A stretch of 64,000 bases of DNA from Tetramitus jugosus (lineage: Eukaryota; Protista; Heterolobosea), in assembly GCA_937625935.1 (NCBI GenBank), contig OW569382.1, positions 124,001-188,000 of the forward strand. Direction: 5' to 3'. Every line of letters starts with the position of its first letter. Position 1 is the stretch's first letter. The position numbers and the translations under genes are program-made. Below, piece after piece: positions 1 to 64,000 of this stretch. The notes under the pieces were generated by a model. That model was not told where the DNA came from. It ran no database searches and worked only from the letters and a program-made list of their open reading frames with translations.

Positions 1-1675
1 TGGTAAGACTGCTGCCTTCTTGTTACCAACTCTTGAAAAGCTGCTGTACAGAAACAGAAACGAAAAGGCTGTACGTGCTCTCGTTTTGTTGCCTACTCGT
101 GAGTTGGCCTCTCAGTGCTTCAGTGTTGCTGCAAAGCTTGCTCGATTTACCGATATTACCATGTGTTTGGTTGTTGGAGGTGACGTCAACCAGAAACAAC
201 AAACAGATGCTCTCCGGAGGTGCCCAGATTTGGTGATTGCCACACCTGGACGTATTGTGGATCACTTGTTGAACACTGCCAACTTTGGATTGGAAGGCGT
301 TGAGATTCTAGTGTTGGATGAAGCTGATCGTTTGCTTGAACTCGGTTTCCAGCCTCAATTGGAAGAAGTGATTAACAATATTCCAAAGGCAAGACAAACT
401 ATGCTTTTCTCAGCTACCATGACTGACTCTGTTTCAGAGTTGATCAAACTCAGTTTGAAAAATCCTCGTCGTATCGCAATTGATAACAGAGCCGACGTTT
501 CTACAACACTGGAGCAAGAATTTGTGAGAATTAGAGGTAGAAATGAAATTTGGAGAGAAGGTGTGCTCATGTCTCTGGTCACACGTACCTTTACCGAACA
601 AGTCATCATCTTTGTGAACAGAAAGGACACTGCTCGCAGACTTGTCATCTTGTTCAAGGTCAAGAAATTGAAGGTGTCTGAACTTCACGGTAACTTGTCT
701 CAAGCACAACGGTTGTCCGAGTTGAAGAAGTTTACTGTCGGAAAGACAAATTATATGATTTGTACGGATGTTGCTGCTCGTGGTCTCGATATTAAGAACG
801 TGAAGACTGTGATCAATTATGAGATGCCTGCTGAGTTGAAGACATATATTCATCGTGTTGGTAGAACAGCCAGAGCTGGTCAATCAGGTACATCTGTCTC
901 ACTGACTGGTGAAGAAGATCGTATTGTACTGAAGCAAATTGTGAAGAGAGCAAAGAGCAATGGGGAATCGATCAAACACAGAGTCGTTCCTAATGAAACC
1001 ATCTTGTACTGGACTCAAAAGATTGAAGATATGGCCAAGCAGATCAAGGACATTGAAATGAGTAACGAAGCAGAGAGAGAATTGGAGAGAGCTGAAATGA
1101 AGGCAAGCAAGATGAAGAATCTAGTAGAGTTTGCTGGTGAGATTGCAACTAGACCAAAGAAGGAGTGGGTCATGAGCAAAGTTGCAGAAAAGAAGCTCGG
1201 CAAGAGAGAAAGAGAAGAGAAGGGTGTTGATGCCACTGGTAAGCGAATGAAGAAGGAAGTGGGAGATGTTTCCCAAGCACAGCCTGTCAAGAAGGAGAAG
1301 GATAGAAAGAATATGACTAGGCGAGAACTCAGAAAGGACACAGAGAAGAAACTTGAACAACAAGCTCTGCAACAACACGGCATCAAGAATCTGGATAAGT
1401 TCATGAAGGGTAACAAGGCTAAGGCTAGAACAACTGAGAGACTCACTCAAAAGGGTATCAAGGTGCCAGAAATTGTTGAAGCAAAGAAGCAACAAGAAGC
1501 AAAGAAGGCTGAAAGAAGAGATATGAAGAAGGAGGCTCGTCGTGCAAAGAGAGAAGCCAAGCACAAGGACAAGTCTGCTGAAAAGAGAGAGACAGAGAAG
1601 ATTGAAAAAGAGTTGTACAAGAGCACGAAGCCAAAGAAGAGCGCAAAGACAAAGCAAAGATACAAGAGAAGATAA
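1..1675 (+). CDS. DDX27: DEAD-box RNA helicase DDX27/Drs1 (5'-partial)
   Basis: GKTAAF (frame starting at base 2), PTRELA, TPGR, LDEADRLL, SAT, TDVAARGLD and YIHRVGRTARAG motifs; Drs1-like basic coiled-coil C-terminus with RPKKEW. Confidence 0.9.
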   Translation, partial: GKTAAFLLPTLEKLLYRNRNEKAVRALVLLPTRELASQCFSVAAKLARFTDITMCLVVGGDVNQKQQTDALRRCPDLVIATPGRIVDHLLNTANFGLEGVEILVLDEADRLLELGFQPQLEEVINNIPKARQTMLFSATMTDSVSELIKLSLKNPRRIAIDNRADVSTTLEQEFVRIRGRNEIWREGVLMSLVTRTFTEQVIIFVNRKDTARRLVILFKVKKLKVSELHGNLSQAQRLSELKKFTVGKTNYMICTDVAARGLDIKNVKTVINYEMPAELKTYIHRVGRTARAGQSGTSVSLTGEEDRIVLKQIVKRAKSNGESIKHRVVPNETILYWTQKIEDMAKQIKDIEMSNEAERELERAEMKASKMKNLVEFAGEIATRPKKEWVMSKVAEKKLGKREREEKGVDATGKRMKKEVGDVSQAQPVKKEKDRKNMTRRELRKDTEKKLEQQALQQHGIKNLDKFMKGNKAKARTTERLTQKGIKVPEIVEAKKQQEAKKAERRDMKKEARRAKREAKHKDKSAEKRETEKIEKELYKSTKPKKSAKTKQRYKRR

Positions 1676-1826
1676 ACCATCAGATTTTGTGCATTTCCAA
1701 ACTCATCGATCCCAAAATATCCTCTAAGTTTTCATTTCACAACAAAAATACAATCACGTGTTTTTGCGAACCAGAACAGAAGCAGAAGAAAAGACCTGAC
1801 AAGAGTTTTGATCCAGAAACATAACA

Positions 1827-2078
1827 ATGGTAGAACCAACCGAACAATCTGATAACAAGAGAAGCTACAAGTTTGCTGGATATCCCACAAGGGGATTAAC
1901 TGACAAGGAGTTTGAAGAAAACATGAAGAAGATGAAACATCGTTGTAAATTGCCCAACCTAACAGGAATCCAACAAATTCCTGCGAAGGAAGGTGTTTCC
2001 ATGATCTTTAATGACAGAGGTCGAAGTGCCAACCCTGTGACTCGAGAATCAATGAAAACTGATGATACTCCCCAATGA
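1827..2078 (+). CDS. small hypothetical protein (83 aa)
   Basis: ATG in A-rich context, coding-like composition, AATAAA just downstream. Confidence 0.55.
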   Translation: MVEPTEQSDNKRSYKFAGYPTRGLTDKEFEENMKKMKHRCKLPNLTGIQQIPAKEGVSMIFNDRGRSANPVTRESMKTDDTPQ

Positions 2079-2180
2079 CCATGGAATAAATTATCTGCTT
2101 AGTCATTTATTTGTTGTACATTCGTGAGTTTAGTATCGAGCTATTGTCTGATTGGTATGTTTCCTCTATTGTATGATGCA

Positions 2181-2390
2181 TCAGGATTGTTTTTGTATTG
2201 ACACCAAAGGATCTGGTAATCGCATGGCGTCTTTGGGAACAATCTTGTCTTTGAACTCCTCATCTGCAACTTCAAAATACTGAAAATTTTCTTGCTCACA
2301 ATATTCTTCAATATCTCCACTTGAATTGTTCCTCGATCGAAAAGAGATATTCCTTTGCCGTGCGGACAGTAAAGTACGATGGATCAACAT
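2181..2390 (-). CDS. small hypothetical protein, possible mitochondrial presequence (MLIHRTLLSARQRNISFRSR)
   Basis: Open frame from ATG 2390; Arg/Ser-rich acid-free N-terminus followed by an acidic region. Confidence 0.35.
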   Translation of the reverse strand: MLIHRTLLSARQRNISFRSRNNSSGDIEEYCEQENFQYFEVADEEFKDKIVPKDAMRLPDPLVSIQKQS

Positions 2391-2480
2391 TATCCAGAGG
2401 TTGTATTTTCGTCGGCAGATTGAAAACACCGACCCGACAAAAATTTTGTTGAGTCTTCAATCAAGAAAAAACAAGTTTGC

Positions 2481-3146
2481 ATGATGAATCCCATTGTTCA
2501 ACAGAGTTTGTCTCTGTACAGACGCATTCTGCGAAATGCCAACAAAATTGTTCAGATCAATAGTGGAGCATCTGACTTCTCATCCACGGATGAACTCAAT
2601 CGAAGTCGCAAAGTCATTGAACTCATTCCCGATGTTGAAATGTGCGAATACATAACGGACACGGCGCGGAAACATTTTCGCCTCACACAGCGCCAATTTT
2701 TACAAGGAAAGCTTACGGATAGCGATGAGATTTTGAAGCGATTGAACACTGCCAAATGGGCCAACGTTGGCATTGAATGTGCACTCAGAGACATGACACG
2801 TCCGACGCACAAACGAAAGAACATTAAGCAGTCACCCACGATCAACATTCTGCAGGTTGCAATCGAAGGATATGGCAACAATCAAGTTCATGATGAATTG
2901 TTGGATGCGCTTGTGGTGGCAGCCAAATTTGATCAACTTCATCGAAACAAACCACAAGGTAAACAAGCTCCTGTCGTAGTGCCTCCACCTACCACTTCCT
3001 CTTTGAAAGCTAACAGTGAAAAGCTTTCTAGTCGCCGCAGTAGTGGCGCTTCTGCCGGCAAACTCGCGCTCAAAAAATCAAAGATTTCGAGCTCAACCAA
3101 GAGGAAAAAGCTTAGTTCACCTTCGTTAGTGAAGAAGAGTGATTGA
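2481..3146 (+). CDS. LYR-motif (Complex1_LYR-like) protein
   Basis: SLSLYRRILRNA...YITDTARKHFR pattern. Confidence 0.65.
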   Translation: MMNPIVQQSLSLYRRILRNANKIVQINSGASDFSSTDELNRSRKVIELIPDVEMCEYITDTARKHFRLTQRQFLQGKLTDSDEILKRLNTAKWANVGIECALRDMTRPTHKRKNIKQSPTINILQVAIEGYGNNQVHDELLDALVVAAKFDQLHRNKPQGKQAPVVVPPPTTSSLKANSEKLSSRRSSGASAGKLALKKSKISSSTKRKKLSSPSLVKKSD

Positions 3147-3762
3147 GCGAGCATTGTTGCTGCTGTTGTTGTTGTGTCTGCCTCGATCATCAACTCTACC
3201 TGTGGTTGTCGTGGCTCCTCTTTGATCAATCTTCAGAGGCTGATCAAACATCAATTCCACTGTGGTTACATTGAAAACGCCTCTCTTGCTCTGGTGCAAC
3301 TGCAAGATCTGGCTGCACAGTAAAATCACTTTTGCACTATTCTTTGCTCGTTCATTTCTGTTTCTTCTCCTGTCCGTTTGGATGACATCTGTGAGATAGT
3401 TAGATGAATGGGTCAGCATAAATCACAAAGTTCAATTTAGTCGGCAACGTGTTACGTGAGGATGATCACATACACAAGTTATGATTCTTGGCAAGTGAGA
3501 GTTCTCTGTGTGGAACAGGTTCCAATTCTAAGCTTGCACTATTGTCTGCTGCATTGTCATGATTCATGACCAATGATGTTTCACTGATCTGTAAGGCTTG
3601 TTGCACGCAAAGCTCATGATTCAACCGTTGAATGGTTCTGATCCTTTGTAGCTGCCGTTGAACAAACTTGTTGAACGACAATGCATCAATCAAAATGCGC
3701 AAAGACAGAGTGGAAAGAGGAACATAGAGCCCAATGGCAAACAAACCATCCACCAACGACAT
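3126..3762 (-). CDS. two-exon hypothetical protein (intron 3389-3473)
   Basis: GTATGT donor at 3473 and CAG acceptor at 3389 join two ORF-track frames in frame. Confidence 0.5.
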
Positions 3763-3812
3763 GTTCAATTGTTTTGAATTCCAGGTTTTTTGCTGTTGGC
3801 ACAAAAAGCCAA

Positions 3813-3933
3813 AAGCCTACATTACTGAGGGTTCTCGAGTAGTCTCCTATCTCAATACTAACTCAGCCAGATGGTGCTTAACTTCTCTATTCGAAATGGG
3901 AAGAGGTGGTTCCACCATTGTATGAACGTAGAC
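3813..3933 (-). rRNA. 5S rRNA, copy 1
   Basis: Minus strand reads GTCTACGTTCATAC...GAAGTTAAGC (box A)...GTTAGTA...GGAGAC...GTAGGC-TTTT; 119-nt core, terminal helix GTCTAC/GTAGGC, oligo-T Pol III terminator. Confidence 0.95.
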
Positions 3934-3982
3934 ATTAGATTCAATTCGTAATTGTTTTTGGCGCCGAAGGCGGACGAAGTGG
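3934..3982 (-). promoter_or_regulatory. conserved 5S upstream flank / apparent retroelement target block
   Basis: Colinear with 25017-25051 plus 25566-25588 upstream of the second 5S copy; contains GGCGCCGAAGGCGGACGAAGTGG. Confidence 0.6.
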
Positions 3983-4115
3983 TGTCAAATTGAAACTGAA
4001 ACTGTCCTGTTCAATACATGGAAGAAAGATCAGATGGAGCCTTAATTTGGATGTCCATCATTCTTGTTCTTCGAATTGATGAAAAACCAGATTTCTCTCA
4101 CCATCAGAAAATAGT
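3980..4115 (+). mobile_element. possible eroded non-LTR retrotransposon remnant upstream of 5S copy 1
   Basis: Translates WCQIETETVL (cf. WCNKEPERVL at 25682-25711) and, in the same frame past a stop, ELMKN (identical to ELMKN in the 25052-25565 element). Confidence 0.35.
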
Positions 4116-4218
4116 TAGTCATTTCTCCTTGCGGAGAATTGATGACTTGATGAACGGATGATTGACGAACGGGACACTTGACCTACGAACTGCACAGACC
4201 ACGACTTGAACAGTCGCT

Positions 4219-4225
4219 TATAAAA
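4219..4225 (+). promoter_or_regulatory. TATA box of the cofilin gene
   Basis: TATAAAA about 100 bp upstream of ATG 4321. Confidence 0.5.
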
Positions 4226-4320
4226 GGCCAGATAATATGTGCCAGAGCTTAGTACAAACCAACAACTCACACAAAGACGAGAACACCACAAGTAACTAAC
4301 TAGCCCTATAACTTCTCAAG

Positions 4321-4752
4321 ATGACTCAAACTGGAATTCCAACCCATGACACTGCTATTACCACATTCAGAGACTGCTTCCTCAAGGGTGAACATAAATA
4401 TGTTACATTCCTTATTAAGGATGGCTCTATTCAAGTGGAGCGAACTGGTTCTTCTCTAGAGGAGTTGGTCCAAGGTTTACCAAGCAATGAATGTAGATAT
4501 GCCGTCTATAGAGCCAACTACACTGTCCCTTCTGAAATTCAAGGAATAGCTGACAGTCAAAGAAGCAAGAGTGTAATGATACTGTGGGCTCCTTCGACTG
4601 CCAACGTTAGAAACAAATTTGTCTACTCTGCTACTCGAATTCCATTTGGAAATCGCCTCGGCTTCTCTGGGCTAAGTGTCCAAACCAGCGATGTCAACCA
4701 GCTCTCTGAAGAAGAGATCTTGGGCAAATGCAAGGCATTTTTCAAGCATTGA
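4321..4752 (+). CDS. ADF/cofilin family actin-depolymerising factor
   Basis: LPSNECRYAVY, KSVMILWAPSTANVRNKFVYSAT, 143 aa. Confidence 0.9.
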   Translation: MTQTGIPTHDTAITTFRDCFLKGEHKYVTFLIKDGSIQVERTGSSLEELVQGLPSNECRYAVYRANYTVPSEIQGIADSQRSKSVMILWAPSTANVRNKFVYSATRIPFGNRLGFSGLSVQTSDVNQLSEEEILGKCKAFFKH

Positions 4753-5269
4753 TCTCACTCAGGTGAAGTGGACTCCTTCCTCAATCATGTACATATCATT
4801 TCGATCAAATCCATGGTAAAACCTCCGTGGATGTCCAATGGCATCAATGTTGCTTTGAACAAAGTAAAGACCATTTCAACTCATTTCTTTATCTCTTCTT
4901 TCACATGATTATGAACAAATTTGCAATTTATTATGACAATATTTATTCTGCTTTTTCAATGGTAGCAACAACATACTACTCCTCCATTTTTGTTGGCCAC
5001 AACATTCATCAATGTGTTGAGGAGAAAACATTACATCATTCCAGCCCTTCTGAACTGTCATGATAATCAACTTCGTCAAAAGGAGTTTGATAAACACCTC
5101 CTTAATGTTCGAAATTGTGACAGACAGAACATTCATTACGGTCTTGATTCACATTAGAGAAACTTCGATCGAGAAGACTACACAGAAACACACTGAAGTC
5201 AGAACTGAATAAATTAAATTGTATTTCTTTGAAATTGCCAAGTTGAAATTTGTTTCAATCAAAACTGTG

Positions 5270-7168
5270 TTACGGATACTCGCTGAATCGTTTCGTTTTC
5301 TCTCGGAGGGACATACAATTAAGTGATTCTATGCTACTTCGTATGTTCTCTCTTGATTCATCATCGCCCTTTGCTCTTTTGTGCCTCTTGTATCTAGTCA
5401 AAATGACAGCCTTTCGTTTCCTGGTCAAAGAGAAATCGGGATCGTCACTATTGGTTCGTTTGTTGTTTACCTTTGCAATCATCTGGTCCACTTGGATCGC
5501 TTCTTCTGGACATAATCGATGCAAAATATCAGTACATATAGAGCGTGGATACTTGTTAGAGCTGATTGTCCTAAGCATGATATCATAGGCATATTTTCCG
5601 GACTCATTCTTGAGATAGGTTTTGATTCCGGGCATGTCGAGCAATAGCTCAATGATATTCGGTAGACATCGAATTGAACGGCAAGCAATGTGGAGAATCG
5701 TCTCTTTGTTATTATTCATCTGATTGACATCACTCACTCCATATCGACGAATCATGGTTCTTGCTAGTTCTAAACGATCCTCTGCCAGTGCTACATGTAG
5801 GTAAGTATTACCGTTGTAATCGAGATATGATTGAACATTTTGACACCCGATTTTGTCCAAAGCCAGCAAGGGAAGGTATTCATCACTTGCGCCAAGAATA
5901 GTGAATAGTTGATCCATGAATTTTTTGTTACTTGTAAGATCATCTGATTCCTCCAATACTTTATGAAGAACGCAAGGTCCAATGGTACACTTGAGATAGT
6001 GCTGGGGAATGATCTCTTGTCCCTTCAATGAGCAACTATGGTCGCAGAAGAGTTGGTACAATAACGGAGCATTCTCTACATAAGCAAGCAAATTGGGAAC
6101 CCACTTGAAGTCAAATCCATAATCGGGCATCTGTTGAATCACAGGATATGCATAATCTCCAACAAACTTCAATACACTAGGGGACAACACATGCATAAAA
6201 TCAAACTTTGTAAACTTAGGAAGGAAGAAAGCAATAAACTCTTCACTTTTACATGTCTCTCCTCCCAAAAGTCGATTCCAGTCCTTCACTCGAAACCATG
6301 AGAAAAACTCAGTGTGGTACTTGTTAAACAGTTCACTTAGGTATCTCTTTCTTCTGACCCAAGGACCAACGTGTAACACCAGGTACAAGTAGCTTCTGCT
6401 ATCGTCACATTTCACATAGGTCCTTGGCGACAAACCACATTGACTTAAGTTATCAAATGCCAGTGATATATTGGGTTGGTGAAAACACGGATAAATGTTC
6501 AACGCTAGATCCTCGTTCGTTGTTAATGGAAGCGAGCGGATTAAATTATACTCGCCAACACCACCTAGTATGAGGGCTCGCGCATCTTGAAACTCACCCA
6601 GTTCCGCCTTGTCTAAAATGTCATGCTTCCTTTTCATTAGGTCAAAGATTTCATCCCGAAGTTGGTTTACACTTTGTTCATCCAAACTTGCATTGTAGAC
6701 ATTCAACTGTTTCAGATTCGGAGCAAATCGAAGAGTTTCAGCAATCATCTTTCGGAGTTCCTTTCTCTCATCTGTCCGTCTTTCTTTGCCCACCTGATGC
6801 CAGTCAACGGACAAAAACACATTAATAACCTCGACATTGGTTTGAAGAAGATCAAGGGCCTTCAATCCTTCCCAGAACAAAGTATCAACAACAGGGATCC
6901 TGGCAAGGGAACGCTTTGTCTTGTAGAAAATGTTTTCTGAGCATGTCAACTCCTTCAAGTTTGGAAATTTTGCAAAAACTTTTTGCATCTCCCTTAAGAA
7001 AGGAAGCTCAGTAGACAACACAAGAGTGCGAATCTTACTTCTGTTGCACTTTTTAATCATCCTGGTCATCAGTGAATTTGCCACTGTTGGAGAGCACGGT
7101 GACATATTGAGGCAAGTGACCTCAGATAGTGCACGACGAGAGAAGTGATGGGCAAAGTACTTGCTCAA
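5270..7168 (-). CDS. LRR-like N-terminus plus ankyrin-repeat protein (true start uncertain)
   Basis: NGNTYLHVAL and NNNKETILHIAC ankyrin repeats; FPNLKEL and APNLKQLNV LRR-like motifs. Confidence 0.7.
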   Translation of the reverse strand: MSKYFAHHFSRRALSEVTCLNMSPCSPTVANSLMTRMIKKCNRSKIRTLVLSTELPFLREMQKVFAKFPNLKELTCSENIFYKTKRSLARIPVVDTLFWEGLKALDLLQTNVEVINVFLSVDWHQVGKERRTDERKELRKMIAETLRFAPNLKQLNVYNASLDEQSVNQLRDEIFDLMKRKHDILDKAELGEFQDARALILGGVGEYNLIRSLPLTTNEDLALNIYPCFHQPNISLAFDNLSQCGLSPRTYVKCDDSRSYLYLVLHVGPWVRRKRYLSELFNKYHTEFFSWFRVKDWNRLLGGETCKSEEFIAFFLPKFTKFDFMHVLSPSVLKFVGDYAYPVIQQMPDYGFDFKWVPNLLAYVENAPLLYQLFCDHSCSLKGQEIIPQHYLKCTIGPCVLHKVLEESDDLTSNKKFMDQLFTILGASDEYLPLLALDKIGCQNVQSYLDYNGNTYLHVALAEDRLELARTMIRRYGVSDVNQMNNNKETILHIACRSIRCLPNIIELLLDMPGIKTYLKNESGKYAYDIMLRTISSNKYPRSICTDILHRLCPEEAIQVDQMIAKVNNKRTNSDDPDFSLTRKRKAVILTRYKRHKRAKGDDESRENIRSSIESLNCMSLREKTKRFSEYP

Positions 7169-7406
7169 TGAACGGAGAGAAAAGTAGCTGTATTGACGTC
7201 AATGGTGTGTCAGCGTCAGCTGATACCGATGATGAAAGAAAATCATGACATACTAGGGCCACGTTGGTAAATAGGCAAAAATGAGATATTGAACTTCTTG
7301 TGGAATTACATGAAAATCGGCCATATTCACCTGTTTGAATGTTGTTTTGTTTCGCTTATCTTCGAGAAAATGGTCGATTTTTTTGGTGCCACCAAAAAAC
7401 ATTTTA

Positions 7407-7760
7407 TTAGATCCGGTTTACGGCGGCCATCACCCTGAGGACCACCGCAATGATGATGAATATTATGCACAGTATAAATGGAAGGAAGAATAGAGCTGTC
7501 AATAGGCCAGCAATCTTTGCATAAAATCTTGCCTTACTCGATGGACTGTTCCTGTACAAAAGATAGATGATAATCCACAGAACGAGATGTCCAAAGAAGA
7601 AACTTAGAATCAGCAGGAGTAGGGATGTGGTCTCATCCGATTGGGCTTGCAGTGGGTCACCATTGTTGGGAGTTGTTAAACTTGCAGATGGAGCATATTG
7701 TGGTAAATCGTAGTTTTGTTGTTGGTATGAGGATTGTTGTTGGGTCTTTGGGGTGGCCAT
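7407..7760 (-). CDS. small membrane protein (2-3 TM) with Q/P/Y-rich N-terminus
   Basis: Hydrophobic helices, ATG start. Confidence 0.65.
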   Translation of the reverse strand: MATPKTQQQSSYQQQNYDLPQYAPSASLTTPNNGDPLQAQSDETTSLLLLILSFFFGHLVLWIIIYLLYRNSPSSKARFYAKIAGLLTALFFLPFILCIIFIIIAVVLRVMAAVNRI

Positions 7761-8342
7761 TGTGACTATGTTCTTTGTTTAGTTGTCGAATGGCGAAAAA
7801 GTTGACACGAATTTTCACACAGACCGTATCCAATTCGAATTGGGAATGGCACCAAGTTTGGGAATTGACGAACATTGAGTCTCCTGCAGAAAAAACAATT
7901 GGCTCAACAATTCTCCTCCCTCCACTTTTATGTCACAAAAATACCCCTCATTCCAATTTTTTCGTTGAAGTTTCATCCACAGCTTTTTCACACAAACCAC
8001 AAATTGAAAGTCAGGAATATGAGCGCCCATCTCAACTATATTGCTCCCAAATTTTGTTGTCTTCTCCATCCAGAAATTCCTCACAAATCCAAATGGATGC
8101 CCTATCATCGTTATTTTTCACAGTATGACGCCATTCTCACAAACAAAAATGTTCAATTATGGTTGGATCTGCTGGAACAGAAGCCTGAAATCATATGCCC
8201 TCCACAAAAGCTCAAGATTGGTTCACGCATCTGTGATGCTTGCTGTGAGCGCCTGCATTCTCACACGAACGATTCGCGCCAAAATTTATCTCCGAAAAAT
8301 CAAAAATTGCAACAACAACAAAAAGTGATCATCACAACAACC

Positions 8343-9953
8343 ATGAATGAAACATCACAACAACAACAAAAACAACAAAAAACAAGAGTAAACAAAAAAG
8401 GTTTACTCAACCGACCTGGCACAACAACCATCACAACAGAAGCTTTCTCATCATCGTCAAATGATGATCAAACCAAAAAAAGAGAAACAATTTCTGTCAA
8501 CAACAAAAACGATGCTCGGCTCATGAGAGCCCAACGATTCGCAACAGTCAACAAGGAAACTGACGACTTCATAAAACGAGAGATGCAATCAACACTCATC
8601 AAATCTAGCAATAGCAACAACAAGATCATGAACAAAAATGCGAGTGATGAAAATAATGACGAAAATGAATTGTTGTTCAAAAATGCAATTGTTGTGGGAA
8701 CATGCATGGACATGTGTCCACTCTATCAAGTAAAACTACGAGAAAAACAGAGAGATTTAAGTGTGTTTGAATTGCGTGATATGAAACTGCCAAAAGCAGA
8801 CAAGAATGAACCATGGATTGCTGATGAATCATTATGTGTCAAAAAGTATGAGAGATCAGCTGCAGAGAAGGCTACTCCACCACCGCATCACATTCGACCT
8901 GTTTCAGTCTTGCATCGTACCATGAATTACTTGATTGATGAAATTGTAGAACGTGTGATTTTTGAAACGAACGACAATAATAGTAAATCGAAATCGATAC
9001 ACCATCGATCGTTTATGGAAGTGTACGAGTTTTTGAGAGATCGATGCAGAAGCATTTGTCAGGATTTAACATATCAAAACATTCGAAACATGGATTCGAT
9101 TGACTTGCATGAAAAAATTGTTCGATTTCATATCATTTGTCAGCACAGATTATCGCTCGAAAAGCGAGATATGGATATGCAACCAAACATGAGTCTCATG
9201 AACAATTACTTGAAGAATTTGGTGGAAATGTATGCAGAGAATGGAGCGCGTGGAGTAAAGTGTGAAAATGAACCTGAATTTATGTGTTATTATATTTTGA
9301 CGAGGCTATCCGTTGCATATGGACAATCAGAGATTGTGCGGTTATTGAGGCGATTGCCTACTTATGTGTGTCGGTCATCTCCCGTACAATTTGCACTCGC
9401 TATCAGCAATCTCTATCAAACGAATAATTGGGTAGAGTTCTTTAAGCGAGTAAAGGGTGCTACCTATTTACAATCGTGTGTATTGTTTCATCTGTTCACG
9501 AATATGCGAGAGAATGCACTGCGGATCATGAATTCAACGTTGAACATTAAGAATAATCCAAGAAAGGAGTTATTTCCGATCGAGGACTTGACGGATATGT
9601 TATGCTTTGACGATGATGCAGAGACAGAGGCATTTTGCCGCAGTTATGACATTCACGTATCTCTCGACGGTGTGATCTTTAACGAATCATCATTCTCTTA
9701 CCCAAATACACATCCGCGACCTCAATTCTCAAACAGAGTCATTGAAAGCAAGCGCAATGGAATGACCTATGCTGATATCATCCGAGGAAAAAGCAAACGT
9801 GATACAAAGGTTATTGTTCAGACGTCAGAGACAAAACAGAAACAAACCGTGTCCAGTGAACTAACGTTGAAGCAGAATGATAAACAAACTAATGACGCCA
9901 ACATTCAAAAAAAGAAGAAGAAAAAGAGGAGAAAGAGTAATGATGCACCTTAA
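8343..9953 (+). CDS. SAC3: SAC3/GANP family PCI-domain protein
   Basis: IVVGTCMDMCP, VKKYERSAA, IRPVSVLHRTMNYL, FLRDRCRSICQDLTYQ, NEPEFMCYYIL; frame is also open upstream. Confidence 0.88.
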   Translation: MNETSQQQQKQQKTRVNKKGLLNRPGTTTITTEAFSSSSNDDQTKKRETISVNNKNDARLMRAQRFATVNKETDDFIKREMQSTLIKSSNSNNKIMNKNASDENNDENELLFKNAIVVGTCMDMCPLYQVKLREKQRDLSVFELRDMKLPKADKNEPWIADESLCVKKYERSAAEKATPPPHHIRPVSVLHRTMNYLIDEIVERVIFETNDNNSKSKSIHHRSFMEVYEFLRDRCRSICQDLTYQNIRNMDSIDLHEKIVRFHIICQHRLSLEKRDMDMQPNMSLMNNYLKNLVEMYAENGARGVKCENEPEFMCYYILTRLSVAYGQSEIVRLLRRLPTYVCRSSPVQFALAISNLYQTNNWVEFFKRVKGATYLQSCVLFHLFTNMRENALRIMNSTLNIKNNPRKELFPIEDLTDMLCFDDDAETEAFCRSYDIHVSLDGVIFNESSFSYPNTHPRPQFSNRVIESKRNGMTYADIIRGKSKRDTKVIVQTSETKQKQTVSSELTLKQNDKQTNDANIQKKKKKKRRKSNDAP

Positions 9954-10044
9954 AGAGGATAGACATGATGTTGATTATATAATGGTCTTTATTTGGTAAA
10001 CGAAATTGTGTTTGTTTCACTATCATCGGTGTGAACTATTGCAA

Positions 10045-12885
10045 TTAGAGAAGAAGTCCCTCATCTTCTTCACCTGAGAACTTTTGTTCCAAAATTTCCT
10101 TGGTTTCATCGAATGGATGTGGCCTCTTATCTACATGCTTTCTGATTTCATTGCGGTCATCATAGTCGTAATGACTTGGTTGCATTTGATGTGATTGATA
10201 GGAACTGGAACTCAATGAACTCATTGACAATGGTCTACCACTTTCAAGAGCTCCCACTTCCCCACGGTATTCATTCTGAGAAACATTTGAATAATCTCCA
10301 GTGTCAATCAAGTTTGCACTGGTGGTCATTGTACTTGGTTGAGCAGTTGACCATGGTTGTTGTAATGGTTGTTGCAATGGTTGTTGCAATGGTTGCACTG
10401 GTTGATGAGAAATCTCTTGAACTTGATGAACAACATTGGTAGCTTGTTGAGTTGCAGTGGCCGCAGCTTGCTTGAGCTTCTGAGTCAATGGAACATGAGA
10501 TCCTTGTTGCTTTGCTGCATAGGTCTGCTTCAATCTCATATTAGCTCTCTCTCTGAGGTGATAGCCCTCTCTTTCTCTTCTGAAGAACTCGTTCATTGAG
10601 TTGTTCAATGGAGTGACGGTTGTACGAATTCTATCTACGATAGCCTGAGAAGCCTTTCTCTTGATTTGACCACTGAATAGCTTCAAGGCAATCTTGTTCA
10701 ACATTCTGTGTCTCGATTGCTTGATGTCAATACCAATCTTATCGATGAAAACCTTGACACTGGCCAACTCAACTGTCATTGGTTGATTCTCTTGAGTGTA
10801 AAGTGCCCAAGTGACTCTCAAATGAAGACCAGTTCCGAGCAATGCAACATCAGCTATTCCTTCATCCTCATAGCGAGGCATGGTCTTCTTGTGCACGTAG
10901 AATCTCATATCAGGGAAAGCCACTCTGATGTTATTTGCACGGAGCTTCAACTTGTGCATTGTTCTACTGGTAGTGCCTGAGCCCAAGTGAATATTGTTGA
11001 CAATCTTGAGGTCAAAGTTATCAGGAAGAATATCTCTTCCGTTCAATGTCAAGTTCTGAATTCTGAAATCATACTTTTCAGTGGATCCTTCAACCATTGG
11101 CAATGGAATATTCTCCAATTGTCTCTGAATGATTGGAATGAGCATCAATCTCAATTGTCTCAAACTTTCCTGTGCAACAAAGATGTCTGGTCTTCCTTGC
11201 TCATCCAAGACAAGGTCTCGTGCAAATCTGCCCAAACTATCAGTGAACATTCTTGTTCCAGTATCAGTCTTGATATAGTTGATCATGGTGATGAGTTGTC
11301 TGGACAAGTGTTGGAAGTTGGCCTTGTGTCTCATTTGTTCACTATTGACCAATGCTCGTGCACGTTCAATCAATTCACTGGCTTGTCTCTTTTGGAGATC
11401 CTGATCAACGATTCTGTTTGGATTCTGGACTGCATTGGTCACGAAAGTTCTGATATCACGGAAGAATGATCTTGCCATGACATCGTTCGATAGTTCAAAG
11501 TACATGTTGCGAAGGAACATGACAAAGTAGTCCAACTCTTGTCTTGGAATGAATTCACAGAGAAGGTTGTATGCTTCGGATTGAACATTGACGAGATGGG
11601 AAGTAGGCATGTGGACATTTGGATCTTGCTTGAGCAATCTCATTCTTTGTCCCCAAGCTTCAAAGATGGTAAAGATGTTGGCAATGGCATTGTTGTACTG
11701 TGGATGAGAAGCCAAAATGAACAACAATCTCTCTGCTCTTGCCTGAATATCTCTTCTCAGATTTTCATCACCCAATTCACCTTGTTTCAATTCTTGACCA
11801 ATACTGGAGAAGACACTCTTTGTTTCTGGTTGGTGTTGAGTTCCGAACACTGAGGATGACTGAGGTTGAGAGCTACCAATGAATCCACTTCCCATTGAAG
11901 GGCCAGAAGTCATTAATCCAGTGTTGACATACTCGGAATCACTGCTGTAAACACCAGTTGAAGGCATTGCACTCATTCCGCCCATTCCGCCCATTCCACC
12001 ACTCATTGCAGTGGCGTTGGCTTTTTGTTGCAAGGCGTTCACTCCTGCACGAGTGTCATGCTTGATAGCGCTGGTGATTTCACTTCCGTGACGATCCTTG
12101 ATATCTCCTGCAATTGTCTGCAATAGTTGGAATACTTCAATGAGGAATTCTCTGAACTCTCCAGAGCGAATCAGGTAGAAGACAACATCCTTTGTGCTGT
12201 TAAAAGTTTGACGTGCCAAGTCAGTAGTGTGGTAAGGATCATTGCGGATCATTTGTCCTGCCATGGCACTCTGTTGATATCCTTCTCTGCTGGCAAGTGT
12301 GGCCTCTTGAAGCATTCTTTGCACTTTTTCATCTTGATTCTTGGTTAGGAGCAAATAGTTTGCAGATTCGAGGAGGGCATCTGCGTCTCTAGCTAGTCTT
12401 TGACCTTGAAAATTGAGAGATGGGTGAAGGTACTCGAGAGATTGTCTTGTCTTTACGATGGCAGTGTTGATGGTCATATTGGATGGCATAATATTTCCTT
12501 GGGCGATGGACTGAACGTATTGTTGACCACGGTTAGGGTCAAGACCCACGGCAGTGTATCCACCTTCCATCTGTCTCACAATTCTTCCTTGAGATGAGTC
12601 AACAAATGTGTGTGGCTGTTGTTGCCATTGTTGTTGCTGCAGTGGTAGTTGTTGTTGTTGTTGAATAGGCAAAGCATTGGCCATCATTGGTTGTTGCACG
12701 AGGTTGTTATTGGTCATCACAGGGAACTGCTGCTGTTGTTGCAGGAAAGTTGCTGGTTGACCACCAAGGCTGGATCCATATGAGGATGCAGTTAGAGGTT
12801 GATTCAGTAGACTGCCACCAGTGTTGAACGCGTTGGTGGATGCCGCAGGGTTCATTGCTGAATTGTAATAGTTTGATTCGACCAT
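10045..12885 (-). CDS. HAM1-like (DUF5923/DUF4449) protein with BPI/TULIP-like C-terminal domain
   Basis: LENIPLPMVEGSTEKYDFRIQNLTL..ILPD and FYVHKKTMPRYEDEGIADV motifs; Q-rich termini. Confidence 0.7.
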   Translation of the reverse strand: MVESNYYNSAMNPAASTNAFNTGGSLLNQPLTASSYGSSLGGQPATFLQQQQQFPVMTNNNLVQQPMMANALPIQQQQQLPLQQQQWQQQPHTFVDSSQGRIVRQMEGGYTAVGLDPNRGQQYVQSIAQGNIMPSNMTINTAIVKTRQSLEYLHPSLNFQGQRLARDADALLESANYLLLTKNQDEKVQRMLQEATLASREGYQQSAMAGQMIRNDPYHTTDLARQTFNSTKDVVFYLIRSGEFREFLIEVFQLLQTIAGDIKDRHGSEITSAIKHDTRAGVNALQQKANATAMSGGMGGMGGMSAMPSTGVYSSDSEYVNTGLMTSGPSMGSGFIGSSQPQSSSVFGTQHQPETKSVFSSIGQELKQGELGDENLRRDIQARAERLLFILASHPQYNNAIANIFTIFEAWGQRMRLLKQDPNVHMPTSHLVNVQSEAYNLLCEFIPRQELDYFVMFLRNMYFELSNDVMARSFFRDIRTFVTNAVQNPNRIVDQDLQKRQASELIERARALVNSEQMRHKANFQHLSRQLITMINYIKTDTGTRMFTDSLGRFARDLVLDEQGRPDIFVAQESLRQLRLMLIPIIQRQLENIPLPMVEGSTEKYDFRIQNLTLNGRDILPDNFDLKIVNNIHLGSGTTSRTMHKLKLRANNIRVAFPDMRFYVHKKTMPRYEDEGIADVALLGTGLHLRVTWALYTQENQPMTVELASVKVFIDKIGIDIKQSRHRMLNKIALKLFSGQIKRKASQAIVDRIRTTVTPLNNSMNEFFRREREGYHLRERANMRLKQTYAAKQQGSHVPLTQKLKQAAATATQQATNVVHQVQEISHQPVQPLQQPLQQPLQQPWSTAQPSTMTTSANLIDTGDYSNVSQNEYRGEVGALESGRPLSMSSLSSSSYQSHQMQPSHYDYDDRNEIRKHVDKRPHPFDETKEILEQKFSGEEDEGLLL

Positions 12886-13513
12886 TATTAATGTGTGATT
12901 GTATATACAGGTAATTGGTTGATTTGTAGTTGGTTTTTCTCAGTTTGACTGAGCTACTCCCACGCTTTTATAACTGATCTGAGTGTATTGACATTCTATT
13001 CGCAGGTTGTTCATTCTCAAGTACTATTTCAGTATTAACATCCGATAACCCAATGGAAAGGTTTTTTCCTGTCAGCCAAGCGACATTCAGTAAAAATGGA
13101 AAACCGAATCGTTTTGTAACGGGGCAATTTTTACAGGAGGAACACAAATCCACATCAAAGAAGGAGTCGTTTTTCGGTTGAACCATTACTTGAGACTATT
13201 CTCATGAATCCTCGTGAAAACGGTGGATACAAGGTCCTTTGTATTTGTATTTGACATCACCCAATTTCAGTCTTGGCAGGTCACCTCATACACCCAATTG
13301 AATCGTTGGAGCTCAAACCAAAGTGGAATATACTAGGTATTTGTCCGACACCACATTTGAATCGCATGACAAAAAAATTCTCTCAGCCCATCAAACAACC
13401 CAAAACCTGCTTGGCCGCAAACACAAAACAACAACACAGCAACAACAACCCAACAACATCAAAAACAACCAACAACAACAAACAAACATTCTATTCATCC
13501 CTTTGGACCAAAC

Positions 13514-16500
13514 ATGAGTTATAAAACAACAATTGACTCCCTGACCAAAGGTACACTTGTGTACGTTGACACCTTGTTCAACACGAGTGATGAAAAAACG
13601 AGAACAGTATCACCTACATTGTCAAAATCGAGTTATGCAACAACAACAAGTGAAGATCGGTTCAAACATCGCTTTCTCAATGCAACGGTCATCCGAGTGG
13701 AAAACAATGATCAAATTCGAGTTGCCATTGATTCGATTGACTGTTCAATGGGTAGTCTAATGATAACAGGCAATAATAGTAGTAGTAATGAGGAAGCATT
13801 TGTTTATGGTGGTGGTGAAAATGATCTTGTTATGGAAGAAGACGTCAATGATGATCAACAACAGAAGCACAAGGTGATGGTTTGTAGTGTGGATCAACTG
13901 TTTTTGAGAAATCCAGAAACGTCGATTGCTGCAGATGATATTACAACTGTGACTTACTTGCATGAAGCTGCATTGTTGCACAATTTGGTCTCCCGGTATC
14001 ATAACCAAGTGATTTATACGTATACGGGGCCTATTCTGATTGCTATTAATCCCTATCAACAAATGCCAAAGAGTTTATATGGTCGGGAGACGATTGAGGC
14101 CTATCGGGGTCAAATGATGGGCAAATTATCGCCTCATGTCTATGCATTGGCCGAAAATTGTTTTAGTTCAATGATGAACGAAGGCAAGAATCAATCCATT
14201 CTCGTGTCTGGAGAGTCAGGTGCCGGTAAAACGGAGACGACCAAGATTCTACTCAATTACTTTGCTGCCATGAGTAACAAGAATGATGTAGTGCAAGTGA
14301 CGACAGCGAAGACGACAATGAGTCCTACAACGCCAACAACACCACTGACAACAAAGCTTTCCATTGAAAATCAAGTACTTGCTTCGACGCCGTTACTGGA
14401 AGCGTTCGGTAATGCAAAAACGTTGCGAAACGATAATTCAAGTCGTTTTGGTAAGTTTATCGAAGTTCAATTCTCGAATACTGGAGTGATAGCCGGTGCG
14501 TTCATTCAGACATATCTCTTAGAAAAGTCTCGCGTCACAAAACAGACGATTGGTGAAAGAAATTATCACATATTTTATCAATTGTGTGCGAGTTGTAATG
14601 ATGATGAAGCTCAGGAGTTGCTCATGGGCCAGAAGCCTAGTGATTTTCATTATTTGAATCAGAGTGACTGTTATACGATCGATGGAGTATCTGATGCCGA
14701 AGTTTTCCAACAAACGAGACAAGCAATGGATTCAATTGGTATCTCGGAGAGTGAGCAAAAATCGGTAAAGAGAGTCCTGGCAGCTATTCTTCACTTTGGT
14801 AATGTTGAATTTTCGGAGAACAATGACTCGCACGACAGTTGTAGTATTGTAGATATGGAGCCATTGAAAAAGGCTTGCAGTTTGTTGCAAGTAGATGACA
14901 ATGCAATTGCCAAGACATTCCTCACGAGAAAAGTGATTGCTGGAAGAGAATCATACAATACGCCTCTAAAAGTCGATCAAGCAGAGAGTTCCAGAGACGC
15001 ACTGGCAATGCTGTTGTATAGTAGAATGTTTGATTGGATTGTTAAGAGAATGAATGATAATATCAATAATCCTGGACAATCAAAGCACACTATTGGTGTG
15101 TTGGATATCTATGGCTTCGAATCATTTGAAAACAATTCATTTGAGCAGTTCTGTATCAATTGGGCAAATGAGAAGCTTCAGCAGCAATACAATCAACATG
15201 TATTTAAGTTATCTCAACAAGAGTACATTAGAGAACAGATCAATTGGTCAATGCTCCAATTTAATGATAACCAGATAACATTAGACTTAATTGAAAGCAG
15301 TAAGATGAGTATCTTGAATATTCTAGACGAAGAATGTAGATTTCCAAAGGCTGACGAGAAGACATTCTCTGAGAAATTATACACGAACCATTCGAGCCAT
15401 TCCTGCTTTTCAAAACCAAGGTTCTCCAGCACTGCCTTTACTCTTTCTCACTATGCTGATCAAGTCACTTATGACTCCACGCACTTCTTGAACAAGAACA
15501 AGGATTACATTATTCCGGAACAGGTAGAACTGTTTCGCAACAATAATAAGGATCTAGTGATCAAAGAGATCTTCAATTTGGATAAGCAGAAATCTGGAGG
15601 TGGAAACTCTTCATTTAAGTTCGTATCAGTCGCATCACAGTTCAAGCAGTCGCTGGCAATGTTGATGGATCGTATCAGTCAAACATACCCCAACTACATT
15701 CGATGTATCAAGCCTAATTCGCAAAAGAAGCCGAACATGTTTAACTTTGAGCTCGTTCTTCAACAGTTAAAGTGTGGAGGTATATTGGAAAGTATTCGAA
15801 TTTGCTTGGAGGGTTATCCCACAAAGAAATTATTCCATGAGTTCATTGAGAGATATAGCATTGTTTTCCCTGATGAAACAAAGGAATCTGATCCCAAGAA
15901 AGCATGTCTCAACATACTTAAGAAGATGAATATTCCAGAGGAGAGTTATCAGTTTGGCCATACAAAGGTGTTCTTACGGTCAGGTCAAATTGAAAGAATT
16001 GAAATGATACGACAGCACAAGTTAAATGCTGCTGCTATCATTATTCAAAAGAATTCACGTGCCTATGTAAAGAGAAAGTGGTGGGTGCAATTAAGAGGCA
16101 GCACGCTCAAACTGCAACAAGTCTTCCGAACATGTCGATCTCAATTGGAGCTCGATAGAATCAAAGAGCACCACAGTTCAATTGTAATTGGCTCGGTTTT
16201 CAAGTCGGTTGTCCCAAGAGCTCATATGGCTCTTCACACTCGACAACTATTCCTCATTCAAAACTCTGCCACTGTGCAATTAGGTGTGTCTAATTTAGTG
16301 CAAAAGCAAGCTACACTCCAGTTGGCTCTTGTCGTTCAATCAAGTTATAGACATTCAATCAGAAGAAGAGACTACATAGAACTATTGGCTGAGTCCAACT
16401 CTCTCAAAACTATTCAGAAGCAAAAGGAAGGACTCGCGGTTAAAATTGAAGAGTTGCAATATCAAGCCATGTATGAAACTAAGGCTAGATCCCAGTTGGA

Positions 16501-18277
16501 AGAAGATAAGGCACTCTTGGAGAGTCGCCTTCGTGATGTTTCTGACCAAGTTCAGCAAACTCAAGATACTTGGAACAAGAAGTATGAGGTTGTAGAGTCA
16601 ACGAATGAAGAACTCAGACAAGAAATCAATCGTCTCAACAAGAAGTTGAAGGAAGAGGTTGAAATGAAATCTCAAACCTCGATTGATCAGGATGTGTTGG
16701 ACGAAGTGATTCAAGAGTCAGAAAAGAAGTATGACAAAGAAAGAGTCAAAAACAAATCTGAACTTCAAAAGGCTAACAAGCGCATAGAGGAACTGTTGCT
16801 CGAACTAGAGCAAGAAAGAAAGCAGCGCATCATGCTTGAGAAGAAGTTGAACTCCCAAGAAGTTGCAAGATTGCGTACAAAGAAGCGTCGTCAGGCTGAG
16901 ATGGCATGGGAGATTGAGCGAGCTCTCATGTCGTTCACTAGAGGTGACAATCAGGAAAGAGCTGAGAGATTTGTTGTCATGTTGATATTCGAATTAGAGA
17001 GAACCTTCGCTGACAATATTATACCTACATGTGCCCTATTGATCTACAATCTTGTGATGTGCTGGAGAAATGATATTGATGGATGTGAGAGACTGTTTAC
17101 TCTGATTGAAAATTCGATGAAAGCATCGATAGGAAGTGCAACTCCTGATGTATTACCATTCTGGTTCTCTACTAGTGCATCATTGCTTCAGCTATTTTCG
17201 AGCAAAGAGTTCCTGCAAATGTTACCTCATATTCAACAAGAGGACTCAAATGGAACAGCAGGTGAAGCCATACAGAGCGTACAATCGAGAGTGGTGCATC
17301 TCCTACAAACAGAGTCATATGTTACATTGGAACAACAATTGATCCTCATGTCAGAGCGTGAGTTCGATAAGAGTACTGATCCTGATATATTTGTGCAGTT
17401 CATTTTCGATATTACGAGTGTATTTATCAAAGGTTATGCACAACTTATTGAACAAATCACTTCGAGAATTGGAACACTTCTGAAAATACACAAGGTAGAT
17501 GAAGCTTACCCTGAATCAAGAAGAACAAAATCATCATTTGAGACTGTTGTGAATGCGATCAAGCAAGAAATTGATGAACTTCAAGGATTTAACTTGTCTG
17601 AGATATTAATGGAGAAAATCATCAAACAGATCATCAGTTATGTGGATTCTGTTCTATTCAACGAAGTGATGCTAAGAAGAGAAATCTGCTCTTCTGTCAA
17701 AGCAGCACAAGTCAAAGACAATATCACCAAGCTCGAACAGAAAATCAGCAAGTACGTTGAATTCAACGTCAACTTGACACTCGTTGATCAGGCAGTAGCA
17801 TTGTTATTGGTACCAGATAAGCGTGCACTTATGGAAGAGACAACAAGAGCAACTCTGATTCCAAATCTCAATGGTCATCAAATCTTGAAATTGTTGCAAA
17901 TGTACAACAGTGATTTCGAGTCCAAGATCCCTGAGCAAGTCATTAACTACTTTAGAACAATTCGGCCAGCCATCATTCAGGTCTATCCTGACAATAGTGT
18001 CATTCTAGACACGAAGACGATCTCATCATTTGACTCACTCGAAGAGATCACAAATGATGACATCGAAGCCAGTGTCCCATACTTGTCATTCCCAATTGCA
18101 GTCAAGGAAAGGCTGGAGCAAACTATGAAGAGAGAACAGGAAGTGTCAGCAGTCAGATCAAGCGAACCAATTGTTAGTGTTTCGCCACCTCAAACTCAAA
18201 CACCCATTTCACCACCAAATGCACAAGCATCTAGTGTGCAAACACCACGACGATTCTCGTTCTTTGGCAAGAGATAG
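13514..18277 (+). CDS. myosin heavy chain with IQ motifs, coiled coil and DIL (dilute) tail (class V/XI-like architecture)
   Basis: GESGAGKT, LEAFGNAKTLRNDNSSRFGKF, LDIYGFE, YIRCIKPN; IQ motif IIIQKNSRAY; tail QIISYVDSVLFNEVMLRREICS. Confidence 0.93.
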   Translation: MSYKTTIDSLTKGTLVYVDTLFNTSDEKTRTVSPTLSKSSYATTTSEDRFKHRFLNATVIRVENNDQIRVAIDSIDCSMGSLMITGNNSSSNEEAFVYGGGENDLVMEEDVNDDQQQKHKVMVCSVDQLFLRNPETSIAADDITTVTYLHEAALLHNLVSRYHNQVIYTYTGPILIAINPYQQMPKSLYGRETIEAYRGQMMGKLSPHVYALAENCFSSMMNEGKNQSILVSGESGAGKTETTKILLNYFAAMSNKNDVVQVTTAKTTMSPTTPTTPLTTKLSIENQVLASTPLLEAFGNAKTLRNDNSSRFGKFIEVQFSNTGVIAGAFIQTYLLEKSRVTKQTIGERNYHIFYQLCASCNDDEAQELLMGQKPSDFHYLNQSDCYTIDGVSDAEVFQQTRQAMDSIGISESEQKSVKRVLAAILHFGNVEFSENNDSHDSCSIVDMEPLKKACSLLQVDDNAIAKTFLTRKVIAGRESYNTPLKVDQAESSRDALAMLLYSRMFDWIVKRMNDNINNPGQSKHTIGVLDIYGFESFENNSFEQFCINWANEKLQQQYNQHVFKLSQQEYIREQINWSMLQFNDNQITLDLIESSKMSILNILDEECRFPKADEKTFSEKLYTNHSSHSCFSKPRFSSTAFTLSHYADQVTYDSTHFLNKNKDYIIPEQVELFRNNNKDLVIKEIFNLDKQKSGGGNSSFKFVSVASQFKQSLAMLMDRISQTYPNYIRCIKPNSQKKPNMFNFELVLQQLKCGGILESIRICLEGYPTKKLFHEFIERYSIVFPDETKESDPKKACLNILKKMNIPEESYQFGHTKVFLRSGQIERIEMIRQHKLNAAAIIIQKNSRAYVKRKWWVQLRGSTLKLQQVFRTCRSQLELDRIKEHHSSIVIGSVFKSVVPRAHMALHTRQLFLIQNSATVQLGVSNLVQKQATLQLALVVQSSYRHSIRRRDYIELLAESNSLKTIQKQKEGLAVKIEELQYQAMYETKARSQLEEDKALLESRLRDVSDQVQQTQDTWNKKYEVVESTNEELRQEINRLNKKLKEEVEMKSQTSIDQDVLDEVIQESEKKYDKERVKNKSELQKANKRIEELLLELEQERKQRIMLEKKLNSQEVARLRTKKRRQAEMAWEIERALMSFTRGDNQERAERFVVMLIFELERTFADNIIPTCALLIYNLVMCWRNDIDGCERLFTLIENSMKASIGSATPDVLPFWFSTSASLLQLFSSKEFLQMLPHIQQEDSNGTAGEAIQSVQSRVVHLLQTESYVTLEQQLILMSEREFDKSTDPDIFVQFIFDITSVFIKGYAQLIEQITSRIGTLLKIHKVDEAYPESRRTKSSFETVVNAIKQEIDELQGFNLSEILMEKIIKQIISYVDSVLFNEVMLRREICSSVKAAQVKDNITKLEQKISKYVEFNVNLTLVDQAVALLLVPDKRALMEETTRATLIPNLNGHQILKLLQMYNSDFESKIPEQVINYFRTIRPAIIQVYPDNSVILDTKTISSFDSLEEITNDDIEASVPYLSFPIAVKERLEQTMKREQEVSAVRSSEPIVSVSPPQTQTPISPPNAQASSVQTPRRFSFFGKR

Positions 18278-18498
18278 GTAATAAAACATTCAGAACTCTC
18301 ACAACTACAGGAACACCACGTACATCCGTTCACCGTCTAAACATTTTCACCCATCAAATGTTGTAGCAGAATCGGATTCGATGTCTTGTTGTGTAAAAGT
18401 TATTTTTGGGGAGCTGACGGTCTCGTCAAAATCAACCCAAAAGCCCTTTTGTAAAAGGAATCGTAGTTAGTCATCAACACTGATGATCTGGCACTCCC

Positions 18499-18504
18499 TA
18501 TAAA
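18499..18504 (+). promoter_or_regulatory. TATA box of the WH2 micropeptide gene
   Basis: TATAAA about 100 bp upstream of ATG 18600. Confidence 0.45.
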
Positions 18505-18599
18505 TTCTGGAAGATTTTCATGCAATTACCATCTCACAAAACAACAACAAAACAAAGTAAATACTCTTAACCAACTTTAACAAGTACCTGTAATAAATC

Positions 18600-18740
18600 A
18601 TGAGCTCAAAGACCGACATCAAGAAGCAAGACTCCAAGCTTTTGGGAGAAATCAAGAAGGGAACCAACTTGCACCACGTTGACGACAAGGACAAGCATTT
18701 GGCTGATACTCCAGCTAATGCAGGAAAAATCAAGAAGTAA
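18600..18740 (+). CDS. 46-aa WH2/beta-thymosin/actobindin-like actin-monomer-binding peptide (not in ORF track)
   Basis: MSSKTDIKKQDSKLLGEIKKGTNLHHVDDKDKHLADTPANAGKIKK; WH2 consensus LLxxIxxGxxLxxV; strongly biased codons (AAG, GAC, ATC). Confidence 0.8.
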   Translation: MSSKTDIKKQDSKLLGEIKKGTNLHHVDDKDKHLADTPANAGKIKK

Positions 18741-19182
18741 ATTGCTTCTGATCGTTCGCCGCTCATGGAGTCAGAGACGAATTGGTACTGATAGGATGGC
18801 GTTTTCTCTCTAGCTGGAGTGAAACCAATATGGATTATGAGTTTGGATCCAAGCTCATTTGAAATGTTGAGTTTATTCGAGCGAAAAAGACAACACCGAC
18901 GTTCTTCTCTGATTTCCAGGTTGTTACAATGTAATAATAAATTTGCACGTTGTGTAAAACTGTCCATGCCTTTGATTCATCCTTGTGATGGGTTGGTGTT
19001 GGATAATTCAAAAGGATTATCCTCACCAACCTGTCCATTCTCTCGCAATATCTTATCGTCACGAATCAGATCACAAAACGATTCGAACATCATGACGAGA
19101 CAACATTTCTCCGGTTGAGATTGATATTTAGATCATTTTTGGATTCTCCGATGATGGTAACCTGGAAAAACACAATCTTGTG

Positions 19183-20889
19183 ATGACTGACTCACACTTG
19201 TACATGTTACCATCAGACACTCTGTGTATTGTCTATTCGTTCCTCAGGATTAAACAAATCATCTATTCGTGCACTCTGGTCAACCAACATTGGCGCAGCA
19301 CATCAGAGTTGTACTTTGAGTCACGATTGAGCCAGTTGGATGTAGCAAAAGAAGCACTGGTGAGAGTGGGAGATGGTGAATTCCAAAGAAAGGTGCCCAC
19401 CAAACAGAAGCGAAGAAAAGAAGCTGCACCAACAACGACAAAAACGAAGAAGGGTTCTACTTCAAAGAAAGGTAGAGCTGCTGACTCAAAGCACAAGTTA
19501 ACGACAGAAGAACAGGACTATGAACTGTATCAGCTCAAGAGCTTAATGCATTATTTGTTGCACTTGAGGCGCATTCGATCGGTGGATTGTTTTATTTTAC
19601 AATCCGATTATGTGACGCGGGAAAATTGCTTGAAGTGGTTTCCCGATTCGTTTTGGAGTCGGGTGAAACATGTACGGATAGGACCCTGCAAAAAGCTCTG
19701 CCAACGAAAATGGTTCACCTTTTTGAATGACTGTTCCAGTGGTCTGGAGTCACTTGATATGACGATACCAGGCATGCAGGATCACATAATGACCATGTCA
19801 GTATTGAGTGTTCTCATTCTCAAGCACAAGAACTTTTTAAAGTGTTTGGCATTGAGAGGTAGAGTGACCAGGATGGCTATTGATACGAATTTTATGGAAA
19901 AGTGCATCGCGCGGTGCGTTCACTTGACTAGCTTAACGATTGACAATGCCGGTGATTGCTCAACTCGTTCTCTCGTTCATCTCACTCGCCAATGCAAGAA
20001 CTTGGAGCATCTGTGTTTGAGAGAATATGATGGATCGCTGAGTCCGCTGGTAGACCTCGAACATTTGAGAAGAATCGAGCTCGATGATTGCCATATTTCT
20101 TCGGTTTGTCTCCTTGAGCAACTGAGGGAATTGGTGATGCGATCATGCTTTATCCATGTTGATCGAACAGGTGGTGAGGTGTGCATGGACGATAGTGAGG
20201 ACGACGGCGAAATGATTACGGATTTTGAGATTGTTGACGCAAGTGGTTTCAACATTGGTCGGTTGACCGAGTTGCGTGTGTTGGAAGTATTGGACGCAAA
20301 GAACTGCAATTATGACTGCTTCTTTTTATCGGAGGCTTTGGAGTTTGAATATCAAATCCAATCTCTGAAGAATTTGGAGCGTTTGACAATTGGTAATGTG
20401 GTGGACAGTTCTGTGTTGCATGAATTACGCTCGTGCAGCAGCACACTAAAGCATTTGACGCTGATTCGATGCCAGTTTGATGTCGAGTCAATGCAAAATG
20501 TGTTTCAATCCATGGCTTCACATCTGACATCTCTTGTCCTCGAAGACTGTCAACATTCGACCATTCAGGTACTGCCTACAGTTTTTGAAGTCCTGACAGG
20601 TCTAACAGCGCTCAAAATTGTTGATTCAAATGTTTGTTTGACACATGTTCAGAAAGCTGTGAACCACATGACGAAATCTGATCATCCGTTGAAGAAAATT
20701 GTGCTGCTTACGAATGAACATCACATCAGTATCAAGTTACTTCGAGATCTAAAGAGTTCACATCTTCATCGCTTGAGAATTGTCAAGTTGAGTTGTGATG
20801 ACCATTGTAACGAAGGTCCACACCACACCGCCGAGTATGAGATTATCAAGAGAACGAAGCGAACAATAACATACTGTTTGACCAAATAA
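19183..20889 (+). CDS. F-box/LRR-repeat protein
   Basis: N-terminal LPSDTLCIVYSFL...VNQHWR F-box; CKNLEHLCL and LKNLERLTI LRRs. Confidence 0.82.
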   Translation: MTDSHLYMLPSDTLCIVYSFLRIKQIIYSCTLVNQHWRSTSELYFESRLSQLDVAKEALVRVGDGEFQRKVPTKQKRRKEAAPTTTKTKKGSTSKKGRAADSKHKLTTEEQDYELYQLKSLMHYLLHLRRIRSVDCFILQSDYVTRENCLKWFPDSFWSRVKHVRIGPCKKLCQRKWFTFLNDCSSGLESLDMTIPGMQDHIMTMSVLSVLILKHKNFLKCLALRGRVTRMAIDTNFMEKCIARCVHLTSLTIDNAGDCSTRSLVHLTRQCKNLEHLCLREYDGSLSPLVDLEHLRRIELDDCHISSVCLLEQLRELVMRSCFIHVDRTGGEVCMDDSEDDGEMITDFEIVDASGFNIGRLTELRVLEVLDAKNCNYDCFFLSEALEFEYQIQSLKNLERLTIGNVVDSSVLHELRSCSSTLKHLTLIRCQFDVESMQNVFQSMASHLTSLVLEDCQHSTIQVLPTVFEVLTGLTALKIVDSNVCLTHVQKAVNHMTKSDHPLKKIVLLTNEHHISIKLLRDLKSSHLHRLRIVKLSCDDHCNEGPHHTAEYEIIKRTKRTITYCLTK

Positions 20890-20928
20890 ATAATGCTTGA
20901 TGCTCAATAGTTGAAATAAATACGCTTT

Positions 20929-23356
20929 TCATGATAAATTATTATTGGATGGAGGGATTGACATTTCATTGAGCAATGCAAGAAGGTCGCCAGGAAGGCC
21001 CAATGAAGTTGAAGAACCAGCGTGAACTTGCGAGTTCTCGTTGATTTGGTTGTTTTGGGCAATTAGGATCTCTAATTGTGATGGAGGGTCAGCGTGGAAA
21101 TTTGAGACATAGTTCATTGGTTGCTGAAGTGAATTGTTCTGAATCTGCGGCATCAATGAAACATCGTTATCATCATAATCGACAGTCAATTTAGACTCAT
21201 CTGACAAGAAAGGAATTGTTTCGTCATCCAATTCACAATTATTGCCATCACACAACACAAAGTCCCTCGTGATCGAAAACTTGCTCGCGACAGCTTCTTT
21301 CAATGAGCTCAACGTTTGTTCATTCATTAACCGCACGTACATGGGTCGCTTCCGATCTGGCACAGATACAATAAATGTTTTTGCTGGTTTGCATGGTTTC
21401 ATCTCTACCAATGGTTCAGCAGCTAGATACTGCACTGATTCCACTTGATACATGGATTTTGGTTGTGCTTGTTGCTGTCGTAGTTGTTGTTGCGGTAACT
21501 TATCTTGTTGATCAACCCTCGCTTCGGGTGTTCGTTTTACTGCTCGCTTTCTGCGCGTAACCTTGCGCTTCTTGGGTGTTTTCTCCTTTTCTTCCTCCTC
21601 ATCTTCGAGAGAAAACGTAGCGTTGATATCAGATTCCTTGTACTTGGTCACAACTTGTGGTGGCGGTGCGTATTGAAGTTGTCTCATTTGATTTAACTTT
21701 GCCTGCATCTCTAATTCCTGCTCCATATCTTGTTCAAAGTCCATGTCTGATAAATCATCACTCGACTCTTTCGACTCTTTTAATTTCTTATCACTCTCCA
21801 TCTTTTCCAATATCAATGCTTGCAACGATGGAAAATAGTCGCCAAAAAATTGAACAACACGATTCTTTCCAAGCATCAACAATTCAATGTTGTCCCACAC
21901 TTCGATTGTCACATACTTATGACCACAACTCTTCGTAAAATTCACCAACTCCTTCTTTTGTTGGTCAAAATACATTCTTCCAGAATAAACAACGGAGAGA
22001 CCTCCATCTGTTTCGATCGTCTGATGAAGTTCATTGTTCATGAAATCGCCCCCAAACAAGATCAACGTACAAGAAGTTTTCGCATTCATAGTCACATAGT
22101 AACACTCATCCAACACTCGTTGCACATTGTTCCATCCATAATTTACAGTATCCAAGCTACGCAATTCAAAAAATAACAAATGATTCTTCTCGCATGGCCG
22201 AAACACTAAATCAGGGGAATAGCTATCAGGCTTAAATCGACCCATCGTATACACTGGTATCTTATCAGCCATCAAATACCAATACTCTCTCCATATATCA
22301 CACTCTTCCCAATTAGTACTCAACTGCGTCGTTGTTTGACCACTAGTATGACCATCTTTTTGTTGTTGTCCCATATTATGCTCTAAAATTTTTGGCAACA
22401 ATTTCAAATTAAACCGCCGTAGCAATTCAGAATCGATATCATCATCATCGTCACTCTCTTCTCGTTCTTCGGCAGCACCGTCATTATCCATCGCAACAGC
22501 ATTTGTACTACTCGTAGCTGCTGCTGCCGTTGTTGACAAAGATGAAGATTTCCGGCGCCCCGTTCGCAATCCATTATTCCTCAACAATTCGCTCTGTCGA
22601 CTCCACAAACACACGTCCAATCGTCTCATGTACTCTGCTTCTGCCAACAATCCATCAAACACCTTTGTCCAACTCACTCCAAAACTCTCATTCAATAGCT
22701 TTAGTATCAAACATTGACAAAAACTCACAATTTTCTGATGAGCGAGATGACTAGGCTTGCAATACATGTTCAACAGTGCAACCAAGCCATTGGGCAAATG
22801 AAATGAATCATCAATGACTTCTTCTTCTTCATTTTCTTCATCTTCATCTTCATCTTCACCATCATCGAAATTTTCATTTTCATCATTATCATCATCATTG
22901 TCATATCCTGTCTGTGCTTCTTGATCATCATCACCCCGATCATCATCATCAGCATTAATATCATCATTTTCATCATTATTGGCTCCATTACCGTTAGCTA
23001 CTAACGATCCATGATCATCACCATCTTGACTCGATATTCGAATCACAATCGATGGACCACCCAAAACTTCTTCTTCTTCTTCTGCTGCTACTTGTTGTGA
23101 TTGCACATTTTTTGCTACTATTCTTTGTCGCTTCTAGAAACGAGAATAAAAATTTTACACGCGTGTATGCATACAAGTGAGTCACACATTATTTAGCTTT
23201 CACCTTGGGTGAACATGAGTGACAAAAAGAGTGATTGATTGATTGACTTACCTGTGAGGGAGACCTGCTATTGGCATTGCTACGCTTTTTTGTTGGAGTG
23301 GATTTTTGTTGTTGTTCGGCAGCGAGACGTCTTTTCGTCCTACGAAGCTGCGCCAT
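20929..23356 (-). CDS. acidic nuclear hypothetical protein with C-terminal ubiquitin/PB1-like domain; two exons (intron 23134-23251)
   Basis: ATG 23356 MAQLRRTKRR, CAG|GTAAGT donor and TAG acceptor give an in-frame join; TLSSLKEAVASKF...ELDDETI beta-grasp-like segment. Confidence 0.7.
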
Positions 23357-23619
23357 CTTCTTTTGCGTTTCTTGGAGGTATGTTGTGTTTGTTGATTAAC
23401 AGTTGGATGTGGTAGATTGGAGGCCTTCTCTTGTTATAGTTATTGTGTGGAAGACTATCTGCGCTGATCAGAAGGGCGGAGTTGAATTTTTTTCCGATCT
23501 CAAATCGTGTGAGTCGCTTTCGTGATGCCACCTTAACAAAGAGAAATACATGTATGTATGTATGATTCCTTTTAGTTTGTTTTATTTACAAGTCAGATAG
23601 ATGTTACCAGATTGATCAA

Positions 23620-23847
23620 TTAATGAGAAGCGGTTCTCTTCTCAAGAGTGTTCTTCGAGCTGGTTCTTCCCTTCTTCTTGCTCATCACACCAGATAGAGC
23701 TGCTCTTGACAAAACAGTTTCATTGTAGTTAATATTTCTTCGTGTTCTTGTCCCCTTTGCGATAATATTCTTTGGTGAGAGGGTGCTTGTTTCCTTGAGG
23801 GAGCACTTCTTGATCATGTTTCTTCTTGTTGTGTTTGAGCTGGACAT
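23620..23847 (-). CDS. 75-aa basic protein with CHZ-like motif
   Basis: LSPKNIIAKGTRTRRNINY resembles the CHZ histone-chaperone motif. Confidence 0.55.
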   Translation of the reverse strand: MSSSNTTRRNMIKKCSLKETSTLSPKNIIAKGTRTRRNINYNETVLSRAALSGVMSKKKGRTSSKNTLEKRTASH

Positions 23848-23994
23848 TGTGGTAAAGTATATTAGATTCTTGTTATTGGTTCCTGTTAGGTGTTCTCTGT
23901 TCTGGTTGTTTGCCTCTAACAGAAGTGCCTCGAAACACACCATAAAATAGCGCAAGGTTTTCCAGATAATTTTTTCATTTCCATTCTTTTTTCG

Positions 23995-24822
23995 CTATGC
24001 ATGAACTTCTGTGCAGGAACTTGCGTCGAGCATGGATGGATACTTCGTTCGAATGGACACTGTATGAGGACCAATGACTGATATAGCAGGATAGTACAAG
24101 ATTCCTTGTGTGGGAATATCTGCTATGGTGTGGAAGTACTCATCGTTTTTGAAGAGATACATGGAAGCAGTCTTTGAACTACCCAAATTCTTCAAATCGA
24201 GCTTGATGGCGATTCTGTCACCTGTCTGGTAATCCTCGCACAGCGAGATATCCACAGCTTCTCGTTTGTGACCCACGTAAATTGAATTTTCGCCAATACT
24301 GTAACCAATGCCACTACTGTACAACCCAATGATCCTGTCGTTTCGCACTTCAGTAAATGCAAAAGTACTTGGCTCAATTCCCACAAAAATTCGATGAGTG
24401 TTGTACCGGCCAGTATCTAGAACATCTAGAGTGTACTCCCAACAATGAACCAATCCCATGCCAAGTTTTCTATTTGTTCGGAGGGTGTCCCATTTTATCC
24501 AGCGTCTCTCACATGATATCGTCCTATTCTCATTGTGCAGCTGAATGGTCGAGTCAGGTGGCCTTGTCTTGGGATCCCATTTGATCATGCTTGAGCGAAC
24601 CAATTCTCTCCAGACCCTCACATTGTTCCATGGTACAAGAACAGTTTCTTCACTGCAGAACCCGAGACGATGAGCCATCAACTTCCATAAGCATAAATCG
24701 GCTTCAGCGCTCGACACCAAGTACGAACCGTGTTGGCTGGTCAACGAAACCCGATACAAGTCATTCAAGCACAGGAATGTTAAAATGTGCCACTGCAAAT
24801 CAAATGCCAGCAACTCGAACAT
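23995..24822 (-). CDS. F-box plus SPRY/B30.2-domain protein
   Basis: LLAFDLQWHILTFL..NDLYRVSLTS F-box; IFVGI, YQTGDRIAIKLD, LFKND and YYPAIS SPRY motifs. Confidence 0.8.
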   Translation of the reverse strand: MFELLAFDLQWHILTFLCLNDLYRVSLTSQHGSYLVSSAEADLCLWKLMAHRLGFCSEETVLVPWNNVRVWRELVRSSMIKWDPKTRPPDSTIQLHNENRTISCERRWIKWDTLRTNRKLGMGLVHCWEYTLDVLDTGRYNTHRIFVGIEPSTFAFTEVRNDRIIGLYSSGIGYSIGENSIYVGHKREAVDISLCEDYQTGDRIAIKLDLKNLGSSKTASMYLFKNDEYFHTIADIPTQGILYYPAISVIGPHTVSIRTKYPSMLDASSCTEVHA

Positions 24823-24895
24823 ATTACGAGTTGGCCAGTGGTTAGTCGTTTTGTTTGGTTCGGAAAGTCTCAAATGCTCACTTGTCAAAAGATAA

Positions 24896-25016
24896 AAGCC
24901 TACATTACTGAGGGTTCTCGAGTAGTCTCCTATCTCAATACTAACTCAGCCAGATGGTGCTTAACTTCTCTATTCGAAATGGGAAGAGGTGGTTCCACCA
25001 TTGTATGAACGTAGAC
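24896..25016 (-). rRNA. 5S rRNA, copy 2 (identical to copy 1)
   Basis: 119-nt core identical to 3815-3933, followed by a TTTT terminator. Confidence 0.95.
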
Positions 25017-25051
25017 ACCAGATACAATTTGTAACTGTTTTTGGTGCTGAA

Positions 25052-25565
25052 CCTGATACACTTTGGATCCTCCACTGGGTTGTCAGATGTCAGTACGCAA
25101 TTGATGCCCGAAGAAGACTTGTCCTGGAAGTCTACAACAAGTTGCTCAAACTTCCATTACCTGATCGAGAGTCCGCCATCTCCCTATGGTTTGACAAAGT
25201 GCGTTCAGAAACCGATTCATGTGACCCATGCCGAGGAAGTCGAGCAGAGAGTACCTCATGGGAATGATGGGATTAGAGAACGACGCTGTCGACCAGGTGG
25301 CGGATGAGCTGATGAAAAATGGGATGAACCAAGAAGTAGCGCAGCGAAAGGCCAGTAGTTTTGTGTGCTTGGTGAAGAGTCGCTCCATCACAACGCTGCA
25401 CAGACTCTACCAGCAATCAAAGGACTGCAAACAGTAGTAACGCTCTGCGAACATTACTAACAAGAAAGATGAGACGCTAGCGGAGTGTAACAAGGACAAT
25501 TTGGGAAACTAAAAGAAAGTAGGACAGAGTAGTAAAGAGCAACCGCGTGTTGTATTAAAAAAAAA
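25052..25565 (+). mobile_element. 5'-truncated non-LTR retrotransposon fragment A with A-tail, inserted 27-35 bp upstream of 5S
   Basis: 514-bp interruption of the conserved 5S flank; encodes EPDTL..LHWVVRC knuckle half and a frameshifted ORF end (stop 25437), then a 3' UTR and A9 (25557-25565); flanked by GGTGCTGAA / GGCGCCGAA. Confidence 0.7.
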
Positions 25566-25588
25566 GGCGCCGAAGGCGGACGAAGTGG

Positions 25589-26023
25589 GCAGAAGATTGT
25601 TCTTCAGAACTGGGACTCCTCCACACGGAAGAAGTAGTCCGAGGCCTGTACAACACCAGTGCTGCGCCCACAATGTGTATCTGGTGCAATAAAGAACCTG
25701 AAAGAGTTTTACACTGCCTTGCGCTTCCCAAGGTGTGTATGCTGGAAAGTGTCTAGCATTGACAGTCAGCAAGGCGATGATCATCATGGGTGTGTCCTCC
25801 GACAGTTGGATCAACCAGATCTGGTCCGATGAAGGACTAAAGAATGGCAAAACGGAAAAGCGCCCATTGTGGTGGACAAGTAGCGACTCCCTGAAGAGTA
25901 TGATGGGCATGGCCAATGGGGTCAAAGCGGCCGAAAGCAAGAACTGTCCAAGGGGAAACGGACATATCTCACGACTCTCCTTTGAAGGACCACGAAAGCA
26001 TCACTGTTTGTGCTATTTGTTTA
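25589..26023 (+). mobile_element. degenerate non-LTR retrotransposon fragment B (divergent relative of A), joined at position -49 of the 5S flank
   Basis: LHTEEVVRGLYNTSAAPTMCIWCNKEPERVLHCL CCHC-type knuckle; later frameshifted segments align with fragment A (LKSMMGMAN vs LMGMMGLEN; GRKQELSKGK vs GMNQEVAQRK). Confidence 0.62.
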
Positions 26024-26226
26024 ATTGTTTTTGCTCACTTTATTATACAGATAGAACGAAATATGGGGAAAGCGAGAAGCTATCATGCTCGGGAGAAGGG
26101 AAAACAAAAAATTCCGGGAGCAGCATTGACGTTCTTTGTAAACGTGAACAAAACTAAATATAAAAATCCTTGACAAGCAAAACAACATCACACTCCAACG
26201 AGCAAACAAACATCTACTAACACACA

Positions 26227-26721
26227 ATGGATATTTTCGAGAAAGTAGTTCGTCACGGAATTTTCTCTTGTGCGTTCAGTGCTCTTGGAGCAGGTATAAT
26301 GGCCTGGAAACGAAAAACTGCTCCAAAGGAATCTATCTCTCGTGATCTATCATCAACGCTTCGCTGGTTTGCTGTTGATTGCAATAGCCTCAAGATTAAA
26401 GATTGTGTAGAGGGTATCATTGCAGTAAGAAATGACTTTGCGCATAAGTGGGACCTTGATGTTAATGAACTCAAGCTCTCCAACATATTGAATGATATTC
26501 TTTGGTTGTTGGAGGAATGCCACAAACGTCATCCAGTACAATCTCAAATAGATGATTTGAACACATTAATTAAACACTTTGAAGAGCACAGAGAGGAGTT
26601 GAGCAAGAAGAGAATGAAGATACTTGATAACTTTGGACCGATAGAGGACGAGTGTGATTTAGAGATCTTTAATGATATGGTTCTTTACTCCGTGTACGGT
26701 ACTGATGATCCATTTGAGTGA
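26227..26721 (+). CDS. standalone Swt1-like HEPN-domain protein (putative RNase)
   Basis: DLSSTLRW...IIAVRNDFAH Rx4H motif in a helical protein; ATG after A/C-rich leader, AATAAA downstream. Confidence 0.7.
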   Translation: MDIFEKVVRHGIFSCAFSALGAGIMAWKRKTAPKESISRDLSSTLRWFAVDCNSLKIKDCVEGIIAVRNDFAHKWDLDVNELKLSNILNDILWLLEECHKRHPVQSQIDDLNTLIKHFEEHREELSKKRMKILDNFGPIEDECDLEIFNDMVLYSVYGTDDPFE

Positions 26722-26890
26722 ATACACTGCAATAAAGCTTCTCTAAATGCTCCAACAATTGAACATGACGACAAAATTTGTTGATGGTTGCCACTTCACA
26801 ACGTTGTGACAAGGTTAGCAAGAGATGGATTGTTTAGGATTTAAATGATAGTACAAACATAATAAAGTGAAACATAACTGGTTTGGTGCT

Positions 26891-27295
26891 TCAGTTAACC
26901 CACTCACAGTAAAATCGAAAGTCCATTTGTCTATAAATCCGACCCGATATGACTGTGGTAATGCAAGAAGTGGTGTCGTCATCGTCACCGATATCATTCA
27001 ACCCAAGTTCTGCTCTAAACTCTTGCAAAATATCATAACCTTTGGAACAGGGACGATATCTTGGATCCTCAATGTAAATTCCTCGATAACGACCATATCC
27101 AATACAAAATTCTCGACTCCTCCCTTCAAAAGTTGTCTGACTAACATAGGTTAGCACAATGTCTGTTCCAATAGGAATTCTGGCCTCTCTACTGGACAAG
27201 TGTGGGGCATGCTCACTCCACTTTTCTTTTAACCTTTCGAAAGTGACAAGGCTGTAAAACTTGTCATACACTGTTTGTCTGACTGTCAATGACAC
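26891..27295 (-). pseudogene. ATG-less coding-like fragment of unknown family
   Basis: 134-codon protein-like frame with no ATG start, inside the accessory island. Confidence 0.35.
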
Positions 27296-27626
27296 ACTCT
27301 TAGTAGTGGAGCCTTTCGAGAATTATTTGTACAAAACCCACTTTTTCCAAATCTCCCTCCTTTGCTCCAATTGAGGTTGAACGCTGATCTTCTCGAGTGG
27401 TCTTTTGATGATAGTGAATTTAAGCATGGTTGGGCTGCCCTGTGGAACAAAGTAATTACTCACCGTTCTGGAACTGTCAGGTTGCTTTCATTTCATCTTG
27501 TATGTTCTTGTTGATGTGTCGAGAGCACCAACTGCTATCGAGAGAATGACACCATTTTAAGTTGATCGGTGGTACCGACATTACTGTTCTCAAGAGAAAA
27601 GAGTGAGAGACATCTATTTGAAAATT

Positions 27627-28301
27627 TTACTGAGGAGAGTTCTGCCTTTCTGACACAGAATTAAACAGAGTATAAGTCATGTCTTTTGTTTGGTTCAATT
27701 GATTTCGAGACTGATTATTCTTCTCAAACAACTCTTCAACCTCAATTATCATCGAACGACACTTGACACTTCTCTCATACATGTTCTCACCAAGTTTGTT
27801 CATAAAGTTTTGAACGACTTGATTCATTCCCTGAATGAAATCATCTTGAACAGTGGACAGTCTTGATCTTATCTCATTTAGTCTCTCTCTTGCTTTCATA
27901 GCCACATGATTCTTTAGCTCTTCTTCTCCTTCTTCCTCTTCTCCAGGTTCAACAGCAGACTGAGACACCTCTAATGATTCTTGGGGATGGTCAGTATTCT
28001 CATGAGAAACCTTCTCATCAGTAGAGCTTTCATGGAGAGTCTCAATAAAGGAGTCATGATTCACCATTACCTTCTCTTCTTGTTCTTCTTGTTCTCTTCT
28101 TGGTCCATTGTGATTGTGAGTATTGGAGCCATGTTCACTCAACAGGCTCATCCTCATTCTTTTTTTTTCTCTTTCGTGCTGTTCATGCTCATTTGGGTCA
28201 TGGTCACCATAGCTCTCTTGGTCTTGTTCTTGTATGTGGTGAGATTCTTCCAATGGATGGGAGAGGTTGTTAATTGAAGAAAAATTGGTTCCTTCTGGCA
28301 T
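27627..28301 (-). CDS. acidic disordered N-terminus plus C-terminal coiled coil (weakly SYCE2-like)
   Basis: Intact 224-aa ORF; heptad-patterned last 90 aa. Confidence 0.65.
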   Translation of the reverse strand: MPEGTNFSSINNLSHPLEESHHIQEQDQESYGDHDPNEHEQHEREKKRMRMSLLSEHGSNTHNHNGPRREQEEQEEKVMVNHDSFIETLHESSTDEKVSHENTDHPQESLEVSQSAVEPGEEEEGEEELKNHVAMKARERLNEIRSRLSTVQDDFIQGMNQVVQNFMNKLGENMYERSVKCRSMIIEVEELFEKNNQSRNQLNQTKDMTYTLFNSVSERQNSPQ

Positions 28302-28463
28302 AGGTAGCTCTATAGAGTTGTTGTTGTATGGTTTTTGACTAGTGTCGAAAGAATTGTATGAAAACGGTTTTTGTATTGTTTTGGAGGGAGCTGGTGAGCT
28401 TTCAGATTAGATTGGTGAGCTTTCGGTTGGTCGAGATTTTTGTAGAAGTAGCAGAACCGACCT

Positions 28464-29350
28464 TCAGTTCTGTTCCGCTGTAGGGTTGCTGCTTTGCCTC
28501 ACAATTTTCCAATTTCTTCCTCTCTGTTTTGGAGATGATATGTTGGTTAGAGTGGCAATAAATCCATGAACTTAGAGAGAAACGTACTAATACATACCTT
28601 GTTGATGAACCAATTGTTCAGTTGCGTCAGTGTGAGTCCTGTTTCTTTCATGAGGTCTTCCTTCTCAATCCCATTTGGATATGGATGATCACAATGGTCC
28701 AAAAACCACTTGCTTAATACCTTCGTAACACTTTCAGGCAGCTTTCTAGGTTTTCCTTTCTTCTTCTCTTCAACAACAGGTATACCCTGTTGTATCAGAT
28801 TCACCAAGACGTTGTTACAGTTATGTTTGATATGCTGCTTCAGACGTAATAAATGTTGCATCAACATTGTCATGTGCCATGTCTCAATACACATTCTGGA
28901 ATACTTCTCCTCAATCATGAATATCTTTTGGAGTGTAGTCCTATATACTCCTAGTATTTTAGCTCTTGTCTGCTGAATGCCCAGTTGATTGTACTGTTGA
29001 GAGAATTCTGCATCTGTCATATCAATGATGTATCTTTCTACTGGAACACTTCTCAAGCCCAAGGAGAGATCTTGTATCGAAGCATTGGAAGAGGACGGAC
29101 TATATGATGGAAATATTGTCAGTGGAGGAGTAGCTAGTTCCTCCCGAATGTTTGGCTCAGCACTTACTCCGCTGATATATGGTCCAGATCCGGTTGGACT
29201 TTCAAATTCTTGAGTGTCAGGATTAGTGGCAGATAATAGATCTTGAAACTCCTTGTCAAACTCTTCAAAGTCTGAAGACATGTCTTGAGAGAACAATTCT
29301 TCAATGTTGAGAATGTTGTAGCAATTTGGACTTGGCGAAGGAGGATTCAT
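28464..29350 (-). CDS. TALE-class homeodomain transcription factor; intron 28524-28597
   Basis: VLSKWFLDHCDHPYP...TGLTLTQLNNWFINK|RGRNWK after splicing GTATGT..CAG. Confidence 0.88.
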
Positions 29351-29524
29351 AGTGAACGTTTGAGATCTACTGTTTCAGTTTGTGAGTTTACAGAAACAAG
29401 TGAGACCTGCAAGAATTTATGGAGCAGATGATCATCGTTTACAAGCTCGAAAATAATCGTGGTGATGTCCTGTGATGAAATTGTGTGAGGATGAAGTGAA
29501 TAAAATTCGAATTCTCGGAGAACA

Positions 29525-30499
29525 CTAATCCTTTTGCCACACAGTGATGTCGCCCAAAAGCCCCGCACCTACCAGTATATTATTCCTCGAAGCAACACAA
29601 TTGTAACCAGACTTCTTGTTTAGCGAAACTGACCGATTCGTGGCGGATTCGTTGGGTGATGCAATGAGACCATAGGTTCCTGTCAAGATATCCCAACACC
29701 AAACACCCTTCTTATGTCCATCTCCTGAGAAGAAGTAATTACCACAATCACTACAGCTTACATCAATCTTTAACCCATCCGTGTGAAACTCGTTGTTTCT
29801 ATATTGGTTTAATTGACGGCCTGTTTTAATATCCAACAACCTAAACGTGTCATGTTTTTCCATCACAGGAGAGCAGATAATACCAGACTCATCGCTAGTG
29901 ATCGCCGTAGAGCCAATGCTCTCTAAGTCTGGTAAACTATCAACACAGAGTTTACCTGCTCGAATATCGTACCTCCGAATCCGACCATCCAAGCTCGAAC
30001 ATATGATTGAATTACCCACAAAATGAACACTGGTTACACTGTCTGTTGCATCCTTCAATGTCATGATTGGTGTCCAATTCCTGGACACTGTATCAAACAA
30101 GTGTACTTTTGAATCTCTGGTACCACATGCAATAACCTTCTCATTCTGATCCAAGCCAAAACAGAGCATCTTCTGTAAGTGAGTAGCGCTTGGAGCTTGA
30201 AATTCCATGACTTTGCTAGCACTCTGTACATTCAGTACTGTCATTCGATTGCCCTGTGACACATAGATCAAATCATTTCCCATGCTTGATCTGACTTGAG
30301 AAGGAGTTGTAAACAAATCATACTTGGCAACTCCGACACCAGTGGCAGCATTGTGGATCGTTACACTTTTTTGAGCACTTGCTGTCAGTAGGTAGGGAGG
30401 ACCTTGAACCGTCAAGTACAGCGAACAGATTTGTGACTTGTGATCTCCTTGAATGTAATGAGATACGCGATAAGAAGAAACCACTTGTGCATGCATCAT
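29525..30499 (-). CDS. WDR83: WD40 protein WDR83/MORG1
   Basis: DATDSVTSV...SSLDGRIRRYDIRAGKLCVD and RLLDIKTGRQLNQY. Confidence 0.75.
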   Translation of the reverse strand: MMHAQVVSSYRVSHYIQGDHKSQICSLYLTVQGPPYLLTASAQKSVTIHNAATGVGVAKYDLFTTPSQVRSSMGNDLIYVSQGNRMTVLNVQSASKVMEFQAPSATHLQKMLCFGLDQNEKVIACGTRDSKVHLFDTVSRNWTPIMTLKDATDSVTSVHFVGNSIICSSLDGRIRRYDIRAGKLCVDSLPDLESIGSTAITSDESGIICSPVMEKHDTFRLLDIKTGRQLNQYRNNEFHTDGLKIDVSCSDCGNYFFSGDGHKKGVWCWDILTGTYGLIASPNESATNRSVSLNKKSGYNCVASRNNILVGAGLLGDITVWQKD

Positions 30500-30646
30500 C
30501 CTTTGTTTTCTTGCATGCACAAGATCTCTAATTGGCCGACGAGTTGGTTTTTTCCGATGCGCGGTCGCAAGAACTTGACAAGGATCGAACAAAGCAACAA
30601 CACTGCACAAAAAAACAAATCTAATTGTTTGTTCAGATCTCAAGTG

Positions 30647-32334
30647 ATGGCATATCTTAATAACCAGGTTGTGGATGGTAATTTTGTTCGTTCAGTGCCA
30701 GGAAGTCAATCCATTTATGTTGCTGGTGAAAATCAGTATGTTCTTCTCTCTATTCAAGTCAAAAATAACATATAGATCCATATGTCTCACTGATTCGATG
30801 TCTTCTTGTCTTTTGTTTCATTATTGTTGTTACTGGTTGGAATGACAACAGTTTTGGGCAATTGATCACCAAAGTTACTCACATGTATGACCTGACTCTG
30901 GTGGAAGATTTGCCTAGAGACTTCAATATCAAGCTTGTTGCATGTGCACAGAACACGACAGTGATTGTTTCGGACAAGGAAGAGATTTATCTTTGTGGAT
31001 CAACAGGTAAGTTTTTTTACATGTTGACTTAAAGGAGTTCGTTTTTTTTGGTTGATTACACCCGAAACAACTCTGCTTACACGAATGTTTTTCATTGTTG
31101 TATGAGCAGCGGAGGCGCTTCGATCGGACCCACATGCTGGATTTATAACTGATAAAATAGGACTTTTCTTGTTGGACACGACGTCGCTACCACAGCAGAG
31201 AAGAGTGGTGACAAAGCTAACATGTGGATTCAGTCATTTTATTGTGGTATTCAGTATGTATTCACACATGTCACTTGATTGCGAAATATTTGCTGTTTGT
31301 TTAACAAATATCATCGTTTAATGTTGCTTGCTCAGATGACAATGAGATTTGTACCGTTGGAACGAATGGTTCTTCTGCTCTCTCTCGCTCCTCTCAGACC
31401 AAGATCGAAAAAGTGGAGGGAGTGCTGGCAAATAATCAAGCGCGAGTGTCTCACATTGCGTGTGGTGCCTACTTCTCGGCTTTAGTTTTGGAGAATCAAT
31501 TTATTTATGCGAGTGGATCGAACGAATATGGTCAATGCTGCAACCGTGGTGAATGTCAAGTATTTACGCCTGTTAATGATCCTGATAACGTTCAAGCTCA
31601 ACTCATTAATCAGCTGGTGTGTGGGCCATCGCACATGGCCATCCTTACCGGTCAAAGAAGATTGTACATGTGTGGATCCAACAGCAGTGGTCGTAAGTGT
31701 GTTGTTTTTGACAATGTCGCTGTTGATATGTTGTGGATGTGAAAGATACTAATTATTTCTGTCTTTTTTTGCTTCAGAATTTGGTTCCTCCTTGAGTGAA
31801 TCCTCAAGCAACACGTTTAGAGAGATTATATTCCAGCACCCAATCAATTACATTGTAGGAAATCGATGCATCAATGGCTTAGGTATTGTTACGCCAAACA
31901 ATGAATTGTACATGTCTGGAGAAAATGACAAAGGTAATCAATTTCTTCGTGCTCAACGAAATGTCACCGAATTTCAGCATGTCGACTCAGGTGGTCGCTG
32001 GTGTGCAGGAGATCGGTTGCAGTTCTCATTTGGCTTTTACCATGCCCATGTAATCAAGAATGGAGTACAGGTGTTTGGAGTAGGCTCCAACGCACATTCA
32101 CAGTTAGGAAAGGCATGCTACACGATGGATGACGAGCCAGAAGAAGAAATGATTGAAATACCGATTGACCACCTGAAACTTCACCCAAACCAGAGAGAAA
32201 TTTTGACTGTGGAATCCGGTGCCTCCTATGGAATATTTATTGTGGGTCAACCAGTGAGAACCTCTATTTCACTTCTTGCCAGAGCGCTGCAAAAGAAACA
32301 ACTTACTGATGTCGACATCATTTGTCAACAATGA
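30647..32334 (+). CDS. RCC1-repeat protein, multi-exon
   Basis: IYVAGEN, IACGAYFS, ASGSNEYGQC, GVGSNAHSQLG; several GT-AG introns; C-terminal LTDVDII. Confidence 0.78.
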
Positions 32335-32484
32335 AACTTTGCATGTCTTACTGTGATGCATGGAAGTCTCCAAATAGTTTTTTGTAATTATGTATGGCGC
32401 GTTTTTTTCATCCAGAAACCATTCTTAAACTACCACAAACATGAACAAATCGACCAATAAGTCCACTTCATCAACAATAACAAA

Positions 32485-33528
32485 ATGGTAACCATCCACG
32501 GAGGTTTGCATACAGTGGAAAAGAAGAAACTAAAGATCCAGCCTGCACAACCTGTAGCGAAAGAACAAGAAAATACCCATGCTCTAACTGGAATCACTAA
32601 CATCACCATCAACCCGTTCGCTTCAGGGTCTAGAGAAGTAACTATTCAACAAGATGACAAAATACTGAGAAGGCTTCAACTTGTGGGCCTATTGGGCACT
32701 GGTAATCAAGGCAAAGTGTTCCTTGTGTGCGATCCTGAAGGGAATAGGTATGCCCTGAAGCAAATGGTGGCAACGAGCCAGAGTGAGTTAACTCGAGTGT
32801 GGAGCGAAATTGAAAATGGTTCAAAATTGAGTCATGACTCAGTGATCAAAATCCACGATGTTTATAAACTAACTGAAGATGAAGAAGATAGCTTCTTCAT
32901 TCTCATGGACTACCATTCAGGTGGAGATTTAGAAAAGTTGATTGAGCAACATGTTCATAAACAAATCACTCTATCTGAATATCAAGTCGCGTGCATACTC
33001 TTGCAATTGAGTGACGCACTCGCATACATTCACTCTCAAAAGGTGATTCATCGAGATCTCAAAATCCAGAACGTGGCTCGAAATAGCAAGAATAAGTATA
33101 CTGTTCTTGATTTTGGTTTCAGCACCATGTTCGATGGTGGGAACAGATACTCCTTGGTTGGAACTAATCGCACAATGGCTCCTGAAATTGGTTCGAGTTA
33201 TGGATACGATTCTAAGGTTGATATTTTCAGTCTTGGTTGTATCATCTTTATGATGATGTCCCTCACGACCACCATCGATATTCCTGCCCTGCTGAAGAGC
33301 AAAGGCGAAAAAGATGCCTTCTCTTACTTGAGAACAACCATTCCATCTGACCGATATGACGACAAATTTGTTCAGTTAGTGATGAGTACACTGAGAATTG
33401 ATGCTTCTCAGAGACCCACAGCAGAGGAAATCTGCCGTTCTCCCATACTTGTTGCCAAAACCTTCAAGCCACCTAGCCTACAAGAAATACTGAATACGCG
33501 ACAACTATTGAAACCTGTAAAGAAATAA
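32485..33528 (+). CDS. Ser/Thr protein kinase (NEK-like)
   Basis: LGTGNQGKV, YALK, HRDLKIQN, DFG, APE, DIFSLG. Confidence 0.92.
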   Translation: MVTIHGGLHTVEKKKLKIQPAQPVAKEQENTHALTGITNITINPFASGSREVTIQQDDKILRRLQLVGLLGTGNQGKVFLVCDPEGNRYALKQMVATSQSELTRVWSEIENGSKLSHDSVIKIHDVYKLTEDEEDSFFILMDYHSGGDLEKLIEQHVHKQITLSEYQVACILLQLSDALAYIHSQKVIHRDLKIQNVARNSKNKYTVLDFGFSTMFDGGNRYSLVGTNRTMAPEIGSSYGYDSKVDIFSLGCIIFMMMSLTTTIDIPALLKSKGEKDAFSYLRTTIPSDRYDDKFVQLVMSTLRIDASQRPTAEEICRSPILVAKTFKPPSLQEILNTRQLLKPVKK

Positions 33529-33693
33529 AACATTTTCAGTTCTTCGTAGAACCCCAAACGGTTCACCCGCAGCAACGAACGGAGAAAGTGGCGTTTCAAG
33601 CTTACCGCGTTGACCCAAAAATACGTATTATCAAAAACACGAAAATCAAAATCTGGTCTAGAGAGAAAGCTTGTCTTTATTGTGTTTGAATGA

Positions 33694-36600
33694 ATGAAAT
33701 CTTGTGCATCTCCTGAACTGCATCAGCTGATTGACCAATGGACAGAAAATTATTCCTCATTTGCACAAGAAGATGTTCACATCACAATCGATAATATTCA
33801 TGTATGTGTGCGCGCATCATTCTATTGTGTTCATCATGTCAATAAGCTCACTTTTTTCGCGCAAAATGATTTCCTTGTTTTTATCATGTTTGTAGTCCAT
33901 TTCCAATTCGATACCCTACACGATTAGCTATACGTTGTTGTTTGTGTTCTATTTGCTGTGCGTGTTGACTCTTGGAGCTCTACCATTGATTGTCAAATGG
34001 TTTCCTAGACTCAAGATTTGGATGACTCACATTCAATCTCACTCTAATGCCACTGCGACTTGTGTCCTGATACAATCGGCTTCCAATGGTGAATGGGCTA
34101 TTTGTCCCGTGCAGAGCACTGAAGTTCACTTGAAGGAGAGTCAATATGTAAGTACAATGTTTGCCACAGTGTATGTGGTATGATCTAGCAGAAGCGTGTG
34201 TGATGAACGCAAACGTAGTCTTGTGAGCTTACTAACTGTTGGTTTGATTCATGTTTAGTTCTTAAAAACATTGTTTTATAGAAGAGTTTGTTTCATATAC
34301 GATGATAGGCAAGAGGCATTTGTAAAGCTACAGTATGTGTTGTTACTTGTGTGATTCACTCTGTGATTGAGGTGGTTGACCAATATCTAATTGCAAATAG
34401 GTTTCATTTTGGAGGGAAAACAAATGCAGAATTACACGCAATGAGAAATGGTTTATCAGGTGACGAGAGACAGTTGAGAAAAGAATTATTTGGACCCAAC
34501 AAGTTAGAAACTCCTGTGCGAAGTTGGCTATTATTGCTGTTTGATGAAGTGCTGAACCCACTCTATATTTTTCAATTATTCGCAGTTACGTCATGGTTGC
34601 TCGTCAGGTATTGGTTGTATTCAGTTGTTGTGATCCTGATGTCTGTTTCGTCAGCTGTCACCAATCTATGGCAAACGAGACAAAATCTCAAAAAGGTCCA
34701 CGCTATGGGAAGACAACCTGCAACTGTTCGACGACTCATAGAAGATGGTTTCCAAACGGTTGATTCTTCACAAATTGTACCTGGTGATGTGATTGAAATT
34801 GATACTGAATTAACGTGCTGTGATATTGTATTATTATCTGGTGAGTGTGTTGTGAATGAAAGTATGCTCACAGGCGAGAGTGTTCCTCTAACAAAAACCG
34901 CGCTCAGTATGACCTCTAACTCTATATTTAACGTAGAAAGGGACTCGTCTCATATCCTATTTTGTGGAACACAAGTTCTAATGTTGATAGGAACGAAGAA
35001 GCCAATTGGGTTGTGCATTCGTACTGGCTTTGATACAACCCGAGGAAAGTTAATTTTGTCCATTTTGCATCCAAGAAACTCTTCCTTCCAGTTCTACAAG
35101 GATTCCTTGGGTTTCGTTGGATTTCTATCGGCTATTGGTATGTAAAGTAGTTGTGACATGAACATTCACCATCAATTATTCACTCTATTCATTTTGTATA
35201 GGATTTTTGGGTATTTTGTACTCGGGTGTAAGATTCATAGACATGAAGGTACCGTGGATTGAAATTATTCTTCGTTGTGCCAATTATCTCACCGTTGCTG
35301 TTCCTCCAGCTCTTCCTTTGTCAATAACAGTATGCACTTCAATGGCGATGGATAGACTCAAAAAGGCACGGGTGTATACAACGAGTCCTACATGTGTGAT
35401 TACGTCCGGACAAGTAGATTGTGTGTGCTTTGATAAAACAGGTACCCTTACATCAGGAGGGATGCGTTTAATGGGAGTATTGCCTTGCCATCGAGCTCAG
35501 TTTCGAGAGATCGTCAAATCAGAGGAATTGTACGAATCTCTCACAGACAAAGAATGTGAAACTGAATTTTACAACTTCAAATCTACCCTACTCAAGTGCC
35601 TTTCAAGTGCTCATAGCCTTGCTCTCTCTCCTGAAAAGACAGTTGTTGGAGATCCATTAGAAGTTGAAATCTTCAAGGCAGTTAGAAGTACACTGAATAC
35701 TTCACCTTCAGATGGCATGTGGCATATCGGTTTGAATAACCAATCACCCTCTGCATCGGAACTCAGTGATGAGCTAGAGATTGTCAAACATTTCGAATTC
35801 TCCTCACAACTGCGAACCATGTCAGTTATCGCAAGAGATGTTAAATCTGGTAACTGCTTTGTATTTGTGAAGGGAGCTCCAGAGAAAATTAGCGAAATAT
35901 CGGACCGCAATAGTATTCCATCCAACTTTCCCTTAATTGTACATCGGTATGCAAAAAAGGGTCTGAGAATTGTAGCTGTTGCGAAGAAGGAGCTACCCGC
36001 CACTTTCAATCTCAGTTCTCTCGAAACTATTAATCGAACCATCATTGAACAGAATGTTGTCTTTCTAGGTTTTGTTATTATGGACAACAAGCTGAAGAAG
36101 AGCGCTAAGCGTACGGTAGCTTTGCTTTCGAAAGCCCGAATCTTTAATGTCATGGCTACTGGAGATAATATATCTACAGCTGTTGCTGTGGCTCAAAAAT
36201 GTGGAATTATGCCGCGAACAGAGAGAGTAGTCATTGGAGACATTAACGAAAACAGAGAGTTTGAATGGACAGATTCTGATCAAATCAAGACGAATGACAT
36301 TGTCTCGGATTTCTCAACAAATTCGACTGGATTTAACACAAGCGAACAACAACAAATCGCGGTCACAGGGTCTGCATTCGAATACCTCTTTAAGCAACAT
36401 CAGTACTCCGCGGGAGTTGTTTCTGAATATGAGAAAATACTCTGTACTTGCACAGTTTACGCTCGTATGAATGCCGAGCACAAAACATTACTTTGCTCAG
36501 AATTGATGCGAATTGGCTATTATGTTGCCATGATTGGTGACGGAGCCAACGATGCGCCAGCCCTCAGAAGTGCTACTGTAGGGATTTCTCTTTCACAAAC

Positions 36601-37723
36601 TGAAGCATCTATAGCTGCTCCCTTCACCTCGATGAAATCAACCATTGATTGTGTTCCAACAATTATCAGAGAGGGGCGAGCTGCACTGGCGACTGCATTT
36701 CAAATGTTTCTATACATGGGGTGTTACTCATTCATTCAATTTTTTGGAGTTGTACTGCTGTATGACATCAATTCAACGTACGGAGACTATCAAGTAAGTT
36801 ACTTTTGCAATGTTTGGATCCTCTTTTGTTTGAAAGGACGACTCACTAATTTGAATACCTAGTTCTTAATCGGTGATTTGTTGACAGACTTTCCGGTCTG
36901 CTTGCTTATGTGTAACGCACTGGCAAACAGAAAACTCGCAAAAGATAAGCCAATGACTACTCTATTTAATTCTCGAACTATTATATCTGTATGTCAATGC
37001 CTACAGTGTGTGGCGTATTTTAATCTGATACTAACACCTAACTAATGTATTAGTATCTGTTTCAAATAATTCTTGCATGTGGTGTTCAATTAATGTTGCT
37101 ATTCTACATGCGTCAGCAATCTTGGTACGAGTTATTGATCAACTTTTATACGCCAGATGGTCAATACATTGACGCCTCACTGAATGTTGTGTGCTTTGAA
37201 ACAACAACACTATTTATCGTAGCTTCATTCCAGTATTGGGCTTCTGCTATGTCCTATTCAATCTCAAGTCCATTCAAAAGACCCTTGTACACAAACAGTA
37301 TGTCCATTCTATCGTAATATCAATGGTTCTTTGAATCTCTTACTAATGCCAATCGCACAACCAACCACAACAGAACTCTACTTTGGTTACATGTGTCTCC
37401 TCTTCCTTATGCTTGTTTATGTGTGTATTATACCAGACTCCCACACAAAATACTGGCTTCAATTGGCATCTCTACCACTCAATTTCCGATTCGTCCTTCT
37501 GACTGTCTCTTTGGTCAATGTGATTGCATGTATCTGCTTCGAGAGGTTCGTTGTATTGGGGCTACTAAGAAAACTATCTCGGCTTATCACTTTCTCAAAG
37601 GTGAAATACTACCTAAAAAAGATGTTGTTGTGTAGAAAGATGACAACACAGGACGAAGTCAAATCATACAGTCACCTAAGGTATCATCAGGTTCGATGGC
37701 TCCTCCAAAATCAACCTCTCTAA
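33694..37723 (+). CDS. P5B-type ATPase (ATP13A family), multi-exon
   Basis: VPPALP, CFDKTGTLT, LTGESVP, KGAPE, TGDN, GDGAND; multiple short introns. Confidence 0.9.
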
Positions 37724-38173
37724 AATCTTCACTCCGACAACATAGCAACTTCAATTTTGTAACGCAATCAATAAACGTCAAGTGTCGTCAAATGTCCATA
37801 AAAGATGAATAATCGCGAACGAACTTTGCTGTTTCTTGATGATTTGGGCTCCAGTGATTCTCTGCCCATCATCAGAGCACGTATCTGACATAAACATTCG
37901 TATTGATTAAGCAAAACAAATCATCCAAAAAGCTCTCAACCAAGGACACAACGACTCTGAACCATCCACTCGTTGTCTCACACACCACACACGCCACCTC
38001 CACTTTATCACTTCGAAGAATATTTTTCAGTTTGTGCGAGAATCACCTCCGACACCACCAAAAAAGCTTTTTTCCAATCCTCAATCGTCGTTGAACAAAA
38101 AAACAAAAACAACAACAACAACTAGCGTACATAATACCAACAACAACAACAACAAACAAAACAATAACAAAAA

Positions 38174-39085
38174 ATGACACAAACTGCTTCTGCTGCCCAA
38201 CATATTAAATGTGTAGTCGTTGGTGATGGTGCTGTCGGCAAGACTTGCTTGCTATGGGTCTATGCCAACAATAGCTTCCCTGGCGAATATGTGCCAACAG
38301 TGTTTGATAATTGTAAGTGTGTGACCACAACAACCAACAACAACAACAACAACCACAAATTGAACAACTTTTTTTTTGTTGTTGTTGTCTCTCTCTGTTC
38401 AAACACCATTGGTCGTAGTCAACAAATCTAACAACATATTTTTTTCTCGTTTATTCACTTGACTTTGAATCAATGAATCAACACCATCATAATGTCGACA
38501 AAATGTGTTCTCTCATGTGTTGATTTTTTTTTATGATCATCACCACCATCACCATCACCACCATCCATCCTATCATACATATATCATACACATATCATAC
38601 GTGGTATAGACTCTGCCAACGTCATGGTCGAAGGAAGAACAATTAATCTTGGATTGTGGGATACTGCTGGTCAAGAGGACTATGATCGATTGAGACCATT
38701 GAGTTATCCAGGAACCAACGTTTTTCTCATTTGCTTCTCTGTTGTCAATCCAGCTTCATTTGAGAATGTGACCATCAAGTGGCACCCTGAAGTCATGCAT
38801 CACTGCCCCTCTGTTCCCTGTATATTAGTTGGCACAAAGTCTGATCTGAAGAGTGATGCATCACAGATGAAGGCTCTTCAGGAGAAGGGACAAAAAATCA
38901 AGTCGGCTGATGATGCCGAAGAGCTAAGAAAACAGATTAAGGCTGTCAAGTATGTCGAGTGCAGTGCAAAGACACAGGAAGGTATCAAGCAAGTGTTTGA
39001 TGAGAGCATCAAGGTGGCATTGTTTGCAAAGCGAAAGCCACAAAAGCCTCAAAAGGCTAGCTCTGGTGTTTGCTCACTATTGTAG
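38174..39085 (+). CDS. RAC: Rac/Rho family GTPase; intron 38313-38609
   Basis: [16 protein letters not shown]|YSAN after splicing, [27 protein letters not shown]. Confidence 0.93.
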
Positions 39086-39553
39086 AATAATAAGAATACT
39101 GTGTGATTTTTAATGAAGGATCCAAGGAGATTTTTTTCTTTGTTGGTTGTTGCGAATCTTTTCTTTCTGTAAATGAATGATCGGTTTTTGTTGGAGGAAA
39201 TTTCCCAAATCAAACCGTTGTTGTGCTTTTGTGACAGTGGAATCGATTATTGACATTTGACATTTCAGGCAAAATCGGCGCTTTCATCGTCGGAGTATAG
39301 GGAGTATTTACAGTCTCTCGAAATTTAAATGAGCATGTTCGTTATCATGATCTTTTGCATTCAACTGATGACCTTTTAGCTTGATATATTCTTCTTAATC
39401 CGATCTGCAATTATGTGTTGTTTCTTCAAAAAGTTTGGTAGATCAGGATTATCTACATCTCAGTCGCACTTTTCACCACACTTCAGACTGAATGATTCTA
39501 CGTCAGGTATATGGCATATGCCAAAAAAAGGAGTGGAATAACACATTTTCTAT

Positions 39554-40654
39554 TTATTCAAATACTTGATGATAAACTGCTGGGCAGTATTGCTGGATCT
39601 CTTTTTTGACCGGTTTGAAGTATTCTCGTAAAGATTGCTTGTTGATCTTGATAAACTCTTTTTCGTCTTCAATTGCCTTGGCATATTCAACACAGAATTC
39701 AGTGCAGCTAACTGGTATTGCGACATTTCTTTGGATATCCCAATTACCTCCAACATGGATAGCAGAGAAGTAGGTGGAACAATTAGAGGATGGAGATACC
39801 ATTAACAAACCACCAGACGTACCTCTAATAGTGGGGCATTGGTGATTCATATAGCCTTTTGTGCTGGAATAACTGCTTTTGCCACCGCTCACAATCTTTT
39901 TCTCAAAGGAATCCATTCCTTTTTTGACAGTTGCATATAGTCTACCAATGTTTTCTTCAGCTTCAGATGTATACCCATTTCCACCACAATAGTCTTCTAA
40001 AAACTTCTGCTTTCCAATGTAACCTGGATAAGCAATCACAAAACAATCTGTAACATCGTTGGAAGGTCTTGCAGGTAATGCGTACTTGTCGGTTCGGTGG
40101 TCCTTAAATCGTAGAAATGCAAAATCATTGATTGTTCCCCACTGCTCACCACCAATCGCGTAATCTGAATTATCCTGGAATTCAGTGAGAGTATCAACAT
40201 ACTTTGGAAGTAGTTCCATCTCGTATACATCTTCATCTCCAACTTTCACTTCATCGTCATATTGTGCATTGACGGTAAATGTAAAATAGACCTTATCTAA
40301 TGTCAAAGCGCCATCATGATGTGATGGCTTAATAACGTGCTGTGCTGTTGCAACTATCGATGAGGTGACTGAAAATCCTGTACCAGCGAATGCATGATAA
40401 ACACCATCTTTATCCTTGTACATACTTAACACTCTTCCCACACATTCAGCTGAACTTTCAACTAAATTGGTTGTGTGTTCGAAGAGTGAATGATTTCCCT
40501 TCAATTTGTTTCTTTTACTCAATTGGTATAAGTTACCTTCCATTTGACCAGTTCGAATGTTTTGTAGCACGACTTCACCAGAGCTGATACTATTTGCCCT
40601 GTGCGTGTACGGTGTTGGTCTACCTTCAAACTTCCATAAGTCTGTATGCTTCAT
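39554..40654 (-). CDS. trypsin-like serine peptidase domain protein, no signal peptide
   Basis: AGTGF, TAQHV (His), NDFAFL (Asp), GTSGG (Ser), AIHVGG. Confidence 0.8.
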   Translation of the reverse strand: MKHTDLWKFEGRPTPYTHRANSISSGEVVLQNIRTGQMEGNLYQLSKRNKLKGNHSLFEHTTNLVESSAECVGRVLSMYKDKDGVYHAFAGTGFSVTSSIVATAQHVIKPSHHDGALTLDKVYFTFTVNAQYDDEVKVGDEDVYEMELLPKYVDTLTEFQDNSDYAIGGEQWGTINDFAFLRFKDHRTDKYALPARPSNDVTDCFVIAYPGYIGKQKFLEDYCGGNGYTSEAEENIGRLYATVKKGMDSFEKKIVSGGKSSYSSTKGYMNHQCPTIRGTSGGLLMVSPSSNCSTYFSAIHVGGNWDIQRNVAIPVSCTEFCVEYAKAIEDEKEFIKINKQSLREYFKPVKKEIQQYCPAVYHQVFE

Positions 40655-40960
40655 GATGAACAGATTGTGTTTAATGTTATTTTTTCGTAAAAATATCGTA
40701 AAATCGTTGATAGTAGAAGTTGCTCCACTTCACTTCAAGTAGCTTTTCAACAATAAAACATTGCCCGACAAACAACACATTTGAAATCAATGGAAGGACA
40801 TATCTCCAGAAGACTTCAAATTTCTGCTTGGATTCTGTCATGACGATTCCACCGTGGTTTGTTGAGAAAGTTCAAGTTCTCACATCATTGAACTCTCGCA
40901 ACAACAAGTTCCAGTTCCCACTTTTGATAAAAAAACAACAACCAGAGGAAGAGTAAATGC

Positions 40961-41857
40961 ATGACGATGGACCTTGCACATCATCCACAACATGAAGAAG
41001 ATGATCAACATACCACAGATCTACCAAACCCCAAACAGTTAAACAACAGAAGAGAACGCGGAAAACGATTCAATGTCTGGTCATCCAACTCTCTTCGAAG
41101 ACCAAAGGCACGTCAAGATGCACGTCGATCGGAGGAAACGATTGTGAGGCAACCTGTTGGTAGATTTATAACTAATGATACCAATAAGGGTATAGACGAT
41201 GGTGATATGGTTTCCGGCGTAGAGTACTCTTTAGGTAAGAAGAAGCGTTGGCTCATTGTGGACGAAATCAAGAAGCAACACCTGGAAAAGAATGAGATCG
41301 ATGGCCCGGATGAAAAGGAAAAAACTAGGCAAGAGAACAGTAGTAGTAGTAACGGAAAGGTGAAGAAGAAGCAGGGCGCGGGATCGAAGAAAGAAAAGAC
41401 CTCATCGAATAAGGAGCCAGAGATCATTGAAAAGAAGCCTGTGCCATTGGTTGAGGAGTTCAATCACTATCGAAGGAATAGAAGATCCAAAAATAAGATC
41501 AATGATCAACACAGTGATATCTACACATATGCAGACCAAGTATTCAATGCACAAAAGACAGCAGATGCCTCCCGCTCAAAGAGCAAGAAGAAGGGCTCTA
41601 AAAAGACATTGAATCCATCTGAAACGACAATTAATGGTGAATTCGATACGCATTACTATGAAATTACCTGGGCACCAAAGGTTAATGACAAAATGTGGAA
41701 CGACTTGGACGACCATGGATACTGGTCACCAGAGTTCGTGTTTGGCTCACCAAAGAAGAACTTTGAACAAAAGCGAAGAAGAAAAACAAAATTGTTAACA
41801 ACAGTGATGGAAAATGATGCCAAAGGTTCCATCTCTTCCAAGAATCGCATCTATTAA
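40961..41857 (+). CDS. basic hydrophilic hypothetical protein
   Basis: Intact 298-aa ORF. Confidence 0.6.
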   Translation: MTMDLAHHPQHEEDDQHTTDLPNPKQLNNRRERGKRFNVWSSNSLRRPKARQDARRSEETIVRQPVGRFITNDTNKGIDDGDMVSGVEYSLGKKKRWLIVDEIKKQHLEKNEIDGPDEKEKTRQENSSSSNGKVKKKQGAGSKKEKTSSNKEPEIIEKKPVPLVEEFNHYRRNRRSKNKINDQHSDIYTYADQVFNAQKTADASRSKSKKKGSKKTLNPSETTINGEFDTHYYEITWAPKVNDKMWNDLDDHGYWSPEFVFGSPKKNFEQKRRRKTKLLTTVMENDAKGSISSKNRIY

Positions 41858-41999
41858 AGTTATGAGCACACCGCATTGTATTCAAGCATTTCCTTGAATT
41901 GCGCATCATTTTCCCGATCCTAAAACCGCGCAACAAAAAGCTCTCCCACAATCAAATAGCAATCAAACAACACTCAAGTAACAATCAAACAACAAAATC

Positions 42000-43100
42000 A
42001 TGGGAAAATACGCACAACTAGTCATTGGACCAGCAGGTTCAGGAAAATCAACCTACTGTCGTTCACTATACGAACACATTATGAGTCTCAACTCCAATTA
42101 CAAGGGCACTCAGAAGAGACACATTCACTTGGTCAATCTCGATCCAGCAGTCGATGATGTCGTTCCAGATGACTCTGATTTCAACAGCGAATCTCTTCTC
42201 TCTTCAACCAACAAGAACAACAAGAACAACAAGAACAACAAGAATGAAGAAGCTGAAAAAAAAATTTATTCCTTTTCAATTACGGATTTGATCACATTGG
42301 AAGACGTCATGGAAGAAATGGAGTTGGGACCGAATGGGGCACTACTCTACTGCATGGAATACTTTATATCAGAGTTGAATGAATGGTTGAGTGAACACTT
42401 GGGTGATTTTGATGAAGATTACCTTGTTTTTGATTGTCCGGGACAGATTGAACTGTATACTCATGTGCCGTTGATGAGACAGTTTACGAACGAGTTGATG
42501 AGATTGGGTTATCGAGTTGCTACAGTCTACTGTATGGATGCACAGTTTATTCATGATACGACAAAGTTTATGAGTGGATCATTGATGTGTCTGAGTGCAA
42601 TGACCATGTTTCAAGACTGTCCTCATTTCAACATTTTAACAAAGTGTGATTTGATTAAGCAACAGTTGCAAAGTTTGAATGAGGACAATGGTGGTGGAGG
42701 TGGAAGTGGTATGTTGTCGTTGGACAATGCAGCCAACAACCCATTAGAGAAACAATCAGAAGTGAATTTGCATGAACAGTTGGAGGAGTATTTGGTGCCC
42801 GATACGGAAACGTTACTGTATCGGATGCAAAAGGAGAATACAAACTTTATGTCCAATGAGCGGTTCATGAGACTTCATACGGCGATTGCTCAACTCATTT
42901 CGGACTACAGTCTCGTCTCTTATCTACCACTGGACATTACTGATGAAGAGAGCATTGACTTTGTGTTGAACAATATTGATCATTCAGTGCAGTATGGTGA
43001 GGATCTAGAGGCAGCTGACCCGTATGAGAATGAGGATCAGGAAAACATGGATCAGGACTATGATGACGACGGTGATGACAACAACGACGAAACCTATTAG
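42000..43100 (+). CDS. GPN3: GPN-loop GTPase 3
   Basis: YAQLVIGPAGSGKSTYC, VNLDPA, LGPNG, DCPGQIELYTH, NIDHSVQYGED. Confidence 0.9.
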   Translation: MGKYAQLVIGPAGSGKSTYCRSLYEHIMSLNSNYKGTQKRHIHLVNLDPAVDDVVPDDSDFNSESLLSSTNKNNKNNKNNKNEEAEKKIYSFSITDLITLEDVMEEMELGPNGALLYCMEYFISELNEWLSEHLGDFDEDYLVFDCPGQIELYTHVPLMRQFTNELMRLGYRVATVYCMDAQFIHDTTKFMSGSLMCLSAMTMFQDCPHFNILTKCDLIKQQLQSLNEDNGGGGGSGMLSLDNAANNPLEKQSEVNLHEQLEEYLVPDTETLLYRMQKENTNFMSNERFMRLHTAIAQLISDYSLVSYLPLDITDEESIDFVLNNIDHSVQYGEDLEAADPYENEDQENMDQDYDDDGDDNNDETY

Positions 43101-43202
43101 ATAGTGATGGACTTCTTTATTGAAAAATGAATGTTGTTTTTTGGTGAATAAATAGTATCATTTTTCAAGCAACTAAATCTTGGTTGAGAATGAGTGCTTG
43201 TC

Positions 43203-46169
43203 TTACAGTGACTTGTCCATCGTGTCTTCAATCTTGGAAACACATTCATTCAGATACCTTACGACTTCTGCTACATTACAGCGATACAGATCGGTATGCA
43301 ATGGAGTCGGCTTCATATCACCAGGTAGAAATTCTTTGCATTTGTCCATTGACTCGAAAACTGAATAGATTGAATCAACTTCGCCTAGATAGGCAATAAT
43401 CTTTTGGTTGTTCACAATGTTCCTTCCGGGTATGTCAGTGCCACTTCCACCGCCTGCGGATCTCGATGTTGGCGAGGTACTATTTCCTCCGACATGTTTA
43501 TCTGCTTGGGGTGTTATTGACCGGTCAATGTTTGTACTTCGCTCCGTGGTGTTTTGTGCTTTCAATTGATCAATAAATTGGCGATTCGACAACTTCATCG
43601 TACTTCTCTTCAAAAGGAATATTCTAAAGGAGCATGTGGCACCAATCAAATAGAGAAGACCAGCAATCCAACCGAAAATGTCACCATAAGCTCTGTATCT
43701 ATGGATGGCTTGAGAGATGATACTGTTGACAAACATGTTTGTCGATGTATAGATACTCAAGGCAGTTGTTCTATCGTTGTACTCCTCGCACATGTGTGCC
43801 ACATCCAAAAACATCACACATGATTTCAGATAGGTTGTCGTTGCCAATGAACGCTTACCCTCTTCGTTGTATCGATCAGCTTCACGCTTCAGTGTTCGTG
43901 CAATGGATTCCTTTGTGGACCATCTCTTCTCTGATACTCCATTGTGAACTGGACTGGGTGATGCCTTGACAGAGGTCACTGGTGATGGTCCTCTCAAGTC
44001 AGTAGTATTCAGTTTGATCTTCTTTGGTTTTCTTTCGTCTTCGTCTGTTTCTCTTCCATTTGATCGAGTTTCTCTCTCACGCTTCGAGTCTCGCCTAGGC
44101 GATGATTCATAGTCATCCTTTCGTCTGTCAGATGTGGAGCCATTCTTGGAGGTTTTTGAGGAAGATGAGTCTCGTGACCTTCTGTCCTCATCTCGCTTAT
44201 ATCTACTATCTTCTGTCTTTGATCGATCATCTGTTCGCCTCCTATCTGCTGGACTTCTTCGTCTCTCTGGACTTCGACGTCGATCATAATCTCTCCTACT
44301 GTCAGACTCTCTCGTATCATCGTGAGAGGATCGTGAATCTCTGCTCGAAGATCTAGTAGAGTCGCGGTCACGGCTCGATCTATCAGCAGACCTCGTTGAA
44401 GAGTCATCGGAGCCTCTTCTTCTTCTGTCATCGCGGGAGCTCTCTGATTCCTTCTCTCTCTTTTCTCTGTCGCGACTCGAACGATCTCTATCCTCTCGGT
44501 CAGTCCTATCCTTTGCTCGTTCGTCTTCACGTTTGCTACTCTTCCTATTATTGCTCTTCTTACTGTCAGATGATTCATCATCGTTGTTGTTCGTTTCGTG
44601 TTTTCGACTGGAGTCAGTACGTGATTTCTTCTTATCATCACTGCTGGAGGATGATTTAATGTTGTCTTCTCCTTCGCTCTTGTACGATTTGGATGATTCG
44701 GAACTAGTGGTTTTTGTGGAAGAGGAGGATGAAGATGATGACTTGGATGAGCTTCCTCGTTTTGTCTCCGAGTCCTTGGAGGATGACTTTTGTTTTTTGC
44801 CAATCTTTTCGTGCTTACTATCCTCGGATGAGTGCTCTGGGGAGGAAGAGTCCCTCCTGGAGGAGTTTCTGCTTTTTGTGCTCTTGGAAAAAGTGGGAGA
44901 GGATGGTGGGGAAGAGGATTCATCATCAGTAGTATGATGATGATGACTTGCCTTACCTCTCACTTCATCACTTGTCTTGGTAGTATCATCCTTGCTTGAC
45001 CTATGATCAGACGTCGTCGACTTTTTCTTTTCAATGTTATGTTGTTCTACAGTGTCGACATGGTTCTGTGTTGCTGCTGCCGTTGTTGCTGTACTCGTTT
45101 CAGTCCTTGTCTTTGGTTTTGTTACAATTTTTACAGTTTTCGCTGGAGGAGCAGGCGTTGTTTCTGATGGCTTTGCGTTCACTGATGATCGCTTTGTCTG
45201 AGAGGTATTCGTCAATGGCACAGGACGATACGATTCTTCTTCTGATTCTTCTTCAGAGTCATTGAATGCGTCCAATTCTGGTGATTTTGCATCTTGATCA
45301 CGACTCGTCGTCGTTGTTGTTGTCTTTTTCAGGGAGTGCGTTTCATTTGCATGGTGTCCATTTGTTGTTGCTGGGTTCTTTCCATTGTGAGATAGGAAGC
45401 TTGGAGGTGGTTGTTGTCTTCTTTGTTGGATCTTGGCGCTTGTCGACTGTAGTTTATCATGTGGAATATCTAGGAGTGGAGAAAGGAGTGTTGGACAGTC
45501 TGATATGGCTTGTATTCGCTGTGTGTGTTTCATAGGAAAAGAAATGAATTGTTGTGTTGGTGTTGTTAGTCACAATAGTTTCATTGTTTTGGGGCACAAA
45601 CGTTCAAATTGCTCACATCTCTATATGAGAGGGAGATTTTTCATCAAAGTGTGAGAAACATACCTTGTATAGTGTGTTGGGACTCTCAGGCAGAGCATCA
45701 CTTGACTTGTTGCTCTTGGACGCGAGATTATCCTTTTGTTTCGATTGCTCTAGGAACATCATCATTGTAGGAGCACTGTTAAACATACTACTATTATATT
45801 ATATATATATATATATACATGAGAGCATAGTGAGTTAGAAGAATGTTCATATTGTCACATGAGAGAAAAACACAAACGACAAAAAATTGTCAAGTGTGAT
45901 AATAATAATAATGATGATGATTACCTTCTTGAAGTGTTGTTGACAGCAGAACTTGTTGTTGTTGTTGTGGATGATGATGGAGCTGTTGTTGTGCTATGAA
46001 GACTCGTACTACTGGGAGGAAGCATAGTGGGAGGACGAGAACCCATGCTCAGAAAGCTCCCAGATTCCTTCACATTGATACCACCATAGACTCTTTCATT
46101 GTTGGATCTAAAAGTGGGTTGGAGCTTGTGCATCTCCTTGAGATTTTTGATTTTATCGTCCAAGCTCAT
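43203..46169 (-). CDS. AF4/FMR2 (AFF)/CWZF-like nuclear scaffold; exons about 46169-45925, 45775-45664, 45518-43203
   Basis: Splice sites give in-frame joins; long S/R/D-rich region; C-terminal helical domain ARTLKREAD...YLKSCVMFL. Confidence 0.65.
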
Positions 46170-46638
46170 GTTATTGTTGGTTGTTTGGTTTTGTTGTTGT
46201 TGTTGTTGTGAATGTATGTGAAAGCTTTCAAGTGTTGGTTGTGGTTGTTGTTATTGTTGTTTCTGTGGAAGAATTTTTGCGACTGTTGCGTTTTGGTCAA
46301 CAACGAGAAATGTTGTAGAAGAGGTGGCGATGGTGGAAAGGTTTGTGTGGATTGAGTTCGTGGTGGTGGTTTGTGGTTGGTTGGTGGTTGTCACGATAGA
46401 GTGTGGATGTTGTTTTTTTGAGTATTGTTTATCTCTGATGCTTTTTCCAAGTTTTCTCTTCTATCCCGCGCTTGAGGTTTTTGTTGTTTGCTGCTCTTTT
46501 CCTGTTTCTGATGCAAACTTTGTGCTTTTTTTGCTTGTTGCGCTCTGTCTCTCAGAGAAATAACGATTTTTTGACATTTGCAATCTCCAATCAAGCACCG
46601 AGTCAACAGAATAGAACAGGAAACACATTGGAATTAAG

Positions 46639-47276
46639 ATGGCACAAGTGACTGAAGAGCAACCGTTGACAACAACGAAGAAGAAGGATATCATTGTCCA
46701 ATACCTGATTGTGCGCCGAGATTTACTCGAGGAGCTAAAATGGCCGACCGGAAGCGTCATTAGCCAAGCGTGTCATGCATCTGTCGCAGGTATGTACGAG
46801 ATCAATATCGGAAACTCCTCAAGTCGAGTTTCTATTCGTGTTGTCTATAAACGTGTTGCACGAGTCTACACATTGTCGTAGTAGTTGTTTGGTTGCTAAT
46901 TACAAAAAAATTTCATTTCCGTTTTTTGTAATTTCTTTCGCTTGCGTTGTAATACACAGTGGTTGCCGAGAATATAAATGATCCATTTGTGCAAGAGTAC
47001 GTCTCTCCTAACAACATTAACCAAATGCACAAGGTTGTAATGCAGGTGAACGATGAGGAACAACTACGAAAGTTACACACAACTTTGGAAGACAAACAAA
47101 TTGTCCATAGAATGTGGGTAGAACAACCCGAGAATTTCCCAACAGGTAAGCAAAAATATCTCTTTCCTTTACTCACACAACTCGACTTAACACAACTCTT
47201 GTAAGCCATTGCTATAAAACCATACCCAAGGTGAATGGTCCAAAAGTTCTTGAAAAAACTCAAGCTTTTCGCTTAA
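46639..47276 (+). CDS. PTRHD1: PTRHD1 (PTH2-family peptidyl-tRNA hydrolase-like); introns 46790-46959 and 47146-47205; in-frame TGA at 47232
   Basis: QYLIVRRDL, SVISQACHA, MHKVV, WVEQPENFPT, IAIKPYP*MVQKFLKKLKLF. Confidence 0.82.
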
Positions 47277-47402
47277 GATTCTCCAAACAACATAGAATAT
47301 GTCAGAAGGTATCTGAATATCTGGCAGTGGAAATAAACTGAACCGCCTTTATCGGAATTGTCCGTCGTTCTACGAAAAATATCTCACATCTCTCGTTCAA
47401 AA

Positions 47403-48283
47403 ATGAAGCCCAGTCGATTTATAGTCATTCTCTTCATTGCCTGTTTAAGTATATTGAACTATATCCACTGTTTTGATGAAACAAATTTCACTTTACCTGC
47501 GTATGACAACTGTGTATTGATTGGAGAAGACAAGAATGTATTTCAATGGAGCATCCGAGGTGAGATGATCTATGGAAGAGCCATTGGATTAGGCGCAGGG
47601 GAAAATGGATGGACTGCTATTGGATTCAGCAGCGGTAAGAGCTTGGTTCATAATTTTTGATAATATATCGTCAATATCAATCTGACACTCTATCTCAAAT
47701 AGGATATGCCTATGAGGAGAAACCTGTTGAAGTTGATGTTGCCGGTGTTCCCAAGATGAAAGGAGCTACGATCTACATGGGATACAAAGATCCGCTGAAT
47801 AATATTGCTATCAATGAGTATTTTGCTACAAGTTACCAACAGCCCTACACTATACCAGAAGACATGTACAAGCTTAATATTTCGCTTGGTAGAGCAGGGC
47901 TTGGTGAATCTGGAGCGTTTCACTTGGTATTTGCGCGACCTCTGACCACAACTGATAACTATCCGCAGTACTATCAGTTTGTCCCAGGGGACAAGTCGAA
48001 CCTGTTGTTTGCCAAGCACCCAACATACACCCCATCAAATCCAAATGACTTTGAAAGACATTCCATTGCCGAACTTAGAAAGATTGATTTCTTTGCGAGT
48101 TACAGAGAGTGCAGTTCAGTACCACCAGCAACACTCATTCTGCCAAGCTATCAGTCGGTGTTGAACATTACGTCAGAAGAGGTGCATATCAGAGGTGAAG
48201 GTCATCCAGCAGGAGGACCATCCTTGTTTATTCTGTTGATTGCCTTGGTTCTTGCTATCATTACTACCCTCATTCTCCCTTAG
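47403..48283 (+). CDS. secreted/membrane-anchored DOMON-domain protein; intron about 47636-47702
   Basis: Signal peptide, GWTAIGFS, MKGATIYMGY, FARPL, C-terminal hydrophobic anchor. Confidence 0.75.
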
Positions 48284-48593
48284 TGCTCAGGTCAACCAAT
48301 TAGTGACCAACATCACGCAATACAAAAAAGAGTACTCACTTGTATTTTTGTGTCATGTGCTGTTCTTCCTTATTTTTAGACATCGGATGATCCGGATCAC
48401 TTTTTTCGAGCCGGCGTGATCATGGAATGTTGGAAGGATTCCAGTTTTCTGTTTCCCCAAAAAATCTCCTGGGAAAGAAAGCTCGATTATCCTTGGCTTC
48501 CCTTTAATAACACACCATCCCACCCAGCAACAACAAAAGAAAAACAACAACAACAACACAATACTACGATAAAATCACAGATCTGAACACAAC

Positions 48594-49682
48594 ATGCACG
48601 GATTCAAGAAAGCCATTGGAAGAACCACACAAAAGGTAAAGAGAACTGTTCGCAGTCAATCTGCTCACAAGGATCCAGAGTTTGACATGCTCATGCACAG
48701 TGTGAACCAACAAGAGAAGACATTGACTCAATTCGATAAGCACATTGTCGAGTTGACCAGAAGCTTGGAAGCACAAGTTACGATTGCCAGAAGTATGATC
48801 CACGACTACAGAATGGTCTACTCCAAGGAAGGTGTCACTGTATCTGCCACATCCATGTCACGAGATGACGATCATGAACTTGTGAACCAATTGGCACCAA
48901 TTGTGGAGAAGATGGACAGAGAAGTCGTTAGACCATTTATTGACAAGTGCAGCACAAGAGTTCAACAACCAATTCGTGAATATGTTGCAGAGTTGTCAGA
49001 GGCCAAGACTGGCATTACCAAGACAAGACACAACAAGTTGTTGGACTATGAAATGTACAGAGACAAGTACAACAACGCATCTACCAACACAAAGTTCACT
49101 GTTCAACAAGTAGAGGAAGCACGTATGGCATTTGAGAATGCAAGAGTTTCCTTCGATGAGATTGATCAACAAGTGAAGCACATGTTGAGAGAAGTTGTCG
49201 TCAAGAGATACACTGTTTTCCATCCTTTGGTCGCTTCTCTGTATGGTGAAATGTTGGCCGAGTACTATGAATCATTGGCTTCATTTGGATCTCTCATGAG
49301 AAGAATTCGTTCCACTAGAGCGCCAGAAACCGTCATGCCTGAGCCATTCCGTTGGGGTGGTGACGCTGATTTTGAACCTGAGCCTTATCCTACGACATCC
49401 TCCTATACTAGCACTACAACTACTACCACTCATGTTTTGCCACCCAACCCTACTAGAGTCACTCCACCTGTTCCAAGCTTTGGAGGTGTCGTACCACCAC
49501 ACTTGAACAAGGAGTGGTACTTCTTGGATGCCAACAATGAACAGAGAGGACCTGTGGCTGTTCCAGACTTGAAGCGATTGTTCAGAAGTGGTGAAGTCAA
49601 TGCCAATACTTATATTGTGACTGAAGGTATGGGCAATTGGGAGATCCTAGGAGCCCACGAGTTGAACAAGTACGTGCAATAG
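48594..49682 (+). CDS. N-BAR domain protein with C-terminal GYF_2 (DUF4339) domain
   Basis: GFKKAIGRTTQ amphipathic start, KDPEFD, RHNKLLDY; WYFLDANNEQRGPV...TYIVTEGMGNW. Confidence 0.8.
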   Translation: MHGFKKAIGRTTQKVKRTVRSQSAHKDPEFDMLMHSVNQQEKTLTQFDKHIVELTRSLEAQVTIARSMIHDYRMVYSKEGVTVSATSMSRDDDHELVNQLAPIVEKMDREVVRPFIDKCSTRVQQPIREYVAELSEAKTGITKTRHNKLLDYEMYRDKYNNASTNTKFTVQQVEEARMAFENARVSFDEIDQQVKHMLREVVVKRYTVFHPLVASLYGEMLAEYYESLASFGSLMRRIRSTRAPETVMPEPFRWGGDADFEPEPYPTTSSYTSTTTTTTHVLPPNPTRVTPPVPSFGGVVPPHLNKEWYFLDANNEQRGPVAVPDLKRLFRSGEVNANTYIVTEGMGNWEILGAHELNKYVQ

Positions 49683-49961
49683 AACTTACACAGTGCTTCA
49701 CAAATCATAATCATTTGATTACAATTTTGTAAATACATTTTCATGAATTCCATCCAAAGCAATACGTTTTGCCACCTTACGTCATGAGTCGGTCAATTTT
49801 TCTTGTCAAAATTTCCGGCGAATGATCAAACAGCGGATAAACACAAACTCGTTGCGCACCAACCACAGTCCGACACGAAAAAAAAACCAAAAAAAAAACC
49901 AAAAAAAAAACGAAGACAAACAACAGAACAACAACAACATAGCAACTATACATTACTGAAA

Positions 49962-51065
49962 ATGACCTCCAATAACAGCGACGTTCCAGAAAATGCCAAT
50001 GAAGAGTGCGTTGGTCCACAGAGTGAAATGGCAGGAAAAGCTTCCAGTTGTTCCGGCTGTCCCAATCAATCACTGTGTTCCTCTGGTGCCACTCAAGGTG
50101 AAGACCCTGCTATTGAACAAATTCAACAAGCAATGAGCATTGTGAAACACAAGCTTTTGATTCTGAGTGGAAAAGGCGGCGTGGGAAAATCTACTTTTAG
50201 CACACAACTGACATTGGCACTCGGATTGAGTGAAAAAGTGTTGCAACGTGTGAGAACAGCAGCAAGCAGTAACAACAACAACTCGAGTCATTCAAGTAAT
50301 AGCAACAACAACAACAACAATCATCATGTGAATAACAACAACATTAGTGATGATGATGAAGATGATGCGTTTGAGGATGAATCTCCGACACAAGTCGGAA
50401 TATTAGACATTGATTTGTGTGGACCGAGTGTGCCTCGAATGTTTGGTCTAGAAGGTCAGCAACTCCATCAGAGTAATCTAGGCTGGTCACCTGCCTACTA
50501 TCAAGACAATGTTGCTGTGATTAGCATTGGTTTCATGTTGCCCAATCTGGATGATCCAGTCATTTGGCGTGGACCAAAGAAAAATGGTCTCATTAAGCAA
50601 TTTTTGAGAGATGTCTACTGGGGAGACTACTTGGACTATCTAGTGATTGATACACCTCCTGGAACAAGTGACGAACACATTACAGTTGTCCAGTACTTGA
50701 AGAATGCAGGGTTGGATGGTGCTGTGATCATTACGACGCCTCAGGACGTCAGTTGTATTGATGTACGTCGTGAGATTAGCTTTTGTAAAAAGGTGGGCAT
50801 ACCTATCTTGGGTCTAGTGGAGAACATGAGTGGTTTCGTCTGTCCCAAGTGCAGCCACGAGTCCTTTATCTTTAGACCAACGAGTGGCGGTGGAGAAAAG
50901 TTGGCCAAGGACACTGACATACCATTCTTGGGTAAGATACCGTTGGACCCTCAAGTGATGCACGCATGTGAGACTGGAAAGAGTATTTTGAAGGAGTATC
51001 CATCTTCTCCGGCTTCTAGGGCACTGCTGGAGATTGTGGACAAGTTGAAACAACCAAACATGTAA
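49962..51065 (+). CDS. NUBP1: cytosolic Fe-S assembly factor NBP35/NUBP1
   Basis: N-terminal C-x13-CxxCx5[46 protein letters not shown]. Confidence 0.93.
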
Positions 51066-51208
51066 GATAAATAAAAACTGCAAATGATGTTCGTCATCAT
51101 CACATTGTTCATCCCTTTGAAACCATGTTATTACATCTCTGTAATTCTTCCGTTATCATCTCTCGCAAATCTCGACAGAGCCATTTTTAGTTCCTGATCT
51201 GCCCAATC

Positions 51209-52226
51209 ATGTTGGTTGCTCTCAGATCCAGCGACAATAACAACAAAACATCAGCAACAAAAGACAATAGCAACGAAATGCAACACCAAATTCCAAGATC
51301 CTTTTCCAAGCACGACAACCAACAGTGGTTTCGTCAGAACAAACCATTGGCCATCATTGCTGCCTTCGTAGCAACTGTCGTCTTTGTTCTCATTGTAAAA
51401 AGTTTTTTGTCTTCTCCACCTGCTGTGCCCAAGGAGAATGTATATATGACCACGAGTGAGGAAATTCAAGTCAGAGAAAGAATTGATCCTAGCTTTTATC
51501 AAGAACCGTTGAGTTGGCGTCCCAGAGTGTTCCGCATCAAGAATTTGTTGTCTGCTGGGGAGTGTGATCGATTGATACAAGTGTCGATGGGTCGGTTGAC
51601 CAAATCTGAGGTGTACAATCCCGCAACTTCGAACAGTGCCACATCGATGGCAAGCAGAACAATTTTTACTGGGATGAAAACGTTTTTGAGAAGTGATGAA
51701 ACAGTTTGGTTAGACGGCAGAATTGCCCAACTGTTGCACTTGCCTTACGAGTATGGAGAGGACTTTGTCGTTAGAAAGTTGAGTGTAGGTGATGCAGAGT
51801 TGAAGCACGTGGATTATTATGCTCCAGGAGAGTCAGCCGAAGTGGACAAGATGTTGAACAGACATGGCAACAGATACGCCACATTGATCATGTATTTGAA
51901 TGATGATTACACTGGTGGTGAGCTGAAATTTAGTCAGGCTGTCCAACCATTCCAGATACCAAAGATGAACAAGGGTGATGCCCTATTGTACTTTAATACA
52001 GATACGAATGCTAGATTGGATCCTTTGACGGAGCACGAAGCCTCTCCTATCATCACAGGAACGAAATGGATTGCAGTGAAGTGGTTAAGACAGGTATGTA
52101 TTTCTTTCATTGCTAACACTGTGTTGGCGTGCTGGGTCATGAAAATGTGTATCTAACTCCTTGTTCAATCTATGATAGAAAAAATGGAAGTTGAGTGAAG
52201 AGGAAATTGCCAGACTCAATGAATAA
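51209..52226 (+). CDS. type II membrane prolyl 4-hydroxylase-like 2OG-Fe(II) oxygenase; intron 52094-52178
   Basis: LSWRPRVF, HVD, RYATLIMYLND..GGE, KGDALL, HEASPI..GTKW. Confidence 0.85.
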
Positions 52227-52286
52227 AGTTGAACGTTGTATCATTAATGAAATAATTCCAAAAAATCACCCAAGACCATATTTTTT

Positions 52287-52602
52287 TGCGAGCAAATGTC
52301 TATCCAACAAGAAATACTGAATACATTCGCTCGACCTGGCACTGACACAGCAACCGCGTCCAACAATAGCTAATGTTCCGCAAGGAAAGAATTTGGCGAG
52401 GATTGTCATTGGACAAGCTTCAGCCTTTATGGCTCAGATGTGTCAGCATAACAGAACCTAGCAATAGGGGGGAGGATAGGAAACGATTGGTGAACTTTGA
52501 CGAGCTGTGAGATCCTCTGTGTTCATGATTCATGAAACAGCACTCGGTTCACTTGTTTCCCAGCCGTTCGCACCCAGCGATTCAGAACACCACTGTCTCG
52601 CA
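52287..52602 (+). ncRNA. highly structured ncRNA candidate, family unassigned
   Basis: Around ten compatible helices, two GCAA tetraloops, G-U pairs favouring the + strand, located between convergent genes. Confidence 0.55.
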
Positions 52603-52618
52603 CAATCAGAAACAACAT

Positions 52619-53575
52619 TTATTCAGTTTTGGTTTTGCGGCTCGTTGTTTTCTTCTTCTCTTGTTGTGGTTTGTCGTTGTTGGTTGTGATAGACTTCTTG
52701 GATCGGACCTCTGGTTGACTCGTTGTCGAAGGCTTCTTCGTTGACAACCATCTCGACTTGAACAACTTCCACAGAGCAAGGGTAGCAAACACCGTGTCAG
52801 CTACAACAGAAGGGAATGCACCTGAGCAGAACGAACTTCCACTCTTCATTGAAATCAATGCAGCTACTCTCATGACGTACAGCAACACCAGAGACAAATC
52901 TGAAAGATCCTCAATTGCCTTCACAATCGATCTCTCGAATCCCAGTACCTGAGCCAGTTGAATCAAGAAGGAAGAGAACAAATTTCTAAGAACAACGACC
53001 CAATTGTATCCCACTCGTTGGAAAATGATGATCCATGAAGCCATCACTCTACGGATCGTTGTGAACAGCTCTTCTTTGCCATAGACCTCAGTTTGTGGTA
53101 TTTGAATCAATACTTGAAGCAAATTGAGCAAATAAGCCAAATAGACCAAGTAGTTGACCTGAGACAATGCAAAGAACTGACAAAACTCTTCAATCGGATG
53201 CTCCTGAACGGCCTTAATAATGCTCATGGCCAAATAGGACTCCAGAAACGCCATTATCATTGGGTGAACCCTTGATAGTAACTCATTCTTCTTCTTTTGT
53301 TGTTTCTTTTGCTTTTGCTGCTGTTGTTGCTTTTTCTTGACCATTGCAGCCTTGTCACCTTTCTTCAAATCAGCTACTGACTCAGTCACCTTATTGCTCT
53401 GCTCTTGATCTTGCTGTGCCTTGTTATCTGCTGCTTGCTTGGATGAAACCATCCATTTGCTTGCAATAATCGTCAACAAAGTGAACGATACTGGGACGTA
53501 CCATTGCATCAACAAGTAGTCTCTTGGTTCAAACGTATAGTTTGCTTTTTCACCTTGTGGTGTTGGATAGGACAT
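52619..53575 (-). CDS. multi-pass membrane protein, divergent ELO/GNS1/SUR4-like lacking the HxxHH motif
   Basis: TM spacing and ELO-like motifs (WYVP, VHPMIMAFL, VYLAYLLNLLQVL, VLRNLF); Lys-rich ER-retrieval-like C-terminus KTKTE. Confidence 0.5.
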   Translation of the reverse strand: MSYPTPQGEKANYTFEPRDYLLMQWYVPVSFTLLTIIASKWMVSSKQAADNKAQQDQEQSNKVTESVADLKKGDKAAMVKKKQQQQQKQKKQQKKKNELLSRVHPMIMAFLESYLAMSIIKAVQEHPIEEFCQFFALSQVNYLVYLAYLLNLLQVLIQIPQTEVYGKEELFTTIRRVMASWIIIFQRVGYNWVVVLRNLFSSFLIQLAQVLGFERSIVKAIEDLSDLSLVLLYVMRVAALISMKSGSSFCSGAFPSVVADTVFATLALWKLFKSRWLSTKKPSTTSQPEVRSKKSITTNNDKPQQEKKKTTSRKTKTE

Positions 53576-53716
53576 GTGTTTGGCTTGGTAGTTGCTCTGT
53601 GATCTCTTTCCACGTCACACAATGATACTTGTTGAGGACACTTGTGGTTTTCTTCAGCTTTGTTCGAAAGATCAAAGAAATGATTCCCCGAATAGCCAAA
53701 AATTAGCAGAAAACTG

Positions 53717-54970
53717 ATGGGTAAGAAAAAGAAAGCAACAAGCAATAGCAACACGAGTAGTTCTGTTGAAGATGTGTCCTCTCAGGACAGCAAGTCTTCA
53801 AAGGACAACTTGAATCTAGAAGAAACTGCAAATTCAACTATGACCAAGAATGAAGCAAATCTCAAAAAGGACGAATTAAGCGACGTAAAAGCAAAGGACA
53901 ATGGTTCAGGTTCAGAAGCTGCCGAGAAAGTAAGTGATCACAAGGGTAAAAGCAGTGGTAGCACAACAAGTAAGCGTGCACAAGATCGAAGAGATACTGC
54001 CATATCAGTCTTTATTGCAAGCTTGTGTCTGTTGACTGTGGTGCTTGTTTCCTATCAGACTCAAAAGGACTATATCCTGGTGATTCCGATGTGTCTCGTC
54101 TGCCCCGTTGTTCTCTATGAATTGTTTTTGTGGATGAAGGGCATGTACAAGAGCAGATTTGGTGTCTATGAAGAAGGAGTGAAGAGAGCCGTTCGGTTCG
54201 TGTCAGAGCAACAAATGCTGATTCATCACACTCTAGTATCCCAGGAAGATGAATCGAGCTTTGAAAAATTGTCTGAGACACCAGAACAGGACCTGAAGAA
54301 GCAAAAGAGAATTGCGCTCATGTTTGTTCGCATCTTGTACTCTTTGACGTACATTACTTTCGGGTGTGTCATCTTGTTCTTCACCTATGAAACACTTGAA
54401 AGCTCCTACTATGGCTCAAAGGACATGTACGATGTGAAACAAAACATTGTGAGTGAATTACAAGGTAATTTATTGCAACAGTTTTGTTGCCCCAGAAAAA
54501 CAATTTCGGATCAACGGATTCGACAGTATTTACAAACTCAGATCACATCTGCGCTCCAGCACTATCACATTCGTGATTTGTTAGATGACCCTTCTTCTGC
54601 AATTGCGCTCAACAGGCAATGCTCACACAAGGACGAGAAGAATATTGATCCGAATAGAAAAAATCAGCTGCAAGGCACATTGGATCAGTTGACTGAATCG
54701 GTGTTAGATGTCCTTGAGCACAACACTGGATTCAAGTATGATCCCGATGCGGGAACATGGGAATGGCTATTTGACTTCAAGCCGATTGATGTTCTAAAAG
54801 TAAGTTATCTTCTTTTCTCTCGTTCTGTTTATGTTTGTGGTCCACTAATCGACACCAAACTTGTTCATATCAATTCATAGTATCATCGACTGAAATACGA
54901 TCTGGGAATGCATGACCGAGTACAAGCGTTCTTCAAACGATTGACAAAAGGCTTTGGTCTCACTCACTAA
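53717..54970 (+). CDS. hypothetical membrane protein (3 TM); intron 54801-54880
   Basis: Long ORF, GTAAGT..TAG intron, short last exon ending TAA 54970. Confidence 0.65.
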
Positions 54971-55108
54971 ATAATTATTAAAATGCGTTCGTTCGTTCTT
55001 GAAAAAACAAGTTCTGATTATCTGCTCCTTCTCTTAATGAAGCAAATTCCTATCTGCTATCACCTATTCTATCATATTACAACACCTTATTTACACACCG
55101 ACTACATC

Positions 55109-57001
55109 TTAAACTCGCTTTCCTAACCAATGGCCAAGCACACCACACGAAATCAACAAGAGCACATATAGCCAGAATGATGCCTTGGTGATCACCATCA
55201 ACTCATTGTGGAAAGGAATAGGACATTTGCTCTTTGGAGCCTCCTCACTTCTGTTTGCAGTGCTGTCAACCTCCTTATTTTGATTCTTGAAGAAGGGACA
55301 TTGTGAAATATCGCCTTTCATCATATCGGGTGAATGTGCTGTTGGCATTGAGGGCATGGAGGGCTTTTCGCTTGGACTCGTGGTGATGCCTCTCTTCTTC
55401 ATGAGATATTTGTTACCGGTTGCGAAAGGACAACTACCAGTCTTGGCTTTCTCAATACAATCAGCTTCTTCTCTCTCTGTCACATGTGCCAAAACTGATG
55501 ATGAAAATTGTTTATCATAGGTCATGCCTCTCTCATTCACATTTTGAATCAGTGCACTCAACGTCTGTGGATAACTCTCCGGATTCTTGTTCACCGCACG
55601 CAGCACACGACCCAAATTATCACTGATAAAGTCCAATGCCCGATAACCATCATTGCTCTCAATATCGAGATCAATACCACAATACGCCAATCGATATGCT
55701 ATTCTTTCATGCTTATCACTAATCTGAACACCATTCTTGAACATTCTTTGAATCTTTGATTGAGTAGCATAGTGCAACGCAGAATCATTCATGTGATCCA
55801 CCATATTCAAATCCACCATGCACACATTGTCCATGAGAGACAATAGGAAATCAACAAATTCTTCGTGACCCAACGTTGCAGCAACCATGAGCGGTGAACA
55901 CCAAGACTTGTTTGCCCTGTGGTTCACATTGATTCCATGCTGAACCAGAATTCTTCCCAGTGATACACGATTGGTCTTTGCACAAATGTGAAGCGCATTC
56001 TCTCCTTCGCTATTCTCCACGTGGACATTGATATCGCGATGCGACAACAGGAATTTTAACATGTTTTCTCGGTCTCTGTTCGTTGCGGTTACACTTGCAC
56101 TCGCTCTCGAGTCTCTTCTACTATTGTTATTGCTATTGTTGTTGTTCGTTGATTGCTCACTACCATCCACATGATTTGCAGTCAAAATCGACTCGCAACA
56201 CAAGTGAACAACATGAAAATCAGCATATGCTCCACCTGCCTCACACTTTTCATTCAACGCAAACGACACACTGGGACAATGATCCAACAAGCACTGCAAA
56301 ATATCAAGTCTCTGATTCCGTACTGCCAATTGCACACTTGTGAATCCCTGATCATCAAACATGCTCGGTACAATGGTCAATGGAGCCAACAAGTGAACCA
56401 ACCTCAAATTGTTGAGATCGACGGCATAGTGCAGTGGAGTACGATGATGCGAATCCAATGAATTGAAAATATCGTCCATCAACAGTTCATCATCATTGTC
56501 GTCATCATCATCATATGAATGATGATAATGATGATGAACAATGTCATTTTCTTCGCTACGATCACTGTCGTCATTATCGCTGCGAAATGGTGTGACGCGA
56601 CTCGTGTGATGTAGCTTTTGAAATGTTGATGTCGTTGCATCATCATTACTACTGTGACTATGTGAATCATCATCATCATCGTGTTCATCATCGTGTTCTT
56701 CATCGTGTTCATCTGTCGTATCACTCACACTACTCAATGTCTTTTTCATTGTCATCTGATCACTCGACAATTGTTTACTATGATGATGATGATGATAACC
56801 ATTAAAGTCATCATCATCATCATCATCACTATCGGAATGTTGTTGAGAGAGACGACTATAGAGGTGATGAATCATGGATTCAACAGCAGATACATCTTGA
56901 TTTTGAACTGCGTGGAATAATTGTTGAGAAGTGGCAAATGGTTGTTGGTTATCTTGATTGGTATTATGTACAGGTGAGGTTGTGGTTGTTGAAGAGTGCA
57001 T
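55109..57001 (-). CDS. ankyrin-repeat protein with His/Asp-rich region, three CP motifs and C-terminal TM anchor
   Basis: HRTPLHYAV, GENALHICA, SPLMVAA, DSALHYA; GSCPF, SQCPFF, SKCPIPFH; terminal hydrophobic helix. Confidence 0.85.
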   Translation of the reverse strand: MHSSTTTTSPVHNTNQDNQQPFATSQQLFHAVQNQDVSAVESMIHHLYSRLSQQHSDSDDDDDDDFNGYHHHHHSKQLSSDQMTMKKTLSSVSDTTDEHDEEHDDEHDDDDDSHSHSSNDDATTSTFQKLHHTSRVTPFRSDNDDSDRSEENDIVHHHYHHSYDDDDDNDDELLMDDIFNSLDSHHRTPLHYAVDLNNLRLVHLLAPLTIVPSMFDDQGFTSVQLAVRNQRLDILQCLLDHCPSVSFALNEKCEAGGAYADFHVVHLCCESILTANHVDGSEQSTNNNNSNNNSRRDSRASASVTATNRDRENMLKFLLSHRDINVHVENSEGENALHICAKTNRVSLGRILVQHGINVNHRANKSWCSPLMVAATLGHEEFVDFLLSLMDNVCMVDLNMVDHMNDSALHYATQSKIQRMFKNGVQISDKHERIAYRLAYCGIDLDIESNDGYRALDFISDNLGRVLRAVNKNPESYPQTLSALIQNVNERGMTYDKQFSSSVLAHVTEREEADCIEKAKTGSCPFATGNKYLMKKRGITTSPSEKPSMPSMPTAHSPDMMKGDISQCPFFKNQNKEVDSTANRSEEAPKSKCPIPFHNELMVITKASFWLYVLLLISCGVLGHWLGKRV

Positions 57002-57165
57002 GTGGTGGTGTTGTTTTTGGTTGATGTTTTTTTTTCTTCAATTGCAATGGAAGAGTGGAAGAATTGGTTTGTTTGTACCGCCTACTTGATTGGCCTTCCC
57101 AAGTTGATGTCTAAGGCGTTAGGGAGTCATGTATTTCCTATTGCTAATTTGCATTTTTTTGACAA

Positions 57166-57576
57166 GTGATCGATTTCACAAATGAGGATATTGTGTTCTC
57201 CTTTGATGGACAGTGGTCCGGTGACCGTAGCTTTACAACTGACGAAGTAAACCCACTAAAGAAATTCAAAGATAACAGGACTTCGAAAACTGACCAGAAT
57301 TCGTCAAATTTCTTCCGATATCACTATCTCGGCTTTTCCGTGTTGAATACTGCAATACGAAGGAGACAATTTTGTACTCGATGGCAACAGAAGCCCCCAA
57401 TAACTGCCAACAAGAGGTGGTTCATTGGATTTGTTAGAGATATGAGTGATAGCGATCCTTTCGTGATGAGGAAGATTGCCAATGAAAAAGACAATCTAAA
57501 AGAAGAAATAAAATACAACATCCTTCCACAGGCGATGTTTATGCATATGGGAAGTTCTGCTGCAGATACTGCTTGA
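57166..57576 (+). CDS. probable terminal exon of a hypothetical gene (5' end unresolved)
   Basis: Protein-like 136-codon frame preceded by a branch-point/acceptor-like sequence; overlaps the aminopeptidase 3' end by 38 nt. Confidence 0.4.
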   Translation: MIDFTNEDIVFSFDGQWSGDRSFTTDEVNPLKKFKDNRTSKTDQNSSNFFRYHYLGFSVLNTAIRRRQFCTRWQQKPPITANKRWFIGFVRDMSDSDPFVMRKIANEKDNLKEEIKYNILPQAMFMHMGSSAADTA

Positions 57577-60430
57577 TATCTTCATAATTTTGCTTCATAA
57601 ATTGCTCATTAACCAGAATAGTCTCGAGAGCCTCGTCAAGTGATTGAGTCTTGTCTCGTGTTTCGAAAAAGCTCTTCATCTCATTGTACCTGGTTCTGGT
57701 CGAAAAATAAGCAGAAACACCCGTAACTAACCGACCACTCACAGTTCTTAGTCCTGCCTTATCAACAATCAACTGATAATATTCTCGCACAAAATCCCAT
57801 GTGATATCAGTAGCATAGGGATTTCTACTAACTTCTCTAATCAGGTACACAGTATCCTGAGAGCGAATAATTGGCGACAAAGACATTTCGAGAGTGCTCT
57901 TAACCAGTGCAGGATCCCTAGCGTGCGCCAGAGCATACATGCATCTTGAAACCTCGTTGAAGTCAGCTGCATTCGAAGCAGTCTTGAGTCTGTTGAGTAT
58001 CATATGATATCCTGCCTCTCCTTTCTCACGCACCACTGTTCTGTAGATTGACAGGCGAATGTCAGGCTCGATATTGTTCTGTTCCTCGTCGTTAGTAAAT
58101 TTTTCAAATCTATTCAATGCTTCTTCCCTTGCTGGTCCATATCCAGCACTTGTGATAGCAGAAAGCAAAAGAGGTCGCAATTTGATATCGTCGTTTGTGT
58201 CAGAGTCCTTTCTATCCCAACCAATCTGCTCATATTTCTGTTGTACTAAATCCACAATCAAACGGTTAAAGTTATTACTGATAGATTCCTTTGCGACTAA
58301 ACCTGAAATACGATTCAGATGAGACAACACAGCATCCCAAATAGAGAATGCCTTCTCACCCTTCAAAGACGGTACGACTTGCAATGCAGCAGTAATTGAA
58401 AGCTCGCTCGCAAAACCTAATGCGAAGACATCATCTACAACACCAAATCTATCACCAACGCTAAGCAATGGGTTTTGATCCTTGATTTCTTTGAACAGAG
58501 CAAGCCACAACTTTGTAGGGTAGTTGACTCGATAAAATCCTGTTTGTTTGGTGTTTAGTTTGATCCAGGTGCCGGCAGGTACAGTAAAGGCATTTGCCTT
58601 TGTGCGATCAATTAAATCAAATCTTGTCTCCTTTCCATCTGAAGACAGAGCAGAAACAGGAATCCACCAAACAGGAGATGTCTCATTTGTTTGACTGGAG
58701 GAGAATCTCTTTTGTTCAATCGAATACTTGCCGTCTGACTCCTCCTTAACGGAGATAAGTGGAAAGCCAGAGTTAGATGTCCAACTCAATAGTTGTTCCA
58801 ATTTAGGACCTCCGGACACAGTATCGACCAAAACCTGAAACAGTTGAGTAGTATCAGTATTCGTAAACTTATACTTTTCAAAGTAAGCTCTCATCCAGGT
58901 TTTGAATTTATCTTCTCCAAGGGCATTGTAGAGCATATAAAGGAAAGAACCACCCTTGTCATAGGTGATGGCATCGAAAATGGCCTCAATCTCTGATGGA
59001 CTATCAGCGCTGTTCACTATTGGATGGCTAGATGATAGAGCATCTGTAATGAGAGCTGGTTGAATTGAATTTGTCAACTTTGCTTGCCATCTGTTGAATT
59101 CAGGATGTACAGCATCAAGAGACAGCGTCTCAAAGAAGGTAGCAAATCCTTCATTCAACCACAAGTGGCTCCACCATTTTGCGGTAATATAGTTTCCGGT
59201 CCATTGATGAGCAATCTCATGAGCGACTACCTCGGCTCCCGATTCTTTTTGCGATTGAGTTGTAGTGTTATCAACAATCAAGTAACTGGAACGGAAGGTG
59301 ATCAAACCCCAATTCTCCATCGCACCAGCACGGAAGTCTGGAATACCAATCAGATCCATCTTTGGCAAAGCATACTTGACTCCAAAGTAATCATTAAAGA
59401 ATTTGGTAATCTTTCTTGCAACCTCCAACTGGAATCGTCCTTTCTCACCATCTCCTGGAAGTGAATAAACTCTAAATTGGATATCATCCTCACTTGTTTC
59501 AACAAAGTCAAACTCACCGATAATAAATGCAAGCAGATAAGTAGACATGGCGGGAGACTCTTGGAACAAGATCACACTGGATCCATCAGGAAGAGCGGTT
59601 CGTTGTCCCTCGGGCATATTCGACAATACACGAAGTTTTTCATTGGCAGCATCTTGTGCATTCAACGTAATGCTAATGGTAAACTTGGCCTTAAAGTTTG
59701 GTGCGTCAAAGCAAGGGAACGCTGTTCTGGCGGACTCGGACTCAAATTGAGTAGTAGCAATGAGCTTCGTGACACCTTCTTTTGTAACATAACTCTTGTA
59801 GAAACCTCTGAGATCATCTCTCAACTTAGCACTGTATGTGATTCGGAGAGTCAACTCTGCACCAACTGCAAGCACCTTTTCAAATCTAAGATACAACTTT
59901 CTTTGCTTGTTATCCAGGTTAAATTTCCTAAACATTCCGGATGACACAAATAATGATAAGTCCCACGTGTCAGTTTTAATCATAAAAAAATAACAACAAA
60001 AAACATTGACGTGAACAAAATCACGACAACATGACAGTGTGATCACAACGTACGTTAATTTGATCGATTTGTTTGAATTATCGAGCAACTGAACATTCTT
60101 ACTACCAAAATTCAAATCCTCAGCATTCAACACTATACATCGTGTCTCATTTTTCACAACAAGAAGAATACTGACTTCTCCCTCGAAGCTCTCAGCTGTC
60201 AAATTAGGTTTCAATGCCAACATGTATGACACTGGCATCACAGATGTTGGCAATCGATTCTCTGTCAAACCATCCACGATACACGTGTTGTACGACTTGT
60301 AGTTGTAGTGCACAGTAACAGAACCAACAATGAGAAGAATGACGAGAGCAAAACCAGAGACAGCTAGTGCAGCATAAAAAATGATACTCTCCTTGGATAG
60401 AGAGCTGTTGGAAGAACTCTTCTCATACAT
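57539..60430 (-). CDS. M1 family membrane aminopeptidase (APN/ERAP-like); intron 59928-60053
   Basis: GAMENWG, HEIAHQW...LWLNEGFA, YDKG, ERAP1-like C-terminal domain, N-terminal TM anchor. Confidence 0.93.
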   Translation of the reverse strand: MYEKSSSNSSLSKESIIFYAALAVSGFALVILLIVGSVTVHYNYKSYNTCIVDGLTENRLPTSVMPVSYMLALKPNLTAESFEGEVSILLVVKNETRCIVLNAEDLNFGSKNVQLLDNSNKSIKLTYVVITLSCCRDFVHVNVFCCYFFMIKTDTWDLSLFVSSGMFRKFNLDNKQRKLYLRFEKVLAVGAELTLRITYSAKLRDDLRGFYKSYVTKEGVTKLIATTQFESESARTAFPCFDAPNFKAKFTISITLNAQDAANEKLRVLSNMPEGQRTALPDGSSVILFQESPAMSTYLLAFIIGEFDFVETSEDDIQFRVYSLPGDGEKGRFQLEVARKITKFFNDYFGVKYALPKMDLIGIPDFRAGAMENWGLITFRSSYLIVDNTTTQSQKESGAEVVAHEIAHQWTGNYITAKWWSHLWLNEGFATFFETLSLDAVHPEFNRWQAKLTNSIQPALITDALSSSHPIVNSADSPSEIEAIFDAITYDKGGSFLYMLYNALGEDKFKTWMRAYFEKYKFTNTDTTQLFQVLVDTVSGGPKLEQLLSWTSNSGFPLISVKEESDGKYSIEQKRFSSSQTNETSPVWWIPVSALSSDGKETRFDLIDRTKANAFTVPAGTWIKLNTKQTGFYRVNYPTKLWLALFKEIKDQNPLLSVGDRFGVVDDVFALGFASELSITAALQVVPSLKGEKAFSIWDAVLSHLNRISGLVAKESISNNFNRLIVDLVQQKYEQIGWDRKDSDTNDDIKLRPLLLSAITSAGYGPAREEALNRFEKFTNDEEQNNIEPDIRLSIYRTVVREKGEAGYHMILNRLKTASNAADFNEVSRCMYALAHARDPALVKSTLEMSLSPIIRSQDTVYLIREVSRNPYATDITWDFVREYYQLIVDKAGLRTVSGRLVTGVSAYFSTRTRYNEMKSFFETRDKTQSLDEALETILVNEQFMKQNYEDIKQYLQQNFPYA

Positions 60431-60794
60431 GTTCTTCTTGTAATCTTGTACAATTTTTTTTCGTCTTGTTTTTTTGCTTTTTAGGGGCACAGGATCCTGT
60501 GATCTGGTAGATATTTCTCCGGTGGATGGTAGCAGAAATAATACAGCGATAGGTTACGATTTTTTCCAGGAAGAGGTTATTTTGGTAGTTCCCAACGTTG
60601 TATTGTATACAAATAGCTTTGCGATGGAACTGGAATTACAAATTTGTTCTGGAACTTAAGGGAAAAGGAAGAGATTCTACGGCATGTAAAAAGACACTCT
60701 CTATCGCTGGTCAAAACAATGTGTCTTCATGGACCATATTTTACCAGAGTTGACCCCAACAGTTTTCATCAACAAATCAAATACAATCATCAAC

Positions 60795-62186
60795 ATGCAC
60801 CACAAGGGCAAACTCTATTTTCTACTATCTCTTTTTATTTTTCTAAAGCTACTATCCAGTTCATTGACTGATTCATCAGAATCTGGATGCTATGGTCTCG
60901 CTGAGTCACACCAAGACAAGGTACACTGCAAGCCTTCAACACTGTCTGGTCTAAGTTTTTGTTCAGAAATGAACGGTAAGATAACAGATGAGGGTTTTAA
61001 TACACTCGAATTCACAGTATCCAGTGGTCAGACTACTTTGACTTCCACCTATGCCCAGGTGATGGATAAGTTGCTTCAACAGGTATTTTCAGACTTGAAA
61101 ACCTATCTCTCTGATACTCAACAAAAGAGAGGAGGTCAAGTATGTGAATCCTGTTTCTCCAAGTTAAAAACACTTGTGTGTGCCAATACCTTTCCTGCAT
61201 CAGGAATGCACAGTTGCATTGTTAACAATGTCATGGGCCGACTATCCAGTATTGATAAGAAGTGTGGCACTTCTCTTTGTGGATGCCCAGAAAATGGACT
61301 CTGTTCAGTTGATCAGTCAGGAGGTTATTGTAGCCTAAAGAGTCCTCCAACAGACTGGAAGAAACTTCTATGCTTGTTCACCAAGCTTCCAGATGTCCCA
61401 TCGTCAGTGAAGAAGTGCCACAAATACTTTACCCCCCTCAGTCAATGCATTGATACAATGTCCTCTTGTGGATGCCTCGACTCAAGTCAAGTGAAAAGCA
61501 TGTGCTCTCAAATTTTCCTTCCAGATGGAATTCTGGAGGTTGATCTCCCTTCTGGAGACTGTCAAAACACAACTGGCTGGTGTCAATCTCCATCGATCAA
61601 CTCAAGCCCAAGTACAACCGAATCAGGAGTTGTATCAAGATTACTAGATCGTTTCAGTGTAAGCCATATCTCCAACCGTATCCTCTCATCAATGTTCAAA
61701 GACCAACTGAAATTGAATAATCAGTTTGCTGTACAGGATACTGCTGTTGGAACAGTCACTGGACAACTAGTCTGTCCCAATCCGAATCTCTGCATCTCCA
61801 CTCCAGCTCCTCTCACAACTCCCTCTCTGGTAGGGCTAGCCAAACTGACAAAGACGAGTCAGCAAGTGGACTCGTCAACAACTAGTGAATTCACTAAAAA
61901 CATGGCATGTAGTGGAGCTGATGATACGAACTGTCCTCGAGGTTGTGCTAAATCACAAGCGTTAGCTTATGATCCTTCAGTAAGAATCGATGATGGATCA
62001 TGTGACAGAGATCCTCTGGTTTTAATGACATGGGGACAAAGAAATCTGCCTTGGATGATTGCAGTCTTTGTCATTGTGGTTGTATTCATTCTGCTGGTGA
62101 TCATCTTTGGTATTCTCTCGTGTTTCTTTTGTTGCTGCAAGACAGCCCTATGCTGTTGTTGCGCTCCAGCAAAAGTTATACTCTGA
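60795..62186 (+). CDS. Cys-rich type I membrane protein (Frizzled/folate-receptor-like ectodomain)
   Basis: Signal peptide after MHHKGK, many Cys (CESC..LVCANTFP), single TM, poly-Cys tail; an upstream in-frame ATG at 60729 is also possible. Confidence 0.7.
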   Translation: MHHKGKLYFLLSLFIFLKLLSSSLTDSSESGCYGLAESHQDKVHCKPSTLSGLSFCSEMNGKITDEGFNTLEFTVSSGQTTLTSTYAQVMDKLLQQVFSDLKTYLSDTQQKRGGQVCESCFSKLKTLVCANTFPASGMHSCIVNNVMGRLSSIDKKCGTSLCGCPENGLCSVDQSGGYCSLKSPPTDWKKLLCLFTKLPDVPSSVKKCHKYFTPLSQCIDTMSSCGCLDSSQVKSMCSQIFLPDGILEVDLPSGDCQNTTGWCQSPSINSSPSTTESGVVSRLLDRFSVSHISNRILSSMFKDQLKLNNQFAVQDTAVGTVTGQLVCPNPNLCISTPAPLTTPSLVGLAKLTKTSQQVDSSTTSEFTKNMACSGADDTNCPRGCAKSQALAYDPSVRIDDGSCDRDPLVLMTWGQRNLPWMIAVFVIVVVFILLVIIFGILSCFFCCCKTALCCCCAPAKVIL

Positions 62187-62505
62187 GAATGTATGACCCA
62201 TTCAATGCAACATTAGACCTGAATCGGTGCGATGTTCGCATGCTAGGAATTCCCAAATCTCGGAGCGAATAACACGTTTTATTAAATAGTCCGATCCGAT
62301 TCCAATATGCCGATGCGTATCTTTCTATTGTAAACTTGCCTCCAGTTGATGATTTTTTTTGTTGTAATAAGGTTCTCTCGTTTTTCACATGTGATTTTTT
62401 CGATGTTTTACGCCGACCGCTTCGAAAAACAACAACGATATTCGCAAGCTTTTTTTCACGCTCTGAAAAAACAAAACACAAAAAACACATAGACACATAT
62501 ATAAA

Positions 62506-63021
62506 ATGTTGGTACCACTCCTCGACACATACAATCCATTCTGTCCTCCTTCCGCTGCATTCTTCGGAATGATGGGTTGCGCTGCTTCCCTCGTTTTTGC
62601 TAACCTTGGTTCTGCTTACGGTTCTGCCAAGGCTGGTGTTGGTGTCGCTCACTTGGGTATCATGGACGCTAGATTGATCATGAAGGGTATCGTTCCAGTT
62701 GTCATGGCTGGTATCTTGGGTATCTACGGTTTGATTGTTTCTATCATTATTGCTGGTGGTATCAACGTCAAGACTGGCTATTCTTCATACAAGGGATATG
62801 CTCATTTGGCTTCTGGTTTGTCTTGCGGTTTGTCATCATTGGCTGCTGGTTTGTCTATTGGTGTTGTTGGTGATGCTGGTGTGAGAGCTTATGGTAAGCA
62901 ACAAAAGGTGTTCGTTGGTTTGATTTTGATTCTCATTTTCGGTGAAGCTTTGGGATTGTACGGTTTGATTGTTGCCCTGGTCGTTTCTATGTTGCAAAAC
63001 GGTCCAGACTGTAAACTCTAA
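62506..63021 (+). CDS. ATP6V0C: V-type ATPase 16-kDa proteolipid subunit c
   Basis: [52 protein letters not shown]. Confidence 0.96.
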
Positions 63022-63245
63022 ATCTGTTTTTTGAAAGAGAGAAACACATAAACATTTATCATCAACACACGGTTCGATGATATTCTACAGTAAAATTTGA
63101 TTTTCATCATGATTCACACAAGTTGGTGTTTGCATTCTTGTTTCCATTGTGGCGAACCACCATCACATCAAGTTTGTGTGATGGCCACAAGTTATCATTT
63201 ACTTTTTTCGTTCTTCTCCTCCTCATTTACAACAAAAAACACGTG

Positions 63246-64000
63246 ATGAAGATGGATGGAGAGACTAGTCAGCAGTATGAAAATGAGGTGGTTTCATCAT
63301 TCGACAAGACAACAATAATTCCTGGCAGCGAGACCACCAGTGGTACGATTGGAAATGAACAAAATTCACTCACACAGTACTGGCACAGAAGAACGATTAT
63401 TCTTCTCTTTCTGGGAATCATGGCAAGTTACTGTTGCGTGTTTACAGTGGGAATGACGAGCCCGTTGATCATGAAGGATCTTAATCTCAATGAATCCCAG
63501 TTGGCTTATATTCTTACCGTGGCCCGGTCAGTTAGAATCTTTCCAAAGCTCTTCTCTGGACTGATTGTGGACATTTTCGGTGGGCGAAACATGTTTTTGT
63601 TGAGTCATTTGTTGACTTGCTTGTTTACGCTCTTGTTCTCCTATGGACACTCTGTCGATTATTTGGCACTCATGTGGACAGGCAACAATGTATCGACCAC
63701 GCTTGCATGGCCAGCTCTCGTCAAAGTATCGAGCAAATGGTTCTCATACAAGATATTGGGCAAGGTGATGTCGATTCTGAGCTTGAGTTATCTGTTTGGT
63801 GATGCTATTGCGAAATTGTACCTCTCTGGCTTCATTTATTATGGTGTTGGGTGGAGAACATTGTTCCATGTCGCGTTTCTGACACTATTCACATTTGTGT
63901 TGATTGGCCAGTGGGGATTGAGAGCCAGTCCAAAGGATGTGGGACTCGCGGAGCCAGAAGTTGATCCATCCAATGTGTTTGGATCAGCTGGCAATAGTGA
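63246..64000 (+). CDS. MFS transporter, OPA/SLC37 (sugar-phosphate) family, 3'-partial (not in ORF track)
   Basis: KLFSGLIVDIFGGR motif A, WPALVKVSSKWF, GKVMSILSLSY; open to the window end. Confidence 0.8.
   Translation, partial: MKMDGETSQQYENEVVSSFDKTTIIPGSETTSGTIGNEQNSLTQYWHRRTIILLFLGIMASYCCVFTVGMTSPLIMKDLNLNESQLAYILTVARSVRIFPKLFSGLIVDIFGGRNMFLLSHLLTCLFTLLFSYGHSVDYLALMWTGNNVSTTLAWPALVKVSSKWFSYKILGKVMSILSLSYLFGDAIAKLYLSGFIYYGVGWRTLFHVAFLTLFTFVLIGQWGLRASPKDVGLAEPEVDPSNVFGSAGNS

What the first reader, a model, noticed from the sequence alone, without database searches (positions are those of the whole stretch)
24896..26023. Non-LTR retrotransposon family apparently targeting the upstream flank of dispersed 5S rRNA genes
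Seen: the 49 bp upstream of 5S copy 1 (3934-3982) recur upstream of copy 2 but split by a 514-bp insert (25052-25565). The insert has an ORF end, a 3' UTR and an A9 tail. A second, diverged homologous fragment starts exactly where the shared flank ends (25589). Both point away from the 5S gene, head-to-head, and both encode the end of a CCHC knuckle plus a common C-terminal domain (RRLVLEV..LWFD / KCLALTV..IWSD; LMGMMGLEN / LKSMMGMAN). Established: L1-like ORF2 proteins end in such a knuckle, insertions are often 5'-truncated with A-tails, and Dictyostelium TRE5 elements insert about 50 bp upstream of Pol III genes in this orientation. Inference: a Pol III/5S-directed safe-haven targeting system in a gene-dense protist, with repeated independent insertions at one locus.
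Basis: partly seen in the sequence, partly recalled or inferred. Interest (0 to 1): 0.9.

Follow-up and report, generated by a model that had tools for sequence, protein, structure and literature searches.

The report
LINE insertions stacked upstream of 5S gene
Two dead fragments of jumping genes (LINE retrotransposons) sit head-to-head in front of one 5S rRNA gene; they belong to a large family that lands about 30-50 bases upstream of tRNA and 5S genes, the habit known from Dictyostelium TRE5, here in a protist that groups with heterolobosean amoebae.

Summary
Two identical 5S genes lie on the minus strand. The upstream flank of copy 1 recurs at copy 2, split by a 514-523 bp poly(A) insert (fragment A). 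Fragment A is the last 128 codons plus 3' UTR of a LINE ORF2. Fragment B (25604-25982) is an older, more decayed ORF2 end of a sister subfamily. Both point away from the 5S gene.

Full-length relatives elsewhere in the genome encode an ORF1 with two RRM-like domains. Their ORF2 carries endonuclease, reverse transcriptase and a CCHC motif. They have 13-17 bp target-site duplications and long poly(A) tails.

Of 28 distinct loci sampled by the 3' end of fragment A, 20 abut a tRNA gene and 1 a 5S gene, always head-to-head, 29-71 bp upstream (most 34-48). By coordinates, at least 10-12 of 76 listed 5S genes carry such an insertion. The family therefore targets RNA polymerase III genes in general, mainly tRNA genes, not 5S specifically.

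Recognition of the Pol III initiation complex is inferred, not shown.

A single-gene myosin tree places the host with Acrasis (Heterolobosea), apart from Amoebozoa. I found no paper describing this.

This scan had already reported the same family on at least eight other pieces of this genome. New here are the clean empty/filled 5S comparison and the 5S statistics.

The parts
24897..25016 (-). 5S rRNA gene copy 2, the targeted Pol III gene
   Evidence: Rfam RF00001 at 100.4 bits, full length. Identical to copy 1.
25017..25042 (.). Proximal upstream flank of the 5S gene (-1 to -26), shared with copy 1
   Evidence: Aligns with 3934-3959 at 21/26.
25043..25051 (+). Ambiguous 9-bp junction: left copy of a target-site duplication, or 5' microhomology between cDNA and target
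   Evidence: 8/9 identical to the element consensus and 7/9 to the target sequence 3960-3968.
25052..25565 (+). LINE fragment A, 5'-truncated and dead. ORF2 C-terminus runs to 25434 with a frameshift near 25201-25204. Stops at 25435-25440, 3' UTR 25441-25556, A9 tail 25557-25565.
   Evidence: 85-87% amino-acid identity to residues 1153-1280 of the full-length ORF2 in L031. 84-91% DNA identity to at least 10 other copies.
25566..25588 (.). Distal part of the shared 5S flank (-27 to -49 of the empty site). Its first 9 bp are the right copy of the possible target-site duplication.
   Evidence: 23/23 identical to 3960-3982; the only two occurrences in the window.
25589..25603 (.). 15 unassigned bases between the shared flank and fragment B
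   Evidence: No match to copy 1 or to B-type copies.
25604..25982 (+). LINE fragment B, an older 5'-truncated ORF2 C-terminus of a sister subfamily, with frameshifts and a stop. No recognisable poly(A) or target-site duplication is left.
   Evidence: 69-79% DNA identity to at least 30 copies. 61-75% amino-acid identity to the B-type ORF in L039 and 43% to L031 ORF2 residues 1129-1164.
3814..3933 (-). 5S rRNA gene copy 1, the unoccupied comparison locus
   Evidence: Rfam at 100.4 bits. No LINE homology anywhere nearby.
3934..3982 (.). Intact 49-bp upstream flank of copy 1, serving as the empty site
   Evidence: Alignment A1. The flank is conserved in a subset of 5S loci.

Best explanation
The locus records two separate target-primed reverse-transcription events by members of one large superfamily of endonuclease-type LINEs.

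Fragment B landed first, about 50-65 bp upstream of the 5S gene. Fragment A landed later, between B and the gene, at -27 to -35. Both have their 5' ends facing the gene. Both are 5'-truncated and now dead.

The superfamily as a whole integrates in a window about 30-50 bp upstream of genes transcribed by RNA polymerase III, always head-to-head. tRNA genes are the main targets and dispersed 5S genes are also used. New copies pile up next to the gene and push older ones outward.

Shown here: element identity, structure, hallmarks of recent retrotransposition, position and orientation bias, and the lack of a common target sequence.

Inferred by analogy with Dictyostelium TRE5-A: the pre-integration complex docks on the Pol III initiation complex (TFIIIB placed by TFIIIC, or TFIIIA at 5S genes). 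The element's RRM-containing ORF1 protein or its ORF2 C-terminal domain would be the likely adaptor.
For: - Empty versus filled site inside one window.
- Fragment A equals the ORF2 end of the full-length element in L031, which has ORF1 of 377 aa and ORF2 of 1280 aa with Exo_endo_phos and RVT_1 domains.
- Perfect 13-17 bp target-site duplications and poly(A) tails of up to 24 A at five elements. The duplicated sequences are unrelated to each other and lie between about -27 and -48 of the tRNA gene.
- Of 28 distinct loci sampled by A's 3' end, 20 abut a tRNA gene and 1 a 5S gene. All 21 are head-to-head, with homology starting 29-71 bp from the gene (most 34-48). Three loci have no Pol III gene and four were not extended.
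- Genome coordinates give further 5S genes with a LINE 5' side within about 40-90 bp, head-to-head, on C9, C10, C11 (two), C23, C36, C2, C46 and C31. About 0.02 such cases are expected by chance for 127 hits.
- The only LINE pieces in the 64-kb window lie in the 0.9 kb upstream of 5S copy 2.
- A is 9-16% diverged from its ten nearest relatives and B 21-31%. This fits the younger element lying nearer the gene. Same-orientation stacks occur in L030, L039 and L040.
- Many intact ORF2 frames of 1280-1318 aa at 42-50% identity show a diverse and probably active superfamily.
- TRE5-A lands 35-42 bp upstream of the 5S gene and about 48 bp upstream of tRNA genes, 5' end facing the gene (PMC5391098).
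Against: - No protein contact with TFIIIB or TFIIIC was tested; the docking step is analogy only.
- At least two copies (L033, L035) lie at no recognisable Pol III gene.
- 5S copy 1, and the 5S gene in L041, have no insertion.
- No LINE hit lies near either of the two U6 genes.
- No empty allele of this particular site was seen in reads. Contigs of groundwater metagenomes carry the filled form.
- The 9-bp junction of fragment A is ambiguous.
Confidence: 0.85

Rival explanations
1. The position is read from a component other than TFIIIB. Candidates are a Pol III subunit (as Ty1 integrase reads AC40), TFIIIC itself, or the nucleosome-free, bent DNA upstream of active Pol III genes. The outcome is the same but the adaptor differs.
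For: Nothing here distinguishes the docking partner. Yeast Ty1 reaches a similar region through a Pol III subunit (PMC7459421, listed).
Against: The narrow window and strict orientation at both tRNA and 5S genes match the TFIIIB footprint used by TRE5-A and Ty3. TRE5-A shows a shorter distance at 5S genes (PMC5391098). The same shift may exist here, but that rests on few measured junctions.
Confidence: 0.25
2. Insertion is random, and only copies that happen to fall next to Pol III genes survive purifying selection in a gene-dense genome.
For: The genome is compact: single-exon genes lie a few hundred bases apart in the window. Off-target copies exist (L033, L035).
Against: Selection cannot produce a fixed distance of about 30-50 bp or a 21/21 orientation bias. 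Young copies with perfect duplications and long tails already sit at these positions. Other intergenic DNA in the window holds no copy.
Confidence: 0.04
3. The endonuclease recognises a specific DNA sequence that happens to lie upstream of these genes, as in R1, R2, Tx1 or Dada elements.
For: A subset of 5S genes shares a conserved 49-bp upstream flank that could serve as a sequence target.
Against: The duplicated target sequences at six insertions share no motif. Targets include at least eleven tRNA isotypes with unrelated flanks, and 5S genes lacking the conserved flank on C9, C11 and C36.
Confidence: 0.03
4. The 5S-LINE association arose by duplication or co-mobilisation of a 5S gene together with an adjacent LINE, not by repeated targeting.
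For: The 5S unit with its 49-bp flank is itself dispersed and ends sharply at -49.
Against: The empty copy 1 shows that the flank was interrupted, not co-duplicated. Flank homology ends at different positions in different 5S loci. Different subfamilies and truncation points occur at different 5S genes. Target-site duplications flank the LINE alone.
Confidence: 0.02

Closest known systems
TRE5-A (and TRE5-B/C) of Dictyostelium discoideum and other dictyostelids
   Same: - Endonuclease-type LINE with two overlapping ORFs and a cysteine-histidine motif after the reverse transcriptase.
- Oligo(A) tail, variable target-site duplications and frequent 5' truncation.
- Integrates about 40-50 bp upstream of tRNA genes with its 5' end facing the gene, and also hits the 5S gene at a somewhat shorter distance (PMC5391098, PMC3159450, PMC5006619).
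   Different: - The host groups with Acrasis (Heterolobosea), not with Amoebozoa, in a myosin tree.
- No Dictyostelium protein is among the 52 nearest ORF2 homologues, all at 32% identity or less.
- The 5S targets here are dispersed chromosomal genes, not copies on an extrachromosomal rDNA element.
- Many deeply diverged subfamilies (42-50% ORF2 identity) share the habit.
- Phylogenetic independence from TRE5 was not tested.
NLTR-B of Polysphondylium (Heterostelium) pallidum
   Same: [quoted passage not shown]
   Different: NLTR-B carries an RNase H domain downstream of the reverse transcriptase. No RNase H domain was found here. NLTR-B has only three known copies in a dictyostelid.
Ty3 and Ty1 LTR retrotransposons of Saccharomyces cerevisiae; DGLT-A of Dictyostelium
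   Same: They use Pol III genes as safe havens by contact with the transcription machinery, and integrate upstream of tRNA genes (PMC5911963, PMC6101501, PMC7459421, listed).
   Different: These are LTR elements that integrate through an integrase, not by target-primed reverse transcription. They lack the strict head-to-head rule.
Sequence-specific LINEs inside or next to small RNA genes (Dada, R1/R2, Tx1; named from my own knowledge)
   Same: LINE families confined to multicopy RNA genes.
   Different: Those recognise a DNA sequence and insert within it. Here the duplicated target sequences are unrelated and only the distance to the gene is constant.

Membership tests
Endonuclease-type non-LTR retrotransposon (LINE) | Reverse transcriptase domain | tested here: met
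   RVT_1 at E 7e-29 in the ORF2 of L031 and L041. The window fragments lie downstream of it but are 85-87% identical to that ORF2's last 128 residues.
Endonuclease-type non-LTR retrotransposon (LINE) | N-terminal apurinic-type endonuclease | tested here: met
   Exo_endo_phos over residues 10-227. L041 scores 25.2 bits, above the 24.5 cut-off. L031 scores 22.1 bits, just below it.
Endonuclease-type non-LTR retrotransposon (LINE) | Poly(A) tail, target-site duplication, 5' truncation, no terminal repeats | tested here: met
   A9 tail on fragment A. Tails of 10-24 A and perfect 13-17 bp duplications at L030, L031, L036, L039 and L041. Many truncated copies.
TRE5-like Pol III-upstream-targeting LINEs (by behaviour) | Insertion window about 30-50 bp upstream of tRNA genes | tested here: met
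   In 15 measured loci the element starts 29-48 bp from the tRNA 5' end, with one at 71 bp.
TRE5-like Pol III-upstream-targeting LINEs (by behaviour) | Fixed orientation, element 5' end facing the gene's 5' end | tested here: met
   20 of 20 tRNA loci and the 5S locus. All coordinate-matched 5S and tRNA cases with a LINE upstream show the same orientation.
TRE5-like Pol III-upstream-targeting LINEs (by behaviour) | 5S genes also targeted, at a slightly shorter distance | tested here: inconclusive
   5S targeting is met: at least 10-12 of 76 listed 5S genes. Fragment A sits at -27 to -35. Flank homology in other 5S loci ends at -31 to -46, but only three of those ends were tied to a LINE, so the distance shift is not established.
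TRE5-like Pol III-upstream-targeting LINEs (by behaviour) | Dependence on TFIIIC/TFIIIB (B box) and ORF1 protein contact with TFIIIB | not testable with these tools
   Needs a trap assay and binding assays.
TRE clade (by descent) | Reverse transcriptase groups with TRE5/TRE3 in a phylogeny | not tested
   No TRE sequence could be obtained through the tools. No Dictyostelium hit appears among the nearest 52 homologues, which is weak evidence against close kinship.
L1-like LINEs | ORF1 plus ORF2 with endonuclease, reverse transcriptase and C-terminal CCHC; no RNase H | tested here: inconclusive
   The architecture fits and a CX2CX8HX4C motif is present. zf-RVT scores only E 0.12. The nearest Atlas clusters carry RVT_1, Exo_endo_phos and zf-RVT. 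No clade phylogeny was done. PDB hits to R2 and human L1 ORF2 protein are both weak.
Sequence-specific LINEs (R1/R2/Tx1/Dada type) | A common recognition sequence at the insertion site | tested here: not met
   Six duplicated target sequences share no motif.

The most novel reading that the evidence does not exclude
Pol III-complex-directed integration evolved independently in a LINE superfamily of Heterolobosea (Discoba). It reproduces the TRE5 geometry, including use of 5S genes, in a different eukaryotic supergroup. The sharp -49 boundary of the dispersed 5S unit would then hint that these elements also shape how 5S genes spread.
Probability: 0.5. Interest if true: 0.75.

Novelty: new member of a known kind. 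Interest (0 to 1): 0.6.

Why it matters
Safe-haven targeting of Pol III genes by LINEs has been described only in dictyostelid amoebae. A second, apparently unrelated lineage with the same distance and orientation rule would make the Pol III initiation complex a recurrent docking platform for target-primed reverse transcription.

It would also offer a natural comparison for how a LINE protein reads that complex. This genome adds something Dictyostelium lacks: well over a hundred candidate dispersed chromosomal 5S genes (139 first-look candidates in the 5S-plus-flank DNA search; 76 distinct genes listed), some occupied and some empty. Type 1 and type 2 Pol III promoters can therefore be compared as targets within one genome.

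Tried and rejected
The 5S statistics therefore rest on coordinates only.
- Exact look-up of a window protein to name the genome: nothing on record.
- A homologue search with SAC3 gave three unnamed hits. The full-length myosin search timed out.
- Reads: only contigs were available. They bridge both junctions of the filled site, including in two groundwater metagenomes, but show no empty allele and cannot show absence.
- Rfam at permissive thresholds found no RNA gene next to the copies in L033, L035 and L040.
- AlphaFold model of the ORF2 C-terminal 230 residues: mean pLDDT 59, too poor for a fold search.
- RNAalifold on the conserved 3' end gave a 5-bp hairpin without covariation.
- A scan of JGI metagenome contigs with an ORF2 alignment found no relatives.
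- Upstream of 5S copy 1, I suspected a further element at 4154-4810. It is a cofilin-like cellular gene family.
- Neither of the two U6 genes has a LINE hit nearby in the partial lists.
- Paper searches for Heterolobosea or Naegleria with non-LTR elements and tRNA genes found nothing relevant.

Full report
**What is in the window.** Rfam finds two 5S rRNA genes, both on the minus strand, at 3814-3933 and 24897-25016. Each scores 100.4 bits and they are identical over 120 bases. ARAGORN finds no tRNA gene in the window.

The 49 bases upstream of copy 1 (3934-3982) recur at copy 2 in two pieces. Bases 25017-25051 align with 3934-3968 at 28/35. Bases 25566-25588 are identical to 3960-3982. That 23-mer occurs exactly twice in 64 kb, against none expected by chance. 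Copy 1 therefore serves as an empty site for what lies between the two pieces at copy 2.

**Fragment A.** The intervening DNA reads on the plus strand as follows:
- an open frame with one frameshift near 25201-25204;
- a double stop at 25435-25440;
- a 116-bp untranslated tail;
- A9 at 25557-25565.

A DNA search of the window's own genome (26.35 Mb, 56 contigs) finds at least 45 related stretches. Ten are near full-length matches at 84-91% identity. Extending eleven of them gave complete elements. In L031 a 377-aa ORF1 overlaps a 1280-aa ORF2, which carries Exo_endo_phos and RVT_1 domains. Fragment A is 85-87% identical to residues 1153-1280 of that ORF2.

Homology to the element begins at 25043, not 25052. 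The nine bases 25043-25051 match the element consensus 8/9 and the target 7/9. They are either the left copy of a 9-bp target-site duplication or a microhomology junction of the kind common at truncated LINE 5' ends. The insert is therefore 514-523 bp and the target lies at -27 to -35 of the 5S gene.

**Fragment B.** From 25604 to 25982 the plus strand is 69-79% identical to at least 30 other copies. At protein level it is 61-75% identical to a B-type ORF2 end in L039 and 43% identical to L031 ORF2 residues 1129-1164. It has frameshifts and a stop, and no recognisable tail. The 15 bases between the end of the shared flank (25588) and the first detectable homology are unassigned. With fragment A removed, B would begin 50-65 bp upstream of the gene.

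A is 9-16% diverged from its ten nearest full-length relatives and B is 21-31% diverged. The younger element is thus the one nearer the gene. The same outward stacking, always in one orientation, is seen in L030, L039 and L040. A tblastn search with 19 LINE frames finds no other LINE piece anywhere in the 64-kb window.

**Is the position more than chance?** The 30 loci returned for A's 3' end were chosen without regard to Pol III genes. After removing two duplicates, 28 remain. Of these:
- 20 have a tRNA gene at the element's 5' side;
- 1 (this window) has a 5S gene;
- 3 have no recognisable RNA gene, even at permissive Rfam thresholds;
- 4 could not be extended.

All 21 Pol III genes are on the opposite strand, head-to-head. 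Element homology starts 29-48 bp from the tRNA 5' end in 15 measured cases, with one at 71 bp.

Five elements have perfect 13-17 bp target-site duplications and poly(A) tails of 10-24 A. The duplicated sequences lie between about -27 and -48 and share no motif. The position is therefore set by distance to the gene, not by local sequence.

**Are 5S genes real targets?** Sequence could not be fetched for more 5S loci, so I matched coordinates. The inputs were:
- 76 distinct 5S genes;
- 127 hits to the ORF2 C-terminus;
- 39 ORF2 hits;
- the DNA hits.

Ten 5S genes have a LINE whose 5' side lies within about 40-90 bp of the gene's 5' end, on the opposite strand. They are on C39 (this one), C9, C10, C11 (two), C23, C36, C2, C46 and C31. 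Two more, on C16 and C18, fit in orientation at a larger distance.

About 0.02 such cases would be expected by chance for the 127 hits. That figure comes from 76 genes times 120 bp, divided by twice the genome length, times 127.

The few LINEs found downstream of 5S genes are at no fixed distance. By the same matching, about 13 of 53 listed nuclear tRNA genes are occupied. All these lists are capped, so the fractions are lower bounds. They still show that 5S and tRNA genes are used at a similar order of frequency. Both 5S genes with the conserved flank and 5S genes without it are hit.

**The family.** ORF2 searches give 500 first-look candidates. They include many uninterrupted frames of 1280-1318 aa at only 42-50% identity to L031. 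This is a diverse superfamily with the hallmarks of current activity.

ORF1 has no Pfam match. An AlphaFold model (pLDDT 80-90 over residues 20-230) shows two RRM-like domains followed by a long helix and a disordered basic tail. Foldseek returns tandem-RRM proteins.

The nearest public ORF2 homologues are at most 32% identical and none is from Dictyostelium. The nearest Atlas clusters combine RVT_1, Exo_endo_phos and zf-RVT. zf-RVT itself is below threshold here. No RNase H domain is present.

**Host.** The window is eukaryotic, compact and intron-poor. A quick maximum-likelihood tree of a myosin motor domain places the window's protein with Acrasis kona (SH-aLRT 99), apart from two separate amoebozoan clades. 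This is a single gene and one heterolobosean reference, so I take the host as probably heterolobosean. Parts of the locus occur in groundwater and soil metagenomes.

**Reads.** Only contigs were available. One contig of the organism's own runs bridges the 5S/fragment A junction without a mismatch. A 573-bp contig in two groundwater metagenomes bridges A's tail, the 23-bp flank and fragment B, with 12 differences. Both insertions therefore predate that divergence. No empty allele was seen, which contigs could not exclude.

**Mechanism.** Shown: target-primed reverse-transcription hallmarks, the distance window, the orientation rule, the absence of a target motif, and the use of genes with type 1 and type 2 internal promoters.

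Inferred: what those genes share upstream is TFIIIB, placed by TFIIIC. TRE5-A needs a functional B box, its ORF1 protein binds TBP in vitro, and it inserts 35-42 bp upstream of the 5S gene against about 48 bp at tRNA genes, 5' end facing the gene (PMC5391098). Fragment A at -27 to -35, and flank homology ending at -31 to -46 in other 5S loci, are compatible with the same shift but do not establish it.

**Comparison and novelty.** By behaviour this matches TRE5, and NLTR-B, of dictyostelids (PMC5006619). Descent from TRE elements was not tested. Full-text searches found no report of such elements in Heterolobosea.

Earlier reports of this scan describe the same family on at least eight other pieces of this genome and reach the same reading. 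I reached it here from independent loci. What this window adds:
- a clean empty/filled pair at a 5S gene;
- the ambiguous microhomology junction;
- the age-ordered stack;
- a lower-bound estimate of 5S occupancy.

I class it as a new member of a known kind.

Noticed in passing
window 3934-3982; G000 C44:169278-169326 and C46:93087-93132: At least 18 of 40 listed 5S genes share a conserved upstream flank containing a GC-rich palindrome. In three unoccupied loci the homology stops sharply at -49; in others it stops at -31 to -46. It is unexplained why the dispersed 5S unit ends where LINEs tend to insert.
   Followed up: partly
window 4154-4810 (+), ORF 4321-4752: A cofilin/ADF-like 143-aa gene with a TATA-like promoter belongs to a small family with five other copies at 78-89% DNA identity. 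It is a cellular gene, not a transposon.
   Followed up: partly
window 25539-25565; 3' ends in L002-L040: All subfamilies end in a conserved GCAAC, 5-7 bases, GTTGTAT(T), then poly(A). A 5-bp hairpin is possible but shows no covariation. It may be the 3' recognition signal for the reverse transcriptase.
   Followed up: partly
L031:4163-5278:- and relatives: The ORF1 protein has no Pfam match but is predicted to fold as two RRM-like domains plus a long helix and a disordered basic tail. The domain layout resembles DBHS proteins.
   Followed up: partly
L033 (G000 C38:375100-385099) and L035 (C13:167600-177599): Two 5'-truncated copies of about 1 kb lie at no recognisable Pol III gene. These are possible off-target insertions, or they mark unknown Pol III genes.
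   Followed up: partly
window 25558-26097 and 26227-26721: A soil metatranscriptome contig covers fragment B with a 121-bp deletion (25659 joined to 25781). The downstream 164-aa ORF has high RNA-contig depth. Fragment B may now lie in that gene's upstream region.
   Followed up: no
G000 C54 and C56: The two contigs give identical tRNA coordinates (941, 12773, 14364, 14438, 44585). They are probably the same, perhaps organellar, sequence assembled twice.
   Followed up: no
G000 C1:57053/58194, C7:240771/241632, C49:153537/155490: Several 5S genes form divergent pairs 0.7-1.8 kb apart. The space between them could hold back-to-back insertions.
   Followed up: no
G000 C13:146367-146471 and C9:55665-55769: Only two U6 genes were found, and neither has a LINE hit nearby in the partial lists.
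   Followed up: partly
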